Positions 1 to 37,799 of a DNA stretch of 37,799 nt are shown piece after piece. Position 1 is the first letter of the stretch. Each line of letters opens with the position of its first letter. The notes below the pieces were generated by a model. It was not told where the DNA came from and made no database searches. It worked only from the letters and a program-made list of their open reading frames with translations. The stretch lies in sequence record DRR723986_6321, one strand, 5' to 3'. Position numbers and translations under genes: made by a program.

Positions 1-30
1 CATTTGCTCTACCAACTGAGCTAAGGCGGA
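1..30 (-). tRNA. tRNA, 5' part only (cut by window edge), most likely tRNA-Asn(GTT)
   Basis: Reverse complement reads TCCGCCT-TA-GCTC-AGTTGGTA-GAGC-A-AATG: acceptor 5' strand, D-arm and start of the anticodon stem. The TCC start and AATG(A) stem resemble gammaproteobacterial tRNA-Asn. The anticodon lies outside the window. Confidence 0.8.
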
Positions 31-50
31 ATAGCTGTCTCAACAGCTGA

Positions 51-87
51 GGCCGCGCATATTAAAGGCCATTCTTTAGGGCGTCAA
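51..87 (-). promoter_or_regulatory. sigma70 promoter with GC-rich discriminator for the tRNA
   Basis: Minus strand TTGACG (87-82), 17 nt, TAATAT (64-59), then GCGCGGCC, typical of stable-RNA promoters. Confidence 0.7.
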
Positions 88-229
88 GCTTTTGGCCAAG
101 AAAATTTTAAAAAGCATTTTTTCTAGCGTTTTCCTCTGCTTAGCCATCGCTTGAACGCGCTTCTGCGTACTCTCTCCACAATGGTGTAAACTGGCCGCTT
201 TGCCAGCAATTCCAGTGTTGAGGAGAGTT

Positions 230-2257
230 ATGGCTAAGCCCTTTCAAGTTGTTTCCAAGTTTGCTCCGGCCGGAGATCAGCCTTCTGCAATTAAGGGCTT
301 GGTGGAAGGGGTGAACGCGGGTCTGCATGCGCAGACGCTGCTGGGGGTAACCGGTTCGGGTAAAACCTTCACCATTGCCAATGTGGTGGAACAACTGCAG
401 CGGCCGACTATCGTAATGGCGCCCAATAAAACCCTTGCGGCTCAGCTTTACGGCGAGTTTAAAGAGTTTTTCCCGAATAATGCGGTGGAGTATTTCGTCT
501 CCTACTACGATTACTACCAGCCCGAAGCCTATGTGCCGGCGTCAGACACGTTCATAGAGAAAGACGCGTCGGTAAACGATCATATTGAGCAAATGCGTTT
601 GTCGGCGACTAAGGCGCTGATGGAGCGTTCCGATGCCATTATTGTGTCGTCGGTATCATCGATCTACGGCCTGGGGGACCCCGAGCTGTATTTTAAAATG
701 GTGCTTCACCTGGTGCGTGGTGAACGTATCGACCAGCGCAAGTTGCTGCGTCGCCTTGCCGAGTTGCAATACACCCGCAACGATATGGCTTTCCAGCGCG
801 GCACCTACCGCGTTCGGGGCGATGTGATTGATATTTTTCCTGCCGAGAGTGAAAAGGATGCGGTGCGGGTCGAATTGTTTGACGACGAGATCGACAGCAT
901 CAGCGGTTTTGATCCGCTGACGGGCGAGTCGTACGGCAAGATGCCGCGGGTCACTATTTACCCGAAAAGCCACTATGTAACGCCGCGAGAAACGCTGCTG
1001 TCTGCAGTGGATAAAATCGAGCTAGAGCTTAAGGACCGTTTGGAACAACTGCGCAGCAATGAGCTGCTCGTCGAGGCGCAGCGCTTGGAGCAGCGCACCC
1101 GCTACGATCTGGAGATGATTCGCGAGCTGGGCTATTGCAACGGCATCGAAAACTACTCTCGGTATTTGTCTGGCAGAGAGCCCGGGGCGGCGCCGCCAAC
1201 CTTGTTTGATTATTTGCCTGAAAATGCCTTGGTCGTCATCGATGAGTCTCACGTGACCATTCCACAAATTGGCGCGATGTATAAAGGTGACCGCTCCCGT
1301 AAGGAAACGCTGGTGCAGTATGGTTTCCGGCTGCCGTCGGCGCTGGATAACCGACCGATGCGCTTTGAGGAGTGGGAGCGCCTTGTGCCGCAGTTAATTC
1401 TGGTGTCAGCAACACCAGGGCCTTATGAAGAAGAGCACGCGGCGCGTGTCGTTGAGCAAGTCGTGCGCCCCACAGGGCTGGTGGATCCCGCCGTTGAGGT
1501 CCGTCCGGCCAGTACCCAGGTTGATGATCTGCTGTCAGAAATCAACATGAGGGTGGAAAAGAAAGAGCGGGTGTTGGTCACTACCTTGACCAAGCGCATG
1601 GCTGAGGATTTATCTGAATACCTCGACGAGCATGATATTCGCTGCCGGTATTTGCACTCCGATATCGACACGGTCGAGCGCGTAGAGATCATCCGGGATT
1701 TGCGCCTCGGTAAATTTGATGTGCTTGTCGGTATCAACTTGCTGCGAGAAGGCTTGGACATGCCGGAAGTGTCGCTGGTGGCGATACTCGATGCAGACAA
1801 AGAGGGCTTTCTGCGCTCTGAGCGCTCTTTAATACAGACAATTGGCCGCGCGGCGCGAAACTTGAACGGAAAGGCAATTTTGTACGGCGATAATATTACC
1901 GGATCCATGCGCCGCGCTATTGACGAGACCGAGCGCCGTCGCGAGAAGCAGCTTGCCCACAACGAGGCGCACGGCATTGTGCCCAAGGGCGTGCACAAGT
2001 CCGTTGAGGATATTTTGGAAGCAGCGGCGGCGCCGGGGTCAAAAGCCAATCGTCGTGGACGTGACCAGCGCAAAGCAGCTGAGCCCGCCGGTGATTATCT
2101 GCTCGATGCAGAGAGCCTGGCGCCGAATGAACTAGCGAAAATGCTTAAAACGATGGAACAGCAGATGCAGGAACACGCTAAAAACCTCGAGTTTGAAGCG
2201 GCGGCCAAACTGCGCGACAAGCTTCACGAGATTAAGGAGCGCATGTTTATTAGCTAA
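230..2257 (+). CDS. uvrB: Excinuclease ABC subunit B
   Basis: Walker A GVTGSGKT, beta-hairpin [14 protein letters not shown] motif, C-terminal UVR domain ([11 protein letters not shown]). Start placed at ATG 230 after AGGAG rather than at TTG 200. Confidence 0.98.
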
Positions 2258-2270
2258 TTGGCGACCGGGC

Positions 2271-2306
2271 TTGTCTTCCCCGAATTGCCTGCTTATAATG
2301 CGCGGC
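2271..2306 (+). promoter_or_regulatory. sigma70 promoter of tRNA-Val
   Basis: TTGTCT (2271-2276), 17 nt, TATAAT (2294-2299), then GCGCGGC discriminator. Confidence 0.8.
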
Positions 2307-2316
2307 TCTCAACAAT

Positions 2317-2393
2317 ACGACCGTAGCTCAGTTGGTTAGAGCACCACCTTGACATGGTGGGGGTCGGTGGTTCGAATCCACTCGGTCGTACCA
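2317..2393 (+). tRNA. tRNA-Val(GAC)
   Basis: Full cloverleaf: ACGACCG/CGGTCGT acceptor stem, CCACC-TTGACAT-GGTGG anticodon arm, TTCGAAT T-loop, encoded CCA. Confidence 0.97.
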
Positions 2394-2398
2394 AATTT

Positions 2399-2425
2399 AA
2401 AGGCTCGCCTATGGCGGGCCTTTTT
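2399..2425 (+). terminator. Rho-independent terminator after tRNA-Val
   Basis: AGGCTCGCC-TAT-GGCGGGCCT hairpin followed by TTTT. Confidence 0.85.
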
Positions 2426-2474
2426 CATTTCTGGCTTTTCTTCGGGACTAACTGGGCGCTCAGTTTGAGTGTTC

Positions 2475-2511
2475 ATTGTCAAAATCTATCATTTTAATAT
2501 TAATAATCGAT
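2475..2511 (+). promoter_or_regulatory. Putative OxyR binding site upstream of katG
   Basis: ATTG-N7-CTAT-N7-ATAT-N7-CGAT versus consensus ATAG-N7-CTAT-N7-ATAG-N7-CTAT (13/16 matches, exact spacing), in an AT-rich patch upstream of a catalase-peroxidase. Confidence 0.75.
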
Positions 2512-2682
2512 TTCATCTTTTTCCTGTCTGCAGGCTTACTAGTCGTGCCTGGACCGAAAAGCGCGTTGTCGCGTTTTGCGGAATAGGGAAAGAATGCTGC
2601 TGAACGCTGAATGACGACCTTGGTCAGAAAGCTGTGCTAGGTTCAAGGGCAGGTGGTGTTGCTAAAAAAATGAATACGCTGA

Positions 2683-4887
<2,205 letters not shown>

Positions 4888-4914
4888 CTGCTGCTAGACC
4901 CATGCTTTGGCTTG

Positions 4915-4940
4915 AAGACGCGCCCTGGCGCGTCTTTTTT
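4915..4940 (+). terminator. Rho-independent terminator after katG
   Basis: AAGACGCGCC-CT-GGCGCGTCTT inverted repeat followed by TTTT. Confidence 0.85.
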
Positions 4941-4969
4941 GTTGCTCACAGTACTGCGGCTTGTGCGGC

Positions 4970-5551
4970 CTAGCTATTGCTGCGTCCGGCATCGCTTGGC
5001 CGGTTCATATTCTTAAAGCGCTCAGCCTGATCGGAGAAATCCACTCTTTCAGCATGGCATTGTTCGAACCAGCCTTTAACGCTGCGCCGGCCCCGCTGTA
5101 AGTAGCCGTGCAGGCTTGCGCGGAGGTTCACAGGAATAAGTGCGTACAACACCTGGTCCTGCTCTCCGTCAAAGGCAAAACGAATTGCGTTGCTACTTTG
5201 CTCGCTCAGTCGCTGATACAGGTCGGTGGGCGGGCGGGGGTTGTCGCAGGGCACCACCAAAACCTGCGCGTGGGATGCGCCCTCAAGCCCCGCCAGGATC
5301 CCTGCCAAGGGGCCGGGGAAGTCGGGAAGTGTGTCGGGCAGGGGGCGTCCATAATCCCGGTAGCGGTCGCCATTGCGGTTGCAGCTTACCAACACTTCAT
5401 GGGCATTCTCGGCAAGCGTATCGACAACGTGGGCGATGAGCGGTCGGCCTTGCCAGTCCAGCAGGCCCTTGTCTTTGCCCTGCATTCGGCGCCCCTGTCC
5501 GCCAGCCAGAATTAACAGGCTATAGGGTTGGGCGGCATTGGTTTCTGGCAT
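4970..5551 (-). CDS. mobA: Molybdenum cofactor guanylyltransferase
   Basis: ILAGGQGRRMQGKDKGL, GPLAGI, VPCDNP and NMNRP motifs. Start uncertain (ATG 5551 or 5575). Confidence 0.9.
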   Translation of the reverse strand: MPETNAAQPYSLLILAGGQGRRMQGKDKGLLDWQGRPLIAHVVDTLAENAHEVLVSCNRNGDRYRDYGRPLPDTLPDFPGPLAGILAGLEGASHAQVLVVPCDNPRPPTDLYQRLSEQSSNAIRFAFDGEQDQVLYALIPVNLRASLHGYLQRGRRSVKGWFEQCHAERVDFSDQAERFKNMNRPSDAGRSNS

Positions 5552-5614
5552 TGAGGAAAACCCTGTTTTATCCATGAGTTCGGCGTGTTCGCTGCCTATG
5601 TTAGGGCTGTGCTG

Positions 5615-5623
5615 TGCTATCAT
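5615..5623 (+). promoter_or_regulatory. Extended -10 promoter candidate for tsaB
   Basis: TG-c-TATCAT about 35 nt upstream of the tsaB ATG. Confidence 0.45.
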
Positions 5624-5658
5624 GCCAGCGTTTTTTAGCGCTGTCGGATACTCTCCCT

Positions 5659-6333
5659 ATGACAACCCTGCTTGCCATCGATGCCTCAACATCGGCGTGT
5701 TCCGTTGCGCTGATGCATGAAGGGCAGGTGTACGAAGATTTTCGTATGCTGCCTCGCGCCCACACGCGATTTTTACTGCCCATGGTGGATGAGATGTTAG
5801 CTGCGCATTCACTGCCGCTCGCGCAGATGGATGCACTGGTTTTCACGGCGGGCCCGGGTTCTTTTACGGGCTTGCGGGTGGCCATTGCCACGGTGCAGGG
5901 CTTGGCCTTTGCGGCGGAATTGCCAGTAGTGCCTGTTTCAACCTTGGCAGCGATGGCGCAGTTCTACGCTGAGCGAGAGGGCGTGGCCGAAGGCGCATTG
6001 ATATTACCGGCGCTGGATGCGCGCATGGACGAGGTGTATTTCGGTCGCTATCAGTACCGCGATGGCGTGGTTGCACCGCTAAACGCTGATCAGTTGCTGC
6101 CACCTGAGCAAGTCGACAATACGGCTGCGGGCGCAGCGGGTATCGGCGATGGCTGGACCTATGCAGAGCGCTTTGGCGATGCCCCGCCAGCCACTGTTGA
6201 CCAAACGATCCTACCGAGTGCCGCCGCCGCGCTGCAGCTGGCAAAGCCAGATGTGTTGGCAGGGAAGGTGCTAGCTGCAGAGCAGGCTCAGCCGGTTTAT
6301 TTACGCGAAAGTGTGGCATGGAAGAAGCAATAA
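5659..6333 (+). CDS. tsaB: tRNA t6A37 threonylcarbamoyladenosine biosynthesis protein TsaB
   Basis: LAIDAST, GPGSFTGLRV, LDARMDEVY and P-x-YLR motifs. Start at ATG 5659. Confidence 0.95.
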   Translation: MTTLLAIDASTSACSVALMHEGQVYEDFRMLPRAHTRFLLPMVDEMLAAHSLPLAQMDALVFTAGPGSFTGLRVAIATVQGLAFAAELPVVPVSTLAAMAQFYAEREGVAEGALILPALDARMDEVYFGRYQYRDGVVAPLNADQLLPPEQVDNTAAGAAGIGDGWTYAERFGDAPPATVDQTILPSAAAALQLAKPDVLAGKVLAAEQAQPVYLRESVAWKKQ

Positions 6334-6454
6334 TCAGTACGTTATAAGCAATAGAAAATCAGTCACAGTGTGGGCCGGCCCGAGGCCCTGCTCACACTAC
6401 AATTGCACTGGCATAAACAGCCTCAAGCAAATTCGATAGATAGGAAAGCGTGTA

Positions 6455-7255
6455 ATGGATGCACTGCAAGCGGTGATATTAGCGGCAATTCAAGGCTTAA
6501 CGGAGTTTTTGCCGATCTCCAGTTCCGGGCATTTAGTCCTGCCGCAAACCTTGCTGGGCTGGGAAGATCAGGGCCTGGCTTTTGATGTTGCCGTGCATGT
6601 GGGGTCGCTGTTGGCGGTGCTGGCGTATTTTCGTAAAGACGTTAGCACACTGCTTACCGCCTGGACGCAGAGCGTGGTGGCACGGCAACACAGCGCCGAC
6701 AGTCGGCTTGCATGGATGGTGATTGTGGCAACACTGCCCGCCGTGGTTGCCGGGCTGATCTTTAACGATATTATCGAGCAACACCTGCGCGGTGGGGTGG
6801 TGCTGGCAACAACGACGTTAGTGTTTGGCGTGATTCTCGGCTTGGTTGATCGCTACTCCAGCCACAGCCGCAGTATTGCTGACATCGGCCTGCGCATTGC
6901 GTTGTTAGTTGGCTTCGCACAAGCGCTGGCGTTGGTGCCGGGTACGTCGCGATCGGGGATCACCATGACCGCGGCACTGTTATTAGGCTTGGGGCGCAGC
7001 GATGCCGCGCGCTTCTCCTTCCTGTTGTCCATGCCCATTATTGCGGCGGCGGGTAGTTATAAATTACTGGAATTACTGCAGCATGGCAGTGATGTCGCCT
7101 GGCAGCTGCTGGCAATCGGTCTGGCCGTTTCGGCGGTAACAGCCTACGCCTGTATCAGCGTATTTATGAAGTGGGTGGAGCGAGTCGGCATGATGCCCTT
7201 TGCCATATACCGAGTGGTACTGGCGATCATTATCTACGCTGTCGTGCTAGCCTGA
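6455..7255 (+). CDS. uppP: Undecaprenyl-diphosphate phosphatase (BacA/UppP)
   Basis: QGLTEFLPISSSGHL and PGTSRSGIT motifs, multi-pass hydrophobic profile. Confidence 0.96.
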   Translation: MDALQAVILAAIQGLTEFLPISSSGHLVLPQTLLGWEDQGLAFDVAVHVGSLLAVLAYFRKDVSTLLTAWTQSVVARQHSADSRLAWMVIVATLPAVVAGLIFNDIIEQHLRGGVVLATTTLVFGVILGLVDRYSSHSRSIADIGLRIALLVGFAQALALVPGTSRSGITMTAALLLGLGRSDAARFSFLLSMPIIAAAGSYKLLELLQHGSDVAWQLLAIGLAVSAVTAYACISVFMKWVERVGMMPFAIYRVVLAIIIYAVVLA

Positions 7256-7298
7256 CCGAGCAGCATAGCAACGCGGTGAAACAAAACGGGTGACGGTG

Positions 7299-8198
7299 AT
7301 GAAGGCAGCATTTTTAGGTTTAGGTGTGATGGGCTTTCCGATGGCTGGGCATGCCGCGAAGGCCGGGGTAGATCTGCGCGTATACAACCGCAGTGTGGAA
7401 AAAGCCCAACGCTGGCAAGCGACTTATTCCGACTGCGTTGCCGCGAGCGTCGCGGACGCGGTGGCAGATCGCGACGTTGTCGCAGTCTGTCTGGGGGCCG
7501 ACGCTGATGTGCGCGAGGTGCTGTGTGGCGAACAAGGCGTGTTTGCCCATATGCCGCATGGCGGTGTTGTGGTCGACCATTCCACCACCTCTGCCGAGCT
7601 GGCAAGAGAGATGGCGCAGGCCGCCACACGAGCCGGCCTGCAGTTTGTTGATGCACCAGTATCGGGTGGCCAAGCGGGAGCGGAGTCCGGCAAGCTCACA
7701 ATAATGGCGGGCGGAGAGCCGGCAGCTTTCGCCAAGGCTGAGCCGTTATTACAGTGCTATGCGGCGCGGTACCGTCTCCTTGGCGCGGTTGGCAGTGGTC
7801 AGTTGGCGAAAATGGTCAACCAGATCTGCATTGCCGGCCTGCTGCAGGGTTTGGCGGAAGGAATGAACTTTGGTCAGCGCGCAGGCTTGGATATGTCGGC
7901 GGTTGTGGATGTGATCAGCGCGGGTGCCGCCCAGTCCTGGCAGATGGATAATCGAGCGGAAACCATGCTGACCGGGGAATTTGACTTTGGCTTTGCCGTG
8001 GACTGGATGCGCAAGGACCTGTCGTATGTACTCGACGAGGCGCGTCGGCAGGGCAGCAGTCTGCCTGTGACGGCCTTGGTCGACCAATTTTACGCACAGG
8101 TGCAAAGCCTGGGCGGCGGTAGGAAAGATACATCAAGTTTGCTGTTAGCACTGCAGGCTTCGCAGCAACACGCACGTTCTTCCAGCGACAAGGGTTAG
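7299..8198 (+). CDS. NAD(P)-dependent beta-hydroxyacid dehydrogenase (3-hydroxyisobutyrate dehydrogenase/GarR family)
   Basis: FLGLGVMGFPMA Rossmann motif, DAPVSGG, K-x-x-N-Q catalytic motif, F-x-x-x-W-M-x-K-D-L. Confidence 0.9.
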   Translation: MKAAFLGLGVMGFPMAGHAAKAGVDLRVYNRSVEKAQRWQATYSDCVAASVADAVADRDVVAVCLGADADVREVLCGEQGVFAHMPHGGVVVDHSTTSAELAREMAQAATRAGLQFVDAPVSGGQAGAESGKLTIMAGGEPAAFAKAEPLLQCYAARYRLLGAVGSGQLAKMVNQICIAGLLQGLAEGMNFGQRAGLDMSAVVDVISAGAAQSWQMDNRAETMLTGEFDFGFAVDWMRKDLSYVLDEARRQGSSLPVTALVDQFYAQVQSLGGGRKDTSSLLLALQASQQHARSSSDKG

Positions 8199-8216
8199 CG
8201 AGTGATCGGATTGAAT

Positions 8217-9497
8217 ATGGATAAGCAAACGTTTAACCAGCAGTTGATGGCATTTTTAGATGCCAGCCCGACGCCTTTTCACGCGGCGAGCAATATGGCT
8301 GCAGCGCTGGACGCCGCGGGGTTTATCGCGTTGGATGAGCGTGATGATTGGTCGCTTGAAGCGGGCAAGGGCTACTATACCCTGCGCAACGGCGCTTCAA
8401 TTGTAGCCTTTCGAGTGGGTCAGGGTGATGTTGCCCAGCAGGGCTGGAAGATGGTCGGTGCCCACACTGACAGCCCCTGCTTGAAGGTGAAGCCCAACCC
8501 GGTACTGCACAAGAAGGGGTATTTTCAGCTCGGTGTGGATGTGTACGGCGGCGCGCTGCTCAACCCCTGGTTTGATCGCGACCTAGGCCTGGCAGGCCGC
8601 ATTAGCTACCGCAGCCAGGATGGCGAGTTACGTAATCGCCTGATTAATACCGAGCGAGCGATTGGCTGTATTCCCAGCTTGGCGATTCATTTGGACCGAG
8701 AGGCCAACAGTAACCGTAGTATCAATGCCCAGACTGATCTGCCGGTATTGATCAGTCAGCCTGAGAAAGCCCCCGACTTCAACGCCCTGCTCAAACAGTT
8801 GCTGATTGAGCAGGGCGGTAGTGATGTCGACACGGTTTTAGACTACGAACTGAGCTTTTATGACGTACAGGGTGCTGCCCTCGTCGGGCTTGAGCAAGAG
8901 TTTATTGCCAGTGCGCGTCTGGACAATCTGCTGTCTTGTTTTATCGGCTTGCAAGCCTTGCTGGCGGCGCCGTCGGATCAACACAGTGTGCTTGTCAGCA
9001 ACGACCATGAAGAAGTTGGCAGTATGTCGAGCAGTGGTGCTCAGGGGCCCATGTTGGAGTCGGTATTGCGCCGTATTGCCGGAGATGAAAGTCGCTGGCA
9101 GCGGGCCATTGCTCATTCTTTAATGATCTCTGCAGACAATGCGCACGGTGTTCACCCCAATTTCAGCGACCGCCACGACGCGAATCATGGGCCGCTGTTG
9201 AACCGCGGCGCCGTTATTAAAATTAACGTCAATCAGCGCTATGCCACTAACAGTGAAACCAGCGCGGCCTTTCGACATCTTTGCCAGCAGTGTCAGCAGC
9301 CGGTGCAGAGTTTTGTGGTGCGTAGCGACATGGCTTGTGGAAGCACGATCGGGCCGATTACATCGTCTGCACTGGGTGTGGCAACGTTGGATATCGGTGT
9401 GCCGACCTTTGCTATGCACTCAATACGTGAGCTTGCCGGCGCCGATGATGCGGTTGGATTAAGTCAGGTACTGGCAGCATTCTACGCGCGGCAATAG
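8217..9497 (+). CDS. M18 family aminopeptidase (aspartyl aminopeptidase-like)
   Basis: SPTPFHA, GAHTDSP, RLDNL, DHEEVGS, SADNAH, CGSTIGP and MHSIRE metal-binding motifs. Confidence 0.93.
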
Positions 9498-9506
9498 TGC
9501 CGCGCG
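9485..9506. terminator. GC-rich hairpin between convergent genes
   Basis: CGCGCGGCA-ATAG-TGCCGCGCG with the aminopeptidase stop codon in the loop. No U-tract, so terminator function is uncertain. Confidence 0.4.
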
Positions 9507-9531
9507 CATAACGCCCTATGGCGCAAATGTG

Positions 9532-10323
9532 TTACTCGCCCTTGAAGCTTGGCTTGCGGCGCTCTACAAACGCGGCCAAGCCCTCTTGACCATCCGCGCT
9601 GCCCACGCAGTGTGAAATTCCGCGGCTCTCCTGTTCGAGCTGGCATTCCAGTCCGTTTTCGTAGCTGCTCAGCAGCAGTGCGCGTGCGCGCGCATAGGCT
9701 TCGGTAGGGCCCGCTGCGAGTTGCGCGGCAATCTTGTCAGTTTCCGTAGCGAGGTCCTCGTCGGCAACCACCTTGGTGAGCAATCCCCAGTCCAGCGCCT
9801 CGGCAGCACTGAGAACGCGGTTGGTGTAAATCAATTCCTGCGCGCGGCGCAGGCCGACCAAGCGCGGCAGCCAGGTGGTCGAGCCGCCATCCGGGCTGAC
9901 CGCAATGCCGGTGTAGGCCATAGTGAACTTCGCCTTTTCGGAAGCCAGCACAATATCGCCAGACATCGCCAGGCTAAAACCGGCGCCAGCGGCAGTGCCA
10001 TTTACCGCGACAATCAGCGGCGCGCGCATACGGGCAAAACGCGAGTTGGCGGCGTGCAGGTTGGCGGTAATTTCTTTAATCAGTTGCGGTGCCTCATCGC
10101 CCGCTTGATGAAAGCTTTGTACATCGCCGCCGGCACAAAACATTTTGCCGTCAGCAGTGAGCACGACCGCGCGCACATCGGAATTGCTGTCACATAAAAT
10201 GGCCGCTTGCGCCAGCTCCTGAGCCATTTGTAGATTTAGACTGTGTGCCGCGTCGGGGCGGTTTAGCGAAATGCGAGCGATACCGTTTTCAAGTTCGAAG
10301 CGCAGGGTGTCAAATTGGCTCAT
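9532..10323 (-). CDS. Enoyl-CoA hydratase/isomerase (crotonase) family protein
   Basis: LNRPD, FCAGGD, AVNGTAAGAG, PDGG, and C-terminal EGLAAFVERRKPSF. Confidence 0.93.
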   Translation of the reverse strand: MSQFDTLRFELENGIARISLNRPDAAHSLNLQMAQELAQAAILCDSNSDVRAVVLTADGKMFCAGGDVQSFHQAGDEAPQLIKEITANLHAANSRFARMRAPLIVAVNGTAAGAGFSLAMSGDIVLASEKAKFTMAYTGIAVSPDGGSTTWLPRLVGLRRAQELIYTNRVLSAAEALDWGLLTKVVADEDLATETDKIAAQLAAGPTEAYARARALLLSSYENGLECQLEQESRGISHCVGSADGQEGLAAFVERRKPSFKGE

Positions 10324-10382
10324 GTCAGTGCTTGCCTATTGTTGTGAATGAACGTGGCGCGGGGCCAGATAGTGGGGAAAGA

Positions 10383-10411
10383 AGGGTAGTGCAGCACTGT
10401 AGTCGGGTCAA
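10383..10411 (-). promoter_or_regulatory. sigma70 promoter candidate for the crotonase gene
   Basis: Minus strand TTGACC (10411-10406), 17 nt, TACCCT (10388-10383). A plus-strand TATACT at 10416-10421 may serve the divergent glycosyltransferase. Confidence 0.5.
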
Positions 10412-10451
10412 CGAGTATACTTTCGACGATTCTGTAACGTGAGGGGAAACT

Positions 10452-11555
10452 GTGCGGATCTTGCTATTGTCGGCCTACCACGCGAATAGTCACAAAGCCT
10501 GGGCTGACGGTCTGGTGGCGGCGATGCCAGCACATCAGTGGACGGTGCTGACGCTGCCGCCACGCCATTTTAGCTGGCGATTACGCGGTAATAGCCTGAG
10601 TTGGGCAATGTTGCAAAGTGAAGCGCTAAACGCCGACTACGATCTGCTGGTCGCCACATCGATGACCGATTTATCTGCTCTGCGAGGGTTATGCCCGTCG
10701 CTTTGCCGCTTGCCGACGATGGTGTATTTCCACGAAAACCAGTTCGCCTACCCTGTGAGCGCGCAGCAGCGACAGGGCGTTGAACCTCAGATGCTAAATT
10801 TGTACACCGCTCTGGCGGCAGACAAGGTGCTGTTCAATAGCGACTATAACCGCCAAACGTTTATCGAGGGCGCCGATAGGCTGTTGGCGAAGTTGCCGGA
10901 CTTCAGTCCGCGCAGTGAGGTGATGAATCGGCTTAGCGACAGCGAGGTGCTGCCAGTGGGTATTGCACCGCCAGTACCAGCGGCGCCGCGCTTGCCGAGC
11001 GAGCGCTTGTCGGTGTTGTGGAATCACCGCTGGGAATACGATAAAGGCCCGGAGCAATTGCTCGCGGTATTGCAGGCCTGCGAGCGCGCCGCCTTGCCTC
11101 TCGACATACACATCATTGGCCAGCAGTTTCGCAAACGCCCCAAGGTCTTCGGTGACATTGAACGCTTGCTTAGCCGCAGCCAGTCGCTGGCTTGCGAACA
11201 TTTTGGCTACGTGGAAAGCCGCGAACAGTACGTAACACTCTTGGCCGCCAGTGATGTGGTGCTGTCGACGGCGCTGCACGATTTTCAGGGTTTGGCAGTG
11301 ATGGAGGCTGTCGCGGCGGGCTGCCGACCATTGTTGCCAGCGCGCTTGTGTTACCCGCAGTGGTTTGATGCGCCGTATTTATACGACAGCGCCCTGGATG
11401 CGCCCGCCGCAGAAGCGGAGTCGGCCGGCCAGGCACTGACTGCATTGCTGGCAGAGAAGCGCTGCGGGGCGCTACAGACGCCCGATATTTCCGACTTATA
11501 TTGGCCGTGTATCGCCGCGGAGTATCAGCATCATTTCGATGCGCTTTGCCGCTAA
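10452..11555 (+). CDS. DUF3524 + GT4-type glycosyltransferase, homolog of tRNA-queuosine alpha-mannosyltransferase (GTDC1/QTMAN)
   Basis: Motifs collinear with recalled GTDC1: SHK, TLP-x3-(F/W)-x-WR-x-R, YFHENQ-x-x-YPV, AD-x-V-x-FNS-x-x-N, W-x-HRWE-x-DK-x-PE, H-x-GY, DVV-x-STA-x-H(D/E)F-x-G-x-A-x-x-EAV-x-x-GC-x-PL-x-P-x-x-L-x-YP. GTG start after GAGGGG. Confidence 0.85.
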   Translation: MRILLLSAYHANSHKAWADGLVAAMPAHQWTVLTLPPRHFSWRLRGNSLSWAMLQSEALNADYDLLVATSMTDLSALRGLCPSLCRLPTMVYFHENQFAYPVSAQQRQGVEPQMLNLYTALAADKVLFNSDYNRQTFIEGADRLLAKLPDFSPRSEVMNRLSDSEVLPVGIAPPVPAAPRLPSERLSVLWNHRWEYDKGPEQLLAVLQACERAALPLDIHIIGQQFRKRPKVFGDIERLLSRSQSLACEHFGYVESREQYVTLLAASDVVLSTALHDFQGLAVMEAVAAGCRPLLPARLCYPQWFDAPYLYDSALDAPAAEAESAGQALTALLAEKRCGALQTPDISDLYWPCIAAEYQHHFDALCR

Positions 11556-11561
11556 GCGGCG

Positions 11562-11590
11562 GTGACAGCGCATCTGGCAGTCAGTATCAT
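11562..11590 (+). promoter_or_regulatory. sigma70 promoter candidate for trpS
   Basis: GTGACA (11562-11567), 17 nt, TATCAT (11585-11590), then GC-rich AGGCGGC. Confidence 0.6.
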
Positions 11591-11628
11591 AGGCGGCTTT
11601 TCGTTTTCCGTGAATACAGGACAGCATC

Positions 11629-12636
11629 ATGGCCAAGCCCCGGGTTCTCACCGGTATTACCACCACTGGCACGCCGCATTTGGGCAACTATGTTGGGGCA
11701 ATTCGCCCTGCAATTGCAGAGAGTCAGTCCACCGAGCAAGACAGTTTTTTCTTTCTGGCCGACTACCACGCATTGATCAAATGCCAGGATCCGGCGGCGG
11801 TGCATCAGTCTGCCCGTGAGATTGCGGCTACGTGGCTGGCGTTGGGCCTGGATACGGATCGCACGACCTTTTATCGCCAGTCTGATGTGCCGGAAATCAC
11901 GGAGTTGATGTGGGTGCTCAACTGTGTGGCGAGCAAGGGCTTGATGAACCGCGCCCACGCCTATAAGGCGGCGGTGCAGGACAATCAGGAAAAAGGCGAG
12001 GACGCCGATTTCGGTGTCACCATGGGGCTGTTCTGTTACCCGGTGTTAATGGCGGCAGATATCCTGATGTTTAACGCGCAGCGTGTGCCGGTGGGGCGTG
12101 ATCAAACCCAGCACTTGGAAATGGCGCGCGATATCGCTCAGCGTTTTAACCATATTTACGGTGAAACATTTGCCCTGCCAGAGGCCGTTGTCGATGAAGA
12201 CGTGGCGGTGCTCAGTGGCTTGGATGGCAGAAAAATGAGTAAAAGCTACGGCAATACCATTCCGCTGTTTTTGCCTGAGAAAAAACTCAAAAAACACATC
12301 AATAAAATCAAAACCAATCTGTTGGAGCCGGGTGAGCCCAAAGACCCAGATGACTCAACGGTTTTTCAAATTTGGCAGGCCTTTGCCAATGCCGAGCAAA
12401 CGGCGTACATGCGCCGCGAGTTTGAAAACGGTATTGCCTGGGGCGAGGCCAAAAAGCAGTTATTTGAATTGATCAACGATCAAATTTCTGCGGCGCGTGA
12501 GCGTTACGATGCCATGCTCAACGACGGCAGTTACCTCGATGCTGAGCTGGCCAAAGGCGCAGAGAAAGCCCGCGCCGAGGCGGCAACGATGCTCGATAAA
12601 GTGCGCGGTGCAGTAGGTTTGTCACGCTTCGGCTAA
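11629..12636 (+). CDS. trpS: Tryptophan--tRNA ligase
   Basis: TG-x-x-x-x-G-x-x-HLGN (HIGH), [14 protein letters not shown]-x-DQ-x-QH and KMSKS motifs. Confidence 0.97.
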
Positions 12637-13542
12637 TGATGCGTGGCGTTTAGCCGCTGCGCTGCTGATGGCAATGCCCAGCGCGATTGCAGCAGCACCT
12701 GCCCACGCCCCTGGCGGGTATTGCTCGCCAAGTAACGAGGCGGATATCAGCATGCTGACGGAGGCCGCCACGTAGCCCAGCTGGCTGAGCAGTACGGGGC
12801 CGCCGCGTTGTTGCAATCGGAATATCAGCGGCGCAGTTGCTGCTGCAATCAGTAACTGCGCGCTGCTTAGCGCCGGTGCCAAGCCAAACTGAAAAAGGCT
12901 TTGGGGCCCACTGGTAGCGATAAGTAGCAGCAAGTAGCTGAGGCTGGCAAAACCGTGGCTCCACAGAGCGAGCTCGTCTGCCGCGGCGCCGGGTGGCCAG
13001 TCCCGGCTGCGGTAGATATTTCCCGCGGCAAGAAGCATCGGAATACACAATGCCAGCAGCATATATCCCAGTTCGGGCGCATCGGCGGCGCTGCCGCGCG
13101 AGATGCTGACCACCACGGCGCCCAACAAACCCAACACCACGCCCAATACGCCCAGACCGCTGGTGGTTTGCTGGCGCAATAGCGTGGCAAAAACGAGTGT
13201 GAACAGCGGTGACAGGGCAAACATCAATCCTGTATAGCCCGCCCCACTGTGCGGCACACTGATTACCAGCAATAGGTTCGGTGCAGCAAAACTGAGTGGC
13301 CCGGCGATAAGGCAGTAGCGCAGGTGCTGGCCGTGTGGGCGCTGTAAACGGCCTTGTAACCAGAGCGCAGGAAACAGGGCTATGACGGCGCCAAGGGACG
13401 TGAGCATCGCCCAAAAAAGCGGGCTCAAGCCGTTGGCCGATGCCAGCTTTGCCATCGGAAAGCTGAGGCCAATCAAGGTCCCGGACATCAGGAGTAGCCG
13501 TGAGGCGTCCAATTTTTGCGGCGACTGTTGGGCCCCTTCCAT
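12622..13542 (-). CDS. DMT/EamA family transporter
   Basis: About 10 hydrophobic segments in two repeats, with LSPLFT and LLGE motifs. ATG lies 1 nt after the nitroreductase stop. Confidence 0.85.
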
Positions 13543-13543
13543 T

Positions 13544-14140
13544 TCAGAACACCTCCGTAGCGCCGCGCCCGGCGTAGGCGATTGCTGACAGGGGTAAGCG
13601 CGGGCGCCGTGTCTCCTGGTTGCGCAGCGTCGCGGGTAAGTCGTTAGCTTGACCTAAATAGCCTACTGCTACCGCGACCTGCAGCTGCCAGTGACCGGGG
13701 AGCAACTGTGCTGATACGGCCTGCTCGCGGTGGATACCTGCCATGGCATGCGTTTGCAGGCCAAGGTGCGCTGCTTGCAGTGCCAGCTGCATCCATGCCG
13801 CGCCACAGTCAAATTGGTGGTAGGGCAGAGCACGAGTTTTTCCGTCGTTTTGGTGTTCAGGTGTTGATGCGATCAGGATCAGTGCGGAGGCCTGTTGCGC
13901 CCAGCTGCGATTGAATTCGTCCAGCACCGAAACAAAGCTTTGCCAGTATTCGTCGTTGCGCAGGCTGTAGACGAACCGCCAGGGCTGGCTGTTATAGGCC
14001 GACGGGGCCATGGCAGCCGCTGAAATCATCGACTCTATCTGCTTGTGGTCCACGCCGCGGTCTGAAAACGCGCGCGGAGACCAGCGCCGTTCAATGGCGG
14101 GCAGCATATCCGCTGGGGTGTTGAGAGAGGGGGTGGACAT
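13544..14140 (-). CDS. Nitroreductase family protein
   Basis: RRWSPRAF (FMN phosphate binding), APSAYNSQPWRF, FDCGAAW and HAMAG motifs. Start ATG 14140 after AAGGAG; the ORF-track extension to 14335 overlaps the upstream gene. Confidence 0.92.
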   Translation of the reverse strand: MSTPSLNTPADMLPAIERRWSPRAFSDRGVDHKQIESMISAAAMAPSAYNSQPWRFVYSLRNDEYWQSFVSVLDEFNRSWAQQASALILIASTPEHQNDGKTRALPYHQFDCGAAWMQLALQAAHLGLQTHAMAGIHREQAVSAQLLPGHWQLQVAVAVGYLGQANDLPATLRNQETRRPRLPLSAIAYAGRGATEVF

Positions 14141-14141
14141 A

Positions 14142-15128
14142 TCAGTGCTCCTTGCTCTGGGGCAGTAAAGGGATCGCGATGGGGCGCAGAGGGGCAGCAT
14201 CGGCGCCGCGCAGTCGCAGCCCGGCCGCGATGAATGCGAACTCGTACACCCGGTCCTTTGCCAACTCCTCAAGGTAGGCGAGTTCGATAATGGGAACGCC
14301 GCGTTGTGCAAGCAGGTAGGTGTGCACGGGGGCATAGTCGCTGTCGAGCTCAGAGGGAAAGGCCTCCAGACTGAGGTTATCGGCGCCGACCACCATTACG
14401 CCGGCGTCTTCGGCGAGATACTTGGCCGCTTCCAGGCCGAGTCCGGGCGGGGAGTCCATGTATGCCGCGGCGCGCTCGTAACGTTGCATGCGGCCGGTTC
14501 TCAGTAGCACAACGTCGCCTGGCTGCAGTTGCAGGCGTTGGCGAGCAAGGCTAGCGAGGATGTCGTCTTTCGTAATGCGGTAGCCGTCTGGCAGCATCGC
14601 CTGTTGGTGTAGAGCGGCGATATCCAGCATTACGCCGCGGGCGATGATGGGTGGGAATTTTTCAACGCCGCCACGTTGCCAGCCGCGATCGCCAAGGTAT
14701 TTCGCTGCGGGGAAACCGTTCCATATTTTGCCATTGAGGCCAAAGTGACTCAGTGCGTCGATATGTGTGCCGGTGTGGCTATACATGGAAATAGCCGAGC
14801 CGCTGTAGCTGACGTGGCGGTTTTTCTGCTCTCCTTGCTCAAGCGGGTCGTCAATGACGGTGCCGCCTGGGGTGTGGGTCATCCACAGTCGGTAGTGCGG
14901 GTCGCCGGCGGCCTGCCAGCTGGGCATGCCGATGTAATAGTCCACCGATAGGTCGTAGATGCGCTGGCTGGTCAGGCGCATAAAAATAGCGGCGCGCTGC
15001 TCGGTATTCATGGTGTTGAGCTGGCCTATTTCATCTGTTGCGCCCCATGGGCTAATACCCACATCTCGTTCTGCGTGGGCGTGGCTTAGCAACGCGGCGA
15101 ACAGCAGCAGTAGGGTGAGGCGTTTCAT
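14142..15128 (-). CDS. Cyclase-family (kynurenine formamidase/isatin hydrolase-like) metal-dependent hydrolase with signal peptide
   Basis: HTGTHID metal motif, GD-x-V-x-x-RTG, VGADN-x-x-x-E and H-x-x-LL...E motifs. N-terminus MKRLTLLLLFAALLSHAHA is a Sec signal. CAGGAG RBS before ATG 15128. Confidence 0.88.
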   Translation of the reverse strand: MKRLTLLLLFAALLSHAHAERDVGISPWGATDEIGQLNTMNTEQRAAIFMRLTSQRIYDLSVDYYIGMPSWQAAGDPHYRLWMTHTPGGTVIDDPLEQGEQKNRHVSYSGSAISMYSHTGTHIDALSHFGLNGKIWNGFPAAKYLGDRGWQRGGVEKFPPIIARGVMLDIAALHQQAMLPDGYRITKDDILASLARQRLQLQPGDVVLLRTGRMQRYERAAAYMDSPPGLGLEAAKYLAEDAGVMVVGADNLSLEAFPSELDSDYAPVHTYLLAQRGVPIIELAYLEELAKDRVYEFAFIAAGLRLRGADAAPLRPIAIPLLPQSKEH

Positions 15129-15197
15129 GCTTTGGTCTCCTGACGTACAAACAGGTGGCCAGCCTAGCGCGCTCAATTGTTTTTATAATCTGCCTTA

Positions 15198-15218
15198 TTG
15201 GAATAATATTGTTTCCAA
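15198..15218. promoter_or_regulatory. Inverted repeat, candidate LysR operator
   Basis: TTGGAA-TAATATTGT-TTCCAA in the AT-rich spacer between the divergent LysR gene and the cyclase operon. Confidence 0.5.
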
Positions 15219-15239
15219 ATTAAGTGTAATTGGTGGCCT

Positions 15240-16160
15240 ATGCTGGATGACATCCATGTTTTTGCTCAGGTGGTCGATGCTGGCAGTTTTACCGAAGCGG
15301 CAACACGGCTGAATATATCCAAGTCGCTGGTTAGCAAGCAGGTGAGCCGCCTTGAAGCGCGCTTGCAGCTTCGCTTACTCAATCGCAGTACGCGCAGTTT
15401 GAGCCTAACGGACGCCGGGCGTCGCTTTTATTCACGGTGCCGAGGTGGTTTGCAGGAGATTGATGCCGCCATAGAAGACCTCGCGCTTATGCGCGACGAG
15501 CCGGCTGGTTTGCTGCGCATAAACCTGCCAATGTCATTTGGGGTGATGCATGTTTCGCCCTTGCTGCCGGCGTTACAGCAGCGCTTTCCTGAGCTCGATC
15601 TGGAGGTCAATTTAGACGATCGCAAGGTCGAACTCATTGAACCGGCCTTTGATGTGTCTATCCGTATTAGCGATCTTGCAGACTCCAGCATGGTGGCTCG
15701 GCGCTTGGGGCCCTGTCGGCACCTGTTGGTGGCTTCTCCAGAGTATGTAAAAGCGAACCCGCTGAGTGACGTGGCTGGATTGGCAGAGCATCGAATTCTA
15801 AGTTATCGCCATCAACAGTCGTCAACCGAGTGGCACTTTACCCACCCTGAGCACGGTCACCAGAGTGTGCGTTTGCGCCCGGTAGCAGAGCTGAATAACA
15901 GCCTTGCTATCAAACAGATGGCGGTGCAGGGGGGAGGCATTGCGCGAATGCCGAGCTTTGCCGTTGCTGAGGATATTTGCGAAGGTCGTTTGCAACAAGT
16001 ATTGGCGGGCTATCAATGCCCGGAGCTGTCAATCTTTGCCGTGTATCCGGTGCGGCGCTACCTGCCTCCGAAGGTACGTGTTTTTATCGATTTTATGTTG
16101 GAGCACATTGGTGAAAACCCGGCCTGGGACAGCGCCTTGGCGCTCTCAGATCAACACTAA
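15240..16160 (+). CDS. LysR family transcriptional regulator (CrgA/DmlR-like)
   Basis: HTH GSFTEAA...SKS-x-VS-x-x-V-x-x-LE-x-x-L...RSTRSL-x-LT-x-AG, and C-terminal PKVRVFIDF. Confidence 0.95.
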   Translation: MLDDIHVFAQVVDAGSFTEAATRLNISKSLVSKQVSRLEARLQLRLLNRSTRSLSLTDAGRRFYSRCRGGLQEIDAAIEDLALMRDEPAGLLRINLPMSFGVMHVSPLLPALQQRFPELDLEVNLDDRKVELIEPAFDVSIRISDLADSSMVARRLGPCRHLLVASPEYVKANPLSDVAGLAEHRILSYRHQQSSTEWHFTHPEHGHQSVRLRPVAELNNSLAIKQMAVQGGGIARMPSFAVAEDICEGRLQQVLAGYQCPELSIFAVYPVRRYLPPKVRVFIDFMLEHIGENPAWDSALALSDQH

Positions 16161-16426
16161 AAACGTGCAGACAGCGAGATGCCCAAGGGGCCGAGGGTGA
16201 GTGTTGTGCCATTGCGATGGCGCAGCGAGAGCTCGAAGCGCTCCGAGTCGGACCGAAGCTGCAACTTTGGCAGCCGCTGCGCGGGCGCAATCGCTGAGCG
16301 TACGGTCTCCGGGGTCACGGTAACCTGGTCGAGCGACTGGCCGGCAAAATCGCGTTCAGTCTGGGCGCTGGCTGCGCTACTGAGCAGTAGTATTAACAGG
16401 GCTGTAAATATGGCGGTGTATGTCAT
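16157..16426 (-). CDS. Small secreted hypothetical protein (89 aa)
   Basis: GGAG RBS, Sec signal ending in AASA, fills the gap between LysR and the TonB-dependent receptor. Its stop overlaps the LysR stop by 4 bp. Confidence 0.6.
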   Translation of the reverse strand: MTYTAIFTALLILLLSSAASAQTERDFAGQSLDQVTVTPETVRSAIAPAQRLPKLQLRSDSERFELSLRHRNGTTLTLGPLGISLSARF

Positions 16427-16563
16427 CGCTGCTCTCCAAGTTCGCGGTGTCGCTGGTTACTGACTATTGCGAAATTGCCGAACAGAGAAAATACGGGAAG
16501 CGCGGGAAGGTGACCTGGGTCTCGCTGTGTTTGGGTAAGTCGCAGCGTAGCTATGGAGTTATA

Positions 16564-16590
16564 CCTAGGCAGGGTAAGCCTCTGCCCAGG
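16564..16590 (-). terminator. Hairpin just downstream of the TonB-dependent receptor
   Basis: Minus strand CCTGGGCAG(A)GG-CTTA-CCCTGCCTAGG. No clear U-tract. Confidence 0.35.
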
Positions 16591-16599
16591 CTGTCGGGG

Positions 16600-18657
16600 C
16601 TAGAAATTGACGCCAAGCTCAACAAAGACGCTGCGGGGCTCGCCGATAAAGTAACGGTAGTTGCCAAACGCATAGTCGGCGCGCTCTGCGTAGTCGACAT
16701 CCTCAATGTTATTTACCCGCACCACGCTGTAGACGTGCTCACCGTAGTGCTGCACCCAGCGAGCATGAAGCAGTGTGTGCCCGGGGTAGCGGAAGCGGTT
16801 GTCGGCTTCGAGGAAGTACTCACTCTGGTGCACGGCTTCAAGGCTGAGCACCGTGCTTGGGGTGGCCTGCCAGACGAGTTGTGTGCTGGCGAGCTGACGT
16901 GGGGCAGTGTCGAGTTCGTTGCCGGCTTTGGTCAGTGCATCGTTGTCGTACTGGTGCTTGCCGTAGCTGCCTTGCAGGCGCCAAAGCAGCTGCTTGGTGA
17001 GCGCCCAGTTCACTTCAAGTTCCAGGCCGCGGCTTTCTGTGCGCCCGCCGTTTACATTCTGGCGGTTGCTGTCTTGAATAATGACGTCGTCTTTTTGCAG
17101 CCAGTACACCGCACTTCGATAGCTGAAATCCTGCCACTCGCCGCGCAGTCCGATCTCTGCACTATTCAGCAGCTCTTCCTCCAGTTTGGATGTGAGCTGC
17201 TGATTTTGCAGGCGATAGAGTTCACTGGCCTGAGGCGCCCGAAACCCGTGGGCGAGGTTGGCGGTAAAGCTGTGATGGGCGTTTAACTGGTGGACCACTC
17301 CGCCGTGGAAAGACCAATTTCTAAAACGTTCGCTTTGGTCGTCTGGCCGCGCGTAGCGACAAGCACCGTTGCCCGTTGCACAGGGGGTGCCATCGTCGGC
17401 GGTGTTGCCGCTAATCATGCGGTTGTCGTAGTCGTAAAACTGAATATCGTAACGCCCGCCGAAGTTCAGGCGAGTTGTATCATTTACCTCGTAGTCACCG
17501 CCAACAAACCAGGCGAAGTAGCGGGCATCGACTTCGTAGTCGTAGTGTTTTCCCTGAGGGAAGGGGCCAAAGCCGGCGCTGTCCTGCTGCTGCTCCAGGT
17601 AGGCTTGGCTCAGTTCCATGTCAAAGCCGTTGTGCAGGGTAAGTTTGTCGCTGCTTTGCTGGTAGAACGCCGTTTGCACACCGACGCTGCGCTCGCCATT
17701 TTCTTCAAGCGGGGTGCCGGGAAGAAAATGCTGTAGAAAGCTCATATCGGTGTAGCGCAGATACGGCGTGACTACAAAGTGGCTGTCTTGGGTGCCATCG
17801 CGTTCAAAACGGCTGTAGAAGCGCACATTTTTGCTATTGCGGTATGCGTCGGGGTTGGGGTTTTCACGCTTGCGGCTGTCGTCTTTGTAGGCGTCTTTGC
17901 CGAGCACGTATCCCGCGGTTTCTTGTTGCAAGTTTGCCGCGGATAGCAGCGACTGCACCGACCAGACTGCGCCGCTGTAGTTGTGGCGTAGCGACAGCTT
18001 TTGCTGGTCATAGCCCGAATCATCTTTGTAACCGCCATCGCTGCTGCCGTGTGCGCTAATGCGATAACCGTGCTTGCCCACGGTGTTGCTATGGCTAAAC
18101 TTGAGACGGCCGTAGTCATTGGGACCGCCTTCCGCGGCGATCTGCGTTTCTGGTGTTTCGCTTGGCGCCCGGCTGACAACGTTGATAACGCCATTGAGGG
18201 CGTTGCTGCCGTGCACGGCAGTACCGGGGCCGCGAATCACTTCAATGCGGGCCGCTTGTTCGCTGTTTACATCAAAAAGTTGGTTGACGTTGCAGAAGCC
18301 AGGGCCGCGCAGCGGGATACCGTCTTCAGCGAAGTAGAACGCGCCACAACTTCCCGCGCCTGTGAGCACCCCGGAGCGAATCGCGGTGAGGTGTTCCTGA
18401 CCGTTGCCGCGGCTTATCCACACCCCCGGCGCACGGCTCAGTAGCTCGCTAATGTGGGTATGACCGATTCGGTCGAGGCTGTCTTGGTCTATCACGCTGA
18501 TAGCGACGCTTAAATCCTGCGGGTCGCGCTCGGTTCGGCTAGCCGTAACGGACACTTGCTCCATCGTTGTGCTGGTGCTTGGTGCCTGATCCGCCCAGAG
18601 TAGAGGGCTCATGCCTGCCAGCAGCAGGCTTAGTGGGCGCAGTCTTACAAGATTCAT
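16600..18657 (-). CDS. TonB-dependent receptor
   Basis: Signal peptide, TonB box EQVSVTA, plug motif RIEVIRGPG-x-x-x-x-G-x-x-A-x-x-GVIN, FRAP, NNIED-x-x-Y, and C-terminal PRSVFVELGVNF. Confidence 0.95.
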   Translation of the reverse strand: MNLVRLRPLSLLLAGMSPLLWADQAPSTSTTMEQVSVTASRTERDPQDLSVAISVIDQDSLDRIGHTHISELLSRAPGVWISRGNGQEHLTAIRSGVLTGAGSCGAFYFAEDGIPLRGPGFCNVNQLFDVNSEQAARIEVIRGPGTAVHGSNALNGVINVVSRAPSETPETQIAAEGGPNDYGRLKFSHSNTVGKHGYRISAHGSSDGGYKDDSGYDQQKLSLRHNYSGAVWSVQSLLSAANLQQETAGYVLGKDAYKDDSRKRENPNPDAYRNSKNVRFYSRFERDGTQDSHFVVTPYLRYTDMSFLQHFLPGTPLEENGERSVGVQTAFYQQSSDKLTLHNGFDMELSQAYLEQQQDSAGFGPFPQGKHYDYEVDARYFAWFVGGDYEVNDTTRLNFGGRYDIQFYDYDNRMISGNTADDGTPCATGNGACRYARPDDQSERFRNWSFHGGVVHQLNAHHSFTANLAHGFRAPQASELYRLQNQQLTSKLEEELLNSAEIGLRGEWQDFSYRSAVYWLQKDDVIIQDSNRQNVNGGRTESRGLELEVNWALTKQLLWRLQGSYGKHQYDNDALTKAGNELDTAPRQLASTQLVWQATPSTVLSLEAVHQSEYFLEADNRFRYPGHTLLHARWVQHYGEHVYSVVRVNNIEDVDYAERADYAFGNYRYFIGEPRSVFVELGVNF

Positions 18658-18704
18658 TCGGTTCGATCCCGTTAGTGTCAGGGTGGCTAGTAGCAGGGTG
18701 AATA

Positions 18705-19292
18705 TTACACGATTCGGATAAACAAGCCTTCAGATGAGGCAAGTACGTCGTCGCCATCACGGCACTCACCGTGGGCGATAATTTTGCGCTCACCGATATC
18801 TTCCAGCCACGTGTCGAAGCGCAGCGTTTTGTATAGCGGGACAGGGCGCCGGTAATTGACCTTCAGCGATGCGGTATAGCCCGGGGTGCCATTGCGCAGG
18901 CAGGCAAAGGCCAGCAATTGGTCGAAAACCAGGCTCGTCACGCCGCCGTGCACGCTATTTGGCGGGCCCTCGTGACGTTTGCCAAAGCAGATATCACTGA
19001 CTACGCGGTCATTCTCTACCACAACTTCCATATCGGGAGAGTACGCATTGTAGCGGCCGGTGGCGGGGCCGTAGGGCAGGGCCTCGCGCAGCTCATCACC
19101 AAACTCCATATTGAAATAGGGCATGATCTTCTCGCCCTGGTGAGCACTGAGCTGATCGTTCAGCGCTTCCACCTGGCTGGCAAGTTCAGCGAGCCGCTCC
19201 GCATCGGCGTTAACGTCAATGCTGAGTTCTAGACTTTCCTGTAGCGCCCGACTGAGGCGAAGCAATTGCGATGAGGCAGTATTGGCCGACAT
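18705..19292 (-). CDS. PaaI family (hotdog-fold) thioesterase
   Basis: EGPP-x-x-VHGG-x-x-x-x-x-x-D and TA-x-L-x-V-x-YRRP-x-PL motifs. Start ATG 19292 downstream of AAGGA. Confidence 0.88.
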   Translation of the reverse strand: MSANTASSQLLRLSRALQESLELSIDVNADAERLAELASQVEALNDQLSAHQGEKIMPYFNMEFGDELREALPYGPATGRYNAYSPDMEVVVENDRVVSDICFGKRHEGPPNSVHGGVTSLVFDQLLAFACLRNGTPGYTASLKVNYRRPVPLYKTLRFDTWLEDIGERKIIAHGECRDGDDVLASSEGLFIRIV

Positions 19293-19639
19293 GTGTCCGT
19301 CGTTCCTTATTGTAATGACTAAATAAAACAAGAGCCGCAGTGTAATAGGACGCAGCCTCGCTGCAAAGGCTTCGCTGGGTGTGCGCTGTTTTCGCGCAAC
19401 CGGGATTGGCTGCAATTACCAGCACTGCTGGGTGACATGCGTAAAATGAGGGGAGGCGTAGTTGAGTATTTGATTGCTCTGGGGCGGGGTATTTTGCGGC
19501 TATGGTAAATCGTTATATAAATAGTTAAAGTTTTACTCTAGGTATTCGCTCTCTTGAATACGAGTTCTACCGTGGGGCTGCCCCCGTCGATGGCGGCGGC
19601 TTATTGCCGGTAGCGGTTAATTACATAGGAAGTATAAAG

Positions 19640-20929
19640 ATGTTTCTTCAAGGATTGAGGTTCTGCCTGACTGGCAGGGCGGTATTTGTTGTTTTATCAA
19701 TTACCCTGATTGTCGGTTGTGGCGGATCGGGCGGTGGCTCTGGTGAGACAAGTCGTCCTCCGTCCGGCTATCTTGCTGATCACTCAGTGTCCTCTACGTA
19801 CGAGCTAACGCGGGCCAACGTTCCAGTGGTGGCAGAAACGCTGCGGTTTGAAACGATGGGGGCCATTTTTATTTTTGATGAATTGCGCAAACTATATCCG
19901 CAGCCGATGCCGACCTTTCAACTTAAAAATGCCCGCAGGAAGGTTGCTTGTGATCACTCTGGTTATGTGATGGTCACCATCAAGGATCGTGGCGCAACGA
20001 TCGCTCAGGACTATGAGAATTGCAAAGATAGTGAGGATGGTGTGCTTATCAGCGGCACACTCCGATCATATATTCACGATGTAGACAACGCTGCCAAGAC
20101 CTATAAGGCCACCATTGAGTATGTCGATTACAGCGGCTCTCAAGATGGAGAGCGTACCACTCGCAGCACTATTCAAGTTTTTTCAGTGAGCGTTGACGAA
20201 AATAACATCCTGTTTGTTGAAACAGAAAGCCATGGCACCACGTTTGATTCCGGTGTTGGTGAGGAATATGAGAGCAATCTTCGTTTTACCTCAATTTATT
20301 ATCGGCTACCGGATGCATTTTTCGGCGTTCCCGAAATTAACGGTTACATGGATTATCAGAGTAGCGGAGCCGTATTGCTGTCGTCCCAAACGGATGGAGT
20401 GTTGACGACCATAGCGGGATTCGGTGATGAGCGAGCCGCCTTTAAGTTGTTTTTGAATCATTACGGCATTGGTTTTACAACGGCTGACGGTGAGCAGTTC
20501 AGCGCCGGCGTAGCAATGGATAAGGTGTCGGAGGTCGATGCATTTTCTGCCAGTAATAACGCTCCTGAAGCGAAATCGCGGGTGAATAACAAGGTGTTTT
20601 ACGCTGATGAGAATGCCCCGATCGTTTTGGCACTCGACGACGCCTTTTATGATCCCGACCTGGATTTGCTGAAGGTGGATGTGACTGTGCAATGCCAGCC
20701 TGAAAATGCTGACGTCAGTGTTGACTTCCAGGAACCCTTTAAGATGACGGTGACCACTGATACCTTCGGCTCTTATACACTCTATGTGGTCGTCACCGAT
20801 GCTCAAGGCAGGTCGGTTAATGCCTCTTTTCCCTTCCAGTACTGGGCAGAGGAAGGGGCTGAAAATAACGAGCCGAGGGTGTGTAGCACACTCCCCCCAT
20901 CGCTTCCCATCGGGATGTTTGCCGAGTAA
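19640..20929 (+). CDS. Hypothetical lipoprotein with C-terminal cadherin/Ig-like domain
   Basis: Lipobox IVG-C followed by a GGSGGGSG linker. C-terminal NNAP...DPDLD...VTDAQG resembles Ca-binding Ig/cadherin-like repeats. AGGA before ATG 19640. Confidence 0.75.
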   Translation: MFLQGLRFCLTGRAVFVVLSITLIVGCGGSGGGSGETSRPPSGYLADHSVSSTYELTRANVPVVAETLRFETMGAIFIFDELRKLYPQPMPTFQLKNARRKVACDHSGYVMVTIKDRGATIAQDYENCKDSEDGVLISGTLRSYIHDVDNAAKTYKATIEYVDYSGSQDGERTTRSTIQVFSVSVDENNILFVETESHGTTFDSGVGEEYESNLRFTSIYYRLPDAFFGVPEINGYMDYQSSGAVLLSSQTDGVLTTIAGFGDERAAFKLFLNHYGIGFTTADGEQFSAGVAMDKVSEVDAFSASNNAPEAKSRVNNKVFYADENAPIVLALDDAFYDPDLDLLKVDVTVQCQPENADVSVDFQEPFKMTVTTDTFGSYTLYVVVTDAQGRSVNASFPFQYWAEEGAENNEPRVCSTLPPSLPIGMFAE

Positions 20930-21120
20930 TGCTGGAATTGGGCGAGGAGGGAGTGCTGATCGCTCCTCGTCGAAAGGGCGCTAATTGGCCCAAAATCTTT
21001 CGGCGATAAGGCTTCCCGCCAGTTTTATCCAAAGCAATGGGTTTGCCGAACAGCGCAAGAACTTACCAGGCTTGGTAATTCGCCAACTTGGAAATCGCGC
21101 AATGAGGGTAGAACAAGAGA

Positions 21121-21207
21121 TGGTACCAGAGGCCGGACTCGAACCGGCACGCCCGTGAAGGCAAGGGATTTTGAATCCCTCATGTCTACCAATTTCATCA
21201 CTCTGGC
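21121..21207 (-). tRNA. tRNA-Leu(CAA)
   Basis: Reverse complement GCCAGAG...AGGGA-TTCAAAA-TCCCT, long variable arm, GTTCGAGTC T-loop, CTCTGGT-A-CCA; 87 nt. Confidence 0.97.
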
Positions 21208-21210
21208 ATT

Positions 21211-21249
21211 GAGGAGGCGGGATTATAGCAGCCTTGTTTAATCGGTCAA
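21211..21249 (-). promoter_or_regulatory. sigma70 promoter of tRNA-Leu
   Basis: Minus strand TTGACC (21249-21244), 16 nt, TATAAT (21227-21222), then CCCGCC discriminator. Confidence 0.8.
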
Positions 21250-21353
21250 TCCATCGGCTAAAAAAATTGCGGTTTTCGCACTAAATGTCGATGAATGGAG
21301 TCCGAAAGCGATTTCCGTTAATCTTGCGGCCTTTATTTTTAGTGATCGAGAGT

Positions 21354-23878
<2,525 letters not shown>

Positions 23879-23896
23879 TGGGCCGAGAGAGTAGCT

Positions 23897-24466
23897 ATGT
23901 TGTATGAACTGGGTGATCGTCGAGTCAAAATGCTCGGTGATGGTCACTTTGTGGCGGACAATGCATCGCTGATTGGCGACGTTGTGCTGAGCCAAAATGT
24001 AAGCATTTGGTTCAATGTGGTGATCCGCGGAGACACCGAACAGATTCGCATTGGTGCTGGCAGCAATATTCAAGATGGCAGTATTCTGCACACCGACCAC
24101 GGTTTTCCGATGAGTATTGGCAAGGATGTGACGGTTGGCCACAAGGTCATGTTGCACGGCTGCACGATTGGCGATGGCAGTTTAATCGGGATGAATGCAG
24201 TGGTTCTCAACGGCGCCAAAGTCGGAAAAAACTGCCTGATTGGTGCCAATGCGCTGGTGACAGAGGGTATGGAGATACCCGACGGTTCGCTCGTGATGGG
24301 AATGCCGGCGAAGGTTAAGCGCGCACTGAGCGACGTGGAGCAGGCAACCCTGGCGCTCTCGGCTCAGCATTATGTGGAGAATGGTCAGCGTTTTCTCAGC
24401 GACTTGCGGCCCCAGAGCTTGGCGTCGGCAAAGTGTGATGGCGAGGAATTTAACGATGAGTTCTGA
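23897..24466 (+). CDS. Gamma carbonic anhydrase family protein (YrdA/PaaY-like)
   Basis: Hexapeptide repeats, RGD, NIQD-x-x-x-x-H, and VGH-x-x-x-LHGC (three Zn-binding His). Confidence 0.92.
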
Positions 24467-24647
24467 ACCATTAGAAACCCCAGTCAAGTCGCCCTGTGTC
24501 TCGGTGTGCGCACTGGATGAGCAAGATGTCTGTCTGGGCTGTTACCGAACGGTGGACGAAATTCGCGAATGGTCGTCGGTAAATGATGCGCAGCGCCGAG
24601 AGATTATCCGTATGGCCAATGCGCGCTGTAAGGAACGCTACGGCTAA
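24456..24647 (+). CDS. DUF1289 family small Cys-rich protein
   Basis: SPCVSVC...CLGCYRT-x-x-EI-x-x-W pattern. GAGG RBS before ATG 24456. Confidence 0.85.
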
Positions 24648-24656
24648 TTGTCGGCG

Positions 24657-25931
24657 CTATGCGCGCCGACGGTTGCGACCTTTCGGGTAGGCTCTTACCA
24701 GCTGAATCAGGTTGCCTTTCATTTCCATAATTTCAAAGCAGTAGCCCTCAACCGTAACCCCTACCATTGCCTCTGGGAAGCTCTCGAGCGTTTCCAATAG
24801 CAGGCCGTTCAGTGTTTTCGGTCCGTCGGTGGGCAGTTCCCACTTGAGGGTTTTATTAATATCCCGCACGGTGGTGGTGCCGTCGATCACAAATGTGCCA
24901 TCGCTTTGGTGGGTGATGTCGTCGGTGTCAGTGCTGAGGTTGGACGTGAACTCGCCGACAATCTCTTCAAGCAAATCCTCTAGCGTGACAATACCCTGCA
25001 TCACGCCGTACTCATCGACAACAATGCCCATGCGCCGCTTTTGTTTTTGAAAGTTAAATAGCTGGGTGTGCAGGGGCGTGCCTTCCGGAATGAAGTAGGG
25101 CGCGCGGAGGGCGCGTAGCAGGCGGTCGCGCTGTACTTTGCCGTGCTCATCAACGCTGTTAATGATGTCCCGCTGATGGAGAATGCCGACAACATTATCA
25201 ATGTCGTTTTGATACACCGGAATGCGGGTAAACTCGGCGTCGCGCAGCTTCTCAATGATGGCCGTCGTGTCGGCTTCAATATCAATGCCGTAGACCTCAT
25301 TGCGCGGGATCATAATGTCGTCCACGGTGATGAGCTCTAGGTCCAAAATATTCAGGAGCATGCCGCGGTGATGTTTGGGGATCAGGTGGCCGGCATCGCC
25401 GACGATGGTCCGCAACTCCTCCATGCCGATGTGTTCGCTGCCGTCATTCTTCTCAACGCCCGTCATGCGCAGCACCATATGGGTGATATGGCTAACCAGC
25501 CAGATTACCGGGAACAGCAGGCTGCGCAGCGGTAGCAAGATATGGCTGACGGTATAGGCCACCATTTCAGATTTATACGCGGCAATGGTCTTGGGGATGA
25601 TCTCGGCAAAAATCAGGAAGACCAGGGTCAGCAAAATAGACGCGGGAACAACGGCGTTGTCGCCATAGAGACGAATCGCGAGTACGGTGGCGAGCGCAGC
25701 GGCAAGATTGTTGATGAGATTGTTGCCGATCAATATCGTGCTGATCAGACTGTCGGGTTTTTCCAACAAGCGTGCAGCGCGCCGGGCACCGCGGTGGCCA
25801 GTTTTCACTTTGTGGCGCAGGCGGTAGCGGTTCAGGGACATCATTCCAGTTTCAGAACCGGAGAAGAAACCAGAAAAGAAGATCAGCGCGGCCAATATTC
25901 CAAATAAAAGACCCAGCGGTGCCTCGTTCAA
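24657..25931 (-). CDS. CNNM/HlyC/CorC family membrane protein (YfjD-like)
   Basis: FFSGSET, ILIGNN and EIIPK (CNNM domain), a CBS pair (VVDEYG...LEDLLEEIVG), and a CorC C-terminal domain. TTG start. Confidence 0.92.
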   Translation of the reverse strand: MNEAPLGLLFGILAALIFFSGFFSGSETGMMSLNRYRLRHKVKTGHRGARRAARLLEKPDSLISTILIGNNLINNLAAALATVLAIRLYGDNAVVPASILLTLVFLIFAEIIPKTIAAYKSEMVAYTVSHILLPLRSLLFPVIWLVSHITHMVLRMTGVEKNDGSEHIGMEELRTIVGDAGHLIPKHHRGMLLNILDLELITVDDIMIPRNEVYGIDIEADTTAIIEKLRDAEFTRIPVYQNDIDNVVGILHQRDIINSVDEHGKVQRDRLLRALRAPYFIPEGTPLHTQLFNFQKQKRRMGIVVDEYGVMQGIVTLEDLLEEIVGEFTSNLSTDTDDITHQSDGTFVIDGTTTVRDINKTLKWELPTDGPKTLNGLLLETLESFPEAMVGVTVEGYCFEIMEMKGNLIQLVRAYPKGRNRRRA

Positions 25932-26012
25932 AAAGCCCTAAACTCCCGAGAAAAAAATCAGTGCCAATCTTGAAGAAAAACCGCCTGCAGCACAAGCCGC
26001 CAGGCTCATAAG

Positions 26013-26810
26013 TTAGGGGCTGGCAATCAAGCTCAGGGCGATTTTGGTGCCAAGATAACCCAGCAGCAGGAAGGCGAAGGCCCACAGTGTCCAGCGAATC
26101 GCTGTGCGGCCGCGCCAGCCGAGGGCGAGCCGCCCACCAATAAGCACGCCGAGCAGCAGCCATGCCATGATGGAAAACAGCGTTTTATGGGCAAGGTTCT
26201 GGCCTAACAGGTCATCGACGAATACCACGCCGGTGCCAATGGCCGCCGTTAGCAGCAGGAAGCTCGCGGCAACCAGCTCAAACAACATGCCCTCCATGGT
26301 TTGCAGTGGCGGCATAAAGCTGGGCAAGCCGCGAAGCTGGTGCTGGCGCAGCATACGGTCCTGGCTGGCCAGTACCAGTGCCTGAACGGCGGCGATGGTG
26401 AGCATGCTGTACGCCAATATTGATAAAATAATGTGGCTGTACATGCCTACAGAGTGCTTTTCGCCAACTTGCTGACCCGGGAGAAGTAACTCCAGAGCAA
26501 TGGCGAGAATGGCCAGGGGGAACAGCGCCAACAGCAGGTTGTGTATGGGGCGGCGAAGACTGGCCCCGAGAGTGATCGCGCAAATCAGGCCGGTGAGGAG
26601 CGAAAAAAGCTGCGACAGCCCCAGGTCTGCGCCAATGGGGGTGGCAATGGCGCTTACCGCCGCCACAAAATGGGCTGTAATGGCTATTGCGCCGAAGCAC
26701 AGTGCGCCGCGGCTGAGTTGCTGGCCGTTGCCAAGGCGAAGGCGCCTCGCCTGCGCGCCAGTGGCAAAGAAGTATAGAAGGACTGCTATCAGGCTGCTTG
26801 CAATGTTCAT
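26013..26810 (-). CDS. Cytochrome c assembly (CcsA/YpjD) family inner membrane protein
   Basis: HI-x-x-S-x-x-AY, PPL-x-x-ME, HKT-x-x-S and GWRGR motifs. Conserved position divergent from ffh. Confidence 0.88.
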   Translation of the reverse strand: MNIASSLIAVLLYFFATGAQARRLRLGNGQQLSRGALCFGAIAITAHFVAAVSAIATPIGADLGLSQLFSLLTGLICAITLGASLRRPIHNLLLALFPLAILAIALELLLPGQQVGEKHSVGMYSHIILSILAYSMLTIAAVQALVLASQDRMLRQHQLRGLPSFMPPLQTMEGMLFELVAASFLLLTAAIGTGVVFVDDLLGQNLAHKTLFSIMAWLLLGVLIGGRLALGWRGRTAIRWTLWAFAFLLLGYLGTKIALSLIASP

Positions 26811-26843
26811 GTACTCGGCTTTGCCGGATTCCCTGTCTGCGTT

Positions 26844-26872
26844 TTGGGTCTGGGCAGTGACTCGGTTATACT
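26844..26872 (+). promoter_or_regulatory. sigma70 promoter candidate for ffh
   Basis: TTGGGT (26844-26849), 17 nt, TATACT (26867-26872), then TCCGCG. Confidence 0.5.
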
Positions 26873-26992
26873 TCCGCGTCTTTCTGTCGGCCCGCTGCGT
26901 TCTATGCGTGGGCTGATTGTAAGCGTGTTCACTGCAGCCTGTCGATACGGCTTACAGTACAAGCGCATTTCCGACTTCAGAGAGTTGATGGC

Positions 26993-28369
26993 ATGTTTGA
27001 AAATCTCACCGAACGTTTATCGCAAACCCTGCGCCATGTTACCGGCCAGGCTCGCCTTAGCGACGACAATATAAAAGATGCGATGCGCGACGTGCGCATG
27101 GCATTGCTTGAGGCCGATGTCGCGCTGCCCGTGGTGAAGGACTTTGTTGAGGCGGTGCGACAACGCGCGGTGGGTCAGGAGGTAAGCAAGAGCCTGAGCC
27201 CGGGGCAAATGTTCGTGAAAATCGTCCAGCAAGAGCTGGAACACATCATGGGCGACAAGAACGAAGGCTTGGATTTTTCTACCCAGCCGCCGGCAGTCAT
27301 CCTGATGGCGGGCCTGCAGGGGGCGGGTAAAACCACCTCTGTTGGCAAGCTGGCAAAATACTTAAAGGAAAAAGAAAAGAAGAAAGTACTGGTCGTGAGT
27401 GCCGATATCTACCGGCCAGCGGCCATCAAACAGCTTGAGACCCTGGCTGGCGATGTCGGTGTCGATTTCTTTCCGAGCACCACCGAGCAAAAAGCCGTGG
27501 ATATCGGCAAGGCGGCGCTCGCCGAGGCAAAGCTGCGCTTCTACGATGTGGTAATCGTGGATACGGCGGGCCGTTTGCACGTCGACACCGACATGATGAC
27601 AGAGATTCAAGAGTTGCACGCGGCGATTACGCCCACAGAGACGCTGTTCGTGGTTGACGCCATGACCGGTCAGGATGCGGCCAATACCGCCAAGGCCTTC
27701 GGCGAAGCGCTGCCGCTTACCGGGGTTATTCTCACCAAGGCCGATGCGGATAGCCGGGGTGGTGCGGCGCTTTCGGTGCGACATATTACCGGCAAGCCCA
27801 TCAAGTTCTTGGGGGTGGGTGAGAAAACCGACGCTCTGGATCCCTTCCATCCGGATCGTGTGGCATCACGAATTCTGGGAATGGGGGATATTCTCTCCCT
27901 GATCGACGAGGCGGAAGCCAAGCTCGATAAGCAGAAAGCCGAAAAATTGGCGAAGAAGATCAAAAAAGGGAAGAAATTTGATCTTGAGGATCTTCGCGAC
28001 CAGCTGCAGCAAATGCAAAACATGGGTGGCCTCACCGGCATGCTCGATAAATTGCCTGGGATGGGCAATATGGCGCAGATGGCGCAAAGCCAGATCGATA
28101 CCAAAATGTTTACGCGCATGGAAGCCATCATCAATTCAATGACGCCAGCCGAGCGCCGCAATCCGGATCTTCTCAATGGGTCGCGCAAGAAGCGCATCGT
28201 GGCGGGTTCCGGTACCCAGATCCAGGATCTGAACCGCCTGCTTAAACAGCACAAGCAAATGGCCAAGATGATGAAAAAAATGGGTCAGAAGGGCGGCATG
28301 ACCAATATGATGCGCGGTATGGGTGGAATGATGCCCCCCGGTGGCGGTGGCCGCTTCCCCGGAATGTAG
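26993..28369 (+). CDS. ffh: Signal recognition particle protein
   Basis: MFENLTERL, GLQGAGKTT, DTAGR, TKAD, and a Met-rich M domain. Confidence 0.98.
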   Translation: MFENLTERLSQTLRHVTGQARLSDDNIKDAMRDVRMALLEADVALPVVKDFVEAVRQRAVGQEVSKSLSPGQMFVKIVQQELEHIMGDKNEGLDFSTQPPAVILMAGLQGAGKTTSVGKLAKYLKEKEKKKVLVVSADIYRPAAIKQLETLAGDVGVDFFPSTTEQKAVDIGKAALAEAKLRFYDVVIVDTAGRLHVDTDMMTEIQELHAAITPTETLFVVDAMTGQDAANTAKAFGEALPLTGVILTKADADSRGGAALSVRHITGKPIKFLGVGEKTDALDPFHPDRVASRILGMGDILSLIDEAEAKLDKQKAEKLAKKIKKGKKFDLEDLRDQLQQMQNMGGLTGMLDKLPGMGNMAQMAQSQIDTKMFTRMEAIINSMTPAERRNPDLLNGSRKKRIVAGSGTQIQDLNRLLKQHKQMAKMMKKMGQKGGMTNMMRGMGGMMPPGGGGRFPGM

Positions 28370-28483
28370 TCCGGAGCTGCCGAGAACCGCACTATAATCA
28401 AGCGCTTGCCCGCATTTTGCGGTGACGGCCTGGCAGGGTGGTGGGGTGATCATCACCGCAGAGGGAAAAAAGTGTATCAGCTG

Positions 28484-28520
28484 TTTCAAATGCATACACT
28501 TTCCCTTATAATTCCGCGCC
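28484..28520 (+). promoter_or_regulatory. sigma70 promoter of the rpsP-rimM-trmD-rplS operon
   Basis: TTTCAA (28484-28489), 17 nt, TATAAT (28507-28512), then TCCGCGCC discriminator. Confidence 0.65.
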
Positions 28521-28604
28521 TTTACGGCTCCGGGTCGTTAACAGGATCAAAAATTCGCAGTAGCGGTCAACGCCGCTGCCCAAAAGCTAGGAACTGATAC
28601 AAGA

Positions 28605-28853
28605 ATGGTCACTATTCGTTTGGCACGTGGCGGCTCTAAAAAGCGCCCCTTCTACCACCTGACAGTCACTGACAGCCGCACTTCACGTGACGGTCGTTTC
28701 ATTGAGCGCGTTGGGTTCTTCAACCCTGTTGCCCGTGGTAACGAAGAGCGTTTGCGTGTAGACACCGCTCGCGTTGAGCACTGGGTTGCTCAAGGCGCTC
28801 AGCTGTCTGACCGCGTTGCTAAGCTGATCAAAGAAGCACCTGCAGCCGAGTAA
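28605..28853 (+). CDS. rpsP: 30S ribosomal protein S16
   Basis: [17 protein letters not shown]...[14 protein letters not shown]. Confidence 0.98.
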
Positions 28854-28858
28854 GCTGG

Positions 28859-29383
28859 GTGTCTACCTCGTCTTCACCAGTCGTCATAGCGAAAATCTCG
28901 ACGGTATACGGGGTAAAAGGGTGGGTAAAGATACATTCCTTTACCGACCCGCTTGAGAATTTTCTGGATTTCTCTGACTACCAGCTGCGCAAAAAAGGCC
29001 GGTGGCAGGAGATCGAACTCGACGAATGTCGGCGTCATGGTAAGGGCATCGTAGCCCATATTAAGGGTGTCGACGATCGCGAGTTGGCTCGAGAGTATTG
29101 CGGGCTTGAGCTGGGGATTTTGGCAGAGCAGTTGCCAAGCCTGGCTGAAAATGAGTTTTACTGGCACCAATTAGTGGGTTTGAAGGTTATCGCTTCGGAG
29201 CAGCTGTTGGGTGTGGTGGATCATATGATCGAAACCGGCGCCAATGATGTAATGGTGGTGCGACGGTGTGAGGGAAGCCTCGACGATCGAGAACGGTTGA
29301 TCCCTTACTTGCCGGGTGATTTTGTGCAGGATATAGACCTGCAAAGCGGCACGATTACTGTCGATTGGGACCCGGAGTTCTAA
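28859..29383 (+). CDS. rimM: Ribosome maturation factor RimM
   Basis: YGVKGWVK, EFYWHQLVG, ETGANDV and DWDPEF motifs; operon position. Confidence 0.96.
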   Translation: MSTSSSPVVIAKISTVYGVKGWVKIHSFTDPLENFLDFSDYQLRKKGRWQEIELDECRRHGKGIVAHIKGVDDRELAREYCGLELGILAEQLPSLAENEFYWHQLVGLKVIASEQLLGVVDHMIETGANDVMVVRRCEGSLDDRERLIPYLPGDFVQDIDLQSGTITVDWDPEF

Positions 29384-29416
29384 CGCGCAGTGAACGTGGC
29401 GCGTGATGGGGGCAGA

Positions 29417-30157
29417 ATGGATATCGCAGTGGTAACCCTGTTCCCAGAGATGTTCGGCGCGATCAGCGATTATGGTGTCACCGGACGAGCAGTACAAAAA
29501 GGGGTGTTAAACCTTAGCTGCATCAACCCGCGGTCGTTTACTGAAGATCGCCATCAAACGGTTGATGATCGCCCCTACGGTGGCGGCCCAGGTATGGTGA
29601 TGATGCCAGAACCGTTAAGCAAGGCGTTGCAGGCAGCGCGCGAAACGGTAGCCAAGCCGGCGAAGACGGTGTATCTGTCGCCGCAGGGTAGAAAGTTAGA
29701 TCAAAGCGGCTTGCAGGAGCTGGCGCAAGAAAATGCGTTGATTCTATTAGCCGGGCGTTATGAAGGCGTTGATGAACGCTTGATTGAACGTGAGATCGAC
29801 GAAGAGTGGTCTATTGGTGACTATGTCATCAGCGGTGGCGAGCTAGCTGCGATGGTGATGATAGACGGCTTGAGTCGTTTGCTGCCGGGCGTGTTGGGCC
29901 ATCAGCAGTCGGCGGAACAGGACTCCTTCGCAGAGGGGTTGTTAGATTGCCCACATTACACCCGACCCGAGGTGTATGGGGAAGATGTGGTTCCAGAGGT
30001 ATTGCTTAGCGGCAATCACGGAGCCATACGACGCTGGCGCTTAAAGCAGGCGCTGGGTCGAACGTTTGTACGGCGCCCGGACTTGCTCGAATCGAGACAG
30101 CTGAGCGACGAGGAAAACACACTGCTGGCGGAGTATCTTCGCGAGCGTAACGACTAA
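29417..30157 (+). CDS. trmD: tRNA (guanine37-N1)-methyltransferase
   Basis: [38 protein letters not shown] and YTRP motifs. Start ATG 29417. Confidence 0.97.
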
Positions 30158-30204
30158 TTGACAGCTAGCTGTGAAGCTACCAACTTTTATTTCAGGAGCA
30201 TGCC

Positions 30205-30567
30205 ATGAGCACCAACAAAATTATCGCCGAGCTGGAAGCGGAGCAGACCGCCAAAGAGCTGCCGGAATTCAGCCCCGGTGACACCGTTGTCGTTCAGGTA
30301 AAGGTTAAAGAAGGTAACCGCGAGCGTCTGCAGGCCTTTGAAGGTGTTGTTATCGCCAAGAAAAACCGCGCGTTAAACTCTTCTTTCACCGTTCGCAAGA
30401 TTTCTCACGGTGTTGGCGTTGAGCGTACTTTCCAAACTTACAGCACGCTGATCGACAGCATTCAGGTTAAGCGTCGCGGTGATGTTCGCCAAGCTAAACT
30501 GTACTACTTGCGTGAGCGCAGCGGTCGTTCAGCTCGTATCAAAGAGAAGCTGGCAACCAAGTCGTAA
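30205..30567 (+). CDS. rplS: 50S ribosomal protein L19
   Basis: PGDTV-x-[19 protein letters not shown] and RQAKLYYLR motifs. Confidence 0.98.
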
Positions 30568-30586
30568 TACGGTTTTCGCATCTCCG

Positions 30587-30615
30587 AAAAGGCAGCCACT
30601 GGCTGCCTTTTTTTT
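30587..30615 (+). terminator. Rho-independent terminator of the rpsP operon
   Basis: AAAAGGCAGCC-ACT-GGCTGCC followed by T8. Confidence 0.92.
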
Positions 30616-30677
30616 GTCTGGCTGGTGGCGCCGTCCATCGGCGAGATAGAATCTGGCTGACGATCGAGGAGGAGTTC

Positions 30678-31586
30678 ATGGCGCAGCAAGCCAGTGATCA
30701 GGATCAGCCAACCATAGACCGCTACATTGACGCGCTGTGGCTAGAGAAAGGGCTTAGCGATAACAGCTTGCAGTCTTACCGCCGTGACCTATACCAATGG
30801 TCCTATTGGCTCGCTCAGCGGGGCAGTGGCGTGCTGCTATGTGGTCGCGCCGATGCGCTGGATTATTTGGCCGAGCAGCGCGGCCAGGGCAAATCTGCCC
30901 GTAGTACTGCACGTTTGCTTTCTTGCCTGCGTGGGTTTTACCGTTATCAGCTGCGGGAGGGGCGCCTTCAGGAAGACCCGCTTGCCAATATTGAAGCGCC
31001 CAAGTTAGGGAGGCCGCTACCTAAATCCTTGAGTGAGGCTGATGTTGAGGCCTTGCTTGCGCAGCCCGACGACGATATCGCGATCGAACAGCGTGACCGG
31101 GCAATGCTGGAACTACTGTATGCTGCCGGCCTGCGAGTCAGTGAGCTGGTGAGCTTGCGGTTTTCGCAGTTGGGCCTGGAGCAGGGCGTGGTGCGAGTCA
31201 CCGGCAAGGGCAACAAGGAGCGCCTGGTGCCAATGGGGGAAGAGGCTCTGCACTGCTTACAAGCGTATTTGCGTGGCGGACGGCCACAGTTGTTGGCGGA
31301 TGGCGAGTCGGACGTGGTGTTCCCCAGTCGCCGGGGGCAGGTGATGACCCGACAAACGTTTTGGCACCGCGTGAAGCTCTACGCGCAGCGCGCCGGCATT
31401 CGCTCAAGTATTTCACCGCATACGCTGCGTCACGCGTTTGCCACACATCTGGTGAATCATGGTGCTGACCTGCGGGTTGTTCAGCTGCTGCTCGGTCACA
31501 GTGACTTGAGCACCACGCAGATATACACCCATGTTGCCAGAGAGCGAATGCAGGCTTTGCATCGCGCGCATCACCCGCGCGGTTGA
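30678..31586 (+). CDS. xerD: Site-specific tyrosine recombinase XerD
   Basis: LELLYAAGLRVSEL, GKG-x-KERLVP, MTRQTFW, SPHTLRHAFATH and LGHSDLSTTQIYTHV motifs; rplS-xerD-dsbC synteny. Confidence 0.96.
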   Translation: MAQQASDQDQPTIDRYIDALWLEKGLSDNSLQSYRRDLYQWSYWLAQRGSGVLLCGRADALDYLAEQRGQGKSARSTARLLSCLRGFYRYQLREGRLQEDPLANIEAPKLGRPLPKSLSEADVEALLAQPDDDIAIEQRDRAMLELLYAAGLRVSELVSLRFSQLGLEQGVVRVTGKGNKERLVPMGEEALHCLQAYLRGGRPQLLADGESDVVFPSRRGQVMTRQTFWHRVKLYAQRAGIRSSISPHTLRHAFATHLVNHGADLRVVQLLLGHSDLSTTQIYTHVARERMQALHRAHHPRG

Positions 31587-31612
31587 ACTTGGCGCTTTCT
31601 CTGGGTTCTCAA
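31585..31612 (+). promoter_or_regulatory. sigmaE (RpoE/AlgU)-type promoter for dsbC
   Basis: GAACTT (31585-31590), 16 nt, TCTCAA (31607-31612), matching GAACTT-N16/17-TCtnA. Confidence 0.65.
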
Positions 31613-31658
31613 TGGTATATGATGACCGCCTTCACACCTTCCGTACGGAGATTTTTCG

Positions 31659-32438
31659 TTGACTATGTATAGCCCCCGAGTATTGATTTCGCGCGCTCTA
31701 TTCGCGTCAGTAATAGCTGCTTCAACTTTTTTTGGGGTGGCCTACGCCGAGCCTGCCAAGACCGCGACCTTTATTGATAAGGCGGCTGAGCAAGCGATTC
31801 GCAGTGCGTTTAAGAGTTCTCGCCCTGATTTGCAGGTCAGCGGCGTAGAAAGTAGCGAGATGCCCGGGGTGTATCGCGTTGAAATGACCAATGGGCCGAC
31901 GGTCTATGCGAGCGCCGACGGCAAATATATTGTTGCGGGTAAAATGTATGAGCTGACGGCGAATGGCATTGAGGATATCGCCGAGCGCCGCTTGCAGCCC
32001 CAGCGCAAGGCCTTGCTCTCCAAAGTGCCGCGGGAAGATATGATTATATTTAGCCCGGAAGGGGAAACAAAAGGCGCGCTGTATGTATTTACCGATGTGG
32101 ATTGTGGCTTCTGCCAAAAGCTGCATAAAGAGGTGCCTGCCTTGAATGCCAGTGGTATCGAGGTGCGCTATCTTGCCTACCCCCGCCAGGGTGTTGGCAC
32201 GCCAACATTCAACAAAATGGTATCCGCCTGGTGCGCCGATGACCGCGTCGCGGCGATGGATGCGCTCAAGGCCCGCCGCCCCATTGCGAATAAGCAGTGC
32301 CAAACGCCGATCATTGGCCAGTATGAATTGGGTCAGCAGCTTGGCGTGACTGGGACGCCGGCGATCGTCACCGAGGACGGCGCCCTGATTCCCGGCTACC
32401 GCCCGGCTGATCAGCTGATTCCCCAAGCGCTGCGCTGA
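31659..32438 (+). CDS. dsbC: Thiol:disulfide interchange protein DsbC
   Basis: Signal peptide, dimerisation domain, FTD-x-DCGFC active site, GVTGTP cis-Pro loop, PGY. TTG 31659 lies 8 nt from GGAG; ATG 31665 is an alternative start. Confidence 0.93.
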   Translation: MTMYSPRVLISRALFASVIAASTFFGVAYAEPAKTATFIDKAAEQAIRSAFKSSRPDLQVSGVESSEMPGVYRVEMTNGPTVYASADGKYIVAGKMYELTANGIEDIAERRLQPQRKALLSKVPREDMIIFSPEGETKGALYVFTDVDCGFCQKLHKEVPALNASGIEVRYLAYPRQGVGTPTFNKMVSAWCADDRVAAMDALKARRPIANKQCQTPIIGQYELGQQLGVTGTPAIVTEDGALIPGYRPADQLIPQALR

Positions 32439-32589
32439 GAAATCGTCAATAAGTAGGAATAGAGGGGCTCTGGTCGTATCTCTGGCGCTTCAGCATGGCG
32501 CTAGGCCCCCATCCTGACATAAAATGGGCAGTTCGTAGCGCCGCGCTTATGTGCGGCGCGCTAATAATTGAGTTTTAAAAGGAGTGGCG

Positions 32590-33897
32590 GTGAGTCCGGT
32601 CAGAGTAGGTATATGTGGTCTGGGTACCGTTGGCAGCGGTACTTACGCAGTATTAACGCGCAACGCAGCGGAGATTGCTGCCCGTGTCGGTGCCGATATT
32701 GTGGTAACTGAAATTGGTGCGCGTCGCGACAACCCCAATTGTGATACGGGTGATGTGGCCATTAACCGCGACATTTTTGCCGTTGCAGAAAACCCCAATG
32801 TCGATATTTTGGTTGAGTTGATTGGCGGGACCACTGTTGCCAAGGAATTGGTATTGAAAGCCATTGCCAATGGCAAACACGTGGTGACCGCCAACAAGGC
32901 CTTGATTGCCGAGCACGGGAACGAAATTTTTGAAGCGGCTGCCCAACAGGGCGTTACGGTTGCCTTTGAAGCCGCAGTTGCCGGCGGTATTCCCATTATC
33001 AAAGCACTGCGCGAAGGCTTGGCAGGGAATAAAGTGCAGTGGCTCGCGGGCATTATCAACGGCACTGGAAACTTTATTCTCACTGAAATGCGCGACAAAG
33101 GGCGCGACTTCAACGACGTACTGGCCGAGGCTCAGGCCCTGGGCTACGCCGAGGCAGACCCGACCTTCGACGTTGAGGGCATAGATGCCGCACACAAGTT
33201 GGTGATTTTGGCGTCTCTGGCCTTTGGTATCCCGCTGCAATTTGACAAGGTATATACCGAGGGAATTAGCCGGATCGCCCAGGAAGATGTGGTCTACGCC
33301 GAAGAGCTGGGTTATCGCATCAAGCATTTGGGTATTGCCCGCGATACCGAAAAAGGCATTGAACTGCGCGTTCATCCCACACTGATTCCAGAAAAGCGCC
33401 TGATCGCGAACGTAAACGGTGTAATGAACGCCGTACTGGTGCAATCGGATGCCGTTGGTCCAACCTTGTATTACGGTGCGGGTGCCGGTAGCGAACCCAC
33501 GGCATCAGCGGTTGTCGCCGATGTTGTGGATGTCGCGCGTACACTCAGCGCCGAACCACACCACCGGGTGCCTTTCCTGTCATTCCAGCGCACGTCATTG
33601 AGCGATCATCCTGTGCTGCCGATAGACGATGTGGAAACCGCCTACTACTTGCGCATGTCGGCCCTCGATAAGCCCGGCGTACTGTCCAAAGTGGCGCAGA
33701 TTCTCAGCGACGACGGCATTAGCATTGAAGCGCTGATTCAAAAGCAGCCAGCCGAGGACGCGAATTTAGTTCCGGTGATTATCCTTACCAACCGCACCGT
33801 AGAGAGCAAGTTGTTTGCCGCAGTCAGCCGTATTGAAGGACTGGAAGGTATTGTTGGTGAAGTAACGCGTATTCGCGTTGAGTCACTGGCAGGCTAA
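32590..33897 (+). CDS. hom: Homoserine dehydrogenase (with C-terminal ACT domain)
   Basis: GLGTVG, VVTANKA, EAAVAGGIP, GYAEADPTFDVEG and DKPGVL motifs. GTG 32590 fits the AGGAG spacing. Confidence 0.97.
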   Translation: MSPVRVGICGLGTVGSGTYAVLTRNAAEIAARVGADIVVTEIGARRDNPNCDTGDVAINRDIFAVAENPNVDILVELIGGTTVAKELVLKAIANGKHVVTANKALIAEHGNEIFEAAAQQGVTVAFEAAVAGGIPIIKALREGLAGNKVQWLAGIINGTGNFILTEMRDKGRDFNDVLAEAQALGYAEADPTFDVEGIDAAHKLVILASLAFGIPLQFDKVYTEGISRIAQEDVVYAEELGYRIKHLGIARDTEKGIELRVHPTLIPEKRLIANVNGVMNAVLVQSDAVGPTLYYGAGAGSEPTASAVVADVVDVARTLSAEPHHRVPFLSFQRTSLSDHPVLPIDDVETAYYLRMSALDKPGVLSKVAQILSDDGISIEALIQKQPAEDANLVPVIILTNRTVESKLFAAVSRIEGLEGIVGEVTRIRVESLAG

Positions 33898-33910
33898 GTA
33901 TCGCCGCTAC

Positions 33911-33930
33911 ACTGCGCCTTCGGGCGCAGT
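33911..33930 (+). other. Perfect intercistronic hairpin with cUUCGg tetraloop
   Basis: ACTGCGCC-TTCG-GGCGCAGT, with no U-tract on either strand. Confidence 0.6.
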
Positions 33931-33957
33931 CCCCACATTCCATGAAGAGTTAGTAAC

Positions 33958-35355
33958 GTGAAATACATCAGCACCCGTGGCCAGGCGCCCGCCCTCAATT
34001 TTGAAGACGTACTGCTTACCGGCTTGGCGCCGGATGGCGGTCTTTACGTGCCGGAGTCCCTGCCGACCTATAGCCGCGAGCAAATTGCGGCGTGGTCGTC
34101 GTTAAGCTACACCGAGCTGGCCTTTGAAATTGTTCAGCCCTTTGTTGCGGGCAGCATTCCCGATGCCGATCTCAAAGCGATTATCGACGATAGCTATTCG
34201 GACTTCAGGCACCCGGCCGTAGCGCCACTGGTGCAGCTGGGTCAAAACGAATGGGTGTTGGAACTGTTCCAGGGGCCGACCCTGGCTTTTAAAGACTTTG
34301 CATTGCAGATGTTGGGACGCCTGCTGGATTATGTGCTGGAGAAGCGCCAGCAAAAAGTCGTTGTAATGGGCGCCACGTCAGGTGATACCGGTTCGGCGGC
34401 GATTCAGGGTGTAAAACGCTGTGAAAACGTCGACATTTTCATTCTGCATCCCTACCAACGCGTGTCGGAGGTGCAGCGCCGCCAGATGACAACAGTGCAG
34501 GGCGACAATATTCACAACATCGCTCTGAAAGGGCACTTTGATCACTGCCAGGCCATGGTGAAAGCGAGTTTTGCGGATCAGAGCTTTTTGCCTGAGGGGC
34601 GCCAGCTGGTAGCGGTGAACTCCATTAACTGGGCGCGCATCATGGCGCAGATCGTCTACTACTTCTACGCCGCCTTTGCATTGGGCGCGCCAGATCGCAA
34701 AATCAGTTTCTCTGTGCCGACGGGTAATTTTGGCGACATCTATGCCGGCTACCTCGCCAAGCAGATGGGGCTGCCCATCGACCAATTGGTAGTGGCAACG
34801 AATCAAAACGACATTCTGCACCGGGTGATCAGCGGCAACCAGTTTGAAAAGCACGATTTGCAGCACACATTGTCACCGAGTATGGATATTGTCGTGTCCA
34901 GCAACTTCGAACGGATGCTGTTCGACTGCTTTGACCGCGACGGTGCGGCCATCGCCGACCTGATGCAACGAATGAATACCGAGACGGTATCTCTTCCCGC
35001 CGCCGCGTTTGAGCGCGTGCGCGAACTGTTCGCCAGTGCCAGTGCCAGCGATGAAGAAACCGTGGCCACCATCGCCAGCGTCTACGACGACAGCGAGTAC
35101 CTGCTCGACCCGCATTCGGCAATTGGTGTTAAAGCCGCGCGCGATTGCTGGCGCGACCGCAGCGTACCAATGGTGACGCTCGCTACTGCGCACCCAGCGA
35201 AATTCCCTGAAGCGGTAATGAAAGCCGGTTATCCCAGTGCGCCAGCGCTGCCGCATCATATGGCGGACCTTTTCGACCTTGATGAGCGTTACGAAGTGAT
35301 CGACAACGACATGTCGAGCGTTCACAGCTTTATGGCAAAGAATATCCGCGCCTAA
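33958..35355 (+). CDS. thrC: Threonine synthase
   Basis: YISTRG, GLAPDGGL, PT-x-AFKD (PLP lysine), ATSGDTG, NSINWAR, VPTGNFG and TAHPAKF motifs. Confidence 0.97.
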   Translation: MKYISTRGQAPALNFEDVLLTGLAPDGGLYVPESLPTYSREQIAAWSSLSYTELAFEIVQPFVAGSIPDADLKAIIDDSYSDFRHPAVAPLVQLGQNEWVLELFQGPTLAFKDFALQMLGRLLDYVLEKRQQKVVVMGATSGDTGSAAIQGVKRCENVDIFILHPYQRVSEVQRRQMTTVQGDNIHNIALKGHFDHCQAMVKASFADQSFLPEGRQLVAVNSINWARIMAQIVYYFYAAFALGAPDRKISFSVPTGNFGDIYAGYLAKQMGLPIDQLVVATNQNDILHRVISGNQFEKHDLQHTLSPSMDIVVSSNFERMLFDCFDRDGAAIADLMQRMNTETVSLPAAAFERVRELFASASASDEETVATIASVYDDSEYLLDPHSAIGVKAARDCWRDRSVPMVTLATAHPAKFPEAVMKAGYPSAPALPHHMADLFDLDERYEVIDNDMSSVHSFMAKNIRA

Positions 35356-35357
35356 AC

Positions 35358-37097
35358 GTGAGTCGCTTCCCGCGTATCGTTGAAAGAACCGTCGTCGCAG
35401 ATGCGACGGCGGCGCTGCCATCATTACCGCCCCTTTTGTCTCGGCTGTATGTCGTGCGCGGCGTCGTGTCGGACGAGCAGGCAAAGCTCGGTTTGGATGC
35501 CTTGCCTGCACCCACTATGAAGGGCATGGACGCGGCTGTCTCAGCACTGGTTGAGGCAATCAGAGAGGGTAAGCGCTTGTTAGTGGTTGGCGACTTCGAC
35601 TGCGACGGCGCCACCAGTACAACCTTGGCGTTGCTCGGCTTGCGAATGTTGGGCGCCGCCGACGTCGATTTTTTGGTCCCCAATCGCTTTGAATATGGCT
35701 ATGGCCTGAGCCCGGAGATTGTTGCTGTCGCGGCCGAGCGCCGCCCGGATATCATTATTACCGTCGACAACGGCATCTCCAGCATCGACGGTGTTGCCGC
35801 GGCGGCGCAGGCCGGTATTCCCGTTATCGTGACCGACCACCACCTTCCCGGTGACCAGTTGCCAGACGCACTGGCGATTGTGAACCCCAATCAACCCGGC
35901 TGTGACTTCCCAGATAAATCATTGGCTGGCGTCGGTGTGATGTTTTACGTGCTGCTGGCATTGCGGGCGGCGCTGCGAGAGCGCGGTATCTTTCGCGATG
36001 GCAAGGGGCCCAATCTTGCTGAGCTGCTCGACCTCGTGGCGCTGGGCACGGTCGCTGATGTGGTGCCTTTGAGTCAGGCAAACCGGGTGTTAGTGGAGCA
36101 GGGCTTGCGGCGAATTCGCGCCGGGCGCTGCCGTCCGGGAATTAGTGCTTTGCTCCGAGTTGCCGGGCGGGAGCCTGCGCGCTTGGTCGCCAGTGACCTC
36201 GGTTTTACCGTTGGGCCGCGTTTGAATGCGGCGGGCCGGCTGGATGATATGACGGTGGGCATTCGCTGCCTGCTGGCCGACGATGCGACGCAAGCCCTGA
36301 ACTTGGCGGCCGAGCTGGATGATCTCAATCGAGAGCGTCGCAGCATAGAACAGAGCATGAAAGACGACGCCATGCGCGCATTGGCGCATTTGCAGCTAGA
36401 CGCTAGTAAGGTTCCGGCGGGATTGTGTTTGTATGATCCAACGTGGCACCAGGGCGTTGTGGGGATATTGGCCTCGCGGATCAAAGAGCAGTTTCACCGT
36501 CCGGTAATCGCCTTTGCCGAGGCTGATAACGGTGAAATCAAAGGCTCGGCCCGTTCTATTCCCGGTCTGCATATGCGCGATACTTTGGACAGAGTCGCAA
36601 AACGTCACCCGCAGATGTTAAGTAAGTTTGGTGGCCACGCCATGGCGGCGGGGTTGAGCCTGGCGGAAAAAGACCTTGACGCCTTTCGAGATGCCTTTGT
36701 TGACGCCGTTCGTGAGCAGCTTAGTGACGATCAGCTCGAGGCGGTGGTTCACAGTGACGGCGAGCTGGGCCCGACAGAACTTAAACTCGAAAATGCAGAG
36801 CTGCTGCGTAGTGCCGGGCCGTGGGGTCAGGGCTTTCCCGAGCCATTGTTTCACGGTGTATTTACCCTGGTTCAGCAGCGCCTTGTCGGCGAGCGGCATT
36901 TAAAAATGACGCTCGCACCTCGCCATGACAAGCAGGCGATCATTGACGCCATTGCGTTTAATGTCGACCTCAACCTGTGGCCAGACCCAGCGGTGACGGA
37001 GGTGGAAGTGGTGTACAAGCTAGATAGCAATCTCTGGCGTGATCGCCTGTCACTGCAATTACTGGTTGAGCATCTGCGCCCCTGCGCTGGCGCATAA
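35358..37097 (+). CDS. recJ: Single-stranded-DNA-specific exonuclease RecJ
   Basis: GDFDCDG, TVDNG, TDHH, GTVADVV, PRLNAAGR and GGHAMAAG (DHH/DHHA1) motifs. Confidence 0.97.
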   Translation: MSRFPRIVERTVVADATAALPSLPPLLSRLYVVRGVVSDEQAKLGLDALPAPTMKGMDAAVSALVEAIREGKRLLVVGDFDCDGATSTTLALLGLRMLGAADVDFLVPNRFEYGYGLSPEIVAVAAERRPDIIITVDNGISSIDGVAAAAQAGIPVIVTDHHLPGDQLPDALAIVNPNQPGCDFPDKSLAGVGVMFYVLLALRAALRERGIFRDGKGPNLAELLDLVALGTVADVVPLSQANRVLVEQGLRRIRAGRCRPGISALLRVAGREPARLVASDLGFTVGPRLNAAGRLDDMTVGIRCLLADDATQALNLAAELDDLNRERRSIEQSMKDDAMRALAHLQLDASKVPAGLCLYDPTWHQGVVGILASRIKEQFHRPVIAFAEADNGEIKGSARSIPGLHMRDTLDRVAKRHPQMLSKFGGHAMAAGLSLAEKDLDAFRDAFVDAVREQLSDDQLEAVVHSDGELGPTELKLENAELLRSAGPWGQGFPEPLFHGVFTLVQQRLVGERHLKMTLAPRHDKQAIIDAIAFNVDLNLWPDPAVTEVEVVYKLDSNLWRDRLSLQLLVEHLRPCAGA

Positions 37098-37169
37098 TGC
37101 CGGCCAGCTTTCCGCCGCGCGACGCATCGGGTAAAATGCCCGCCTTTTCACGTGGTCCGGATACTATCC

Positions 37170-37799
37170 ATGCTAGAAATTAATCCCCTGCGCAATGCCC
37201 TTAAGGATATGACTGAGCGTACCGATACGCTTAGGGGGTATCTTTGACTACGCTAACAAGAAAGAGCGCCTAACTGAGGTCGAGCTGGAGCTCGGTGATT
37301 CCGCGGTGTGGGACGACCCTGCTCGCGCCCAGGAGCTTGGCCGCGAGCGCGCCAACCTGGAAGGTGTGGTGGGCGCCATCGATGAGTTAGATGCCGGTAT
37401 TGGCGACGCTTCTGAACTGCTCGATATGGCGGCAGAGGAAAACGATGAAGACACCATTGAGGCCGTGCAGGGCGACATAGAACGCCTCGAAGGGGTGCTA
37501 GCCAAATTGGAATTCCGCCGTATGTTCTCCGGTGAAATGGACCCCAACAACTGTTATTTGGATATTCAGTCGGGTTCCGGCGGCACCGAAGCCCAGGACT
37601 GGGCCAATATGGTGCTGCGCATGTATTTGCGCTGGTGCGAAGACAAAGGCTTCAAGGCAGAACTGGTTGAAGTCTCTGACGGCGAAGTGGCGGGGATCAA
37701 AAGTGCAACCATCCATATTCAGGGCGAATATGCCTTCGGTTGGCTGCGCACCGAGACCGGCGTTCACCGCCTGGTTCGCAAGTCGCCCTTTGATTCGGG
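37170..37799 (+). CDS. prfB: Peptide chain release factor 2, with programmed +1 frameshift; truncated at window end
   Basis: The 25-codon [28 protein letters not shown] ends in CTT TGA C. The +1 frame continues DYANKKERL...GGTEAQDWA...[13 protein letters not shown] (RF2 SPF motif). Confidence 0.97.
37233..37248 (+). promoter_or_regulatory. prfB +1 ribosomal frameshift site
   Basis: Internal SD AGGGGG (37233-37238), TAT, then CTT TGA C (37242-37248): the canonical RF2 autoregulatory cassette. Confidence 0.97.

Follow-up and report, generated by a model that had tools for sequence, protein, structure and literature searches.

The window and its features

The window, that is, the whole stretch of DNA analysed at its full length of 37,799 nt, was found to carry a gene for a 367-aa glycosyltransferase of the QTMAN/DUF3524 family (Table 1). 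The gene starts with a GTG codon preceded by a Shine-Dalgarno-like hexamer, and the start residue was the same in the homologues of alignment A1, which holds 41 family sequences sharing 33-59% identity. The trpS gene begins 73 nt past the glycosyltransferase gene, directly downstream as the sequence-only reading of this DNA had described, and it is treated here as context; no functional link is claimed. That reading had also credited trpS with a promoter of its own. A sigma-70-like site does lie in the spacer, and no terminator-like site was found between the two genes, but the promoter scan returned two sites compared to 1.7 expected in shuffled sequences, so that the site in the spacer stands as a consensus match only.

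Table 1. Positions of the glycosyltransferase gene, its domains and neighbouring features in the window
Feature	Position	Strand	Evidence or remark
tRNA Val-GAC	2317-2393	+	tRNA scan of the window
Shine-Dalgarno-like hexamer GAGGGG	10441..10446	+	5 nt before the GTG start; sequence reading
QTMAN/DUF3524-family glycosyltransferase gene	10452..11555 (stop codon included)	+	ORF; PF12038 and PF00534; AF2 model; Foldseek
N-terminal QTMAN_N domain, residues 2-171	10455..10964	+	Pfam coordinates; conservation in A1
Glycos_transf_1 donor-binding domain, residues 181-291	10992..11324	+	Pfam; A1 profile matches
D277-x7-E285, family version of the GT4 E-x7-E motif	11280..11306	+	HDFQGLAVME from residue 276; motif scan
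Sigma-70-like promoter match, GTGACA-17 nt-TATCAT	11562..11590	+	10/12 match; in the 73-nt spacer before trpS
trpS	11629..12636	+	PF00579; downstream same-strand neighbour, context
tRNA Leu-CAA	21121-21207	-	tRNA scan of the window
queA-tgt	21285..23571 (queA 21285-22415, tgt 22408-23571)	+	NCBIfam equivalogs; context

The queA-tgt pair, placed approximately 10 kb away by the sequence-only reading, was located 9.7 kb downstream of the glycosyltransferase gene. Both products matched NCBIfam equivalogs, QueA with 493 bits (cut-off 324) and Tgt with 539.7 bits (cut-off 306.75), and the FDEC and GGLSVGE motifs noticed earlier in TGT were found at residues 160 and 229, respectively. The two genes predict a host that inserts preQ1 and converts it towards queuosine (Q), and the presence of both equivalogs in the same window bears on the availability of a Q-tRNA substrate. 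None of queG, queH, queC, queD, queE and queF was found in the window. The tsaB and trmD genes were both present as claimed, but only two of the three claimed tRNAs were found; an Rfam scan of the window likewise returned two tRNAs only, and no leader or riboswitch near the glycosyltransferase gene. The 33 window ORFs scanned included no gene of an LPS, EPS or sugar-nucleotide cluster, in agreement with the earlier description.

Family membership and sequence conservation

When the protein was searched against Pfam, it matched PF12038 (QTMAN_N, the renamed DUF3524) with 193.2 bits (cut-off 25) and an E value of 3.7e-57 over the entire profile, positions 1-168 of 168, and the same domain was present in all 120 of the 120 best database matches listed. 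The DUF3524 membership proposed from the letters alone is thereby confirmed. The C-terminal half matched PF00534 (Glycos_transf_1) marginally, scoring 26.7 bits where the cut-off is 26.4, and this domain call is backed by a profile match to TarM (E 5e-8) and by the GT-B fold. By its sequence, the gene is a typical bacterial member of the family of the animal queuosine-mannosylating enzyme.

The motif scan of the 367-aa protein located SHK at residue 13, TLPPRHFSWRLRG at 34, YFHENQFAYPV at 92, FNSDYN at 128, HRWEYDKGPE at 192 and HDFQGLAVME at 276. The motifs on which the earlier comparison with the animal enzyme had been built were thus present and conserved in the family. For the long C-terminal pattern the residues were there, but its spacing as literally written gave zero matches, because the gap from G to EAV is four residues and not three. 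The elements SH, WR, YFHENQ..YP, FNS..N, WNHRWE.DK.P and ST..H[DE]F.G....E all occur in the protein and were shared by at least 90% of the 41 sequences in A1.

In the QTMAN_N domain, presumed from the GT-B architecture to be the acceptor-binding half, the conserved residues in A1 were S13 and H14, P36, W42 and R43, D64, Y92, H94, E95, N96, Q97, Y100 and P101, F128, N129, S130 and N133, and P149. Approximately 17 positions of this domain reached 90% conservation or more in A1, which takes in at least one protein named from a metagenome-assembled genome (MAG) of a distant phylum (P0241, 'Actinobacteria bacterium'). Such conservation would be easier to explain by a single, universal acceptor than by metabolites that differ between lineages. 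In the donor-binding domain, the stretch WNHRWEYDKGP contains the invariant residues R193 and K198, which, by analogy with GT4 structures, would contact the diphosphate. The D277-x7-E285 stretch aligned with YEGQGLSMIEA of TarM in a profile comparison. The sequence-only reading had singled out Asp as the first acidic residue of this motif; the residue is indeed Asp, but this is ordinary variation in the family, since position 277 was Asp in 66 and Glu in 49 of 115 sequences.

At 50% identity and E<=1e-30 the family, described overall as having thousands of members, fell into 844 clusters, and species-representative genomes gave at least 596 matches. Cultivable carriers include Zhongshania, Microbulbifer, Marinobacter and Halomonas. 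A tree of 74 members, built by a quick method, tracked taxonomy, as expected of a vertically inherited housekeeping gene. No extra Pfam domain was found in eight longer members of 399-483 aa, and a search of the ESM Atlas recovered the same family and nothing else. No eukaryote-named member occurred among the database matches listed (120, 120 and 1). The protein is acidic overall, with a pI of 5.77. The pI was dropped as a sign of RNA binding because Tgt (5.35), QueA (5.45) and TrmD (4.91) of the window are more acidic still, and it is therefore not discriminating.

Predicted structure and fold relatives

The AF2 model (pLDDT 95.3, pTM 0.92) consisted of two Rossmann-like halves forming a compact, soluble GT-B protein, with a secondary structure that left no extra membrane segment. 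The top Foldseek matches were without exception GT-B enzymes of the retaining type that act on soluble acceptors, namely GlgM, glycogen synthase, OtsA, MshA, SenB, BshA and PimA, with E values of 1e-13 to 1e-9, TM scores of approximately 0.6-0.73 (0.42 for one MshA chain) and 11-18% identity. The structure search that had been suggested as a check thus recovered the expected GT-B fold, but it returned generic GT-B enzymes only and no QTMAN structure.

When the single sequence was searched against the PDB, WaaG/RfaG alone was returned (E 0.13). With the A1 profile only C-terminal donor domains matched (TarM, Gtf1, GlgA, WaaG and BshA), and neither search found a sequence-detectable relative of the N-terminal domain in the PDB; a QTMAN structure is accordingly not detectable there by sequence. 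Compared to the retaining GT-B enzymes of GT4, GT5 and GT20 (GlgM, MshA, BshA, PimA, OtsA and SenB), the present protein has a similar overall fold and, by profile, a similar donor domain with an E-x7-E-type motif, whereas the identity is just 11-18% and its N domain has no PDB sequence relative. The product is best read as a soluble GT-B glycosyltransferase of the QTMAN/DUF3524 family, cytoplasmic and with a retaining mechanism.

Gene neighbourhood in related loci

Among 80 related loci, trpS was found within 350 nt downstream of the glycosyltransferase gene in 17, all from Cellvibrionales-type taxa. With flanks of up to 10 kb, tgt was found within 10 kb in six loci, from two clades, and queA in two. 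Beyond the Cellvibrionales the neighbours were unrelated, and no operon partner conserved across lineages was found in the 80 loci. The sequence-only reading had drawn on a tRNA-metabolism neighbourhood; as functional evidence this is weak, being mostly lineage-specific synteny. The closeness to trpS, tsaB and queA-tgt is the order's own synteny, with no functional link at the operon level, and the gene seems to be a housekeeping gene that stands alone. The tRNA 2-selenouridine synthase gene mnmH, together with selD, occurred within approximately 2 kb in two Marinobacterium loci (L007 and L048), and in a further locus (L067) mnmH lay five genes upstream. Together with the six tgt loci, the closeness of selD-mnmH provides proximity hints for a role in tRNA. 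When the 50 neighbour families that recurred across 73 related loci were annotated, no LPS or EPS glycosyltransferase and no sugar-nucleotide enzyme was among them.

Comparison with known queuosine-modifying enzymes

The animal enzyme QTMAN (GTDC1) was reportedly identified in a Cell paper of 2023. It has in common with the present protein the N-terminal family PF12038 followed by a Glycos_transf_1 donor domain. The homology of bacterial proteins to QTMAN is not new, as NCBI and UniRef already carry the QTMAN name over to bacterial members. The likeness is drawn from the family profile and these names. In contrast to the animal situation, the bacterial host makes Q de novo via preQ1, as predicted from tgt and queA. 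Escherichia coli also makes Q, but is not known to carry the family. GluQRS (YadB), a paralogue of aminoacyl-tRNA synthetases, belongs to an unrelated protein family and adds glutamate, not a sugar; it would be the functional analogue of the present enzyme if the latter acts on Q-tRNA.

A preprint (10.64898/2026.06.28.735034) describes QTMAN as using GDP-mannose as donor and forming an alpha-linkage to the allylic hydroxyl of Q, and the retaining GT-B fold found here fits such an alpha-mannosyl transfer. According to a 2020 review, GluQRS is the sole enzyme characterised in bacteria that modifies the Q34 cyclopentenediol, with tRNA-Asp as its substrate (PMC7694415). In that review ManQ and GalQ are eukaryotic modifications, not bacterial ones, and sugar-modified Q is reported there and in a further source for vertebrates or eukaryotes, not bacteria (PMC7694415; PMC10690763). 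In another preprint manQ was monitored at m/z 572 to 163 (10.64898/2026.03.22.713446). No description of, or experiment on, a bacterial family member or bacterial glycosyl-queuosine was found in the literature searched, and no bacterial study was among the matches listed for manQ literature from 2023 on.

Proposed activity and alternative acceptors

Family membership, fold, conserved donor-site motifs and a genome that also carries tgt and queA are established. As the best reading, to which we give a probability of roughly 45%, the protein would be a retaining transferase that moves a hexose from an NDP donor to Q34 of tRNA. The earlier proposal stands as to the QTMAN/DUF3524 family, the position outside an envelope-polysaccharide cluster and a host with tgt and queA, but the neighbourhood and the Asp residue no longer serve as evidence for it. 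In the proposed mechanism, the C-terminal Rossmann half would bind the NDP-hexose via R193, K198 and D277-x7-E285, and the family-specific QTMAN_N half would position the hydroxyl of the acceptor in the cleft between the domains. Homology with animal QTMAN suggests as substrate the queuosine cyclopentenediol at tRNA position 34, in a tRNA with a GUN anticodon, by analogy perhaps tRNA-Asp, with GDP-mannose as the likeliest donor. The predicted product is hexosyl-queuosine (Q + 162 Da). For bacteria, sugar-modified queuosine is a testable hypothesis rather than a finding.

An unlikely alternative is that the enzyme glycosylates a small soluble metabolite, with a glycerate-type compatible solute as the candidate; a second hexose would be attached to glucosylglycerate or glucosyl-3-phosphoglycerate, in the style of mannosylglucosylglycerate synthesis. 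In three Marinobacter loci of the 80 (L049, L057 and L060), the gene was found in a glucosylglycerate cluster, 14-46 nt downstream of four same-strand genes. These encode a D-glycerate-3-kinase-like protein (PDB 7xpc, E 1.1e-17), a member of the mannosyl-3-phosphoglycerate-phosphatase family, a GpgS-like protein (NF040724, 386 bits, below the cut-off of 700) and a sucrose-phosphorylase-like protein (TIGR03852, 196.5 bits, below the cut-off of 334.4). Moreover, one protein among 8000 scored candidates (P0389, 714 aa, named Marinobacter antarcticus) had a glycerate-kinase-like domain, 55-61% identical to the Marinobacter D-glycerate-3-kinase-like cluster genes, fused to the glycosyltransferase. 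The nearest solved folds are those of small-molecule glycosyltransferases (MshA, BshA, OtsA, SenB and GlgM), and the conserved Arg residues of the N domain could bind phosphoglycerate equally well. The glucosylglycerate link was, however, confined to one genus and one branch of the tree, and the neighbours differed in four other loci of the Marinobacter clade. The linked enzymes retain 39-40 of 40 family-conserved positions, so that nothing suggests a changed acceptor site in them, and the acceptor of the animal homologue is tRNA. The functional model for this alternative, the mannosylglucosyl-3-phosphoglycerate synthase MggA of Rhodopirellula baltica and Petrotoga mobilis, is a GT4 retaining alpha-mannosyltransferase that acts downstream of the GpgS step. 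With its 530 aa and only twelve homologues, as described (PMC3736172), compared to the thousands of members of the present family, it apparently belongs to another family.

Less probable still is an acceptor that is a related but different nucleoside or nucleic acid, such as free queuosine or queuine-type salvage intermediates, epoxyqueuosine- or preQ1-tRNA, or another RNA. The acceptor domain is common to QTMAN, yet acceptor specificity cannot be read from sequence, and bacterial hosts with tgt and queA, unlike animals, would make Q de novo and therefore have other 7-deazaguanine intermediates on hand. Against this, the recurrent neighbours included no queuosine-salvage or 7-deazaguanine-synthesis gene, and no phage homologue pointing to DNA modification was found. 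A phage or DNA-modification link was dropped, as the similarity to five phage records was limited to residues 188-311, with 28.6% identity. That the enzyme is an ordinary glycosyltransferase of the cell envelope (LPS, EPS or cell wall) is very improbable. Many matches are automatically named 'glycosyltransferase involved in cell wall biosynthesis' by JGI, the window has uppP four genes upstream of the glycosyltransferase gene, and the C-terminal domain alone gave weak, sub-threshold matches to NCBIfam EPS glycosyltransferases (E 0.006-0.06, 12-16 bits, cut-offs approximately 260-550). However, no curated EPS or LPS model was reached (EpsE, 15.8 bits against a cut-off of 400; HpsP, 13 bits against 550), and no polysaccharide cluster was present among either the window ORFs or the recurrent neighbour families. 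The compact soluble model likewise speaks against it, as does the family-specific N domain held in common with a cytoplasmic tRNA enzyme.

Implications

Taking the glycosylation of Q-tRNA as the activity of the family, it is conceivable, though we would not call it probable, that many bacteria carry hexosyl-Q in their tRNA, made by a QTMAN/DUF3524 family ancestral to animal QTMAN. As part of the same tentative picture, the carriers would be marine Gammaproteobacteria and, by MAG labels, several other phyla, and Q glycosylation would have been invented in bacteria along with Q itself. Bacterial hexosyl-Q would then have gone unnoticed so far because the bacteria studied as models either have GluQRS or lack Q hypermodification. 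Should the family act instead on a small acceptor, be it a glycerate-type solute or another, the names derived from QTMAN that are now entering bacterial annotation would be misleading. If it does glycosylate Q-tRNA, this would be a new bacterial tRNA modification, a bacterial origin of animal QTMAN would be probable, and a genetically tractable system would be at hand for the role of Q glycosylation in decoding and tRNA stability.

Family membership and conserved residues

The ORF of the 367-aa glycosyltransferase (GT) opens with a GTG codon located 5 nt downstream of a GAGGGG hexamer, and the same start residue was present in the homologues of the family alignment A1 (41 sequences that are 33-59% identical to the window protein). 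The complete PF12038 profile (QTMAN_N, formerly DUF3524) matched residues 2-171 (193.2 bits, E 3.7e-57), and PF00534 (Glycos_transf_1) matched residues 181-291 barely above the Pfam cut-off (26.7 compared to 26.4 bits). NCBIfam contained no model for the protein; the top match was an EPS glycosyltransferase, 15.8 bits compared to a cut-off of 400. Membership in the family of QTMAN (GTDC1), the animal tRNA-queuosine alpha-mannosyltransferase, which a sequence-only reading had claimed, is solid. All motifs listed in that reading were found in the GT and are part of the conserved core of the family. Residues D64, N96, N129, P149, R193, K198, P200, G223, Y260, G280, P296 and Y301 were invariant in A1, and at least 90% conservation was found for S13, H14, P36, W42, R43, Y92, H94, E95, Q97, Y100 and P101 and, among others, F128, S130, N133, W190, N191, H192, W194, E195, D197, S272, T273, F278 and E285. 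The Asp remarked upon in the E-x7-E motif is present (D277) but is nothing special: of 115 aligned family members, 66 have D and 49 have E at this position.

The homology to QTMAN is real, yet it is already database knowledge. In NCBI and UniRef, family proteins are called either 'tRNA-queuosine alpha-mannosyltransferase (domain-containing protein)' or 'DUF3524 domain-containing protein', whereas JGI gives them the unspecific name 'glycosyltransferase involved in cell wall biosynthesis'. Of 8000 candidates scored in a word-indexed search, 4081 proteins reached E<=1e-3, with PF12038 in 120/120 of the best matches. In the exhaustive search of 50%-identity representatives, 2528, 1676 and 844 clusters were obtained at E<=1e-3, 1e-10 and 1e-30, respectively, and species-representative genomes contained at least 600 matching stretches, at least 596 of them confirmed. 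When the distant family protein P0241 was used as query, PF12038 was present in 120/120 among the matches listed, and the few source names included MAGs with the labels Actinobacteria, Planctomycetota, Nitrospirae, Thermodesulfobacteriota, Desulfobulbaceae, Deltaproteobacteria and TA06.

The 80 best related loci came nearly all from marine Gammaproteobacteria (Spongiibacteraceae, Halieaceae, Microbulbifer, Cellvibrionaceae, Marinobacterium, Marinobacter, Halomonas/Vreelandella/Kushneria, Marinomonas, Pseudohongiellaceae and Amphritea), with a few labelled Myxococcota, Zetaproteobacteria or Bacteroidota. One of these, L004 (record titled Pontibacter sp. JAM-7, Bacteroidota), carries a GT 50% identical to the window protein that grouped with Marinobacterium sequences in the tree, indicating either a mislabelled or contaminated record or else gene transfer. 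The best match to the window protein was 97% identical, and those bearing a name, 56-59% identical, were from Zhongshania. In a quick tree the window protein joined two Spongiibacteraceae loci with weak support (SH-aLRT 84), and the source is most likely a Spongiibacteraceae-like member of the Cellvibrionales.

Fold and proposed mechanism

The AlphaFold2 model built from A1 (pLDDT 95.3, pTM 0.92) consisted of two alternating beta/alpha halves and contained no low-confidence segment. Foldseek against the PDB matched exclusively retaining GT-B enzymes (GlgM 6tvp, archaeal glycogen synthase, OtsA, MshA, SenB, BshA, PimA and PglA; E 1e-13 to 1e-9, identity 11-18%) with TM-scores of approximately 0.6-0.73, except for MshA 3c48 (0.42) and sucrose-phosphate synthase 9dcm (0.49). 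No QTMAN structure was found by sequence with either the single protein or the A1 profile as query. The profile matched only C-terminal donor domains of solved structures (TarM, E 5e-8; Gtf1, GlgA, WaaG and BshA), and the family stretch heFqGlsvleA aligned with YEGQGLSMIEA of TarM, the E-x7-E motif. Since profile matches were restricted to donor domains, the acceptor-side N domain is family-specific and offers no solved relative from which to read acceptor specificity.

By analogy with GT4 structures, R193 and K198 may contact the donor diphosphate, and D277/E285 may hold the sugar and ribose. The acceptor site would be lined by the N-domain loops S13-H14, P36...W42-R43, Y92-H94-E95-N96-Q97 and F128-N129-S130...N133, and the strong conservation of this half across A1 is consistent with a single universal acceptor. 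Judged by homology, queuosine (Q) at position 34 of tRNA would be the leading candidate, with GDP-mannose as donor; in the accessible text of 10.64898/2026.06.28.735034, QTMAN takes mannose from GDP-mannose and attaches it to the allylic hydroxyl of Q in alpha-linkage. The pI of the GT was 5.77 compared to 5.35, 5.45 and 4.91 for Tgt, QueA and TrmD of the window, and overall charge does not help in judging an RNA role.

Genes of the window

The 33 ORFs around the GT are chromosomal housekeeping genes of a gammaproteobacterium, in the order uvrB, katG, mobA (-), tsaB, uppP, a 3-hydroxyisobutyrate-dehydrogenase-like gene, M18 aminopeptidase, enoyl-CoA hydratase (-), GT, trpS, EamA transporter (-), nitroreductase (-), cyclase (-), LysR regulator, TonB-dependent receptor (-), thioesterase (-), a 441-aa ORF, queA, tgt, hexapeptide transferase, CNNM/CorC gene (-), cytochrome c assembly gene (-), ffh, rimM, trmD, rplS, xerD, dsbC, hom, thrC, recJ and prfB. 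QueA and Tgt both scored above the NCBIfam equivalog cut-offs, and the FDEC and GGLSVGE residues attributed to Tgt were both found; the genome that carries the GT thus also carries tgt and queA. Three tRNA genes had been claimed, and ARAGORN and Rfam each gave two. The 73-nt spacer between GT and trpS contained a sigma-70-like site (10/12, a consensus match only) and no terminator-like hairpin.

Neither the 441-aa ORF nor the ORF after tgt, in the expected place of yajC, matched Pfam or NCBIfam at E<=1e-5. The latter was 55% identical to translated sequence at the equivalent position in the Halieaceae locus L034, and its true start may lie further downstream because its start as called here overlaps the end of tgt. 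Programmed +1 frameshifting in prfB is a known phenomenon, and the window copy has a classic site.

Coordinates of features in the window
Feature	Position	Strand	Remark
tRNA-Val-GAC	2317-2393	+	ARAGORN, Rfam
M18 aminopeptidase gene	8202-9497		
GT	10452-11555	+	QTMAN family
441-aa ORF	19604-20926	+	between thioesterase and tRNA-Leu/queA
tRNA-Leu-CAA	21121-21207	-	ARAGORN, Rfam
ORF after tgt	23525-23878	+	
prfB	37171-37797		ATG at 37171
prfB frameshift site	37242-37248		AGGGGG, then TAT CTT TGA C
PCRF-domain frame of prfB	from 37306		frame continues

Neighbourhood across related loci

When the 33 window proteins were compared with the 80 loci by tblastn, trpS was found in 19 and, in 17 of these, followed the GT on the same strand at a distance of no more than 350 nt. 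The other counts were 20 (tsaB), 20 (uppP), 18 (M18 peptidase), 14 (dehydrogenase) and 11 (mobA); all are lower bounds, as both 10-kb flanks were complete in 51/80. All loci with any of these genes were from Cellvibrionales-type taxa, and tsaB-uppP-(dehydrogenase)-M18 peptidase-[GT]-trpS is the synteny of a single order. The tRNA-metabolism neighbourhood that had been offered as functional evidence is largely incidental. The tgt gene occurred within 10 kb of the GT in six loci, compared to approximately 0.4 of 80 expected by our own estimate for a random gene in a genome of about 4 Mb, and queA in two. Five of the six belong to a Pseudohongiellaceae clade (three so labelled, two with a class-level label only), where tgt lies on the opposite strand beyond secF-secD-yajC, and the sixth is L034. 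As the six cases fall in two clades, they represent at most two events and at most a weak hint towards a tRNA link.

De novo ORF calling, with six genes on each side clustered, missed the GT in seven loci (L009, L034, L037, L039, L042, L051 and L066), which were left out, giving 73 loci plus the window (74 genes). Fifty recurrent neighbour families were annotated with Pfam, thirteen of them also with NCBIfam, and 0/50 was an LPS/EPS glycosyltransferase or sugar-nucleotide enzyme. A same-strand neighbour within 120 nt was present upstream in 33/74 and downstream in 31/74 genes, with partners from many unrelated families. Neighbours varied between lineages. Halomonadaceae had either endonuclease III with the rnf operon or an ArsA-like ATPase with CstA; the Pseudohongiellaceae clade had lytic transglycosylases together with secDF-yajC-tgt; Marinomonas had YaeQ plus a dienelactone hydrolase; Amphritea had Sel1-repeat proteins; Cellvibrionaceae had a cNMP-binding/rhodanese protein; and the Marinobacterium loci L007 and L048 had a DyP peroxidase. 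On the tree, which was broadly in line with taxonomy, contexts were clade-specific: nth/rnf (8 rows), secDF-tgt (6 rows) and the glucosylglycerate cluster (3 rows) each required one change, selD/mnmH (3 rows) two and trpS (15 rows) five, at least two of them forced. The picture is that of a gene that stands alone and is inherited vertically.

In L007 and L048, selD and mnmH (tRNA 2-selenouridine synthase), which match NCBIfam equivalogs at 552 and 496 bits, are located approximately 1-3 kb downstream of the GT, separated from it by an opposite-strand gene, and in L067 mnmH lies five genes upstream. The M18 (aspartyl-type) aminopeptidase gene immediately precedes the GT in L029, L031, L046, L073, L076 and L078 (Halieaceae and related); in these loci its end lies anywhere from 25 nt ahead of the GT start to 4 nt into the GT, which suggests co-transcription there. 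The opposite-strand enoyl-CoA hydratase gene intervenes in the window, L030 and L038.

Candidate acceptors

A small-molecule acceptor, with the GT adding a second sugar as in mannosylglucosylglycerate synthesis, is suggested by three Marinobacter loci (L049, L057 and L060), in which the GT follows a four-gene glucosylglycerate cluster on the same strand after a gap of 14-46 nt. This cluster encodes a P-loop kinase related to D-glycerate 3-kinase (PDB 7xpc, E 1.1e-17; 6ckg, E 2.8e-15), a HAD hydrolase of the mannosyl-3-phosphoglycerate phosphatase family, a GpgS-like glucosyl-3-phosphoglycerate synthase (386 bits, under the cut-off of 700) and a sucrose-phosphorylase-like GH13 enzyme (196.5 bits, under 334.4). 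The compact same-strand group, which also takes in the GT and a Zn-dependent alcohol dehydrogenase gene, occupies about 5100-12100 of each locus. Moreover, P0389 (714 aa, named Marinobacter antarcticus), the sole fused form found, combines in one chain the glycosyltransferase and this glycerate-kinase-like domain, which shares 55-61% identity with the kinase genes of the three Marinobacter loci. These findings tie the enzyme to glucosylglycerate metabolism in one genus, Marinobacter, and weigh against a tRNA substrate. Three observations speak against extending the link to the whole family: it is limited to 3/80 loci, the neighbours differ in four further loci of the Marinobacter clade, and the linked enzymes retain 39-40 of 40 family-conserved positions (37/40 in P0389). 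The characterised GT4 enzyme MggA, described in PMC3736172 as a 530-aa protein with only twelve homologues, presumably belongs to a different family.

Transfer of a hexose to Q34 of tRNA has no bacterial precedent in the literature searched, where neither a published description of bacterial DUF3524/PF12038 members nor, among the titles listed from 2023 on, a bacterial study of mannosyl-queuosine (manQ) was found. According to a 2020 review (PMC7694415), Bacteria lack ManQ and GalQ, and the abstract of PMC10690763 places sugar-modified Q in vertebrate tRNAs.

Apart from the tRNA count, the sequence-only observation was confirmed; its interpretation was supported in part, with family membership solid and the neighbourhood largely incidental. 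The GT is an ordinary new member of the bacterial branch of the QTMAN family, which is known but experimentally uncharacterised, with one lineage-specific lead that suggests a small-molecule acceptor. Bacterial hexosyl-queuosine made by this family, to which we give a probability of about 0.4-0.45, is a worthwhile hypothesis that is cheap to test.
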